DNA from: Podarcis gaigeae
Taxonomy: Eukaryota
DNA length: 64,000 bases
Assembly (NCBI GenBank): GCA_964106915.2
Contig: OZ066924.1
Direction: 5' to 3' (one strand)
A program made the position numbers and the translations under genes. Numbering within the stretch: the stretch's first letter is position 1; every line of letters begins with the position of its first letter. The notes under the pieces were generated by a model that saw nothing but the letters and a program-made list of their open reading frames with translations, was not told the origin of the DNA and did no database searches. Below, piece by piece: positions 1 through 64,000 of the stretch.

Positions 1-1106
1 CCCCTGAGCATTAGCTGCCTGAGGTTGTTGCCTCACCCCACCTATTGGTAGGGCCGGCTCTGGCTGCCTTGCTGATCAACTGTTTGAAGACAGTGGTGGT
101 ACTGAAAGGACTGCTTGGGCTTTCATTATAGAGTAAGTGGCAGGTCTATGATGTGGCTACCCATTGGTTTAAATATGCTCTTAATGTGAGATAGTTAGTT
201 TGTTCTGCACTACTGCAAAATCAAACTTATATGAGCTTGTATTAGCCTCCAAAATAATAGCAGTGGGCATTTCTAGACAATTGGCTCAGATCAGCTTGTA
301 CACAGACAGATATTCATTGGTATTTGGCCTGATAATTCAGCTTCTGGTTAGAGCATTTAAAAACAACAACCACCCTGAACATTAATTTTTATTTTATTTT
401 AAAATTAAGCTTATCTGTGTAAGCAAAAGTCATATTTTAAATGCAACAATGCTGTAGTACTTACAGATAAGCAAAACTGTAATAAGAAACAAATTAGATA
501 AGATAATATTTAGTTGGCAGCAGATCTTATGAGCCACTAATAATGCACTTGAAAATATTTGTTATTTGTTATATACAGTACCAATGTGAAAACGGTGGAT
601 TTCCAGTTGTGAAGTCTGCCTCTCTGTGTTAAATGCCACTACTACTAAATTCATATCAGTCAATCAAGCAATCAAGCAGTCTTGCAAAATGTGGGGATGA
701 AATTTGCAATGTTGTAACCTACAATGGAAGTTCAATGAGCAGTGGGCTAATATGTTCAAATGGGAAATTGATAAAAGAGTTTTCTAGAGAACTGTATGGC
801 ATTTTAATGAATGAGGGAGATTGCTTGTTTGAAAAACACCCATGCCAAGCCCATTGCCCATGAAAAAGTTATGAAGCAAAGAATTTTTTTCCAGGTTTTC
901 AGCCTTCTGCCTCTTCTCTGTAGACATTTGACCCAATTAATATCCACTAAAATTCTCCATTCGGCTAGTCCCACAGCTACAGTTGAATGGAGAAAGCAAC
1001 TGATGAGTTGACTGGACCATAAAACTCCCAATGTTGCTGCAAATGAACATGAGAGATAAAACATGAGGTCTCCCTCCTGCCCTCTCTCCCTATCTCTCCC
1101 CCTCTC

Positions 1107-1109
<3 letters not shown>

Positions 1110-1147
<38 letters not shown>
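1110..1147. repeat. (CA)n microsatellite
   Basis: Uninterrupted CA run visible in the sequence. Confidence 0.95.
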
Positions 1148-1149
<2 letters not shown>

Positions 1150-2544
1150 TATTACTACTAATATTACTATTACTAATAGTATAAAGTTATGTCTGTTTTA
1201 ATTTTAGAACTTGTTACATTTAAAGGTGTCTAGCATGGAAACCCACAACTTTATCCATTGGATATTTGGCAGAGTTAATCACCTCTACAGAGACTATCAA
1301 GTCTCCAATTTTCAAGCATCTATGGTGAAAGAACAGGAAAGTGTTGACCATTTTGTTTCACAACACATCAATGGGATTTCTGGAGAGCTGTGCCTTCCAG
1401 ATCATGATCTGGATTTGAATCCAGGGCAAGTTGGATCAGATCTGGATTTGTCCTGACCAAATCAGGTCTAATCTGGATTTAAATCAGGTCCAATCTAGAT
1501 TTCCAAATCAGGGCCACAAATTGGATTAAGGGCTCTGTGCAAAGTCCCAGCATTTAGTAAAACACAGCACCTTTTAATATTAAAAAACAGTCCAAATTTC
1601 ACAGCATTAGGGCCTGAAACATTTCAAGAAGTCCCCTCTGAAGAACAGTCAATAAGATACAACCCTCTGTATTTGTTCAACACAAGCATGATATATAATA
1701 GCAAAAAGTGTAGCCACAAATTGCATCTACCTTGGTTATCCATTACTCTGGTTATTTGTAAACAGTGACAAGCATTTGATAGACATTTGTTTTATTGTAC
1801 TCTTTTTAGTTAAGTTTTCATAGAGCAAACTATTTCTGCCAGACTTAAAGAAACAGAGAAAAAGACGCTCTCTAGAAATTGCAGGCCCTCCAGGCAGAAA
1901 GCAAGAGGCAGGCGAAGCTCGTGCACTTTTCCTTCATCTCTGTAGTCAAACTCTTAGGGCTGAGGTGTTCTTTAAGAACCAAATAATTGTATTTGATGGA
2001 GAGCCCTTGAGGAATGCACAGAGGAACTACCTTTCTGTTGTTTAGCGATCACTTGCCATCTCTACGTGAGCCACACATGCTTTGAATATACATATAATTC
2101 ATATTTGCTCGTCTGCTGTCAGAATAACCTGCCATGTTCCAGACATACTTATTTACCTGGCACAGAGCAGATTGGAAATTTCTCTGGGTATTTAAAATGT
2201 ATGTCTTTCTTTCAGTGTGTGGCTTAGAGCCGTCAGCAACATGATGTTATGGGAAAACAATACGGGAAAAATAATGCGAAGCTGTAACTCAATTTTCTCT
2301 CAACAGCGAGTGTGTCTCATTGAGCTCAATGGGATTGACTTATGAGTGGGCATGTATAGGATTGTCCTCTAAGTCACTAAATGTCAGTTCAGATAAAAAC
2401 TGGTAACAGAAGAGATTCAGGGCCAACATTTGTGGTGCAAAAGATGCTCCGTTGTGTGTGTGAGGGGGAGGGAAATAAACAACTGGGAAGGTCCTTGAAC
2501 TAACTTTTGCAGCAGGGATGAAGAAAATGTAGTCCCCCAATTAT

Positions 2545-2830
2545 CAATATTGGGATATGTGCTTTTGAATTTGTTCATAAATGATACAGGTGAGCAGTGA
2601 AGTGGCCAAGCTTGTTGATAATCCTGAATGGTTCAGGTTCATTCAGAGAGAAAAGGATTGCAAACTGCTTCTAAAGGACCTGTTCAAACTGCGTGAATGG
2701 GCAATAAATTCACACATACCCTAATTTCACGTATACTGTCATGGGATCTGAAACTGGGGCTGCCTTGGCTAGTGGTGTGCTCTTGGGGTCCTAGTGGTTA
2801 GTTCACTGGAAATGTCAACCCTGTTTATGC
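2545..2830 (+). mobile_element. Degenerate CR1 LINE reverse-transcriptase fragment
   Basis: Decayed RT motifs: ttgttcataaatgat (LFIND), gaagtggccaagcttgttgataat (cf. EVAKFADD), aaggacctgttcaaactgcgtgaatgggca (KDL.KL.EWA). Confidence 0.6.
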
Positions 2831-3461
2831 TTTGTGAAAGATCTGGAAAGGAAATGGAGGGCTTTTGGGATGATGCAGTTCTAAAAGAGAACTGCCATGA
2901 CAAGACAGGCTCTGTTGCAGGATTGACGGTCAAGAGGGGGAGGAAGCCACGGCTTTGTTATCATATTTGACTCGGCGTTTGATCTGGCAGAACCCCCTGA
3001 AAAGATTGATGTCGGAGCAACAGGTCTGGGAAAGCTAATGAGCAGACGCTGAGACTGTATTTTATGGAAATGTTGAAATGGCATCTGCCTTCTGAATACA
3101 AGTTTTGGATTAATGTGAAAATCCACAGAGTACTATAACAACGTTCGTTTCAACTTGTTTGTGGAGACTTTCAGAGGTTGTAAAGAAAGGGGAAAAAATA
3201 CGATAACAACAAGAAAATTGAAAGATGATTTGTAAAGGAAAACAACAAAGAGATGAATGGAGAGAACTGTGAACATCAAAGCAGCAGAAATAAGAGATGA
3301 TTGGACCCTTTCTGAGATCGAAGCATGGATACCCCCAACAAAATTTTAAAATTCGGTTTTGTGATTTCGATCTAATGTGATTTGATTGGTTTGTTAAGAA
3401 AAATTATTATTATTTTTTTAAAGAAGGAAATATCAACCCTGTTTGTTGACAGGGTTAACAG

Positions 3462-3715
3462 GGTGTGCCTCCTCCTTGAGAGGTCCGGAGGGTGGCAACA
3501 CGAGAACCGGGCCTTCTGTGCAGTGGCTCCCCGTCTGTGGAATGCTCTCCCCAGGGAAGTTCGCCTGGCGCTTTCATTATACACTTTTAGGTGCCAGGCA
3601 AAAAGGTTCCTTTTTAACCAGGCCTTTGGTTGACCTCATGGACATCCTATACCCTTTTAAAATGTGGCTTTTTGGGGGAGGGTGTGTTATTGGCTTGTTG
3701 TTCTTATTTTGATTT
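3462..3715 (+). mobile_element. L2 LINE 3' fragment
   Basis: Translates to RAFCAVAPRLWNALPREVRLA...KRFLF, the typical L2 ORF2 C-terminus. Confidence 0.8.
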
Positions 3716-3726
3716 TATAGATAGAT

Positions 3727-3766
<40 letters not shown>
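3716..3766. repeat. (GATA)n microsatellite
   Basis: Tandem GATA/TAGA run. Confidence 0.95.
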
Positions 3767-3767
<1 letters not shown>

Positions 3768-5883
3768 GGTATGAGAGATTACATAGTGCCTGAATGTACA
3801 AAAGCATCACTGTATTTCTTTTCTTGAAGATTCTTAAGCATGCTCGAGGCATGTGGCATTTCCCTGCTTCTTGTGGAGAGTATTCCCTCCCCCCCAACCT
3901 ATGATAGTATCATTTCTGCCATTTATCCCCTTTTCGTATCATATGGCAACACTGATCCTTTACCCTTTCCTTCTTTCATTATTTTTTAGTTGAGGCTGGG
4001 TCTCCCTCCCCCCCCTTCAGAAAGTAATACTTTGTAGGGAGAAATGGCAGGATATTACTCACAGGAGGAAGCGCTATTATTCTTAAAGGATTTTTGACAG
4101 ACTGGCTTCCAGTTTCTGAATGCTGTACTCTTGATATGCCCGCTATGATTTTTATGTTCAAATTATAAACATTTCCAACACAGTACAGCTCAATCTAACT
4201 CCCCAGGTATAGTTTATCAGAAAGCAATTTTGTTTAAATGGAAAGACAAATGAAGGGATGCTACCATCACATGCCTGTCACACAAAGGCAACCTTGTGTT
4301 TGGGATTCATCACAGGCTAAGTGAGAATTTATTTTAGGGTGGAGGGAAGCTAGGGACTGTTAAAAGGGCACTGGCCGTGCATCACTGGTGTGCCAGATAT
4401 GCCACTAAACCATTTTGAGATACGTTCCAGGAGAAGGAGAGAAATGGCCTGTCACGGTGGAAGATTGAGGATTTAACAAGGCAGATGTCTGAATGAGCCC
4501 TAAAGGTCAATCAGCTTCATCAGAAACTACTTGAAAGACTACAAATGCGGCATAATATCCTCATGGGAGGCACCCACGATGGATGTCTAATAGCTATACA
4601 CTGCAGACCCTGCAATATAAAATTTGCAGGGGATTTAACTCACAAAAAGGGCGAGGACTTTATTGCTCTCAGAAGTCATTTTTCTTCCAAGAAGGCAGCA
4701 GCATAGGGCGTTTACTTGCATGTTTTAATGCTTTTTGAGTAGGAGTATGTGAACCAAATGTGCAGTTTAATAGGCCTCTGAAGTTTGCAGAGATGGAAAA
4801 CGCGTTTGGATCGACTCTGTGTTCTATTTACCAGTCCTGGTATATGGAAACCTGGCATGCATAAAATGAAAATAAATTAGCTGCAATACAGATAAAGCCG
4901 CTTTGCCCTCCTGAAGTCGATACTATGATAAACTTCGCTGTATTTTGGCTGTGCTGCAGTAAAAGGAGGATGTGTGAAAATGTAACGGAATGCAAAAGGC
5001 TGAGCATGTTTTCCCATGCGCAATAGTTTGTAGGGGGCTTTGTTGCAATGGAGAGAAAGAAGTAATAGAAAAGTTAAAACTGAACTATGAGATATATTCA
5101 AACAGCCTCCAGCAGAAGGCTAATAACATATTATAGGAAGAAAAGGTGGAATGAAGCAGGTGATCTGGAAGAAAAGGGGGTGGAGTGTAGCAGAGTACCT
5201 GCAATGAAGCATATTTAACTGCACATAAGAATTCTGTACTTTTTCGCTACAAAATGAACTATACTTGATAAAGCTACTGGTTACGCTCTTTCTACTTTCC
5301 TCCCTTTCACACCTACAGATTTATAAAACATTACACATAAAACCATATGATCAATAGAAGAACTGTATGATAAATTATCCATCACCCCAAGCTTTCTTTG
5401 ACATGCCTCAGCTATGGAAGCACAAAGAAACTATAATTCATATTGCATTTCAGTTGAATTTTCTTTCAGCATATGACTTGTCCAAAGCCCAGTTCAGACA
5501 GACCATGAGATGAGTTCTGACCAATATAATATTTTGAAGCCATCACACTGTACATCTTCATGGCATTCTGGGAAAAAAAAGAAATTTCAAGAGATTCTCC
5601 ATGGATTCTGACTTTGCACATCATATTAGATTGGTCTGGGGAAAGTAATGAAAACCTCTTGTTTACTTTCTTCATATTTCTTAAATCTTTATCTTTGAAG
5701 CTTAAGAAATTGAGAAGCTGGACCGTCTGGCAAGAGGAAGGAAAAAATACGTTGATATTTACTCAGCACAAATTTAGAATGAACTTAACCAGCTGTCTCC
5801 GAAGCAATTATTATAGTTCTGGTTGTTTACTGCATTCATTTAAGACAAAAACCAAAACCACAAGCATTCTTCTGTAGGGCTAA

Positions 5884-6251
5884 AAGGTAAAGGACCCCTG
5901 GACAGTTACGTCGAGTCAAAAGCGGCTATGGGGTGTGGCGCTTATCTCACTTTCAGGCCAAGGGAGCCGGCGTTTCTTCAGACAGCTTTCTGGGTCATGT
6001 GGCCAGCATGACTAAACCGCTTCTGCCACAATGTAACACCGTGACAGAAACCAGAGTGCATGAAAACACCATTTACCTTCCTGCTGCAGCAGTACCTATT
6101 TATCTACTTTCAGTGGTGTGCTTTCGAACTGCTAGGTTGGCAGGAGCTGGGACAGAGCAATGGGAGCTCACCCCATCTCAGGGATTCAAACCACCGATCT
6201 TCCAATCGGCAAGCCCAAGAGGCTCAGTGGTTTAGACCACAGCACCACCCG
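5884..6251 (-). mobile_element. Sauria SINE (Squam1)
   Basis: (ACCTTT)n tail and tRNA-like head on the minus strand; TSD ctg(t/c)agggctaa at 5872-5883 and 6252-6263. Confidence 0.92.
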
Positions 6252-6782
6252 CTGCAGGGCTAATCTGTGATTGGTATATTATACCCTTTCAGACTCAACA
6301 AAACTGAAGGATAGAGTATGCACTTTCAATTTTTATGAGAAGATTGTCCCCATTTGGGTCATAGCGTGGAACCCAAGTGGTGCCATTTTGCTTATGGAAG
6401 GACTGTTTAAGGTATCTGTTTAAGGAAGATAAGGCTATGCAATTTTTGCTAATTCCCCCTTGTCCCTGCAGTTCCTCACACCACCTTCCAAGTAGTTCTT
6501 AGAGGTTTCCCAGAGGGAGGCTGCAGGGGGAAGGGGAATATGCAAAAATCACCACCCCTTTCTTCTACTTGCAGATGATGCCAGCTGATCAAAAGCTGTT
6601 CTAGAGTGCAAGGGAACCAGTTGGATTACATCCATAACATTTAGAACATCCAAAATAATTGCCTTCATTGTGTGAGAGTCTCCAAAGTCTCTCCACTGGA
6701 ATGGCAGGAACACAAAATGGAGATGATGGACATGGTGACCCAATGTAATAGCTGTGCTCCATGTTGCAAGTGTTTCCAAGTA

Positions 6783-7007
6783 CAGTGGTACCTCTGGTTA
6801 TGTACTTAATTCGTTTTGGAGGTCCGTTCTTAACCTGAAGCACCACTTTAGCTAATGGGGTCTCCTGCTGCTGCCGCGCCACTGCAGCACGATTTCTGTT
6901 CTCATCCTGAAGCAAAGTTCTTAGCCCGAGGTACTATTTCTGGGTTAGCGGAGTCTGTAACCTGAAGCATATGTAACCTGAAGCGTATGTAACCCGAGGT
7001 ACCACTG
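6783..7007. mobile_element. Tc1/mariner (pogo/Tigger-like) MITE
   Basis: TIRs cagtggtacctc...gaggtaccactg flanked by TA on both sides; internal gtaacctgaagc repeats; same family as 50836-51073. Confidence 0.88.
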
Positions 7008-7024
7008 TATTACGTACAATAAGA

Positions 7025-7386
7025 GGGATGTGGGTGGCGCTGTGGTCTAAACCACTGAGCCTCTTGGGCTTGCCGATTGGAAGGTTGGCAGTTCCAATCA
7101 GTGCAAAAGGGTGAGCTCCCGTTGCTCCGTCCCAGTTTCTGCCAAATGAGCAATTTGAAAGCATACCAGTGCAAGTAGAAGCTGGTATTGCAGTGGGAAG
7201 GTAAATGGTGTTTTGGTGCACTCGGGCACTCAACACGGTCCTTCGTGTACTAGTAGTGGTTTATTCATGCTGGAAATCTGTCTGTGGACAAACGCCGGCT
7301 CTCTTGGCCTGAAAAGAGAGATGAACTCCACACCCCATAGTCGCCCTTGACTGAATTTAACCATCCAGGGGTCTTTTACCTTTACC
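7025..7386 (+). mobile_element. Sauria SINE
   Basis: Head gggatgtgggtggcgctgtggtctaaacc, tail ttttacctttacc; TSD ttac(g/a)tacaata at 7010-7021 and 7387-7398. Confidence 0.9.
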
Positions 7387-8782
7387 TTACATACAATAGT
7401 TTATTATTCTATGTATTTGCCACTAAAACTACACATTGGGGGAATTTCTTCAGTCTCAGAAACCAAATAAATGTACTGCTAAACTAAATCTAAGCAAGTA
7501 ACTGTGACTTTTCATAGCAAAAGCCAAGGGACTTTTGGTTTGAGCAGAAAAAACCAAGAGATTCCCAACTGGTGTCAACAATTACAATCAAGGACAAACC
7601 ATCACACAGAGCACATTTTCATTTATGCCTGAAGAGGAAGGGTCCACAGTCAACATTTCTCCTTCCCTCTCTCCGTATATAAAAAAGAATGATTTAACAT
7701 TTTTCTTCTGTTTATTTCCAAAGGCAATTTTACATTTCATTAGGTACAACAATATGTCATCAGTCTTCCATATAGTTACAGTCTCAGGTAATAATAGTCA
7801 CCCTGTAAAGGTTAACAACAAAGTGCACATTTTGCAAGGGGTACACAAAGCAAGCTAAATACCCCTTTCTACCAAGTCATTCAAGAAAAGTTTATTGTGT
7901 CAGGAAGTAAGTGGGCATATTACCCGCCAGTAGTTCATACGTAAATGACTGGAGTTGACTCAAATGGGCTTTTTTTAAGTCGTCAAGGAGAAGAGAAAGT
8001 CGGAAGTTGTGATGTACTGGGAACTGAACAAAGATGTGGCATACTGTGCTATACTGAGGTTCCACAGCATATTACATACCCAATAAGGTAACACAAGAGC
8101 GTAAGGAAAGAAATTAGCTCGGATTCAGTAGAATTCCACCTGCTCAAATGCCTATATTTATTCAACATAGTTCTAACAAGTGTTGGCAAGTGAGATAAAG
8201 GATTAACAGTGCAAGTCCATGCATGGCTTCTCAGAAATAAGTCTTACGAAATAGGATGAGACTTACTTGGAAGTAAGTGAATCTAGAATTGCAGCCTAAT
8301 CGCTCAATGACATTGTTAGCAATTCTTTTCTTCAGAGAATAAGGGTGTTGTTCTAACACTTATTATGAGAACTTTCCAACTTTGCTATGAAGTGTGGAAT
8401 TTACGTGCAAGCCTGCAATCATCAGGTGCAATCCTGACACTCAATTCAGGGATATTGGACACTGAGACCTGGACACATTCCAGTTTGTCAGCCCAAGAGT
8501 TAAAACAGACCACAGAGATAAATCAGAAGTAAATTTTATTATATTGAAAGGGAACACATGTATTGTCTCAAAAGGGAATTAGTGCATTTACTAAAAATAT
8601 TAAACAAAATCAATAAATGGCAGACTCACACTTGTCTGAGCTTAGAAGAGTCAAAACCAGTGCGATAATTATTCTTAGAAGCATTCCTAGGAAAACTAGG
8701 ATGTGGTCACGGAAAGGGTGGAATGGGGGTAGGGGGAAGGAGGAAATTTGGCTGAAGAGCTGAAAATGGTACCAGAATATTA

Positions 8783-10080
8783 TTTTTTTAATAACATTTT
8801 ATTGGGTTTTATAAACAAAGATAATAGGAATAATAATACTAATAAATAGACCAAGTCTTCTAATGTCATTTGTATATCACAAAAATGGCATAATAAATTT
8901 GCGGTAAGATCTTCAACATGGCCCCTAGGAGTTGGTTGCTATGATTATTAGTGGTAAAATGTATAGGTTCTTGGTTCGTGAACTGGATTAAGCAAAAACA
9001 AAGGGGAAACAGGATAGAACAGAATAAAACTAAATTAACAGGTAACATTCAACATCACATAGCTAAACACCCAATCTGGAGCCATTGTGGTTGTGCTTAG
9101 ATAAATTACAAGCAATAGTCATTTTTCTTCTTATGTTACCAATGAAACAATATAAGTGTTGGTAATTGATGAATATAGGAGGGGAATTCAAAGTAAAGAC
9201 TTTTTTGGAGGCTGACAAAAAATGGCTCATCATAAAATGTACACCCACTTGCTGGCATGCGCAGAATTAGAATTACAAGAATTTAGTAAGTTATGGTGTC
9301 ATCTCTCAAAGGGGAGATCTATTTATTCAAATGACTTTTTTTTTGGTTGGGCTGATTAGATTCCAGAAAAGGCTGACATGTTTTAATAATACTTTATAGA
9401 CTAACTTCCTTCTTCAGACCCAATTCTGGAATTTCCTCTAACTTGTTATATTAAGAATATATCGTAACAAGAATATATTAAGCATTCTTTTCTTTATGTT
9501 ATTCTCATTTTCAATTTTGAAGAGAACCATATTCAAAAATTTCCACTGTTGATTATTTTAAACCTTTTGGTCTGATTTGCTGGTATGGCTCCATAAGAAT
9601 AAAATTACCATTAGGAACTTCACATAAGGTTGATTGTCATTTATCGTTACATGGGAGAGTCATCATTATTAACAACTTTTCATCATATTGAATAGGTTTT
9701 CATTCCACAAGTGCCTCAGTGACATTTAACAGAGTCATCCTTCCATAATGAATATCTCTACTGTTCATAATGGTTCTCTAGATCTCAAGTAATCTCCATT
9801 TACTTACATTTTTTTTAACCAAGTTGGGGTACTTGTCCAGATAATTGAATAGAGATATTGAGTATATACTGAATATATTTCTGACATTAAGAGGGCTTTG
9901 TAAAACCTGTCATAAAAAGGGCCCCCAAAAGAAATAAAGATCTACAAGAAGTAGCTAAATGAGATGCCAATACATATAGACCTACTGAGATAATATAAAA
10001 ACCTATTGGGATAATACATAAAACAGTGTTAAAACGCGGGTTGTGAGGAATAATGTCAGCCATCTTGGTTAGCAATATCA
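8783..10080 (-). mobile_element. Old L1-like LINE 3' fragment
   Basis: T-rich left end with tttatt (poly(A) signal and tail on the minus strand); decayed ORF2-C-terminal-like frame (CQQVGVHFMM); possible diverged TSD agaatattat/agaattcttat. Confidence 0.45.
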
Positions 10081-10230
10081 CCTAGAATTCTTATAGAGTG
10101 TACCAACAGAGAAAAGGAACATTTGACAAAGACTTTGAGGTGACAGCAATGTTCAGTAGAAGACAGTGTTAATTATGAATCCATGCAAAAGTTCTAGAGC
10201 TTTGTGTAAAGGCGAAACATGAAGTAAGTG

Positions 10231-10386
10231 CGGCCATAGCTTTGTGGTAGAGCATCTGATTTGCATACAAAAGGTTACCTTATTCAGTCCCTGGCATTTC
10301 CAGGCAGGATTGGAAGAGACCCCCAGTCTGAAACCCCTGATATTTCAGTCTGCCAGTCAGTGTGCATAAGGCAGCTGACTATGTTC
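10231..10386 (+). mobile_element. tRNA-derived SINE (tRNA-Cys-like head), degenerate
   Basis: tagctttgtggtagagcatctgatttgca head and ataaggcagctgactatgttc tail; related copies near 41845-42005, 55215-55300 and 56563-57575. Confidence 0.65.
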
Positions 10387-10614
10387 AGTGTGCACCAAAT
10401 TCTTCTTAATGCTGAAAGTGATTAGAAGATTCCGAAGTCTTGAGACTAATTCAGTTGTCTTGTATAATTGACTAGAGTGAAAAAGCAACTATTCTTGACA
10501 AGGGATGCGAAACTAATGGCTAGGGTGTGTGTGTGCGGGTGTGTGATGGTGGTGGATCCAATATCCTGCCCTCCTTTCACTGATGGAATGGAGGTATTTT
10601 GCACTTCTACTTTG

Positions 10615-10620
<6 letters not shown>

Positions 10621-10648
<28 letters not shown>

Positions 10649-13600
10649 ACCTTTATTGCATTAGCATACAGCCATAGCAGGATAAGACAAAAATGCTAGA
10701 GACAAGCAAGCAGACAAGATTCAAAGCGATATTACTGGCGTTATGACATTTAAATTACCCTAAGACAATAATGTAAAGATTTAGTTGCCGGCGCCGGGAA
10801 TCTAAAATGCGGATGTATATAAAGCATATAATGGCCCCAAAATAGGCTCGGCACAAAGGTTAAAAAGGTAATAAAAAGAATTAAAACAGGTCCAGGTCTA
10901 GGACACACTACCCAGTCAGAGTAGCCCTGAGTTTCAAAGCCTGCACTATAAAGATTGCCACCCCACGTGAAATTTGGGGATTTGCGTCCACAAGAAGCGA
11001 TTTCAAACAGTCTTCCTTAGATGTGATGGTGGACGGGATCAAGAGGAGGAGCTTAGTTCTTATTAGCTCATAAATAGGGCAGTAGAAAAAGAAATGTATG
11101 AAGTCCTCTACTTCATTCATTGTGTATGGACATAGACGCTGAGTAATAGGGGTCTTAGAGTAAATCCCCTGCAAGAAGGCCGTGGGTATAGAATGGAAAC
11201 GGGCCATGGTAAACGCTATTCTCAAATTGGGCTCCGTCAGGTCTATCAAGTAGTTGGCAAGTGATCTAACCACTTTCACTTTAGGGAGCCACATGGAGAG
11301 GCGAGCTGTGGTGGACTGTGCCCGGTCCATGGCCTCGTCTCTTGTAAGAATCCAGGCCCGGATTTTATGTTGGTCCCAAGATGACAGCGTGTCAAGATCT
11401 GGGAGGGAGTAGCGTGCAGTAATAGTCTCCTTGGCCTTGGACCATTTGTTGCTATGAGAACAAGTTAAAAAGGCTTGCCTGGCTAGTAGGGAATCTGGGG
11501 CTTTGATTAATTTACAATAAAAACTGATAATTCTAATGTGGGCTCTCGCAACAATGGAGGGTAGGCCCAGTTCTGTTCTTAACTGTGCAGCAACCGAGCC
11601 CTTGGGGAGACCCAGTACCTTCCATGCAAAAGTGTTTTGTAGAATCTCGAGCCGTTGTAGTGTTTTAAATTCCACGCCCAGATTTCAACCCCATACAGTA
11701 ACATTGGGAGGACTTTGCTGATAAATGCTTTTCTGATTGGTGGAACCAACTGGCCGCCTTTTGCATAGAAGAATTTCTCCAAGGCTTTGATGGTTCTACG
11801 GGCAGCCAGGATGGTGATATTTAGGTGAGCTGACCAGCTAAGCCCATGCTGAAAAGTGATACCCAAATACTTGAATGCTGAACAATATTCAATAGAGTGG
11901 CCCTCGAAATTCCAAAATTGCTTCCGAATTTTCGTGCCAAAAGTAAGAATTTTGGTTTTGGCAAAATTGATTTTGAGGGAGTTGGTATCACAATATGTCA
12001 TGAGCCCTCTGAGCATGTTGTTTAAGCCCTGCTTGGTTAAAGACAGTATCACCATGTCGTCCACATAAAGTAATATGGAGATCTTGCGCTGTTGTAAAGA
12101 GGGGGCAGATTGGTTTAGGGCCTTCATGGTTGTAACGATGTCATTGATGTAGAAATTAAATAGAAAAGGGGCCAAGAGGCAGCCCTGTTTGACCCCTTTA
12201 TTCAGAGGGAAAGAATCAGAAAGAGCTCCCAGAGGGCCAAATTTTACTCTGGCCGATATGTCATTATGAATTTCCATAAGAAGGTGGAGGAGTCTCTTAT
12301 CTATGTTGGTGTAACTAAGCTTCTGCCATAGCCTATCTCTAGGGATGGAGTCAAAAGCGGAGGTCAGGTCCACAAAGGCCGCGTGTAGTTTACAGTTGAA
12401 CCTGTTTAGGTATTTATCAATCAGGGTAAATAGAACAAGACATTGGCCAGATGTACTATGACCTTTACGGAAGCCAGCCTGTTCCGGGTGGAATAGCTTT
12501 GTTTCTTCTGCCCACTCGATTAATTTCTCTAGCAAGAATCTAGAGTAAACCTTGTATGATATGTCCAGCAGGCTGATAGGTCGATAGTTACGCGGATCTT
12601 GTGGGTCCCCCTTTTTATGTATTGGGATGACTATGCTCTGTTTCCAGTTAGGTGGAATCTTAAGAGTAGCATTAATTGTGGTAAAGAGAGATGCTAAGAT
12701 AGGGGCCCACCACATCTGGTTCGATAAAAATACCTCAGGTGGTATCATATCCTCCCCCGGGGATTTATCCCCTGATAGCATGCTGATTAGTTGTAAACAT
12801 CTCTCTGGGGAAACTGGTTCCCAGGTGGGCAAGGCAGATGCTGGAAGAGTAGAGACTACGTTTACTTCGGGATCTGGGGTGGAATACATCTGAGCAAAGT
12901 GAGAGTGCCAACTGGCTGCTGTGATGTTATTAACGATGAATGAGTGGGGTCTTAAACCTGCATTAATTAAATTCCAGAATTTCTTGTCGTCACGGGTTTT
13001 AATGGCCACTGACAGCGCCGTCCAGCGTTCTTTCGCAAAGAGCAATTTCTTATGTTGAAGCAGCTTCTTGTAGTATGAACGAAATTGGGCTAACTCCCTG
13101 ATTTTGCTCTGGGTGCTGTCTGATTTCATATCAGACTGAATAAATCTAAGCCAGCTTCTGCACTGTTTGCATTCTTCGTCGAACCAAGTTTGATTCTTCC
13201 AGGTTAGAATTGCACGGGGAGGTTTTGTGAGTGAAGGAAGCAAGTAGGCTAGAATTTGCTGGAAAATTGAGAAATGATTCACATTCATTGTTAACAGCTG
13301 AGCTTTCAAGGCTAGGATCTCAGGGGAATTTAGGAGGACTTTTATGTCTTGCTCCAGATAGGTATCCCACTTCTTACGTCCGGGGGCTAAGATCAGAGGG
13401 TCCTGGAGGTGGAGTGAGCTGGGAAGCCCCAGCTGTGTGTGGAGGAAGGAGATGGCGATTGGAAGGTGGTCACTTTCAGTTCTGTTGAACACATTGAAAC
13501 AATATGCCTATCATTAAATGCCGAGGAGGACCAGATGTAGTCTATAACACTTGCCCCTCTCGATCCTAGAAAAGTGTAGAATCCCCCGGACCAGTCTTTG

Positions 13601-13666
13601 GGTGTGCCATGCAATCTGTGCAGCCCGCAGTTTATGGTAAACTCCATTAGTATAATGCCAGCCCTA
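10621..13666 (-). mobile_element. RTE-X clade LINE, 5'-truncated, about 3 kb
   Basis: 9-bp TSD ttgaactat (10612-10620, 13667-13675); (ATTG)n tail after aataaag; ORF2 with endonuclease end, RT and C-terminal zinc-finger-like motif. Confidence 0.85.
10908..13647 (-). pseudogene. LINE ORF2 (APE C-terminus + RT + C-terminal zinc-finger-like motif), frameshifted twice
   Basis: IDYIW and SDHLP (APE); NYRPISLL, EQAGFR, FVDLTSAFDSI, GVKQG, LLYVDD, FKYLG, LLYGVEIW (RT); RLCP..VEDFIHFFFYC. Frameshifts near 13490 and 11680 link ORFs 13393-13647, 11579-13492 and 10908-11675. Confidence 0.93.
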
Positions 13667-13734
13667 TTGAACTATTTATCTGCCTTTGGAAACAACAGGA
13701 GGGAAATAAGCCAGGACTACATAGGTTACGAACA

Positions 13735-14088
13735 GGGACATGGGTGGCACTGTGGGTTAAACCACAGAGCCTAGGACTTGCCAATCAGAAGGTTGGCGGT
13801 TCGAATCCCCGCGACAGGGTGAGCTCCCATTGCTCGGTCCCTGCTCCTGCCAACCTAGCAGTTCGAAAGCACCTCAAAGTGCAAGTAGATAAATAGGTAC
13901 CACTCCGGTGGTAAGGTAAACGGTGTTTCCGTTCGCTCCTCTGGTTCGCCTGAAGCGGCTTAGTCATGCTGGCCACATGACCTGGAAGCTGTACGCCGGC
14001 TCCCTCGGCCAATAAAGCGAGATGAGCGCCGCAACCCCAGAGTCGGCCACAACTGGACCTAATGGTCAGGGGTCCCTTTACTTTTACT
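13735..14088 (+). mobile_element. Sauria SINE
   Basis: Full head to tail; 12-bp TSD tacataggttac at 13718-13729 and 14089-14100. Confidence 0.93.
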
Positions 14089-15707
14089 TACATAGGTTAC
14101 AGGGTCCTGTTGGAGGAATAGGAAGGTGTTGGATACTTCAGCTCTAAACCTCCCACTGGTCCACTCCAGCATGCCCACCCAGCTGTGGAAGTTTTCACAG
14201 TGGAGACTGTGAAGTTGGAGCTCTCAACCCTCAGAGAGGAAGTACCACTGCTTCCTATTCCCCCTGAGATATCTGCCCAGGGACTGGAGGACTGGAGGAC
14301 CCAACTCATTTATCAGATCACCAACGCATGGAGAGAAATGATCTGCACAAGACCTCAGGGATCACCTAGACTTCTTAGTGATGGCAGAAGATACCCAACC
14401 TTGAGGGGGCAGCCACTTACTTTGACTTAGAAGGAGATAAAGAGAACCCCAATTCTATGTTTGGATTAGATACAAAAAACTCGGTAGAATGAAGAGGCCA
14501 AGGCACTTCCCCTTAATTTCAGTGGGAAGCCTAAACCATCCTGCCTTTTGAACATGGGGTTGTGGTGATGATCAAAGACAAAGGCAAACAAACAGAGGAA
14601 TGTGCATATATTCACAATGCCACAGAAACACTACTTTCCCATTCTGCACTGTCCAAATGGCTAGAGATGAAATGTAGTTTAGGAGAATGGTCTGGCTTGG
14701 CAAGGGGGGGATATGCAGAAAGTCCAAATTCTGTTCCCCCAGCTCCTCTTGCCATAAGGTTGACTAAACTGAAGGCTAAATTAGTCAGAATTCAGAAAGC
14801 CCGTTGCCCACAGTAGCACACAGCAGAGCATTTCTGTAACTTGCCTTTGGGCTTCCTGCAAACCTCTTCTAATGTGTCAGAAAGCGGGCAGTGGAAATAA
14901 AAGCTGGCAGCTTCCTCGCCCCTTATAAAAAAAGAGACGGAAACCCGTAACGAATGAAAGCACACAAAACTGCTCTTGCCATCTGCAGAGCTCCCAAACC
15001 TCTTGTAATTTTATAGCAACAGGATGCCAATGTCTCTGAAAGCCAAAAACCCAGATTAAAAACATGCACACTGAAAAATTAAGCTGAAATTGGGAGGATA
15101 TCGCAAATCATTATTACAATAATAATAATAATAAAAATTATAGAGAACTCCAACAATGACAAATAAAAATGAGAACGCCAAACAGGAAAAGAGGCTGGCA
15201 GAAGGCAGAGAAACAGACTTAGAGGAATGATATAAAATGTTTATAATGGAAATGGTTGAGCTAAAGGGCTCCCTGAGTAGAAGCATTCCAGCTTGAGGCA
15301 TCATATTAACACCTTTGAGCCAGGCACTCTGCTCACCCAGTGCTTAATCAAGGCAGATGAATTATGGCACACTTCCTCCAGCTAAAACAAACGTTGGGTT
15401 TTAGAGCTGAGCTGTAGCACTCAGAAGTTATTTCCCTAGAGATATTAATGTTTAAAGCAAAATCAAATATTAATAGCTGAACATTGGTCATTTTAAAAAC
15501 TAAACACACACACACCCAATCTGCACGACTAGCTAGACGATGGCATTTTTGCATCTTTTTCTGAGTAAATAAATTGTTTCCCCCCCCCCTTTATTTCCAG
15601 GTAGTATTCAGTGATACCAAAAATAAACACCCATCTCCTTGACCTGGTCTTTTGAGACCAGGAGCTATCTTAACAGCAGAGAGAGTTCAAGTAATTTAAA
15701 AGGGGTG

Positions 15708-15806
15708 TTCCCATGGACTGCAAGAAGATCAAACCTATCCATTCTTAAGGAAATCAGCCCTGAGTGCTCACTGGAAGGACAGATCCTGAAGCTGAGGCTC
15801 CAATAC
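15708..15806 (+). mobile_element. RTE-BovB LINE fragment
   Basis: Translates to PWTARRSNLSILKEISPECSLEGQILKLRLQY, characteristic of the BovB ORF C-terminus. Confidence 0.85.
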
Positions 15807-16442
15807 TGCCCGTATCCAATCCAGTCTTCCTTGCCAAACCTTATACTGTATATGACAGTCCTCCAGCCCTTAGGACATGTAGGCAGCCAAAATTAGGATC
15901 TCTTGCCTTGCAGACATGGAAGTGTCTTCTTTTCACAGAAATCTATACATTTCCCAATAAAAGAAATGCAAAAGTGCCAGGAAGATCTGTGTCATGGGCT
16001 GCCAAAACTTGAGAGAGCTACGTTTTGTGCAGAAATTACTTTGAATTATATTGCATTCAAGTGGGAAGCTAGTTCACAGTTTTCTATTCGGGAAAGCCAA
16101 GCTAGTATTCTTTTTTAAAAAATTAAAAAAACGTAGATCTACAGATTATTGTGGCATTTCTCCTAAAATCCATAGAAACAGTTATGTGGTTTTCTCTAAG
16201 TGGCATGCACACATTAGCTTGAATATGTTTTCCTAGGTGAAAGCCGCAAGAAAAGTGGGTTGGAAACAGTGTACAGCACAAAATGTAATTGCTGTTGGAA
16301 GCTTTGAAAAGAAAATAACATTTGAAAGGGTAAAAATGGCCACTCTGGTTGTATCAATTAGCCATTTGGTATTTCACTTTAGAATTACGGCAGCAAAAGT
16401 TTTACAAAGCTGACATTTATTTACTCCTTTCTCTCCTTCTAG

Positions 16443-16518
16443 CCATCTGGTATTCCTGCTAGAAACACTGGTGCAGTTTTTTCCCAAAAGGAAATTTATT
16501 GCACTGCTGGTATTTCAG
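16443..16518 (+). other. Candidate 76-nt internal exon (gene unknown)
   Basis: Branch-point-like ctgac at 16410, long pyrimidine tract ending in tag, donor cag|gtaagg; two open frames; peptide not recognised. Confidence 0.35.
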
Positions 16519-17067
16519 GTAAGGCTTCCAATAGAATTATGAATGGGGCTGCTTCATATGTTTCAATGAATGCATCATTCACTCTGTTCTCAGTTTTCAG
16601 GCTATAAGTATCATTGTTTATCTAGCCAAAACAGCACTATCCGTACAAAAGAGGTTTAGAGCAAGTCTGAAGATTGCAGGAGGGTAAACCTCAAAAATAA
16701 TAAGGACTGAATGCAGAAAGCGAGGACAGGGGAGGAATGGGGAGGGTGAATAGGACTTCTGGAATCCTGAACAGAAGCACTTCATAGAACAACATTTGGT
16801 TGTGGGTCCCACTTGTAAATATATAAAATAGTCATTGGGCAACCACGACAGAGTCCAGAAGTAAACCAAGCTGAAATGAAATAGGGCTGGGGAGATCAAT
16901 CTGTTCTGCTTTCTCTCCATTTCTCATTTCCCCCATCTTAAGTTATCCACATTTCTACATTGGTTTGACATTTATTTTATTTTTTAAAGCCTCAGGAATA
17001 TTCATTAGCATTTTAATGTGAATTTACCCTAATATGCACATTTTCTATACACTTTTGCCTAATATAT

Positions 17068-17588
17068 TGTTATGGGTTGTGGGTGTGGGGATAGGCTATA
17101 TGCTGACCCCCTTTCTATCTCCTGGAACCAGCAATGGTTAAAATCTAAGCAGGATTCAAATTGCTGGACTAGTCAGGCTAGCTTCTTGGTGAGGTGATGG
17201 ACCATTAAGGTAAAAAAAAGGAAGTGGATCTGTGCTAAATGGCTGGGACTCCCTCCCTCAGCTCTCTAGTAGATAGAAAGACAAAGGCCAGAGTTCAGAG
17301 TTTAGTTATGTGAGCTGGTTGGAAGCAGCAGGCTGGGAAACCAGAGAGACAGAGTGATGCTTGATTTCTCTTTGAATCCAAAGCTGCAGCTATGGGAGAA
17401 GCAAGACCCTTTGGGAGTGTTAATGTAGCAAACTTCTCCATCGTAGGCTCAGGTTGCATATATGTGTAAACAAACCATATATCATAAAGGTACCACAGTC
17501 TCCGCTGTCCCTCATTCCAAAGGAAACATGAACCCTGGGTAACTGCCTGGAATTTTGCACTGAACAAAGATCGGGGTAGCATGCAACA
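17068..17588 (+). mobile_element. Solo LTR
   Basis: TG...CA termini (tgtt...aaca) with 4-bp TSD atat; shares blocks with 43088-43506 and 34263-34674; sits inside an older degenerate repeat (about 16882-17800). Confidence 0.72.
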
Positions 17589-19331
17589 ATATAAATCTTT
17601 GCAAATGAATTCTTCCTAATAACATGCATTTTGGGATGTTATTTTCACAACTACTTGCATTTTAAAGCACACTTTCCTATAGTATATGTGTTTTTGTACA
17701 CATTACTTGCCTGGAGGGCTGCATTGCAAAATTCAGAGAAACGTGAATTCGGAAGGAGGGCTATGTTTTAGTTCGTATGTTGTTTGCAAAGTGCAAACAC
17801 CAGTGCACATCATGGGGACATTAAAAGCAAGATGAGGAAGGTGGGGAGAGTCCAAGGTTCAGAAAGCCTCAGCAGAAACTGATGAGCAGGAGATGTTGCA
17901 AATCCTCCAGTCATTTTGGCAAATATTCAGCAGTGGTCTGTGCCATGGACCAAGAGTGTCTGGGGGCAACCCAGTCAAATGGACAGGGTACCATAAATTG
18001 TTGTTGTTCTTGTTACCTTAGCTATAGTGGGCACCAAGACCCAAATTGCTTCCTTTGTTGAAGGTATCCCCATATAACTGTGAGTCCATCGTAATGGAAG
18101 AGAGCACCACATGATACTCCCCAGATGCATCACTAGCTTAGAAGTGATAATATTCTGAATTTACTCCAAGTCACACCATATTTTCCCCACACCTACCATA
18201 TCTACCCATGTATCTATCTATGCTATAAAATACCTTGGGGCTTTTGACCGTCTCAGGGTGTCCCTTCTGAATGCCTGACTTGCTGTGCCCATAGCCGGTG
18301 GCATATATTATGTATTTATTAAAATATTTATACAACATTGTACTTTATTTTAGTATTAAATATTATCAGCACACAATATTCTCTGATACTTACAATCTTA
18401 TTTATTTCATTTACCTCACAATTCTATCTTCTGAACATTACAAAAGATTGTACTGATACTGCAAATAATGTGGGCAGTTAAGGGCTTCACTAAACTTGAA
18501 GAACCTCAGTAATGAAAGTATAGTACAGCAGAGACAGTACTAAGACTGAATTTGTAGCAAGCCTGGCTCAAAATGCTTAATCGGACTCAAAGTGTATGCC
18601 CTTTGGTTACAGAGAAAGACAGAGTGACATTTCAGAATTCTGAGTTATGAGATTATTGATCCAGACGAATGTAAGAGCATGGAGCACTCCACGACACTAA
18701 AGGTAATTGTGAAGCCTCTGCCTCATGGAGTTCTGCATTGTACTGGTGCTCTTGCAAAGAAACTAAGTTGGGGATCTTGTTTCTAGAGTCTGAGAAATTA
18801 AAGGCTCTTTAATATGGAAAGTTGAGAGACATCAGAGGCAATGTATAGCCCTTCTTTTGAAACGCACAAGTAAGCAAATTGCACTTTTTAAAAAACAAAA
18901 CAAGTGTTGTATGGAAACCATTCTTCTTTTCTTTTCTTTTTTCTTTTCTTTTCCTAAAAAGAGAATTATCGCCAAAATGAAAGGACAAAAGAGGGCTCAG
19001 GTTAACATAAAGAAATGCTTTTTTTATATGCATATATGCAAATTTAGATATAAGTCCTATAATTAAAGTAGAAATCTCACTTTAATGGGGCAGACTGTGT
19101 ACCTGCTCAGTCTTCTGGTAGGTGCTAACTGTTGGTGATCAACAGCAACTTCCCTTCTAATGGTTCTTAGCCAACTAAATCCTATTCAAAGTAGACCTGA
19201 TAATTTAAATGGCTCTACCTGGAGGAAGACTAACATTGGGTGCAATCCATCATCTTTCGACTTTACTTGAACCTGATAGCCCTTCACACAAAAGAGTCAC
19301 TCGAATGCAGGATTGTCCTTTGTAAGACAGT

Positions 19332-19918
19332 TGTCAGGGAGCTGACAAGGAGAGCAGGTCATTCGCAGATCAGAGAAAGACAGTGAACGCTAGCTAACTT
19401 TCAGTTAGCTTCTTTATTAAGGAAGCAGAACAGAGAACACACAGAGACTTCTAAGGGCCACTCCTGTCTAGATGAAGCACTTTCCCAGAATAGTTTGTAA
19501 CTCCAGTCCCTATCCCTCTGTGTCAGACACCTTCCTCTGTCTACAGTGAGCCCCAGTGGATACTCTCTGTGTCCGCCTGGCTCTCTGCTTGGCGACATGC
19601 AACAGATACCACGTTCTTGGAGTGGAGGCAACTTACAGGCTATCAGCAGAGAAGCTGTCAGGGTGGCTCCGTGGTGAAGCTGCCAAGTCTGATTCCTGTC
19701 TCTGCTTTGCACTGGGGAACCTGCCTGTTTCCTCCTCTTCATCATCCCTCAAGCGTCCTGCCTCCAGTACTTCCCAGCTCTTCCACTTCCTCTGGGGTGT
19801 GGCCAGTTTCCCAGCATCAGGAGCCAAGATCCAAATCATTTCCCTCTGTGCTTTCCCTGGAGGGCGGCTCTTAATCAGGCAGCCTCCACCACTCTTGCTC
19901 ATCCAGCAAACCCCAACA
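19332..19918 (-). mobile_element. Solo LTR-like element related to 33698-34182
   Basis: tgtcaggg...ccccaaca termini, tttatt near the left end, shared gagtggtggag block; no clear TSD. Confidence 0.55.
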
Positions 19919-21464
19919 GTAGGACACTGGGCCACTAAATTCTAGGGGACTGTATGGGCAGAATACACAATCGCTCAACATGCATCTCCTCAAGAGAGTC
20001 ATTTTCATGAGTGGCCATTGTTTACATTGACCTGGGTCATGCTTGCCAACAATTTATATCCGTATTCATGTGTGCATGCAAAGCCCAAATCTTTTGTATT
20101 CAAAGAAGAGCAGCATGGCAGAAAATCCTGCAGGCCAAATTCCTGTGGTGTGTGGGCATATTGTTCTGGAAATGTCATTCCCTCTGTAATAGCTCTGGAT
20201 TTTGTTCCTAAAAGAAATCCCACACAATTTGGAATTTTTTAATGCATTGCCCATCCATGCATTAGCTGTACTTTTTCAGGCCCGGAAATACCCACTTACA
20301 TGGATTCTGAAGCAGAAATCCTGCAGGGTGCAGACTCCTGCAATCCATTTCAGTGGAATGCTTTACACACAAGTTATTGTATGAAATGCATTGGTAAAAC
20401 ATTAATGACCTCTGCTCTACTCTAAACCAGCGGGCAGACATTGCTTTAAACAGCTCATTTTCCATCTCTGATAGAAACTGGAACAGCATGACCACTTCTG
20501 TTAACTTTAATTTTGAACATTTTTATTTACAATTAAAGCGCCACATGGCAACTTCAGGGGAGTCACTGCCTCATAATGGCACCGCTTATCTTAAAAAGGA
20601 ATAGCATTAACTTAAAAATAAATAAATGTTTCTTAACCTTCATCCCACATTGGGGAAAACAACATACTGATGGTTTTGAGGTGTTTTTTCCTACTCCAAT
20701 CAGATTCCCAATGTATTGGGGAGAGCTGACAGCAGGACCCGGATAACATTTGTGTCTGTTATGTCGGATGAAGTGTGCTTGACAATTCCCAAACACCCAG
20801 AGCCAGAAAACACGTATTCAGAGAAAGTAAAATGTCTGCAGTAAGCATTTCCCCTGCCCTTGCATACTGAGTAAACAGCACCATTTCTGTTCCTTTAATA
20901 CGCCATGATTTTTATTTTCAATTACCAACAATAAAAACTATAATTTAAAGTAAAAATGTTCTGAGCATATTGTAAACTGTCTAGAAAAAAAGCACTTTAT
21001 TACAACTGAGAAATAACATAAGCTAATGTTAACGTTTTTTTTGGGGGGGGTGTTATTCTAATACCATCTTTTAAAAAACCCCTGCAAGAAATCTGACCTT
21101 GGTTAGAGAAATGTCCCCAAACAGCACTATATGGATTATGCCAGCCTACTGATGTTTTCTTGACCTCTTGCTGGCCTATGGAGTTTTACTTCCCCTATCC
21201 ACATTGGTTGTGGTATTGAACACAACCCAATTGCAAAAGTCAACGTATTTTCTCTGGCATTTTGCTTTCAGGAGAACAGGAAAGAAACTGGCCAAAATTT
21301 GTGGACATTGTATAGGTGAAAATTTGTGGCACTGTCCTAGAGGGGCTACCTTGTCGGTCTACTTATGTTTAAATTTCACAATGAAAAGTGCATCTGGGGT
21401 AGGCTTTGAACTCCATAAAAATATATGAAGGTTAAATGTGTGTCATTTCAGGAGAATTAATAGT

Positions 21465-21973
21465 TTTATTTCGTTCTAGTCAGACCTCATCTGAGGTACT
21501 GTGTGTCAAGTTCCGAGTGGTGCAACTTGATAAGGATAGAATCTGCATAGACAAAGTGGAATGGGGTCAGAGGAAGGAAATGAAGTTGGTCAGCAGTATG
21601 GAAAAAAAGTCCTACAAAGATGGGTTGGAAGATAGGTTTATCTTGAAAAGAACTGACAAGAACAAGGTAGGAGGGTGGGGTGGAAAAGGTACAATAGCAC
21701 TCTTTAAGTGCCTAAAGGGCTGTCAGAATGAAGGTTGCTGCATCAGAAGGAAGGGTAGATCTAATGGGCTTAACTTACTGGGAGATAGAACATATTTCTA
21801 AATGGTCTGAGCAGTTTAACAATGGAAGCCCAGGGGGGCGGGGTGGGATCTCCCTCCCTCAATATTTTCAAGCAGAGACTAGACAGCCATCTGTGGGGGA
21901 AGCTGTAGCTTGGATTTCTAGCAATGACCAGGGTTCTGGACTACAAATATGCATCCAAGTCTATGATTCTATG
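21465..21973 (+). mobile_element. CR1 LINE 3' end
   Basis: ctagtcagacctcatctgaggtactgtg (LVRPHLEYC-like), cagaggaagg block, and tail tctatgattctatg (CR1 ATTCTRTG octamer). Confidence 0.8.
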
Positions 21974-22210
21974 CATTTCTATTCTGAAAGAACAAGTAGA
22001 AATTTAGACATGTGCAGGTGACTTCCATAGTCCCCCCCCCCCCCGGCACTGATTGATCTCTTTGGAAGAGAATAAGAGGCAGGGGGAAGGGGGATTTGGT
22101 GAACATTGCCTTCCTCACCCCTTCCATTTTAGTGACAGTCTCCCCCAGATCATCAGATCTTCTGCAACCCCTTTTGGAGGCAGAAGGAATACAAAAATCC
22201 AAGCCATTTA

Positions 22211-22738
22211 CAGTATTTTTCGTTCTATAAGACGCACCTGACCATAAGACGCACCTAGTTTTAGGGGAGGAGAACAAGAAAAAAATGTTCTCTCCCTCTC
22301 TGCTCAGCACCTCTCCAGCAAAGTGGGAGGAGAAATGGAAGGGGCTCCGTTTCTCCTCCCGCTTCGCTGAAGGGGCGCTGTGCAGCTCTTTCTCTCTGCA
22401 CAGCTCCCCTTCAGGTAGCGGCAGGAGAAACGGAGCTCCTTCCATTTCTCCTCCCACTTCACTGAAGGAGCACTGCGCAGAGAGGGAAAGCTGCTCAGCG
22501 GCTCTCCAGCGAAGCGAAGCCTCCTGAGCGCAGCGGGAGTGCTCCCGCTGCACTCAGGAGGCTTCGGACGGCTATCCCTGAAGCCAGGAGAGCAAGAGGG
22601 ATTGGTGCGCACCAATCCCTCTTGCTCTCCTGGCTTCAGCGAAAGCTGTGCAGCCTGCATTCGCTCCATAAGACGCACACACATTTCCCCTTACTTTTTA
22701 GGAGGGGAAAAGTGCATCTTATAGAGCAGAAAATACGG
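22211..22738. mobile_element. Tc2/pogo-type non-autonomous DNA transposon
   Basis: TIRs c(a/c)gtatttt(t)c..tctataagacgcac with TA flanks; GC-rich internal palindromes; same family as 38260-38519. Confidence 0.85.
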
Positions 22739-23272
22739 TATATGCTGGAGGGGTGCAGCTAATTTTCAGAAGTATCAGTTGCACTGGAATCAACTTTATA
22801 GGGCCGAGGTGCTTTTGACCCCATCAATATCTGTGAGGAGGGGACAGGCCCTCTCAATGTTGAGGGGGCAGAGGATGCTGAACGTGGAGCCAAGCATGAA
22901 ACAGAAGGAGCCACTAGCCATTGAAGCCATGCTACACTTGGCTCTGCACTCGGCCTCCTCCTGGCGATCTGACGTCATGCGTGCAACACGCAGTGCACAA
23001 CACATGCATGACATCATACATGCACAACGCACAATGGGCCCCCTCAATCTTGGTCATAAGTTGGTGCTTCTGATGAGTTGTGATCCAAAGACACTTGCTG
23101 CTATTTCTGTGCACACAAGGGTGCTTCGACTTTTGTGTTTCTCAAACATCAGCTTCCAGTACCTCACAACAACTTACTTGCGAAACTGATGAGATTTTCA
23201 AAAGTGGTTTGCCATATGGCAAAGAGGGATAGGGAGGTCCCTGCTGCTCAGTGAAAAAGGACAAGAACCCTT

Positions 23273-23560
23273 GAGAGCCAGTGTGGTGTAGTAGTTAAGA
23301 GCGGTAGTATCGTAATCTGGGGAACCGGGTTCGCGTCTCCGCTCCTCCACATGCAGCTGCTGGGTGACCTTGGGCTAGTCACACTTCTCTGAAGTCTCTC
23401 AGCCCCACTCACCTCACAGAGTGTTTGTTGTGGGGGAGGATGGGAAAGGAGAATGTTAGCCGCTTTGAGACTCCTTAAAGGGAGTGAAAGGTGGGATATC
23501 AAATCCAAACTCCTCCTCCTCCTCCTCCTCCTCCTCCTCCTCCTCCTCTTCTTCTTCTTC
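23273..23560 (+). mobile_element. Squam3-type (MIR/Ther1-derived) SINE with (CCT)n/(CTT)n tail
   Basis: gagagccagtgtggtgtagtagttaagagc head, gggtgaccttgggctagtcac core, simple-repeat tail. Confidence 0.8.
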
Positions 23561-25268
23561 ATTTAGGGATGCCTAAAGTAGCTGTTTAGATGCCAGCCAC
23601 ATATGCGCTGCGTAACCTTTTCGCAAGAGTGTGGCAGGTACCACAGCATTGCTGTTGAGTGCGTTTTGTGCAATTTGTGGTGTGAGGCAGTAGCTATTAA
23701 GATGTTTTGAAGATGATAATCAGTGCAACAAGATTGCAGTTTACCCTTGTTAAGTTTCAGCAAAGAAAATGTTTGCTGACAGATGTGCATGCGTTTAATG
23801 ACAGATGTTAATTTATGGAATGATGACCGTGTTTGCACATTTAATCTCATCACCTCTCTAGTGGGTCTTGAAGGATGCGAGATCAAAACGTACACAAACT
23901 GCTACTCTCTCCAAACTATAAATAAGAAATCGGTTTTATAGGAGACCACTGCAGATAATGGGATAATAATCTCAGTATGTTTTTGTTATTTCATTCCCGG
24001 GTCTTACACGGAAAACGTTTACTACTTGCATTCCTCAATATGTTCTTTGTATCCTAGACCCTCAGGCACAACACATACCACAATATTTATGCTATATCTA
24101 GCTGCTTAAAGTATTGCAGACTAATTTTAAATGGATCAAGTTATTGTATCATGAACAATGCCAATGATTTGCAATAATGAAGGAATTATATATAAAAAAA
24201 GTTTTTAAATTCTGTCTCATACAATGGGGATGAGAATGAACTTTTCCTTTATTGTATGAAATGGTAGTAGTTATGGAAAGTGCTAGCGGAATATTAAAAG
24301 TCAATAATGACACTTTTAGATTTACACAGCTTTTAGATTTGCGTGTTTTTTAAAAAATGGACGCCAGAAAACTATGGTTCTCTAAGTCTGAGGAGCCAAG
24401 CATTTGAAGGGCCTTTTCCATAACAGAATTATTGTAAGGGAACCTACAGTTTATCTTGAGGAGTTGTAACCAATAGGAAGCCAAAATCACTGCTTTTGTT
24501 GAAATTCGTGGTGTGTAAAAAATACCAAGTCACTGCTTATGACTGGGTGGGCTGAAGGTGGCCATCTTGTAAAAAGGAAACATGTGTCATCGCTATCTAC
24601 AGATCACCACAAGGTCATTACAGTATATTTGAGATTTCCACCCCTTCTGACAAACCGGCAACTATATAATTGGTATAGAAGCAGGAAATGATAGCCTTTC
24701 TAATCTTGATGTGGTTACGCTGCAACTCCAAAGCCGGATCTGGAGGCCTGCCACTGTTCGCCTTGGCGTGAAAACTCCTCCGTTATGGTCAGGCAGTAAG
24801 TAAGTGTGGTTAGAATGCTGTCAGTACATGTAAGGAATAAACATCACTTGTATTTCATATTATCCCTTAGCAAAGTATATCTGCTACATAACCAAGAAGT
24901 TATTGAACCACTGCTTGTACCAGCAGAATAAGCCATGCTTTCATGCTTGGCCAGACTGTGGCTTATCTACTGTGCAGACTCTGTGAGCGGGTGCTTTTGT
25001 GCTTAAGTTTATTACCCAAACTGTTCATGACAACCTCGCTAAACCTTTCCATATCTCGTTCCACCACGCGTAAAGTGCAGATGGAAATGTTGGCTTGGCA
25101 CCACTGACTTGGTTGCGAAGGAAGCTAAACATCCAAAATGCATCAGATGGAATGTCAAATGGCTTTCCCTTGAAAGTAAAGAGGAGTGTTTAAACCAGCA
25201 CTTGTTAAGTTGCAGGGGAGGCAGAGGTGTCACATTGTGAAGAACTGCTTGGCCCCTTCGTTGCTCAT

Positions 25269-25623
25269 AAAGGTAAAGGTAAAGGGACCCCTGACCACTA
25301 GGTCTAGTCATGACCAACTCTGGGTTTGCGGTGCTCATCTCGCTTTATTGGCCAAGGGAGCCAGCGTACAGCTTCCGGGTCATGTGGCCAGCATGACTAA
25401 GCCACTTCTGGCGAACCAGAGCAGCGCACAGAAACGCCGTTTACCTCCCCGTCGGAGTGGTACCTGTTTATCTATTTGCACTTTGACGTGCTTTCGAACT
25501 GCTAAGTTGGCAGGAGCTGGGACCGAGCAATGGGAGCTCACCCCGTCGCAGGGATTCGAACCGCCAACCTTCCAATCGGCAAGCCCAAGGCTCAGTGGTT
25601 TATACCACAGTGCCACCTGCGTC
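25269..25623 (-). mobile_element. Sauria SINE
   Basis: aaggtaaaggtaaagggacccc tail through to the tRNA-like head. Confidence 0.92.
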
Positions 25624-26184
25624 AAATATGACCTGGGAGCTATTTTAGGGGTATCGCATAAAACTAATGACCCACTGCCATTATGAGGCTTCTTTGCTAA
25701 TCTGGCTAACTTCTTGATTCTTGAAAGGGGGAGTCCAACTTATTGCACTAAGCATTCCACTTTGGTTCTCATTGTCCTTTTGGCAATCCTCAGCAAAGTC
25801 AAATCTGAATGCTACCTCTGAAACAAGCCCCCTAATTCTAATGATAAAGTCTACTGAGACTCCTTAAACACTGCAAAGTACAGAGGATATTAGGACATGA
25901 TAAACCTCTTCTAGGTATAACTATCGTGGAGTCAGCAGAACAAGACGAGAGAGGACTCTCTTGGCTTGCAGTTCATTTATTTGTTTAGATGGCAAGAATT
26001 CATATCTCACCACGGCCTATTAAATCACTTAAATCATGTTACACAGAAAAGACTGGTTTTATTAGAATATTAGAATAAATGTATCCCTAATAGTCTCATT
26101 TTATTTCCAGAGTGCTTGATCTAGGTGTCCATTAACCCTAATTTCTTTTTAGAGTTATGCGGTGAAAAAATATCATACCCAATT

Positions 26185-26319
26185 NNNNNNNNNNNNNNNN
26201 NNNNNNNNNNNNNNNNNNNNNNNNNNNNNNNNNNNNNNNNNNNNNNNNNNNNNNNNNNNNNNNNNNNNNNNNNNNNNNNNNNNNNNNNNNNNNNNNNNNN
26301 NNNNNNNNNNNNNNNNNNN
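26185..26319. other. Assembly gap
   Basis: N run. Confidence 1.
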
Positions 26320-27321
26320 AGTAGTATCAAGCTTCAGTTATCCAGGATAAAATTCTTGGAAGAATAAGATAAAAAACAAAGCAAAAAAACCCTCAGAGTT
26401 TAATTTAAACCAGGAGCTTTGACCCCAAATTTCTAAAGTGGCAAGCAACAGTAGAGCTGTCCTAAAATGAGCAGTTTTGCCAGCCATGTTGAAAGTGCCT
26501 TTGCTCCCAAAAGTGCCATACTGAGAACAACAGAACATATATATATGTTCTATATATATATGTTTCTATAACTGGCTTTGCTTCCCCTCAGCAATGTGCT
26601 TACATAGCCAAACATGAGTGGCAACTTTGCGATATCATCCCCTTCACTGTATGATCCCTGATAGGCTGGGAGCACAAATGTAATTCATCTGGGAGGAAGC
26701 TACAGAAACGAGATGCTATTGCAGTTGCTCAGAGGCAAACCGAGGGTCACAATTAAATTTAAATCTCCCAATTAAGGGGCTTGTGCCCTCATACAGGCTG
26801 CATGCTCATATCAGAGCACCGCAGCCTGGATGACTGTTGGCACTGGTGTGGAGATTGCACACAGATATGGGACCATTGTGTAAAGGACTTTCAAGCATTG
26901 CATCTGTCATGTGGAAAGCTGCCATAACTGCTTTTCAGCAGCCTCCAAATAGGGGCTATAACCTTTAAATCAATGAAATGAAATGAGAATTGAAGCATAA
27001 CTACTTAGGGCACAATCCAATCCCACTGTGGCCCGGCACCAGCACACAGTGTATTCCCTCAAGCCTCAGTATAGCCCTTTTGCTGCTCTCGCGCTCTGTT
27101 CAAGTGTGTAGGCAGCACAGCAAGTCAACACAGGGAAATGGTATGTGTGTCTGCGAATGCAAGTGACTCAGGCTTGAGTATTATAGCCAGGGTGTTTTTG
27201 TTGTTGATCGATAGTGGCTTTCACTTGAGTTCATGGCGAAGGCGAGAGTGTGACAAGTCCTTTCCATCTCACGGTTCACGTTCTTCATCGCTATGCTGTG
27301 TTAACTCTCATGTCTATACAT

Positions 27322-27453
27322 CAGAGATGGTGAATCTTTGGTTCCCTGGATGCTGTTGAAGATGGACGCAGCTCTCAGCTTGGTCATGCTAGCTGGGGTT
27401 GATGGGAATTGGGAGTCCAAGAACATCTGGAGGGCAGGAGGTTCTCCACCCCG
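27322..27453. mobile_element. Short hAT-type MITE, degenerate
   Basis: gatgggaattg..agtccaa..acatctggaggg core shared with 60253-60388. Confidence 0.6.
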
Positions 27454-28539
27454 ATATATACAGATAAATTGGGCAATGGCATTTGAATATGTATGGGACA
27501 ACTGATGGAACAGGAAAAAAAAGAAAGAAAGAAAAAAAAAAAAGAACAGATTGTGAGATCTTGAAATTCAGTGCTGCTCTAGCAGGAGTTTGGATATGAC
27601 AGGCATACATTTAAGTCCCTGCTTCATGAATGAAACGTAAAATTGTCCTAATCAGTTTTTTAGAACAGCACCAGCAGTGACACCAAAATCTAGAATAACT
27701 ATTCACTAACAGATATCCAGAGCAGATTATTCCATTCACAAATTTCATACCTTCAGCATTTCTCCAATGAAAAGAGGGATGTTCTATTCAGTTCATAATA
27801 ATAAATTTTTATTTTTATTTAATTTTAAATTGTTATTGTTATGATTATTTTCTTATTTATACTGGGTTGCCTCAGCTACTCTGGGCAGCTTCCAACATAT
27901 ATAGAAACATAATTAAACATTAAAGAACTTCCCTATACAGGGCTGCTTTCAGATGTCTTCGAAAGGTTGTATAGTTACTTATCTCCTTGGCTCTGGGGTT
28001 TCATAACTCCATACCCTCCAGCATTTCTCTGATGAAAATAGGGATGTTCTAAGGAAAAGCGGGACATTATGGGTTCAAATCAAAAACAAGAATGGTTTCT
28101 GTAAACCTGGGGCTGTATCTGGAAAATAGGGACACTTGGAGGGCCTGAGGTCTGCTGACTGGGCAGCTACCTTCTGAATATGCTGGATGTTGTAGTCAAA
28201 TTAGCACAATTCATTGAAGTGCTCAAGGGAACTGTAAGGCAGGGGAGTGGGTCTGCATCCAGCCTGCAAGAGAAGCCCTTATCTCTCTATGGACAAACTT
28301 CAAAGGGAGTCGCTCTCAGTCCCCGCTAGCTGTTTGCCACTGAGAATGGCTCCATTGGCTGCACTAATGAGGAACTCCCTGGTGAAGCCAATCCTAGTTA
28401 TGTCTTTATCTAACTGGCACCTGGTCCGGTGGTTTGCGGTGGGGAAAACATCACAGGCCTATTAGGGCTGTGGGCTAGAGGTACTGCAAGGCTTCCTTTG
28501 ATTCAAGAACCAATTTAATGTCAATAGTCACAGCTTGCT

Positions 28540-28940
28540 TGGTCCTCTTAAGAAAAACCATTTAGGGCCTGATTATTTGAGAAACTGCCTTTCTCAACCT
28601 GTCTGGTTACTGAGATCAGCTGATGAGGTGATTGGTGGAATGGTATCTATACAATGGAATGTACTCTCTATAGAAGTGTGGCATGCCCAACAGTTTGCAG
28701 TTTCCGGCACATGTTTAAAACATCTTTCTTTAAACAAGCCTTTGTAGAATGACAACATGGCCTGGTATTTGAATTTGATTTTGTTGTCTGTACAGATTTG
28801 ACTTTTATTTTTATCGGTTTATTGATGGTATTTTCATTTTTATTTTACTTCCCCCTTTTTTAGCACATGTTCTGCACCACTTCGAAACATTTGCATCGGT
28901 GACCTATATAATTTCTATAACTGAAATAAATAAATAAATA
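28540..28940 (+). mobile_element. Old L2 LINE 3' end
   Basis: GPDYLRNCL..LRSA..WNVLS peptide and (AAAT)n tail. Confidence 0.65.
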
Positions 28941-28984
28941 CAAAGGGTTGCCAAAGGCAAGGACACGCTTCTTGTTATTTCCAG

Positions 28985-29143
28985 GTTGTTTTGCTGATGA
29001 AGAGCTCGATTTCAGCATCATAGTTTCCCTTACCAAAGTGTTAGTAGCTTATTTCCTTGAACTTCACAGTCTAACTATTGCTATATGGTACTCAAGGGAG
29101 CAAATCTCACTGCGACATAAGGTCAATGAGGCACAAGAGTATC
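28985..29143 (+). other. Candidate 159-nt phase 1-1 exon (gene unknown)
   Basis: Acceptor cttcttgttatttccag|, donor atc|gtaagt, one frame open throughout (GCFADEELDF...AQEY); peptide not recognised. Confidence 0.25.
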
Positions 29144-30251
29144 GTAAGTAGCAATGAGCAAGTATCCGAAGGCTTGAAGCTGATTCAGATGTGGATGAAC
29201 ATTCAAGGTTATAGGTATCTATCAAACTGGGCTAGGGGGAAAAACCTCTGAGGGGAAAAACAAAGTTGTTGATTTTATTATATTCTATTTTCAGCAGTGC
29301 TGGAAATATGGTGAAAATCAGGTTTACTTGAAAGAGTGCATTTCTATTACTTCCTGAAACTACCCAGGAGCCCAGAAGTATTAAAAAGGAAAAAGGAAAT
29401 CTGTTGTCTGGAATTTCCCAAAGCATTGCAATTTTTGTTCTGTGAACTGCCCTGAGACTTCTGGGTATTGGGCAGTATTTTATAAATTCAATAAATAATC
29501 ATAATTTGGGGCCTGAAAAAAAATACTAGCCAATCATTTGCTCTTGGACATTATTGAATCTGAAAAGAGAGCAGGCAGCACTGACTATGGTGGTCCAGTT
29601 CTTCATTGCTTGTTGTTGTTGGTGATCTTCCTTAGTGATTTCCACATTGCCAATACTAGGAGGTGAAACTAATGAACAGTTAGGCAGAATACTCATCAAG
29701 CTGTCCAGGGAATGACACAGCACCTAGTGACCAGCACCTGTCCCAGTGAAAGCACTTGTTGCTTTTGTTGGGATCTGCATTCGACCGAGCTGATAAAGCT
29801 CCATTTTCCTCTGGAATCGCCCCCGACATGAGTGACGACCTGAGCCTCTGATAAGGCTGCAGGCACATCCCATTCAGCAGAGAATCCAAAACAGCATGCA
29901 GAAGTGATGAGATTTATGGCTACATGCTATGCTTTATTACTAAGCTATGTAGAGAGCAAAGAAAAATCCATCCTCTCCCTGTGAGAGCAGAGAGCAACTG
30001 TACAACAAAGGAACAAAGGAACAGGAAACCACTAATGTCACATCCGTCTCCCATTCCCATGAGACTTCCAACAGCCTGGACTATCTCTGGAATGTAAACA
30101 GAGCCTTGTGACTCTAAGCTGCTGCACAGTGGCAAACAAAAACTAACAGCTTTCACCTGTTGCAGCAAGATCTGTTTCTGTGACATCTACCTTGTTGGTG
30201 GTCCATTTACCTTCCTTTTCCTCCAGTCTCCTTTGAAGTACATCTGGGCAG

Positions 30252-30960
30252 AAACCAAGGCCTTTCTCCTGGGCATGGTCGGCCAACTGGTGCCAAAGAA
30301 GGACAGAACTTTCTTTATGTATGCTGCAACAGCAGCAAGAATACGTATTGCAAAGCATTGGAAGACACAAGATCTACCCACCCTGGAAGAATGGCAGATG
30401 AAGGTGATGGACTATATGGAACTGGCGGAAATGACTGGCAGAATCCGAGACCAGGGAGAAGAGTCGGTGGAAGAAGATTGGAAGAAATTTAAAGACTATT
30501 TACAGATGTATTGTAAGATTAATGAATGTTAGAATGACGTTGGAATGAATTTATGTGATTTTAGCAGAAATGTAACAAAGATTTAAGAAAAATAGACTGT
30601 TAATTGCTGAAAGGAGGGAAAGTAAACTTATATTAATACCAAGATAAATTTTCAGGACAAAAATTTGAAAAGAGGGAAAGGATTTGCTGAAATGGATAAT
30701 TGACTTAGAATACAAAAAAGGGAGGTGTGAGGAGGTCAGGGAAATAAGCCAATGAAAGGAAAGTAATGGAAAGATTTGTTGTATCTTTTTTTCTTTTTTG
30801 ATTCTTCTATTTCCTTAATGGATTTCAATTCTTTGTTTTTTCCTTTTGATTTTTCTGTTTTTCTTTTCTGTATTTTATCTTTTCTTGTTTAAAAGGATGT
30901 TTTTCTTGATTTTCCTTTTTGTATTTTTAAAAACTTTAATAAATATCTTATATAAAAAAA
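30252..30960 (+). mobile_element. L1 LINE, 5'-truncated (ORF2 C-terminus + 3' UTR + poly(A))
   Basis: AARIRIAKHWK..PTLEEWQMK..EEDWKKF peptide ending at 30532; aataaa and A tail; 18-bp TSD tgaagtacatctgggcag at 30234-30251 and 30961-30978. Confidence 0.92.
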
Positions 30961-33697
30961 TGAAGTACATCTGGGCAGTTGATGGCTATATAAAGCAAGG
31001 GAAATGGGTCGTTGATGCACAGAAACAGGAATTACTATTTCTTCATAAGCCAAAGCAACAGCCATTGTGTGTAAGTCAGAAAATTGGCAATCGTAAACTG
31101 GGAGAAAGGGGGGAAATAATCACTCTTCCACTTAACGTCTCTAAAACAAACTCTGTCTCTACACCAGCTGCTATATTCAGCAGCGGATGACATGGTGGGA
31201 GTCACTACTCACCTGACTTCTGGCCAATCACGCCACTGCTGCTTATGGGAAGTGGGAGGGGCAAGAGCTCTCAGTCATTCTCACTGGCAGAATGAATGAG
31301 AGCTCTTACCTGAGGGTAAGAGGCCAAACCTACACAAGGGCCAAATGCAGTAAAAAGAAGAGTTAAAATACTTTTAAAGGAAAAGTTGGGATTCGCAGTA
31401 CAAGATTGTCAGCTCAGCACAGAGACATAAAAATTTCATGGCATTCCGTTGCCTAATTCAATGAAGTGCAACATTATATGTAGTTGTCACTTTTAGTATT
31501 TAAAATGTTTTAGTGCCCCCTGAGCAATCTTATTTGATTAATAAGAAGCCGAATGAGCAACCCACCTCTTTTAAGTGTATTTCCTTCCATGAGGCCTCTG
31601 ATCTATTCTATTGATTAACTTTCGGTTAGTTTCACTCTAATGTCTACAAATAGTGTCCAATGTTCTCCAAAGTCTATACTGTGACTTACGTTATACAGAA
31701 CTCCCCTGGATTAATTCTGGATTTATCGTTGCCAGTTGTGCAGTTTGAGAAATATATTTTAAAAGCATTCAATATCAGTCATTCCACATTGTATTTAGAT
31801 TGGTCAAGCCATACGTCTTTTTTTTTTTTTTTAATCCTCCAAGTTGAGACATCCTGCTTTTTGGTGGAGTCTAGCAATAGTGACATCAACTGAATTGGCA
31901 TTTGTGACTATTTTATGTTCTCCCTTACAAGTGGTATAAAACTAAATGTAATTTACTGAAAACAATTTGCAGAGCTAGAGGCTTCAGACTCATTGGGATG
32001 AAGATATTGAAAGACCAGTTCGTTCCTGATATATCAACAACGGGTATCACTAATAGGTGCCATAACTTCTGTTTATGAGTCTGTAGGGCATTTTTCTTTT
32101 CAATAAGTATTTTCCATGAAGATTTGTGATGAGGAAATTACCTCAGGCCTACAACACATATGCATATGCTGTACCAACTCTTTGGCTTATGCACTGAAAG
32201 GATGTGTATCCTAGGTGTATTCTAGATGCACTCTCGATGTATTCTCAATTTGCCAGCAAATTTGTAGGGATTTCTTTAAAAAAAAAATAAGGCTGAACAT
32301 AATATCTCTATTATTTATTTATTTCAGTTTAGTCATCATCTCATTGCGAAAAGAGTCTTGAAATGACTTACAATAATAAAAATACACAAGAATACAACTG
32401 ACTACATTCTTTAAAAGCAATTCAGCAGATATAATGGCCACCCAAAATAATCAGTTGTAGACAACCCCCCCCAACCCTTCACCACTCCACACCTGGATGA
32501 ATACTTTTCTATTCTTTCCAAGTCCTGAATAAAATCATACAAAGCTTTTCTAAAATCCAGGACACTTTCAATGAACCCACTGAGCAGTAACCATACCACA
32601 TTCACATAAGGACCATTAAAAAAAATGACAAGTAGAAACAAAAGTTTTCATGAGCAAAAGACATAAGTGTGGCAATAACTGTTTGCTTAGCCTCAAGACT
32701 ACAAAATGCATGATTCACTGCCATAACAAGCTATATGCTCAAAAGCAACTGGGACTTCAATTATAGGGAGATCTGGCTGAAAGCCTCTGCTATAAAGACT
32801 GTATAATACAGATTATGTAGGAAGTTAAATTATCTTGTGTTTGTAGGAAACTAATTATCTTTTGTAAGTTGCTTTGGGACAACTTTGCCTTGAAGGCTGG
32901 CATGTAAGGGCTAAGCACGAATGAATGAAATATGTAACTGACAATATTGGAGAGAAATGCAATTCAGGAATTAAAAAAATAGAATTCTACCAGCAGGACT
33001 TCTACATAACTAGTGTTCATCCACATACTGGCAAATTGTGTCAGATCCGGTACTCAGATCCTTTCAATGGGCTAACTTCCAGTGGTACTTCTTTTCACAT
33101 GTACTCACAAAGTCTGTTTCCAATCTTTAGGGCATTTGAAAGAGAGCAATTAAAATCCAATGATTATCATTTTTATGGCTATTCCAAATGTGAACATATG
33201 ATGGATCAGTGAAAAATCCCCCTAGGAATTAAAATATAGAGCTACTTAATGTTCAGGGAGGGATTCATTTTTGATCCCTCACAAAGTGTACACATTCCAG
33301 GGTACTTGAACTGGCCCATAAAGAAGTGGTTGCAAGTAACTACTTCATGTTTTTTTAACTTTTTTGGATGCAAGAGCCCTAGTGTGAACTTATACTCTAA
33401 AGAGGATTTTTGGGGGATTCATATAAAATGTTTCTGTTTGGCTGTTCTAGTCATTTGAGTTAAGCCAGTAAAAGTGCTAGCATAATGGGTTCTAATAATA
33501 TATTGTTATACATCATGCATCTGTGGGATAGTCTGTAATGTCCTATAATTCATGAGGGTTACAGGGTGGTTTTTGGAATTTGGTGTTGTTGTTGTTGAGG
33601 AATGAGTCTGGATTATATCTGTAAGCTCTTTCCAGGCCTGTAATTCTGTGTCAAGGAGCTTCAGAATCTAGTAGAAGAGGACATTAAACTGGTCTGA

Positions 33698-34182
33698 TGT
33701 CAGGTGCTGGGCAGAGGAGGAGGAGTGGTGGAGACCGCCTCCCCATTCTGACCCTTCCATGTAGGAGGAAGAGGAAGACAGTTTAGATTTACAACAGGGG
33801 TTTGCAGGAGGTCACAGCTCAGAAGCAGATGAGGGGGAAAGTGGGGATATCATTGGAGAGCTAGAGCAACAGCTGCCTGACACAGTGTCTTTAGAAAACA
33901 ATCCAGACCCACCATCTCCCAGAACCTGGTAGGCCTTAAAAGTAGGAGAGCAAAGAGCTCAAAGACAGAGGGCACGTAGCAGCACCCATTGAGGAGATGA
34001 TGACGAATGAGGAGGTGGGAGAGAAGGGGGGTGGGGATTCACTTGGGATGGTGCCATTATCCAAGAGGTTGAGTTCTATAGCCTTCTATAGAGTTTGAAA
34101 TTAAAAAAGTCTGTAAGAAACTTTTCCTTGTCTTCGTAATTTCCTGGGCAACCAGGCGGGAGCCGCTGACAGCACCCTGACA
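33698..34182 (+). mobile_element. Solo LTR (Gypsy-like)
   Basis: tgtcagg...cctgaca termini, 5-bp TSD tctga, attaaa near the 3' end. Confidence 0.78.
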
Positions 34183-34262
34183 TCTGACCACTTTCTTTGT
34201 GTGACAGTGGGCCTTAACTGGCCATTTCAGTACCACCATTTACATACCCAAAGAGTTTGCCC

Positions 34263-34674
34263 TGTTGCCATAGAGACAAAGTTGGGGGATGGGTAACCCT
34301 CCTTCTCCTCCTCACCTAGTTGGAAGTTCCACCATGTTGTAAGATGGAAGAATAATAGCCAGGGTTTGTATGTGAGTTTTTGGTGGGGTGGAAGCTGGAA
34401 GGAGAGACATAACTCTTTCTGGGTGCTTTACTCCAAAATGATGGCTTGCGGGCAGAAGGCTTTCCTCAAAAGTTAGGGGAATCTTGGGGAATCAAGATTT
34501 GTTGGCGCTTTAATGCTGTGAGCTCCTCTATCCTATGCTCAGGCAAATAAAACCATGTATTCTAAAGGCACTAAAGTTTCCAGGGACCTTCATTCCAAGG
34601 AAACCAAACCCTGGCCAAGCACAGAAACCCCCAAAGTTTCTCACTGCTTGGAGATTTGGGTACGCACAGCAATA
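34263..34674 (+). mobile_element. LTR fragment, family of 17068-17588
   Basis: aataaaaccatgtattctaaagg...cattccaaggaaaccaaaccctgg block matches the 3' part of the 17-kb and 43-kb LTRs; ends approximate. Confidence 0.55.
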
Positions 34675-36550
34675 CACATGGATGTTGTGTATTTCTTTTT
34701 TAATATCTAAAAACTGGTTTCTTAGGTGTAACCGTTATGTCTGAAGGCTGCAAATATTTTGAAAAATCAGTATTTGTATAAAAGAGTATAAAACTGATGG
34801 TTGATTGATTTTCCATAATGCAAAATGCCGTGCACTGCAGTAAAGCTAAAAATGAAAGCAAAAGTCTAGAAGTGCATCTCATAAGACTTATAGCACAACC
34901 CTTTGAATGCTTATTCAGAAGGAAATCTCATGATGTTCAGTGGGGCTTACTCGCAGGTAAGAGGGCCATGGCTCTAACCTTTGCATTTAGCCACTGTAGC
35001 TTTGAAAAGTTTGCCATCTGAAGAATATGTTGTAAATCCAGTTCTCCAAGGATCAGCAGGAATTCAAATTAACAAGACTTTGACCAATGCAGGACTTTGG
35101 TGCCCTGTGGTTATTATATGAGGTACTCATGGAACATTCAGGATAGCACACTTTTATACTACTATAATAAGCATTTTGGTTTCTCCAAGTACATAACGAT
35201 CATCTCTTTGCTTTATAAAGAAGGATTTAAAGGTCATCGGTTCATTGTCCTTGAGAGCCTGAAAGCTTTTCAGAGTAATGTTTCTTCAATGGAGTGATTG
35301 TGCAGAATAGCCTAGGTTGAAATGAAACACTTAGGTTCGTTCTCTTCCCGAGCTCCGCAATCTAAACATTTATTTCTCCGTGAAACTTAATGCCCAAACC
35401 TAAATTAATGGTATCAGGGGGGTTTGCTAATTATGTATATAGGTCAGAGCTCATACAAGCAGGAGGTCAATTTGAAAACGTAGGTGTTTTGTTTTCTTTC
35501 CTGTAAGCATTTCATGTAGATTTGTGGCCTTCAAATTAAAGGGAACCTCTTTATTGGCATAGGACTAGGGTTCAAGCTGGGAGCATCCATATATTAAAAA
35601 CATGCTATTGAATGAAACAACACAGCAGTGGCCTCCAGGATGCCCTACCTCCCCCCCCCCCAAAAAAAGTGGCTTGTAACATTTGAAGGGTTTGACTTTG
35701 AAGCAAATGGTTGTATCCCCAAGAAAATGAAATACTACCCTATGTGGTTCCTGTAAAGGACTTGTCACCGTGGGAGGGAAGAATGTGAAATTGCCTTCTG
35801 AGTTCCTCTGTTGCAGTATTGGGGCATGCATAATGGTAGTACCTGGCATAACATGTCCCACACACTGACTCTAGAGTAATTGCATTTTACACAGCCTGCT
35901 GCTCACACAGCGCCTTTATAAGTGAACCATAAAGACTTGCCTTCTCCAACTTTATTAAAAGAATAAAACCAGCTGAATGATACTGCAGCGCTGACCCAAA
36001 ACACATGGCTAAACAATAAAACACAACAGTAAACCAGTTTGGAAATGTTTGATGCACTATACAGTCTAGAATACCTATAAAGTTTTAAGTGAATTGTGGG
36101 GAAAAAAAGGGTTTTGCTGCTGTTTCCCAAGTGTCCTCAGACTTAAAAATCTGACCCAAGGTTAGCTATAACTATGTTGTGACAGGCGCCACTGCAAAGT
36201 ATTTGAGTGCAATAAACTTAACGTGCTTCAGGTTTTGAATCTGAACAGAATATTTAATGCCCCGTTCCATAGTTATTTGAAACTAACTTACGTCAGAAAA
36301 ATCATGGTTAATATTAGGATATGTGATGAATATATATGTGTGTTTCATACCCAATGTAAACAATATATTTGCAAAATGTACTTTATGTCAGTGTAATGTA
36401 ATTCACAGCAAAACTGCACAATAACACATTATGCCACGGATATGCTCAGCATTATAGAATATTCAGCATCCTCGCTGTGCCATCCAGCAGAACTTATCTG
36501 GGTAGTCTGGGGCCTCTTGCAGTCTTGCCTGAAGGAGGTGGTAGTTCACT

Positions 36551-36757
36551 TAGGACTGCCATACACCCTGATTTTCCAGGACATGTCCTAGAATTTGCAT
36601 CCAAAAATGATGTCCTGGATTATTTTTCAGAAATCACGCAAATGTCCTGGAAAACCAACGGGGTGAAATTGTGCCGAAATGCCTAAAAAAGCTCTAAAAC
36701 TCAAAAATTATTGTAGCTGGTGTCATGGTTTTTACTTTTTGAAATATGGCAACCCTA
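36551..36757. mobile_element. hAT (Blackjack-like) MITE
   Basis: TIRs taggactgccata...tatggcaacccta; diverged 8-bp TSD agttcact/cgttcgct. Confidence 0.72.
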
Positions 36758-36765
36758 CGTTCGCT

Positions 36766-36930
36766 GTGACTTGTTTGCAAAGCATTTTGAGGACAAAATT
36801 GCTTGCACCCCCTGGGATCTTATAGCAGCTGATTCTGAAGGGGTGTCTGGCGCACTGTTTAGTCCTCTTATGTTGGATGAGTTTCAGTTAGTAAGGCTCA
36901 GGAATGTGGACAAGCTGCTGGATCGGTCGG
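36766..36930 (+). mobile_element. L2 ORF2 fragment
   Basis: DLFAKHFEDKIA...LDEFQLV..VDKLL peptide. Confidence 0.65.
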
Positions 36931-37235
36931 AGAACTTAATCACTTAATATAATGAAAATAAAAATGAGTTAAAATATAAAATTGGAATATATTATTATTA
37001 TTAATTAAGTAAAATACAATAAATATAATAAATATTTATATAAATATAATAATATTTATATATAAATACAAATATATTAAACATAATAAAGTAAAAATAT
37101 ATGCTTGGTACTAAAAAAATAGTATTCAGTAGACACTGGAAGCTGAATAGGATTGGGTCTGCCTGATCTCAATTGGAAGGTAGTTCCATAATATCAGGTC
37201 TATGATTGTGAACATATGGCTCCTGGTAGATACTA

Positions 37236-37488
37236 CAGTGGTAGCTTGGTTCTCAAACGGCTCCATTTTGGAAGATTTTGGCTCCTGAACACTGAAAACC
37301 CGGACATACCGTAAATGCTCTGGTTTCTGAACATTTTTTGGAAGCCAAATATCCGACGTGGCTTCCACTTGAGTGCAGGCAGCTCCTGCAGCCAATTGGA
37401 AGCGGCGCCTTGATTTCTGAACAGTTTTGGGAGTCGAACGGACTTCCAGAACAGATTACCGGTAAGTTCAAGAACGATGGTACCACTG
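37236..37488. mobile_element. Tc1/mariner MITE
   Basis: TIRs cagtggta...taccactg flanked by TA. Confidence 0.82.
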
Positions 37489-38259
37489 TAGTTGTGCATT
37501 TGAGCCACAGGGGACCACTAACCATTACTTCCTCCAAAGATCTCAGTGTTTGGACAGGGATGCAACGGATCAGGCAGTCCTTGAGCCTTCTGGGAACCAT
37601 GAATGTGAAGAGTGCTGCTGCAGGCAGGCCCTGCTTCTGGATGTCCCATAGATATCTGGTTGGCAACCATTAGAACAGGATGGGCTATTGATGTGAATCA
37701 GCAAGACTCTCCTTTGTCTTCCTTGTTCAAACACCAATTCATGGCAAAATCCCTCAATTCAGAAACCAAGCCTGTTTTTCTTTTTTAGCAAAATGGAAGC
37801 TTGGCATGCAGTAAACTGTGAACCTGGTATGCTTTAAATTGCTATCAAGTAGAACTGAAATAAATGGTGCATCTCAAAATTTATGAACCACATTCAAAGA
37901 TATTTCATTTATTTGGACTACTGGTGAAATTTAATACATACTGTGTTAAATTCATTAAATTATGCAGTCCCCCTGAGTATTCTTTTCGGTTTGCTGAAAT
38001 CTCTCACAAAGAAAGCCAGCAACAGAAAGCTAGCAAACCAGGTATTATAGCCACCTATTTGGACTTCATCTCCGATGTTCCTCACTATGGTCACCAAGTG
38101 AACAGCGTTAATTTTCTCTTGGCTATGTCCATGAAAACAGCCTTTTCCTCTCTGTGATGTCTCTATGGTCTTCCTGACCAAACCAACCACATTCTTTATA
38201 CCAAGTGGGGTGGTAAGGCAATTAGACATGGGTGATAGACAAGACCTAGCAATGAAGTA

Positions 38260-38519
38260 CCGTATTTTTTGCTCTATAAGACTCACTTTTTCCCTCCTAA
38301 AAAGTAAGGGGAAATGTGTGTGCGTCTTATGGAGTGAATGCAGGCTGCGCAGCTATCCCAGAAGCCAGAACAGCAAGAGGGATCGCTGCTTTCACTGCGC
38401 AGCGATCCCTCTTGCTGTTCCGGCTTCTGAGATTCAGATTTTTTTTTCTTCTTGTTTTCCTCCTCCAAAAACCAGGTGCGTCTTGTGGTCTGGTGCATCT
38501 TATAGAGCGAAAAATACGG
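38260..38519. mobile_element. Tc2/pogo-type MITE
   Basis: ccgtatttttt gctctataaga...tatagagcgaaaaatacgg TIRs, TA flanks, internal hairpin. Confidence 0.88.
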
Positions 38520-38688
38520 TAATTTATTTCACCTGTTCCTAGCTTCCAAACTTCTTGCTTCTTTTGTTTGCCGCACTCCTGGATTCTTTCTCTGATGTCT
38601 AGTTCTCTGGCTCTCTTATTGGTTTATATATGCCCACAAACACACAATTCCAATTCCTTCTTCCAACCTCTTAACCAATCAGAAAAAC

Positions 38689-39192
38689 TGTCAGGCTTTG
38701 GGGAATCAGCTTCCTCTCTCATGGCTATAAGAAGATCAAATGAAAGGAACGTCTTACCAGTTAGATTCTTTAATTATCACAGTGAGAGACAACAGAACAG
38801 AACATGTCTCCCTAGAAATGGTGGTGCTTCCAATTAAGGCACACCCCCCTCCATCCCTATTAATCTACGTCACTCCTACGTTTTGTAATCTGAATTTGTA
38901 CCCTCTGCGCTTCCTGTTCTGAGACTTTGAGCTCTTCTTGACCTTGGGGAGGGAGGTGGAGGAATGGTGTGCAGTGACTGTGAATCTGTTAACCCTCTCT
39001 CTTCCAGTGTTTCTTCTCCTAGCTGTTCCCCATCCAGTATTTCCCAGCTTCTGCCTTCTTAACTATGCCCCTCTGCAAACCACCGTTCTAAATCTATACT
39101 GTCCTCCTGCTCCTGGGAAGATTCAGGATCGGGGGAGGGAGTGGCTCCCACCATTCCTCCTCAGTGCAGTCCTCCTCAGCACATCCCTGACA
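38689..39192 (-). mobile_element. Solo LTR (Gypsy-like), family of 33698-34182
   Basis: tgtcagg...cctgaca termini, 5-bp TSD aaaac. Confidence 0.75.
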
Positions 39193-40029
39193 AAAACAAA
39201 ACAAAAAACCAGAAGGGCCTTATAGTGTTGCTAAGTTTCTAGCTCTCATACAAATTAGGCTTCTCTGCCAGCTAATGTTTCAGTTTTCTGGGTTGACTTG
39301 TTGAACCTTCTGAGACACTCTGAACCCCTGGGCAAGAACAGCTTCTAAATAACCCCATGTATAAACAGAAGGGCATGTTTTATAACAACAAGCAAATACA
39401 CAATGCCTGAACAATTTCATTCCTTCAGAGTCTCGGCCTTTATATATGCGACTGTTATTATGGGATCTTGAAATCTGTGCATTCCACCCAAGGGCATGTT
39501 TTGGTGTCTCTCTCTATGCAAATTTCTCCTTTCTTTTTAGAAAGTGACTTTCTCTTTTACGTGGGATTCTTCTTCTTTTCTCCATTCCACTGGAGACCAT
39601 TGTCACACAAAGCTCCATGGTCAGTTGGTCTATTTTAATATTTTGCCTCATTACACAAACTGATAAAAGTTGCCCAGCTCCCTTGCATGCCAGATGTACT
39701 AAATTTTTATTTTGTCCCATGTTCTTTCCAGTCACTGCTCAGCCATTCACTCTTCCTGTGTCAGTCCCATTCATCTGGTGCTGAAGGCTGTTTATGTTAT
39801 GACTTTCTGTACTAGAGGGTGAAACTGGTGAAGGTGATATCATGCAAAAATATTAGTGCAACCCAAAATATTTCATCAAGGCAAGCTGCTGGGGCTTCTG
39901 CTTCCCCCCAAATAGAAAGCTGAAAAAGGAATGCCCGAGAGTAGAATGGGAGAAATATGTAATATGTATTCCAGCTACTACTATTACTACTACTACTAGA
40001 ACAACCTGGTTTGGGAAGAGGTTAGATTG

Positions 40030-40484
40030 TTTTTTATAATAATATTTATTAAAGTTTCAAAAAAGTTACAAAAATAAGAAAGAAAAAATAAAAAAACAAA
40101 GAATACAAAATACAGAAAAATAAAAGCAATTAAAAACATTTCCCTGTTTCCATGTCTTATCTTTCATTTATTTATTTCCCTGACCTCCTCACACCTCCCT
40201 TTTTTGTATTCTAGTTCAATTAAATATTCCAGCAAATCCTTTCCAGCTTGGTTTTTATCCTAATAGTATATCCTAATGTAGTATAATTTTACATTCTCGT
40301 CTTTCAACAGTTAAAAAAACAATTTTTACCTAATCTTTTGTATCATTTCTGCTAATACCACATTACTTCATTCCAACATCTTTCTAACATTCCTGAATTT
40401 TACAATGTTTCTGTAGATAAACTTTAAATTTTCTCCAATCTTCTTCCACCAACTCTTCACCTTGGTCTCGGATTCTGCCAGTCA
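40030..40484 (-). mobile_element. L1 LINE 3' end, same family as 30252-30960
   Basis: Reverse complement matches the ORF2 end and 3' UTR of the 30-kb copy; 17-bp TSD gggaagaggttagattg at 40013-40029 and 40485-40501. Confidence 0.9.
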
Positions 40485-40567
40485 GGGAAGAGGTTAGATT
40501 GGAAGCCCATCTCCCTCCTTCTGAATGACTTACTTTTCATGGAGGACAGGTGACTCTCATGGATCTC

Positions 40568-40603
<36 letters not shown>

Positions 40604-40731
40604 CTGCTGCCCATCTGACTGGGTTGCCCCAGCTACTCTGGGCAGCTCCCAACAGAATATTAAAAACTCTGTAAAATATCAAACATTAAAAACTTCCCTA
40701 AACAGGACTGCTTCTGAACTCAATTCTATCA

Positions 40732-40840
40732 GCCCTGTGGATAGCTCAGTCGATAGAGCAGGAGACTCTTAATCTCAGAGTTGTGGGTTTGATCCCCATG
40801 TTGGATCAATTGACCCTTGTGGGGTCAACTCTACAATTAC
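40732..40840 (+). mobile_element. tRNA-Lys(CTT)-derived SINE
   Basis: tagctcagtcgatagagcaggagactcttaatctcagagttgtgggtttgatcccca resembles tRNA-Lys-CTT with substitutions, followed by a CR1-like tail remnant. Confidence 0.7.
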
Positions 40841-43087
40841 ATGTCACTAGTATAGACACAGTTTTTTAAAACAAAAAAATGGTTAAACATCTTCCTTTCC
40901 AACTCAGTGTTCTTCAAAGGGTGGATTCACACAGGCACCTCCCGCCCCCAGTACAATTGACAATATGATTGTTTGACATGTTTACCAAGCATTAGTTCCT
41001 TTGGTCAGTGTCAACGTCCATCCTACAAGTCTCACAAGATCTGGCGTTTTTGTCACAGCCTCGAGCTTGGTTGTCTGCTCATCCATCACTTTGTCTTCCC
41101 GGAAACGACAGAGCTCGTTGAACCTGCTCTCCCAATAATCTTAGGAGCTTTCGATCTGAAAGAGAGGCCTGCTGATTTAGGTCTGACCTAAAACCACATG
41201 CACAGTCTTAGAGGCTGTAAGAAGAAAAGATAAATTACACATTCTACGTGGCTTTCTACAATTCAGAAGACTCCACTTTATAAACTTTTCTTAAGCTATA
41301 TTTAGAAGTTATAGAATATAGCTTTATTGGGTGGAGAGTATATATATGGATTGGGGAGTGGGGCATGGCAACCAGGAATGACTAGCCCTCCCAAAAGTTG
41401 TGTGAACAGTCTAATCTTGCTTACTGGCTCTATGTGTAAAGACCACTTCCCTGTAGATATTCATGTTGTCTGCATGGATGCTAGGTGGAAGAGCTAGTTA
41501 GCATAGTCTTCCCATTACTTTACACAAGAGCTGTAACTTCTGAATAGCTCCCTCACCCTCTCCCTCCTTCCTTTATAAGCCACCTTTCTGCAAGCATCAA
41601 TGGTGGGCATCATTGGGTAACTGCAGAAGGCCAGGTTCCCAGCAGGTTGCCTGCTGACAAGCCCCACCTGGACCTATTGTAGTGAGAGATAGGCTCACTG
41701 AGGTGGGGGGCATGGAGGGTGTCTTGTGACTTGTCCAAGGGCCCTCCAAAATCTGGAGCTGACCCTGTGAAAAAAAATATTTCCAAAACAACATCACTCT
41801 CCCCTTCAGTTTGGCAGCTGTTCTACAGTAGGAGAGATGGGTGATCATCTGCTTTGCCTGAAAAAGATCTCGAGTTCAATCCTTAGTATCTCCAGCTAAA
41901 AGAAAATGACTGATATCAGGATTGGGGGAAACCCCTGCCTGAGTACTTGGAGAGCTGCTGCCAGAATGGCTTAGATGGACCAGTGGTTTAAGGTGGCTTC
42001 ATGCATTCAGCTATGGGGCAACTACTGAGCAAGCCTTTATAAGTACAGTCATACCTTGGTTGTCGGTTCCGATTTGAAAGAGAGGTAGAGCTAGGTATCA
42101 TCTGCATACATAGACACAGGTCACAGACTGCACAGAAATATTGTCATCAGCTGCATCATCATTTAGAGAAGCTAAATGATAACTGTTTGCATATCTGCAA
42201 GCATATATTTTATTCATAGTCTGGATAAAACATGGGGGGGGGGGAAAGCAGACTCAGAGGTTGGGGGAAAACTTTGTTCATGAGTTGATGGCAAAAATAA
42301 CCTATGTATGTTTAGACTGAAATGCCTTATCATAGGCTAATCATTGGTGTGAAAGGAATCTTGCAATTACTGCTTCATTCCTCTCTCCATCTTGACAAAA
42401 ACCATCACATTTTGTTCCTTGTACCATTCATCTGACTAGAAATTTTGTGTAGTGGATAAGATATATGACAACTGTGTGGTTATATTTCCATACATATATA
42501 TATATTTAAAGCCACCCTGGTTTCAAATAGTTTCTTCGTTTGGAAATGAAAAGTGGTGGAGGCTTTTTTTATTTTATTACTGCTCGGTGGCTTCCCTTCT
42601 GTGCTGACTGCTGATTTCCCCAAATCTATTTCCTGTAACTGGCATCTCATGCAGAAACTATCAATCTCTATTGGACACACATGGAAGATGGGATAGCCTT
42701 TCAATATTTTTAGCTCGGTGACAGAGAAAGGAGAGGGGTGGTGGAAAGGAAGCTGTAGTGTTGAATCAAAAAGCTATTTCTGCTGGGGCCTGAACAACCT
42801 CTGAGCCACAATTTTCCTGTCAGTTTTGTACACTATGTGTGTACCTCTGGATAAAGCTAAGGAAACTGGAATTCTTACTGTCAACGACTAAGCTATATAT
42901 TTTCTGTTCCTGAATAGTTTGAATGTAAATATAAAAATAAAAGTCTTTACCCTGCCCCAATTGGTTCTGTTACCTTTGAAATTTCTCCCCCAAAATATAT
43001 CAGAATCATATGCAGAAACTGTATTTAATCTTTAATGGAATAGTGGAATAGTGGAATCACATCTCAAAGCAGTTCTTGCAAAAGTAT

Positions 43088-43506
43088 TGTAGCACGCCAC
43101 CCCAATCTCTGAGCCATGCAAGATTCCAGAGTTTCCAGGTCCTTGTCCAGGGTTCAGTTTCCTTGGAGTGTCTGACAGTGGAGACTGTAGTGTCTTTATG
43201 ATATATGGCTTTTTTAATACATAACCTGAGCACTCCAAAAGGTCTTGCTTCTCCTATAGCCGCAGACTTGGCACCAAGCATAAATCAAACATGAGTCTCA
43301 CTCTCTGGCTTTTGCCAGAAGCCTGCATATAGCCCAGCTCTCTCTTACAACTCTACTCTGGCTATTATCCTTCTCATTACCCACCATGTAGTGGAGGGGG
43401 TCCACTCATTTGTCTTCTGGCACAAAGCCACTTCTCTTAGGGCCCATTAACTCACCAAGAAACTTGACCAGCCCCTTCAACAATGGAATCTCCCAAACTC
43501 ACAACA
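43088..43506 (-). mobile_element. Solo LTR
   Basis: TG...CA termini with 4-bp TSD gtat; reverse complement matches 17068-17588. Confidence 0.75.
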
Positions 43507-43722
43507 GTATCTTGCATTATCTGGCCCTTTCTTAAAATAAATTGGGAGCTACCACCACCACCATTTTACCCTCCCAACAACCCAATGAAATAGTTTAGGT
43601 TGTTAGAAAGTGACTGGTCCCATAGTCCCATAGTCACATTTGATCTCAGGCCTTCCTAACCTCAACATCGCACTGACTCTGGGCTATGATTCTCATATAA
43701 GGTATCTATCTATCTATCATCA

Positions 43723-44101
43723 NNNNNNNNNNNNNNNNNNNNNNNNNNNNNNNNNNNNNNNNNNNNNNNNNNNNNNNNNNNNNNNNNNNNNNNNNNNNNN
43801 NNNNNNNNNNNNNNNNNNNNNNNNNNNNNNNNNNNNNNNNNNNNNNNNNNNNNNNNNNNNNNNNNNNNNNNNNNNNNNNNNNNNNNNNNNNNNNNNNNNN
43901 NNNNNNNNNNNNNNNNNNNNNNNNNNNNNNNNNNNNNNNNNNNNNNNNNNNNNNNNNNNNNNNNNNNNNNNNNNNNNNNNNNNNNNNNNNNNNNNNNNNN
44001 NNNNNNNNNNNNNNNNNNNNNNNNNNNNNNNNNNNNNNNNNNNNNNNNNNNNNNNNNNNNNNNNNNNNNNNNNNNNNNNNNNNNNNNNNNNNNNNNNNNN
44101 N
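43723..44101. other. Assembly gap (follows a TATC repeat)
   Basis: N run. Confidence 1.
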
Positions 44102-46806
44102 ATTTATACACTTCCCTGTTAACACATTATCAGAGCGGCTTGCAGTATAGTCGGGAGAGGGATCTTGTTATAACTAATACATGAAGATAACCATGCTTGA
44201 TTTATGCTTGATGCCAAGACTGTGGCTATAGAAGCAAGATCTTTTGGGGTGTCGATGCTTTGAGCTCCTCCATATTCACTGTGTAGGGGTGCAATCTTGT
44301 ACCTTAGTTATGCCAATTGAGAAATTTTGGGACTTGGCTAAAGCCACACTACATGGGCAGAATGCAGGATATGCTCCTACCATGCTAGATACCCCAGAGG
44401 CACACTGTTTTGGTGTTGTCACCTGTCATTCCCGGGCACACACAAAAGCTTTTTTGAGCTGGAACTCCTCAGAACTCAGTTTCAGCACCTCTCAGGTGGG
44501 TGCCATTGCTATTCTAAGAGAATGAAGGAGATGTTAATGGTGAGTTCCGGGACATCTTTTTCTAGAAAAATAGCACTGGCAAACAGGAGATCATTCACCC
44601 TTTTTTAAAAAAGGTCATGCTTGGATGTTTCCCCCTTTCCCACCTGGGCTGGGCATGCATAAGATATGGCAGGTCTCCCATCTTCCTCAATATAATTAGA
44701 ATAGAGAATTGCTCTGCCCAACTCCATTCTTCATCTTCCCTCTTTTTGAAATGAAACCAGTTCCCTTTATGGCTCAGCTCAACATATAGCCAAGTAAATT
44801 AATTTTACACCTTTAATATTAAAGGAGAGGGCTGGCATGAAAAATGGTTGAGTTAAAATCAAACACAAGATGAATGATGAGAAAGAATTAATTAGATTGA
44901 AGCAGAATTACATTCTTATCCTTTCCTCCTAGTTTGTGGACCTAGCAGTGTATGCTGCTTAAAGCATCATGAACTCATTACGTAATTGACACCAGGGTGC
45001 CATATTTAGACTTCTGCCTTTTTATTTCATACTCAGTTCTTTGTTCTAAAATAAAGGGACCCATGAGATTTATGTCAACATAGGAAGTCCTGTTGAAACC
45101 AATGCATGTTCATTTGGAAGTAATTTCCACTAGGTTCGATGGGACTTACTCCCAAGTAAGTCATCACAGGATCACAGCATTAGACATAAATTAGAAATCT
45201 CTTTCCACAATGAGAGATTACTATGGATAACAGATGTACAATCTACATCATTTCTCATCAAAGATCACATACGGTTTCTTAAAATAACAATGACTGTATC
45301 CAGCAAGTCTGGTGTGTGTGTGTGTGTGTGTTTATGTGAACAGAACAGCATCACTCTTCAAGAAGAGACTGAATGTTTTTCTGTTTATGTGATGGGATTT
45401 ATAGAACAGCAAAAGTACTTTTGCCCTGTAATCGTAATAAATTACATATCATGGTCAACAGGGAGAATCTAGGAAGTAAAATGATTTGCTGTATTGTTGG
45501 GGTTTTGAAGGCAGCTGTTTTAACATACTGTATGAGAATATATCTCCCTTATTTGCTCTTTTTAAGGGATAGAAAGTTGACCTACATTGATGCAATTTTG
45601 CCTGGATACTGGCTTTACTACCCAGTAGCTAATTGGTCTATTATCTGGCTTGGATTCCTTCCTTCCTTCCAATGAAGAGATAGAAGTCAAAATGTGGAGG
45701 CAATATTCCAACCAAATTTTTGGGTGAGAAAGAACCCTGTTGCCAACCTCTACTGTATTTAATGCAGGAATCTACAACTAGGTTTTCCACCTGACTTCTG
45801 CTGTGGAAGTCATGGCACAGGGAGCACATCCCAGTGCACTGGGCTCAGCTGAGACTATCTGCTCTTTAGCTCATCTTTTACCGATACTTTCACTTCTTGG
45901 CTGCCATTGCATCTGACTGCAGGCAAGGGAAATATGAGACAGGATGGTCCACCTGGCCTCTCTCCCTTAGACCTGTCTGTCTAGTAGCCATTTCACCTGA
46001 GCTCTGTTTCAAAGTGGAGGGAGGGAAACAGCGGGGCTACACTCACTGGCCCAGGGGTGCCAACAATAGGCGGTGGAAGGGGCTTTGGCCCCTTCAATAT
46101 TTGTGGTCAGAGGGCTTAGCCCCCTAATATTGAGGGGAGCACCATTTCCTGCCGCTGCTGGGTGAGCGCTTGTGCACTGGGTGAGGGTGGGACAGGTCAT
46201 GTGACTCCTCCCCCTCAGTGTGTGTGTGTGGTGGGGGGCAAATTGGCACCTCTGCACTGGCCTCTTCCCTGCATTCATGGGAGCTCTGGCCATTCACTGG
46301 CAAGCATGTCCATAAAGAGGAACCTGCTATACACACCTAGGCTCCCCCCCATGATTTAGAACCCAACATATTCAGGGTTCCAAGTCACAAGGGAAGTCTA
46401 CCTCCACACACAGAGAAAGTCTCTACAGAGCCAAAAAGAGCTTTACAGCAGGGGTGGGGCCAGTGCATATGGTCCTGCTGTTTCCATCCACACAACTATG
46501 ATTGCATGGGCTCTGGTCAACATCTAACTGGAAAATTTTGGTTAACGTTTGCTTGCTCTCCTCTTTTTGTGTTGTTAAAACCAAAAGGCCATGTCAGAGT
46601 TCTGATCAATGGGTGCTATAGAAAACTTAAGACGCACACACATATCAGGGAAACCCCCCCCCCAAAAGACTTACACATGAACCACCGTCTGAAGTGAATT
46701 CCTGGTTTGTTTGCAAGCTGCTGAACTCACAAAACTTGGGTTCTTTGCATGGTTTAGGGTTGGCTTTGAGAGAAAGCAGGGCTCTTGTGCCCTTAAGAGC
46801 TGTGTG

Positions 46807-47329
46807 CAGGGTCAGAGCAAGGTTTGGGCAGCGGGGGCAGTCCGCCCTGGGTGCCATCACTGAGGGGGGTGTCATTTGGCATGCTGCTGGCCTGCGACTC
46901 CCGCCTACCCCGAGCCCTCGGGGGAAGGGGGTGAGTTGCGCTGTTTTGCCTTCTCCCCTTTCCCCTTCGTTTTGAGAGCCCCACGCTCCGGGGCTGCTGG
47001 AGGAGGCATGCAGGCAGACAGGGAGATGGTGGAAAGCAGGCTGGCAAGCAAGCAGAGGATGGAGGGAAGGAGAGCACCAGAGGCTCCCTCAAGTAAGGAC
47101 CCAAACCCTGTAACCCCCCTAAAAGCTCAACAACTTTGGTCAATCCTTCCCATAAAAAAGCTCGACTCCTGGCAATGACAATAGGTAGATCACCCTAGTA
47201 TTTTTATACTGTGAGTAGATTGCAGTCTCTTGGGAGTCCAACTAGATTTCAATGTATGTGTGTGTGTGGGGGGGGGGGGTGACAAGAAATTTTCTGCACC
47301 GGGTACCACCTGACCTTGCTATGCCACTG
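46807..47329. mobile_element. hAT (Tip100-like) non-autonomous element
   Basis: TIRs cagggtcagagcaagg / ccttgctatgccactg; perfect 8-bp TSD gctgtgtg at 46799-46806 and 47330-47337. Confidence 0.82.
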
Positions 47330-48976
47330 GCTGTGTGGCATGCATAAATTCCTAGTATCAGAATACAGTTATGGGAATTTCTTCACCTGTTGGTTTTCTG
47401 TTTGTCTGACGTCTTATTACTTGTGTATGTTCCCTGATTTGTTTTTGGTCCATCTGCATAAGAGAACACAAATTTCATTTAGTCAATGTGCACAGAAATG
47501 TTATGCAAATTTGTGTCTTCTTTTGCAGATGGAGCAGAGGACACAATCCACATGCATTGTACTGTTCCCAGTCAACCCCTGTAACTAGGCAGCAGCATAC
47601 CCAAAAGGGGGGCGCTATGACAACTCTGAAATATAGACCTCTGCTTAATTTTGTGTGTTTGATGTGGGGCTGAGGCTGGTTAAAACTTACACTGAAAATA
47701 TCCCTCACAGAACAGCCCGAGGATATGGTCAGTCTTGTTCCATTCTCCCTCTCAATGTCCCCCACCCAGCTCAAATTCAGCATTCAGTTGCAATCTGAAT
47801 CCTTGTGTTCCATTGACTTGCATGCAGACAAATCACTTATGAAAATGCTCAGAGAATACATTACAAAAGTAAGAGTGAAATTAGCAGTGAGCAATTTGCA
47901 CCTTATGCAAATTAGGTTATTCAGACTTGGGAGACGGGAGAATGGCATCTCTCCATAACACACAAAATTAGCCCAAGAGCAGGTTGTATGAAATGAATAT
48001 GTAATTTGTGCAGGTAGCAAAAATAAGGAAAGCTAGCCTTCAAATCATCAACACATGACCAAGATCGCTACTGAATTGCTGGAAAGAATGCCATCATTTG
48101 TCAACCATGCAATCAAACCTTGGCCCTTGACTATTGTTTTGCAGATCATAAAACTGGCATCAGGAGTCCTGTGATCCACAACTTCAGATTCATGAAGTGT
48201 GAAAGTCTCCTTCAGTCAAGCTTTCATTAATATCTCAAGAAGGATATTAATAAATGGAAGAAAGAAACTTCTGCGGAAAGAAGTATTCTGCATAAGCTTC
48301 TTCATTGTTACCATTTAAATTACATTCTGTGTCTGCCACTTAATAAAACCCATTGCCTCCATTTACAGAAAGTGAAAATTAATTTGGTGTTCTCAACCTG
48401 AAACTACCTTCATCTGTTCATTTCTGGAAAATTATGCACTTAGTGGTCTTTCAGAGGCATAAGATGGAGATGGTCCTTGTTGTGAGGACTGCCATGTATT
48501 ACAGAGAACGTTTATGGGGGAGCTTAACAGCCATCCTTAAAAGAGCCGTCCCCAACCTGGTGCCCCCCACTCATTTTGGACTACAACTCCCAGCAGCCCC
48601 AGCAGCTGAGCAGTGCTGCATTGAGCTGATGGGAGTTGTAGCACAGAACACCTGGAGGGCACTAGGCTGGGGAAGACTGCTTGAAGGCCACAACACTTCT
48701 TCTGAGAGAGTGTGACCAGCCTATCACTGTCATGACAAATACATTTTCTCACACTTACACGAGAAATCACTGCAGATAATGAAGGGCGTAACCAACATGG
48801 TGCCCTCCAGCTGTTGTGGGACTACAGCTCATAGTCCCTGCTAGTGTGGGCACCAGGGATGATGGGATTTGTAGTCCAACAAGATCTGGAAGGCATATAG
48901 TTGCCCCTGCTATAGGTGATTGTCTTATTGAACTAGATGCCCCTGCTGTAGGTAACACATGTAACAAGTCTCTTAT

Positions 48977-49358
48977 AAGGTAAAGGGATCCCTGACCATT
49001 AGGTCCAGTTGTGACCGACTCTGGGGTTGCGGTGCTCATCTTGCTTTACTGGCTGAGGGAGCCAAAACCCCCAAAATTGACTGAGTTTTCTCCTTACTTG
49101 CACTTCTCAACAAATGAGACTGCTTGGCTAATCAAGATCTGATATAAAGAGCCATTATCTCCCAATAAAGGTAAAGGTAAAGGGACCCCTGACACAGCTC
49201 TGGAGTGGTACCTATTTCTCTACTTGCACTTGACGTGCTTTCGAACTGGTAGGTTGGCAGGAGCAGGGACTAAGCAACAGGAGCTCACCCCGTCGCAGGG
49301 ATTCGAACTGCCGACCTTCTGATTGGCAAGTCCTAGGCTCTGTGGTTTAACCCACAGC
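48977..49358 (-). mobile_element. Chimeric Sauria SINE with internal 130-nt insertion copied from 52611-52748
   Basis: SINE 3' part 48977-49064, inserted flank plus second tail 49064-49193, SINE 5' part 49194-49358 with an internal deletion. Confidence 0.88.
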
Positions 49359-50405
49359 TACAGCAGGGCAAAACAAATGGGTCATATGCTGAAACTCAAA
49401 CCTTTGATTATCTATTTTCCCAGTACAGGTGGCGACCATTTTAGGCACATTCAACTGACATGTGAGCACTGACATGCAGGTCCATTTGGACCAGGTAGAG
49501 GGCAGAATGGGAGTGGAACAAGGGAAGGGCATAATTAGGGTGTAATGTGCTTATGCACACTTCACTGATGCATGTGGGGGTCGGGAATGGAATCCCCTGG
49601 GCAAAATGGTAGCTTCCTGCACAGCACAACTCTTTTAATTGGTACAATAAATAAACATTTTAATGTTGGAGCAGATATCTCTTTTTTATTTATTTAAGCA
49701 GGATATATAAAAAAGAAAGTGATGCCATTTTGGAGAGTGGAATGTTGGGGCTCAGTAGTTAGAGTCAGATATCCTATAGTCTTTCACCTGAGGAAAAAAA
49801 GGATTCTATAAGCCAATCTTTTCCAACTGCGTGCCCTCCAGAATTGGTTAGACCAACTCCCACCAGCCCTACTCAGCATGGCCAATGACCAAGGAAGATG
49901 GAAGTTATAATTCAAAACATTTGAAGGGTACCAGGTTGAGGATGGCTGGTAGAAACAAATGGGATGGACCACTGTGACTTGGACACATGCAGAAAGTCCT
50001 AGAAATTCAATTTCCAGTTTGTTTTTAAATTTCACATGGCGAATCTTGGAAGCATTTTTGCCTACAACCTTTTGAAGCACTGGCACCACTTGACAATCTA
50101 GAGAATTTGGGTTTATGACTATACAATCCTAGAGCTACTTTATTTCTTCTTGAAGGGAAATAATTTCATGAACAATATGGCTGGCATTATGTCTATCAGC
50201 TGAAACCCATGTATTAGAAACAGTTGCCCATTGTTCTGCCATTCACAATCCACATACATGGTCACCCCATGTTGTAGTAGAAGGCCCATCAAATGATTCC
50301 AGAGGGATGGGAAGGTGTTACCAAAATGTATGCAGCTGATTATACAACATCTTAGGCAAGAAACAGCCACCACTTTGGAACACCTGCTCATTTTTGTTTC
50401 ATCTA

Positions 50406-50768
50406 AGGTAAAGGTAAAGGTACCCCTGCCCGTACGGGCCAGTCTTGACAGACTCTGGGGTTGTGCGCCCATCTCACTTAAGAGGCCAGGGGCCAGCGCT
50501 GTCCGGAGACACTTCCGGGTCACGTGGCCAGCGTGACATCGCTGCTCTGGCGAGCCAGAGCCGCACACGGAAACACCGTTTACCTTCCCGCTGGTAAGCG
50601 GTCCCTATTTATCTACTTGCACCCGGAGGTGCTTTCGAACTGCTAGGTTGGCAGGCGCTGGGACCGAGCAGCGGGAGCGCACCCCGCCGCAGGGATTCGA
50701 ACCGCCGACCTTTCGATCGGCAAGTCCTAGGCGCTGAGGCTTTAACCCACAGCGCCACCTGCGTCCCC
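50406..50768 (-). mobile_element. Young Sauria SINE (distinct CpG-rich subfamily)
   Basis: CpGs retained; perfect 14-bp TSD ttttgtttcatcta at 50392-50405 and 50771-50784. Confidence 0.94.
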
Positions 50769-50835
50769 TATTTTGTTTCATCTAGCATGAAACAAAACAA
50801 CACGTCAGCCCTTCATGCGATATTTTCCATAAATA

Positions 50836-51073
50836 CAGTGGCACCTCGGGTTACGGACGCTTCAGGTTACAGACGCTTCAGGTTACAGACGCTTCAGGTT
50901 ACAGGTTCCACCAACCCAGAAATAGTACTTCAGGTTAAGAACAGAAATTGTGAGTGACGGTACAGTGGCAGCGGGAGGCCCCATTAGCTAAAGTGGTACC
51001 TCAGGTTAAGAACAGTTTCAGGTTAAGAACGGACCTCCGGAACGAATTAAGTTCTTAACCCGAGGTACCACTA
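50836..51073. mobile_element. Tc1/mariner MITE, family of 6783-7007 in opposite orientation
   Basis: cagtggcacctcgggtta...aacccgaggtaccact TIRs, TA flanks. Confidence 0.86.
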
Positions 51074-52721
51074 TACTTCACTTTTCATTCAAAGGACCTT
51101 TTACCTGAAGGAATGACCAGCGGGTGTGGAGCACACTTCCACCTACAGACAAAGCCACAGCAGTCTGAACATCATGCCCTCTATCTAACCTTTGCTCTCT
51201 TAGTGGTCTGCCATGCCCTGTCTATGACCTTTGTCTCCTTTATCATACATTGTTCTAGGAGAAAGTGACACGGTGGAAACAGGTGCCAAAATAACTTTGT
51301 ACCACCCCACGATCTCGGGATTGGAAGATGTGTAAAGGTCACAGTCCAAAATGTATCTGCCTGGTTTTGCATATTGTGCTAATATAAAGAGCCTTGGCAG
51401 AGCTAGCTGGCAGCTTGCTTATGCACAGCTCACCTGCATTACCAACTCCTGCCTCATGTCCTTCACTTCATTACCTCTTATGAACATTGTCTTCACAAGA
51501 CTAATCTTAAATATGCGTGAATAGTCACACTTCAAGTTTCCACACTGAAGGTCTCATTTTACAAAGTTTCTCTCAAGTTTTTTAGGAGATCACCAGAAAG
51601 ATCTGAGCTGGCAGTTTTTACTTGTATTGAAGGGAATATATACATTCCTCCCTCAAAAAGGTGATTGCACGGCAGTCATGCCACAGAATTTCATGCTGTA
51701 TAGTTTTATACACCAGCTATAAACATATTGTTTAAGAAAAGGAACTATGCACTGAGGCAGAATATATTAACTGAGAAGGAAAGGGTGGCATCTGATTCTG
51801 ATGTCACATGAGTCAAAGGAGCAAACTCAGTGGGCTTCAGCAAAGGCAACTTTTGACAATTAAAATAGAGTGTTGTTGGATTTTAGGCTTATACATACAT
51901 ACAGACACACAAGCCATGTAGAAGCTGCTTTTCTGCAATGTGTTTTGATGTTACTGAGAGCTGCAGGTAAATGATGTAATTATGTGGTTGAGATCAATTG
52001 CACAAATCTCTCCCATTGCACACCTTGAATCGTGCAGCAGGATCTTCTACATGGCAGAGAAGGGCACTCATAAGAAGGCGTAATGGGTAGCAGAAACATC
52101 AAGCTGGTGGCTCAGTGATCACCATCCAATCTTTGCTAGAAGATGGGATCTCACTCAAAGCTGTGTTTGTCAAAGGACCAAGCGTGCTTCTTCATTTCCA
52201 CTGAGGCAGCCTTGGAGGAAGGTTGATGGCTTAAGACTAAGTAATAATTATTTAAGAAGCATAAACAGAAACAATTGAAATCTAGAAAGACGCATTATGT
52301 GCTTCCTCTCAGGGGTTATAAAATAGGTTCTAAATTTTTTAATCTTTGCCTCATCTGTGTGTGCTTCATCTAATATGCATGCCTAGATGTAATGAATATA
52401 AATTGTATCTAAAATAAACTAATAAATTGGATCCCTGATTAGCCAAAACAGTCTCATTTGTTGAAAAGTCAAATGCAAATTCTTCAGGGTCATTGTCTCA
52501 ACATGAATACAAGTGAGGTTCAGACCTTTTTCTCGAGAACACATCCTTCCCCTTTTCTTAAGAATATATAAAGTGAATGGCTAAAAGATTCTTTTTCTAA
52601 AAAAACCCCAAAAACTCCCAAGATGGACTGAGTTTTCTCCTTACTTGCACTTCTCAACAAATGAGACTGCTTTGGCTAATCAAGATCTGATTTATTATAT
52701 AAAGAGCCATTCTCTCCCAAT

Positions 52722-53077
52722 AAAGGTAAAGGTAAAGGGACCCCTGACCATTAGGTCCAGTCGTGACCGACTCTGGGGTTGCGGCACTCATCTCGCTTTA
52801 TTGACTGAGGGAGCCAGCGTACAGCTTCTGGGTCATGTGGCCAGCATGACTAAGCCACTTCTGGCGAACCAGAGCAGCACACAGAAACGCCGTTTACCTT
52901 CCTGCTGGAGTGGTACCTATTTATCTACTTGCACTTGACGTGCTTTCGAACTGCTAGGTTGGCAGGAGCAGGGACCGAGCAAGGGGAGCTCACCCAGTCG
53001 CGGGGATTCGAACTGCCGACCTTCTGATTGGCAAGTCCTAGGCTCTGTGGTTTAACCCACAGCGTCACCTGCATCCC
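52722..53077 (-). mobile_element. Sauria SINE
   Basis: Full length, tail aaaggtaaaggtaaagggacccc to head gcatccc. Confidence 0.93.
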
Positions 53078-53428
53078 TTAACAATAACAACAAGCAAATT
53101 CATTTATTTGTTGCATCTGTATGCTTGTCTCATGCCTTTTTGGCAAGTGTATGTGGTCAGCAGATCTAAGTTCCAAGGTCCATGTGAAATCAAACCCATT
53201 TATATACAGGGTAGCGCTCTATGTGTTTCCAAGCAACACACTGAAAATCTTAAACTGCTTTACAATGAGTCCAGATAGCCCAGTTTTGTCTAATCTGAAT
53301 GGTAATGGTTCTTCTGAGTTTTAGGCAAGGCATCTTGTACAACAAGAGCTCCCCTTAACTGGAGATGTCATTGATTGGACCTGAATAACTTCTGCATATA
53401 CAACAGTTGAGTTGGGCTCCTACCTTCT

Positions 53429-53590
53429 TAGAATCATAGAATCAAAGAATTGTAGAACTGGAAGGGACCGCGGGGGTTATCTAATCCAAACCCCTGCAAT
53501 GCAGGAATCTTTTTTCCCCCTAAGAAGGGGCTTGAACCCATGAACCTGAGATTAAGAGTCTCATCATCTACCGTATGAACTATCCCAGCT
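53429..53590 (-). mobile_element. tRNA-Lys-derived SINE with CR1-type tail
   Basis: Reverse complement has a gagactcttaatctcagg head and an attctatgattct tail. Confidence 0.72.
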
Positions 53591-56586
53591 TGATGAAGAG
53601 TAACCTAGCACTCTCAAAGCCTTTTGCTAGAAAGGTGGAGGGAGACATGCACAATTAGGATATGTGAAATGGTTGTTTCGGACACACATGCCTCTTAAGC
53701 AGAATTGCATTTCATGGAGACTGGTGTTATAGCACCCAAAGATCACTCTCCCTGACTTTCTTCAAGGGTTCTCTATATTTCTTAAGAATAATCCTTCCAT
53801 CATTGTCCAGTGCTTGCAAAGATCTGAATCACTGTGAAATTATCAAAGGTTCAGCTAGTGTATGATTGTGTATTGAATACACTTGTGGGTCCATGTCTTG
53901 AGAGACTGAAATTGCTCAGCGGTAAGAGCTGATGGGACTTCACAAACTCAAATGGAGGAGAAATAGCTAATGCAGAGCACCCCTCATAACCTAGTGCACT
54001 TGAAAGTATAAAGTATTATGGAAAGCAGTTGCAGAAATGTGAACCTGGACTGAATTACTGTATTTCATTATGTGAACCTACTTCAGAAAGACACAGAACT
54101 GGTGTGAGATCGATAATTTGACTGGTATTGCAGAGTATTTCTACCTTTCTTCTTCCCAAATCAATAAGAATGTTGAAAATGTAGATCTTACAGTTCTTAA
54201 TGGTCCCTTTTCCATGTAGTTTTGTAGGTGCACTTGCATGTAACCATCTAAGAGTGAGGGGGAAGGTTGCGTGGAAATATTTACAGGCACACAGGTCCCT
54301 TCCAGCTCTACAAGTCCATGATTTCTGGATCATGACTGATATTTTTTCAACTGTCACAACAGCAGAAATGGCTGCAACTACCTGAGTATAGCCTCCTGGT
54401 TCGCAGCAGCCTTTTCTGCATGGGGTCTTGCATCCAATATATGGCTGCATGGATTAAAAATGGCCAGTTGCATGCATGAACTGATTCTCATTGTGTAATT
54501 GCCTTGTCTTCCTAGGCTCTGAATAGTGAATTGTTTTATGCCTGATGTTTAGTCGTAAACTGTGTATCTGTAAGGAACAGATTGTTGCTGACCAATCAGG
54601 CACTAATGTCTTTCATGGGATTTGGCAATGCAGCTTTTTGGGGGAAAAGAAAGTAAGCTCACATATTCAGCAAAGTGCTTTCTGAAAGGCTGACCCTAGT
54701 CTGCAAAGCGTTGGTCCTGCCTTCTGTCCTCACACGTCATGTTTCATTTGCCAGTCCCTACCCTGCTCCAATCCCCATAACTATGATTTATGTCTATTGT
54801 AGGTAGCAAGCCTAATAAGAAAGACTTGTACCATAAATTGTACCTTGGAATAGATGGATCAGACTATTTTCATTCTTTGTCAGTTTCACATGAGTTTAGT
54901 TATGTCTCTTCGGGCTGGATTTTGGAATATATTTTTTTAATGCACAGAAGATTCACATGTATATTGTATGCATTTTTGCATGCACATTTCTCTTTAAAAA
55001 TGTGCTTGTTTCTCTCATGAATTATGCAATTTTATACACTAAAAAAACACCCCTGCATTGCAAACTTCAGAGACATGCACACTCAAACTGTTCACTGTCT
55101 TATATGCCCGAGAATGGTGAATAAGGTCTGTTAACTTTAAAATGAAGACCAAACAAAATCATCACTAATTGCACCATGTTCAGTACAGTGTTAGCCCTCA
55201 AACCCTTTTGGCCAACCCTGAAGAGTTGCTTCCAGTGAGTGCATTTAATAGTGAGCTAGATGGACCAATGATTTTACTTGCTATAAGGCAGCTTCCTCCT
55301 AGGAAGGCTAAGAAAACTCTTTGATGTGATGCTTGAAACCATGCTGTGCAAGCACATTGCATTATTTCAATTTGCTATTTTAAGCCAAATAAATGAGTTG
55401 TGTGTGTGTGTGTTAAAAAATGCTAATACGTTTCTTTTTAAATCTAATTTTGCTTTACTGTAATGCAGAAGGATATTTCCAATAATTGTGTCCCAGATAA
55501 TTTGCAGATTATTGTAATGGGCACGATGTCCTCAGACCCTCAGCAATGGCTGTGGCTTTCAGATTTCAGTACAAAAGAGACATGCTGTACCAGGTCTCCA
55601 TGTGGCAGGGAAGGAGGATCGTAAAACCCACCTCTCTCTCATTATTGAAATTAACATTCATTGATTGCATGTGCCCAACGCAGCACTCAGGCATTCAGTG
55701 CACATCAGAAACAAATTTGAAAATTAATGATATCACTTCTAAGGCATGAATCCCAATAAAGGCAATTGGAAAAAAGAAAAAAGAACAAGAAAGCAAAACT
55801 TTGTGTATTCACTGGTGTCTCTCCAACAGAGAGAGAGAGAGAGAGAGAGAGAGGGAAAGAGAAGAGCACATGAAATACCGACAACAACATCACTGGCCAA
55901 AGGACTTATTCTTTGTTCTAAGGTACATTACCAGTCCTTCTATGTTAAATGCTGGGGAAAGTCTAATAGAATCAGATTGACATTTGAGAGCAGGCTGCAC
56001 TAAAATAAGTAGTGAAGGATAACAGAACAGAAAGGTAAAAAGGTTTTGACTCCACAATATCACTTTAAATGGGGAGCACAAAGGATGCAATCATAAACAC
56101 ACTTATTGGGGAGTTAAGTCTCAATGAATATAGTGTAGCTTACGTCTAAGTAAACATGTGTAGATTGTGCTACATGCCAGGTCCAATCCGCGCATGTAGA
56201 TGGTGCTACACATCTGGTCCAATGTACTTATGGATTCTTTGGTTTGTCCTATCACATTAAAATGCAGAGCTTTATTTACTGTGGCATTGCAAAATGTTCT
56301 CGAGGCAGACACTTTCCTAACCCACTCTTCTGACAGCTAGTTAAGCTAAATGATCAGGGTGAGGTTTTTTGGGTGGTGATGGTGGTTTGGACTAGGTTGC
56401 CCTCATACAATCATATACAGCATATATGAAAGGAAAAGCAAAAGAATGGAATGTACACTTAAAATATCAGATGACGGAATGATTTAGCCTGTGTACAAAA
56501 CATGCCTACAAGCAAAATATTTTCAAGCTTGAGCTACGCCAAGCCTCCTGGGGTAATATTTTGGGGAAGGGTAATAGCTCAGTGAT

Positions 56587-56932
56587 GGGACACGGGTGGT
56601 GCTGTGGGTTAAACCACAGAGCCTAGGACTTGCTGATCAGAAGGTTGGCAGTTCGAATCCCCGTGACGGGGTGAGCTCCTGTTGCTTGGTTCCTGCTCCT
56701 GCCAACCTATCAGTTTAAAAGCACGTCAAAAGTGCAAGTAGATAAATAGGTACTGCTGTGCTGGAAAGGTAAACGGTGTTTCCATGTGCTGCTCTGGTTC
56801 GCCAGAAGCGTCTTAGTCACGCTGGCCACATGACTGTATGCCGGCTCCCTTGGCCAATAAAGCGAGATGAGCACTGCAACCCCATAGTCGGCCACGACTG
56901 GACCTAATGGTCAGGGATCCCTTTACCTTTAC
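56587..56932 (+). mobile_element. Sauria SINE nested in an older tRNA-SINE
   Basis: 13-bp TSD taatagctcagtg at 56572-56584 and 56933-56945, which is the A-box region of the host SINE. Confidence 0.92.
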
Positions 56933-56996
56933 TAATAGCTCAGTGGTACATCACCTGCCTTGCATGCATAATGTCTTGCATTCAACACCCTGACCT

Positions 56997-57520
56997 TGCT
57001 ATGGACCTTGGTTGGTCGCCTGTTGAAGGGGCCTGGTAGGAATTTTCCCACTTGGCAGATTGGCAGCAGCCACTTGGTCTTTGCCTACCTCATAGCAAAT
57101 CATCACAACTTTGTAAGGTTTGGCATTGGAAAAGCTTGTTTATGGGAGGGGAGGTTGTGGCCATCACCTGCCCCTTTCCTTTAAGGGTATTCCGTTAAAG
57201 GAATCCTGGGGTTGTGGTTCCTGTCCGAAGCCTGGCTAGAGGCTAAGGCCATGGCACGACCTCTCTAGTGACCCTGAGCAGAGCTCCAAGTTTATGTACA
57301 TCAACAGGGCTCCCTCTACTGGTGGTTAACCCTTGTGAGACTACCTGCATGGTGGGCAGGAGCCAGATATAGTCGGTTTGGGTCCAATGCCTAAGCCAAT
57401 ACCATTCACATTCTGTAACCAATACATTTGTGGCCTTTATTAGCCCATTAACCTAAAATACTGGTGTCTACGTGTCTTATTCATCAAATGGGGGGTGGGG
57501 GTGGGGCCTTGACACGCAAT
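56997..57520 (+). mobile_element. LTR-like insertion
   Basis: About 520 bp interrupting the host SINE, whose tail resumes at 57521 (gctaggaggaccaattgtctgactaggtataaggcagcttcct); possible acct duplication; ends approximate. Confidence 0.45.
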
Positions 57521-57589
57521 ACCTAGCTAGGAGGACCAATTGTCTGACTAGGTATAAGGCAGCTTCCTGTTGTCCCACAGCTGTAGAGC

Positions 57590-57895
57590 AATCGCCGAGA
57601 AAGCTTCTATCCATGCCATTGCAACTGTAGAGATACAGTTATCAACAGAATGTAGAGTCAATATATCAAATCTTTCACACAAGATAAAATTGAAAGCTGT
57701 GGCGAGATCTCATAGGATCAGTAGCAAATCAAGATCAACAGAATCCAAAGCTGCAGCAAGAGCATACAATAGGATCAGCTGGGTAAAATGTCATCTCTTG
57801 TTCTAAGGTTGAAAACATAAACCAAAGCCATCATAGTCTCAGCACCAAATCCAGGTCAAAAGCCAAAATTATCTTCAGGAGTATCTAAAGCTGCA
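57590..57895 (-). mobile_element. Very old L2-type RT fragment
   Basis: Minus frames give FGF*PGFGAET (cf. SGFRPGHGTET), LILLYALAAALDSVD (cf. LILLDLSAAFDTVD) and AMAWIEAFL. Confidence 0.6.
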
Positions 57896-57900
57896 CAAGC

Positions 57901-57917
57901 TGTGTGTGTGTGTGTGG

Positions 57918-57965
<48 letters not shown>

Positions 57966-57988
57966 GAGAAAGAGAAAGAGAGACAGAG
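57901..57988. repeat. Compound microsatellite (TG)n(GA)n(GACA)n
   Basis: Directly visible. Confidence 0.9.
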
Positions 57989-60252
57989 AAATGGAGTGTT
58001 GCCTGTCTAAGGTTGCAAACATAAACACATTTATTGGACGTTATCCCTACTGAACACAGTGAGGTATTATTCTGAGTAAACAGGCAGAATATCAAGTAGC
58101 AAGTCAATTTTTCTTTCCCAATCATATGTTTAGTTACAGCAGATTTAAGGCTGCTTGATCTGCTCTCTCCCTTGCCCTCCATGAGGCATTGGGAAATCCA
58201 GCCAATACATGATCCAGCATATCTCAGCTGATTTTCATGAATCAGAATGGACCTAGGTCCAGGTTGTAATGATCAGTTTTGCTTCAATACAGTGGGCAAC
58301 ACAGATCATTGTAAATTCTTGAAATGGAATTCATTTTTTTTTAATTGTATCTCTTCCACCCATAAACATAGAAATATGGGATTTTCAGTTTAGGCAGAAG
58401 GTTGAGCAAAGTGGTGACTTGATAGAGGTTCACTTTGCCCCCTCAAAAAATAAATATTGTGGAATCCCCATTTTCGCTTCACAATAACCTTGGGTATTAG
58501 GCTAAAATATGCTAAATAGACCAATGTCAACCAGTAGGATACATGGCTATGTTGGGATTTCAACTGGTTTATTTATCCCTGGTTTAAGTCCACCTACCTT
58601 TATATTATAGCACACTGGCTCTAAATGAACAATCAGTTCCTTTCCTGTCCTTCCTACATAGTTAAGAAATAGGACAGTTTTGGATTATACAATGTATTCT
58701 CATGGCCCTTTTTTCATATAGTAACCATTGATGTAAAAACATGTGTTTGTTTTACGGTGACAGGGTAATGGCCTTGTCAGTCGATAAATGAATGAACATT
58801 CAGAGTGAGTTGCTGTATTCAACTTATGCTTCTGAGGACCAAACACCACACAGAATGTCACAAACATGCTTGTGGTTGATAGAAACCAAACTCAATGAAC
58901 AAAGTAACCATATGCCTACCTACTCAGAAGCCTTACTGAGTTCAGTGGGGCTTACCCCATGCAAGCTGGTATAGGATTGCAGGATTTGAGTAGTAGCCTC
59001 AGTCATTTGGAGAGCCTAACACAAGGTCCTGCCAAATAATAGCCCTTTAACTCCCTTTGTGTGTGTACATGAAATCATGGTGTCTTAAAACTGCTCTGCT
59101 TTGGCTAGATCACGACCAATATTATTAGAGTGGAATGGAAGTTTATTTTAAATGGTACCCACATAATAATCTTTCCTTGTGTCATTTCTTATTTTTAATT
59201 CATATACCTGAAAGTCAGGGGGTGAGGCGTAAATTTCCAAGAATGATTTATAGAACAAGATAATTAGCTAGAGGTGACATACTTGAGTTTATTATGCCGG
59301 AGACCGGAGATTCTTTGTACCACACAGTGCAGGTGACTTTTCCAAGGTTGCGCTACCAGTGAGTGATTGCATAATGAGTGATATGAGCTGTCATCCATGC
59401 TTTCCATAATTTGCAAAGCCCTGGCGTTCACAGAGTTCTGAGAACACAAAGCAATGAATGAGATATTAAACCATCTAATCCTTTCCTCCCTAATCCCTTC
59501 CCCCATCCAGTGCTTGCTTGAAAACAATGGTAATGAAGGGTAGGGATTTTGTGGTTTGATGCAGGCTCCCTGTGGTATTTCTTTGAAATGCTGAGACGCT
59601 GTAGCTTGCTCTCCCTTTCTTGTTTAGCCCAGTTTAGCAAAAAGAAAACAAAACAAAAAAACCCTTCTTGCTCATCATAACCACAAGACTCCAAGGAGAA
59701 ACACGAAGCGGTGTAGCTTTAAAGGTCTCATTAATTTCCTTTGTACTCCAAACCTGGAACATTAGAAATTGTGATAGCGCAGATTCTATTCCAAAGTCAA
59801 AAATTCACTCCAATTATCCCGCTATTTACATCAAAGAGAGCCTGAAAGGGATGCACACGAGAATTACATTCTTGTGCTGAAAAATTAATACATCGTTGAC
59901 ACTGACCCATTTTCCTGGCTTATGAATTTTTCAAGCTTTTCTGACTTGTAAGACAGATCCATGCTTAAACTTGTTTTGGGATATTGTCCCTTGAAAGATT
60001 AAAGAGCAAGGCCTGTTGTTCCTTTGGAGGACAGATAATGCATAAAATAAAATATATTTTTAAAATGGTCTTCGCAATGCCAATGTCTAGACTATTTAAA
60101 TCTCAAGCACTTGTTTCAACAAGGAGGCAAATTGAGTACAAATGCACATATGAGTTGAGTTACACAAAATAGCATTTACATCATGATAGCATTCTATAAG
60201 ACAAAGGCTGAATCTACACTTAGAGATCTGTAACATCTCAGTCACTCTGAAT

Positions 60253-60388
60253 CAGGCTTCCTCAACCTCGGCCCTCCAGATGTTTTTGGCCTACAACTCC
60301 CATGATCCCTAGCTAGCAGGACCAGTGGTCGGGGATGATGGGAATTGTGGACTCAAAACATCTGGAGGGCTGAGGCTGAGGAAGCCTG
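60253..60388. mobile_element. hAT MITE
   Basis: TIRs caggcttcctca...tgaggaagcctg; perfect 8-bp TSD ctctgaat; older relatives near 48544-48680, 48783-48909 and 49810-49948. Confidence 0.92.
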
Positions 60389-60872
60389 CTCTGAATCCTC
60401 ATGACACAACACACTGCATTCCCATGAGTCCTACCTCATTATTCCAATATTCTCCTGACCCAATTTGTGAGGTTTTTCCCCACCTCTTGTGCCTAATGTA
60501 GGTAAGTGACACATGATTCTTATGATGGGAGTGGATGATATCTACAATTTCATAAGGACTTTCCTCAAACACACCCTTGACTCTGTTTTAGGAATGGGTA
60601 AATAGGCCAGTTTCAGTTTCTCTTTCTGATTTTTTCCAAAGTTAAAATTGGTTATCCACATTTCCATGTAGTGTTCTGGAAGCTTCTCTGTGTGAAAGAA
60701 ATAAGCAAAAGCTGGCTTAAATTGGTTCGGTTATCTCTTTCAGTCAAGGTCATGCTAACTATGAAAGTAGGGCCAGAAGGAGCCTTGGCTTCACTTTCTC
60801 TTTCTCTCTCCGCCACCCTTTCTGGTGTGGTTTTCTGCACATAGTATGCTTAGTGTTAAGGTTTAGACTTAT

Positions 60873-61018
60873 CAGTGGCGTAGCGTGGGTTGTCAGCACC
60901 TGGGGCAAGGCAAGTAATTTGACCCCCTAACCCATGGATTTGCGCCCCCTAACCCTAACTCCCAGATGTTGCGCTCGGTGCGGTTGGCCCCCCCTGCACC
61001 CCCCACGCTACGCCACTG
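60873..61018. mobile_element. hAT (Tip100-like) MITE
   Basis: TIRs cagtggcgtagcgtggg / cccacgctacgccactg; 8-bp TSD ag(a/t)cttat. Confidence 0.88.
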
Positions 61019-61278
61019 AGTCTTATTATAAGTTATTGTAAGTTTAAGTTAAGTCTGCTGCAACTGGATTTCTTATGGACAGTGCCAACCCTGAATGTAT
61101 TGGACACAACCATTATCTGGTCTATTTTTTGGGACTCCTGCAAAGTGTTTAAGTTTTACTCTGCCACTTTTTACTCCAAAATCTACTCTGGATCAATATT
61201 GAGTAAAATTTCAGTGACAGCCTGACAGTGCCATGACATCAGGACATCCCTCTCTAGGAATAGGTTGTTGTTTTTTTA

Positions 61279-61647
61279 AAAAAGTAAAGGACCCCTGGAC
61301 AGTTAAGTCCAGTAAAAGGCGACTATGGGGTTGTGGCGCTTATATCACTTCAGGCCAAGGGAGCCAGCATTTGTCCACAGACAGCTTTCTGGGTCATGTG
61401 CTAGCATGACTAAACCATTCCTAGTGCAATGGGATCCCACAACAGAAGCCAGAGCGCACGGAACATTGTTTACCTTCCCACCACAGCAGTACCTACTTAT
61501 CTACTTGCACCAGCGTTCTTTTGAACTTCTAGGTTGGCAGGGGCTGGGACAGAGCAACAGGAGCTCACCCCATCGTGGGGATTCGAACCGCCGACCTTCC
61601 GATCGGCAAGCCCAAGAGGTTCGGTGGTTTAGACCACAGCACCACCT
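61279..61647 (-). mobile_element. Sauria SINE, subfamily of 5884-6251
   Basis: gtaaaggacccctggacagtta tail variant; tRNA-like head at the right end. Confidence 0.9.
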
Positions 61648-61649
61648 GT

Positions 61650-61850
61650 GTAGGTGATGAAGCAGACAAAGCTGGTCGAAGGCACTCCTAGCTGCAGAGG
61701 ACACTTGGGTGACATTTGGGAGTTTCCCTAAGCTACACACTTGTTTTTTCAGAGGGAGTGGAACCACTTCCAGATCAGGGAGTTTGCCTATCTCCTGGAC
61801 ATGGGTACTTCCCATCCACAACCTCCATCTTCCCTGGTTTCAAGCTTTCA
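61650..61850 (-). mobile_element. L2 ORF2 fragment
   Basis: LPLKKQVCSLG...QVSSAARSAFDQLCL peptide. Confidence 0.65.
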
Positions 61851-62994
61851 CAGCCTCTCTCAATTCACATCCTAATTTACATACCATATCAGTGATCCCA
61901 TCCAATGAAAAGGAAGGATGTTTCCAAAGTCCACAGTCTTCAGAAGAGATTTCAAAATTTAATTCAGGATTCCTTTTAAAACACTATTCATTCATTATTC
62001 CCACATGCCTTTGTTGTTGCCCTTATTGGTTATAAACTGCATTTGGGAGTCCTTTTAAGGGCTGAAAGGCGGTGTACAGGTATTTTCAATGAATAAAGGA
62101 AAAAGAAATCATTATATATGATTTGTGCCAATCTCTAGATGAGCCAAAAAAGCAAGTGTTGTGTTTTGCTAAGCAGATTCTATGTTAGGAACATTTAATA
62201 TTTGTCCGTAAGATTTCATCACAGCCACTTTTGGAGAGGTGTTTTTGATATATTAAAATTGATTAGATTGTTTTGACAGCTTTACTTCTGCTCGGAGATT
62301 CTTACTGTTGCTTTTCTGCAGTAATCAATCTCTAGTCTGAAAGATTGTGGGTTGGGAAGGAGGGGGCGAGAGCTTTGCAAGATGCCAAAAATCATATGAA
62401 GCAAAATGAAACACAGTGTGGTTGTCTACTTAGTTCTCCAACTACTCCCCCCCACACACACCCCAAGAAAGAAAACAGCCAGCTCAGCCACAAAATCAAT
62501 GGCTTTGGATATATGACCTCTGGCTGGCTGAGAAGACTAAAACCAAATGTGGGATTAGGAAGGACAAGACATGGAAATTGTCAAATGTAGAAGATCCTCT
62601 TTTTCAAGAGTCAGCAGGATGACTTGAAAAATTAACTAAAAATAAGTTATGTATAGCATCACCATGCACATACCTAAATAAATGGAAAGCATATGTTACA
62701 ATCTATACAACCTCCTGCAGTTCTGGTTATAAAGGGAGGGAGAAAAGTGCTGAGTATATAAAAATGGTGGAGAATTTGTTACATTTGTCTCCCCCACTGA
62801 CCAACAAATGAATTTTATATGAAACATACATTGAAGTTTCACTGTCCCATATGTGACCCCTCCTTGTACAGGAAATAATCAGTTTGGAGCTCATAATGTA
62901 TGGAATATTGAGCATTTTCCATAACAAGGCATGGTGATGGAAGAATCAAGTTGATAAGTGTGTCCTGAGCTATAAATTTGCTATGGCCATTTCA

Positions 62995-62997
<3 letters not shown>

Positions 62998-63039
<42 letters not shown>
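62998..63039. repeat. (TA)n microsatellite
   Basis: Directly visible. Confidence 0.95.
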
Positions 63040-63042
<3 letters not shown>

Positions 63043-63154
63043 ATGGAAAAGATTGCTGGTTGCTGGAACATACACCAACTTTCAATTCCCAATTCCCTGA
63101 TTTTATTAAATGCGTTGCTTACATTCTGAAAATTCGAGAAAATATTTGCTTCTC

Positions 63155-63210
63155 TAGGTTGGCCTAGATGACCCTAATAGTCCCTTCCAACTCTACAGGT
63201 CTGTGATTCT
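63155..63210 (+). mobile_element. CR1 extreme 3' end
   Basis: ggttggcctagatgacc...cccttccaactct...ctgtgattct. Confidence 0.7.
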
Positions 63211-64000
63211 ACTCAGTTTTCTTGTAGCTAAAGAGACTGTATGCAGTGTCTAGGCAATATGAATCAACAGTGAAGACCTAGCAGGAGCATTGCTAAGTAT
63301 GTCTTTATCAGTTCATTCAGATGGCCGCATAAACAGTGTAATATTGTGGAACTCGTTAGAAAAAATACCCCATAGCAAATGAGATAAGGGGTTTGTCCAT
63401 ACTGGAACAAAATGTGGGTATGCATTTGCCTGTCTCTTCATTAACACTGGGGACCCTTCCTCCTTCAAATTTGGTGGGTTTTAAAAAATGGATAGGATGG
63501 GTGGGGGAGAACCCTGTATTTAAAGAGGGAAAGATAATACCAATGGGGAATATTAATGGGGAAACGGGCAGTTGCAGATCCACGTTTTGCTCTGTTATGA
63601 ACAACCCAAATTTTCCATCCACCCACCCACTCACTTAGTTCTTTGGGTTAGAAAAATATCATCCCTCGGAGAAAATATTCATGCAAGTGCATGAAGATTC
63701 ACACAACTGAGTGTTGCATATAGTTTGGCCACAATGCACACAGTTTTAAAGACAGAATTCAAAGCTTGCGGCTCCACCTTAAACACTGAAGATTTCCAAC
63801 ACAGAAAGTATTTCTGTGTAGTTAAAGAATAAGACTAATATATAGAACATTGTGTGAAAACACTGTTGGCTCCATATTTTTAATTTTTTTTGGAGGCAGG
63901 GAGAGGGATCCTTGGAAAAGATGCCCTATGTGGTCCCCACATCTTGTCCACCATTTCTCTTCCTCTCTGGCCCAATTCTTAAGAAGAAAAGGTCAGCTAG

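Follow-up and report, generated by a model that had tools for sequence, protein, structure and literature searches.

The analysed window, a 64,000-nt stretch of contig OZ066924.1 from the lizard Podarcis gaigeae (assembly GCA_964106915.2), contains a complete minus-strand SINE at 52.7 kb, hereafter the donor, and a rearranged minus-strand SINE some 3.5 kb away, hereafter the host, within which part of the donor's downstream flank and tail recurs (Table 1). From its size and boxes, its tail and its target features, we take this SINE to be the Sauria SINE (Squam1). Promoter boxes were scanned for with the familiar A- and B-box patterns. Sauria SINEs are about 360 bp long with Pol III boxes A and B (PMC10058329), in agreement with the length and boxes of the donor, and their 3′ end is (ACCTTT)n (PMC13295347 Table 4), the tail found in both donor and host. 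Their insertions show a Tn-TA target signature, with a target-site duplication (TSD) starting at T (PMC13295347); the donor has this signature, with the TSD TTATTG on its sense strand (CAATAA on the plus strand, at 52718 and 53082) and TTT about 10 nt upstream of TA, and the host has a T/A step at its 3′ junction only.

Table 1 Features of the host and donor SINEs, with positions in the window
Feature	Positions	Strand	Remarks
Piece A: SINE 3′ part with (ACCTTT) tail	48977–49063	−	87 nt; homologous to donor 52729–52815
Piece B	49064–49193	−	Copy of donor 52611–52748; both indels derived in copy
Uncertain outer edge of piece B	49064–49078	.	3 substitutions in 15 nt against 52611–52625, or slipped copy of 52602–52613
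Six-base piece ACAGCT	49194–49199	−	Homologous to donor 52821–52826
Piece C: SINE head half	49200–49358	−	Homologous to donor 52905–53063; carries donor's changes
Inverted 11-nt copy of 48941–48951	49358–49368	.	Starts at host 5′ junction
Inverted-end element, MITE-like	52420–52697	.	~280 bp, ~50-bp ends; 88% over 50 nt between ends
Second T-run (T7)	52599–52605	−	Edge of copy here under the alternative alignment
First T4+ run (T5) after donor promoter	52610–52614	−	Predicted Pol III terminator
Donor Sauria-type SINE	52722–53077	−	Full length, 356 bp; B box and A-box-like motif; short TSD

The flank of the donor holds an inverted-end element that folds with a z score of −8.1 (0 of 100 shuffles as good), has a possible TA at both ends, and has no second copy within the 64-kb window; the copied stretch starts inside this element and takes in its right arm. 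Scans of metagenome contigs for a flank motif and a SINE motif, and of viral contigs for a SINE motif, gave 0 matches each; lizard DNA is not expected in such collections, and these zeros carry no information on copy number. The tRNA-Lys prediction that lies 440 nt upstream of the donor (30.4 bits, broken stems) we take for a decayed old SINE head and not for an active gene that could promote donor transcription.

Alignment with blastn bears out the copy on which the earlier note was built, matching piece B to its donor segment over 138 columns with 91.3% identity (E 1.7e-51), 4 mismatches, two gaps of 7 nt and 1 nt (8 nt gapped), and an offset of 3547 nt. The segment consists of 111 nt of downstream flank and, from the SINE itself, 27 nt of tail and 3′ end, minus the 8 nt deleted. 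The direction of copying runs from donor to host, as the note had it, because comparison with the opposite arm of the inverted element shows both flank indels to be derived in the copy. The host was rejected as the donor, the 52.7-kb SINE being complete and left intact, possessing a TSD, and being ancestral at both indels. The copy shows more private changes (11 versus 4), an excess that is not significant (p 0.12).

Within the host the pieces follow one another as A, B, the six-base piece and C, with a second tail and two deletions; this order, the donor's identity, the direction of copying and the junction sequences are what the comparison shows. The insert junction GGGAGCC(A)/insert/ACAGCT, at which 4–5 nt of the SINE are gone, is as the earlier note described it, and the host SINE as a whole has no TSD either (best match 5 nt, away from the junctions). 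The note's picture of an insertion into another SINE is incomplete in that the head half of the host also traces to the donor. Relative to the donor, ACAGCT (a word that recurs at 49354–49359) resumes 5 nt past the point where piece A stops; directly after it 78 nt are missing (donor 52827–52904), and piece C stops 14 nt before reaching the SINE 5′ end. The 11-nt inverted match there, whose length was equalled at 10 of 19,581 random positions, is likely a fold-back filler. The first junction has CC(A) microhomology, the second is blunt, and the third has CTGG with one T lost; microhomology of 2–3 nt is weak on its own.

Piece A matches the donor at 81 of 88 nt and three control copies at 80, 79 and 77 nt, has one CpG change in common with the donor, and may stem from the donor or from another SINE copy. 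Changes at CpG sites were compared after excluding 15 of the 35 sites found (14 uncovered by the host or cut by a junction, 1 ambiguous) and dropping 1 that was fixed in all five copies, which left 19; three of the seven other SINE copies served as controls, with the 50.4-kb copy used only for site definition and three older copies left out. Piece C has each of the five CpG>TG changes that the donor shows among 13 sites (permutation p 0.0006), versus p 0.29–0.37 for the three control copies in the same test, and the donor's T loss is present as well; on these comparisons the front half of the host likely derives from the donor. Of the shared variants listed in the earlier note, the final A of ctgagggagcca may be part of the insert. 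If the changes in piece C had come from a source gene, CpG transitions in the donor would stand at 0 of 8 in C versus 10 of 19 elsewhere (p 0.012); because source-gene inheritance leaves C so oddly undecayed, the donor would already have been aged and CpG-decayed when copied, and the changes likely arose in it after its own insertion. Non-CpG differences (3 of 73 in piece A versus 3 of 253 in B and C, p 0.13, not significant) and the single shared change of piece A would fit an older host. No copy of the host's subfamily lies nearer to it than the donor; the 50.4-kb copy is closer to the host and belongs to another subfamily (140 of 165 nt versus 157). Together, the extra 78-nt loss, the head-half changes and the inverted junction copy indicate that the copying was larger than piece B, and most of the donor unit, between its first T-run and a point 14 nt from its start, was likely copied, in the form of three pieces that follow an 87-nt SINE tail.

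The edge of the copy falls, as the earlier note claimed, in the donor's first A4+ run on the plus strand (A5), with none between 52615 and 53100 and an A7 run next; the T4 termination rule is used as applied in PMC3412727. The exact edge is uncertain because three of the four substitutions sit within the first 15 nt of the copy (p about 0.01), and the slipped alignment that the note allowed for may be the true one. The copied flank, carried along with element sequence, also contains an A4 run of its own at 49073–49076, 9 nt in from its edge, opposite AAGA in the donor (52620–52623); on the sense strand piece B ends in T4 just before piece A. The CC(A) at the host's left end is shared with donor 52608–52610, past the terminator, and is one of five CCA sites in 52420–52721, two longer-match (GCCA) sites being unused. 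An edge in the first T-run is expected by chance in 0.9–3.1% of cases under three assumed length distributions, and we put the coincidence at 1–5% overall, a modest figure; 11% of flank positions lie in or beside an A4 run. A hairpin at 52611–52636 with its base at the copy edge was discarded as evidence, since 119 of 200 shuffled sequences fold as well as it does. The 78-nt deletion, the copy's A4 run, the substitution cluster, the CC(A) and the inverted-end element are not in the earlier note, nor was the 3.5-kb proximity weighed there.

In the reading that we favour, and hold somewhat more probable than not, the host was rebuilt by DNA-templated repair or conversion off its neighbour, with template switches. 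A break inside an existing SINE near 49063, or a SINE insertion stalled after 87 nt, would have provided a free 3′ end that paired by homology with the nearest copy of its own subfamily; synthesis would have restarted 205 nt further left at the CC(A), copying 138 nt of flank and tail, after which the stretch already paired with piece A would have been skipped, with resumption 5 nt past the exit point, and a further 78 nt would have been skipped via CTGG before the head half was copied and host variants were replaced by those of the donor. The break, the nature of the template and the timing as a single event are what we infer here. In favour of this sequence of events are the proximity and identity of the donor as the closest copy of the host subfamily, the CpG-decayed state of the donor when copied, the host's lack of a TSD, and the CC of the left junction, which lies outside a terminated RNA. 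The 3.5-kb distance is a prediction of DNA-templated gap filling: among the animal transposon gap fillers in the available text of PMC8277862, 160 of 281 came from within 15 kb, mostly <5 kb, with a median microhomology of 2 bp, and here the donor is within a few kb and intact, with microhomology at at least one junction. A parallel human case joins three duplicated fragments with Alu-to-Alu conversion (PMC5829575). Against DNA repair are the edge in the donor's first T-run, the block spanning nearly the whole predicted transcript, and the blunt second junction; the inverted filler suggests one aberrant insertion event rather than later repair, and the 205-nt backward jump needs donor DNA opened beyond the homologous stretch. 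In a weaker form, Pol III transcription of the donor may have set the limits of the DNA-templated patch by leaving the non-template strand, the one that the break end needs, single-stranded from promoter to terminator. Such a single-stranded donor would also account for the edge position. With 124 G against 114 C, the donor unit is hardly skewed towards G and so gives an R-loop no direct support.

The earlier note had instead read the insert as cDNA of a donor read-through transcript. The edge does lie in the first T-run, and the donor retains a B box and an A-box-like motif. An RNA origin is not established because the coincidence is only 1–5%, the microhomology lies past the terminator and the proximity suits DNA repair; we regard a single insertion event with local capture of such a cDNA as a live alternative, though less probable than not. 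In this scenario Bov-B reverse transcriptase would have started at the (ACCTTT) tail of a SINE RNA and reached a broken 5′ end 87 nt on. It would then have switched to the donor transcript, whether on that RNA molecule or on another, at its free UUUU end, and gone through flank and tail until it halted 20 nt into sequence with which its cDNA was already paired. A further jump would have taken it to a free end at 52821, after which it would have skipped 78 nt and stopped 14 nt short of the 5′ end, where the fold-back filler would have closed the junction. Both outer limits of B and C coincide with the predicted transcript limits, the second junction is blunt with the return 5 nt from the exit point, the donor's B box is kept, and the host's 3′ T/A step is as in Sauria SINE targets (PMC13295347). 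As far as the available texts go, a non-LTR reverse transcriptase tested in vitro jumps to 3′ ends, with addition of A's (PMC8857657), which by inference would suit a U-ending RNA, Anolis has U6 chimeras with RTE-like LINEs and a SINE (PMC4476161), and RNA-derived patches at breaks have been reported (PMC5110952). The RNA must nevertheless be caught near the site of synthesis: with 10 kb of a 1.5-Gb genome (PMC13295347 Table 1), we estimate the chance that a freely diffusing RNA originates within 5 kb at about 1 in 100,000, and free diffusion gives no reason for the donor to be the closest copy of the same subfamily. Capture in cis, with the UUUU end serving as the landing point for Bov-B reverse transcriptase 3.5 kb away, would be needed, and we think this possible, though less probable than not. 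The templated insertions in the available text of PMC5110952 had distant rather than nearby donors, Alu transduction was confirmed in 0 among 118,489 AluY in that of 10.1101/2024.04.29.591526, the AAAA in the copy, if ancestral, would have been an earlier terminator, and the CC past the T-run, the decayed donor and the frequency of A4 runs also count against RNA. A likelihood sketch with assumed inputs gave values for RNA from 0.001 to 0.999, driven mainly by the rate assigned to next-door RNA capture, and does not decide the matter.

It seems improbable that the pieces arose in separate events, with an independent SINE that descends from the donor's source gene taking up only the 130-nt patch, the deletion having another cause and the shared variants coming from the common source gene or CpG homoplasy. 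The 13.7-kb copy has three of the six shared CpG changes too, and when these are set aside 3 of 16 sites are shared (p 0.07); there are only three control copies, and T-run length differs among SINE copies. Yet no control comes close to piece C, a source-gene origin conflicts with the decay elsewhere in the donor, and the 78-nt deletion lies 6 nt from the insert. An assembly artefact or a dispersed composite repeat of flank and SINE tail, to which two sized gaps in the window and the MITE-like flank might point, is highly improbable. Judged from the assembly itself, a mis-assembled duplicate is unlikely because the copy differs by 12 nt in 138; moreover, the SINE parts show CpG-type divergence, the flanks are unique on both sides, no assembly gap is closer than the one ending at 44101, 4.9 kb off, and the succession of element end, spacer, TSD and SINE tail that the copy includes is specific to the donor locus.

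The locus is thus a known kind of local rearrangement with an interesting RNA alternative. On the likelier reading of DNA-templated repair it is a one-off that imitates a transduction and a warning that SINE-to-SINE repair can both mimic transduction and overwrite the age of a copy. Copying from donor RNA would be a rarely seen event; if true, it would bear on whether Pol III-transcribed SINEs ever carry flank and on whether RNA of a neighbouring locus templates germ-line insertions, would imply germ-line transcription of old SINE copies and their ability to template insertions or repair nearby, and would amount to a locally biased SINE 3′ transduction through template jumping, with the terminator included in the record. 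We found no description of such an event in Sauria SINEs in searches of an open-access collection of papers.

Among known systems, several share part of this structure, each being compared as its available text describes it. L1 and SVA 3′ transductions likewise place unique downstream flank elsewhere with element sequence (10.1101/2024.04.29.591526); unlike them, the present insert is not collinear between TSDs, its flank is followed by a second SINE tail, and its source is local. The U6/L1, U6/RTEX-2 and U6/AnolisSINE2 chimeras (PMC4476161) similarly join a T-run-ended Pol III unit to a 5′-truncated retroelement 3′ part in the same orientation, whereas here no TSD pair surrounds the whole, the upstream partner is a SINE with flank, there are two internal deletions, and the donor is next door. 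Class 2 templated insertions (PMC5110952) resemble it in lacking a TSD and poly(A), in microdeletion and microhomology, and in size (theirs 73–414 bp), but their donors were distant, whereas the present donor lies 3.5 kb off and shares homology with its host. At L1 integration sites, nascent cDNA pairs with nearby DNA to yield templated insertions from short local templates (<250 bp), which fit the 11-nt filler and also a stalled insertion switching to neighbour DNA; their templates are typically within 15 bp, in contrast to our main donor at 3.5 kb (10.1101/2024.08.27.596794). Single-copy Pack-TIRs, which arise when gaps are filled independently of transposition (Tan et al. 2021, PMC8277862), are alike in filler within an old element, a donor a few kb off, short microhomology and small loss, and differ in that here the host is a SINE, the donor is homologous to it, and three pieces and apparent conversion are involved. 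The human multiple non-tandem duplication with Alu-to-Alu conversion of Frith and Khan 2018 (PMC5829575, Fig. 6F) differs from the lizard Sauria SINE case in the edge at the donor's first Pol III T-run, unmentioned in the available text; like that case, for which template switching was proposed as the general cause, the present locus has several local duplicated fragments at one site, part of them via conversion between equivalent SINE regions.

The minus-strand SINE copy at 48977-49358 (hereafter the host) carries the product of a real, locus-specific event that is more complex than first described, with sequence matching a full-length Sauria-type SINE 3.5 kb away (the donor, 52722-53077, minus strand) and its flank. 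The near-identical copy of donor tail and flank reported in an earlier note was recovered by blastn (piece B in the table; 91.3% over 138 columns at E 1.7e-51, with four mismatches and two gaps, one of 7 nt and the other of 1 nt). The first T4+ run of the donor also lies where it had been placed: the first A4+ run on the plus strand is the A5 at 52610-52614, with none in 52615-53100, and the next is the A7 at 52599-52605. A target-site duplication (TSD) was looked for around the host element and none was found, in agreement with the note, and the insertion into the host SINE stood as described; the event itself had been left incomplete, a further 78-nt loss having been overlooked. The window has two gaps (26185-26319 and 43723-44101). 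It contains nine copies of this SINE family, whose size, Pol III boxes, (ACCTTT) tail and donor target signature fit Sauria SINE/Squam1 as characterized in excerpts of the published descriptions (PMC13295347, PMC10058329).

Pieces of the host with their donor counterparts, and other elements (window coordinates)
Feature	Position	Strand	Donor counterpart	Description
Piece A	48977-49063	-	52729-52815	
Piece B	49064-49193	-	52611-52748	
Six-base piece	49194-49199	-	52821-52826	ACAGCT
Piece C	49200-49358	-	52905-53063	
tRNA-Lys(CTT)-like	53518-53589	-		Decayed, 30.4 bits; following tail resembles a CR1-type 3' end; likely an old SINE head from a different family
tRNA match	40742-40799	+		Weak, 35.8 bits; probably a SINE head
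LINE fragment	10624-13507	-		Reverse transcriptase domain PF00078 (E 2e-35), two frames; ends in AATAAA and (GATT)n, unlike Bov-B, which is reported to end in (CAA)n
Palindromic block	22208-22740			Complex, nested inverted and direct repeats; partial similarity to 38258-38522
Element with inverted ends	50831-51078			Internal 16-nt tandem repeats; related stretch near 6778-7020; each adjoins a SINE copy

Along the plus strand, synthesis would have moved 205 nt back, then 72 nt forward to 5 nt past its exit, and then 78 nt forward. At junction 1, CC(A) is common to the host and donor 52608-52610, the CC being located past the T-run. A blunt join is seen at junction 2, and junction 3 is compatible with CTGG microhomology and the loss of one T. 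At its 5' end the host lacks the first 14 nt of the SINE, and the 11 nt found there are an inverted copy of 48941-48951, a match equalled at 10 of 19,581 random positions. Directly left of the host SINE is a 20-nt direct repeat (48898-48953; 90%, spacing 36), whose second unit is the source of this inverted filler.

Piece B starts inside a ~280-bp element (52420-52697) whose ends form inverted repeats of ~50 bp (88%; fold z -8.1, 0/100 shuffles), possibly an old MITE, of which the window holds no second copy. With the left arm of this element as reference, both indels of B are derived in the copy, which fixes the direction as donor to host, and since B spans a locus-specific junction with the SINE tail, the donor is the 52.7-kb locus even if the flank element is dispersed. 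The base of a small donor hairpin (52611-52636) coincides with the edge of the copy, and two of three edge differences make the hairpin more perfect in the donor; it was rejected as evidence, its folding being no stronger than that of shuffles.

The head half of the host (piece C) likely derives from the donor after the latter had aged, judging from the sequence comparisons. Across 19 CpG sites, defined from six copies only, host and donor share six derived states (p 0.0097; nine other pairs, 0.09-0.79); three of these are also in the SINE copy at 13.7 kb, and without them p = 0.07. At the 13 CpG sites of piece C, the host has 5/5 donor TG changes (p 0.0006; 0.29-0.37 for three control SINE copies in the window), together with a T loss common to host and donor and absent from the controls; the earlier account of an insert in another SINE is thus incomplete. 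Host identity to the donor is 157/165 nt in C (controls 152, 145, and 142) and 81/88 nt in A (80, 79, and 77), and these near-equal values make A assignable to no particular copy. Were the shared changes source-gene variants, the donor would have 0/8 CpG transitions in C versus 10/19 elsewhere (p 0.012), an odd lack of decay that speaks against such an origin and for the copying of C from an already aged donor. Divergence of the SINE parts (5/210, non-CpG) and of the inner 115 nt of B (1 substitution and 2 indels) would be compatible with a single event.

The edge, or outer limit of B, falls in the first T-run of the donor, a predicted Pol III terminator. The chance of a random edge in this run is 0.9-3.1% under three assumed length distributions and 1.4-4.7% under uniform spans of 500-150 nt, and at any A4 run it is 11%; if CCA is required for priming, the edge is one of five CCA sites in 52420-52721, and two GCCA sites went unused. 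Its position is blurred: the outermost 15 nt of B hold three of its four substitutions (p about 0.01), the copy may instead start in the A7 run, and at 49073-49076 it reads AAAA against AAGA in the donor. An ancestral AAAA would put the first T4 inside the copy; AAGA is somewhat likelier to be ancestral, since the other polarised changes of B belong to the copy. By our estimate, the coincidence favours an RNA end perhaps 5- to 50-fold, with no discount for the match being why the locus was flagged.

We judge the most likely origin, by a modest margin, to be a rearrangement of known kind, local and templated by DNA, involving the two neighbouring SINEs. The end of a broken or half-inserted SINE would have paired with its neighbour, primed on CC(A), copied the flank and tail, bypassed the sequence with which piece A was already paired, and then converted the head half. 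We regard with more doubt a route in which reverse transcriptase primed on the tail repeat, reached the end of a broken RNA, switched to a donor read-through transcript at its UUUU end, came to a halt in its own hybrid, and then jumped again. This single event would cover the edge, blunt junction, 5' limit, and filler, and excerpts of the literature offer precedents in template jumping in vitro (PMC8857657), Anolis chimeras that join U6 to RTE-like LINEs and to a SINE (PMC4476161), local templates at L1 insertions (10.1101/2024.08.27.596794), and SINE transcripts that continue as far as the first T4 (PMC3412727). That synthesis resumed 5 nt beyond its exit is explained alike by both routes, because the RNA sequence is that of the donor minus strand.

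The terminator coincidence favours an RNA end, but donor proximity favours the opposite side: the donor is the nearest to the host among host-subfamily copies in the window, and an origin within 5 kb would be expected of a diffusing RNA about 1 time in 100,000. The RNA route requires local capture, a precedent for which was not found in the open-access literature (most subscription journals lie outside it); in the portions of the sources available, experimental RNA-derived patches come from distant sites, not nearby ones (PMC5110952), and no transduction was confirmed among 118,489 AluY (10.1101/2024.04.29.591526). A likelihood sketch with assumed inputs spanned 0.001-0.999, so our ranking of the routes is a judgement. 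A hybrid in which transcription exposed the donor DNA would unite proximity and edge; the donor unit shows almost no G skew (124 G, 114 C), and so no direct sign of an R-loop. The RNA route, if true, would be notable. For the DNA-templated rearrangement that we prefer, a precedent is the human case in which three fragments were duplicated and Alu conversion took place (excerpted in PMC5829575), and DNA gap filling shows just such a bias towards near donors, with 160/281 single-copy Pack-TIR fillers coming from within 15 kb, mostly <5 kb, in the part of that study consulted (PMC8277862).
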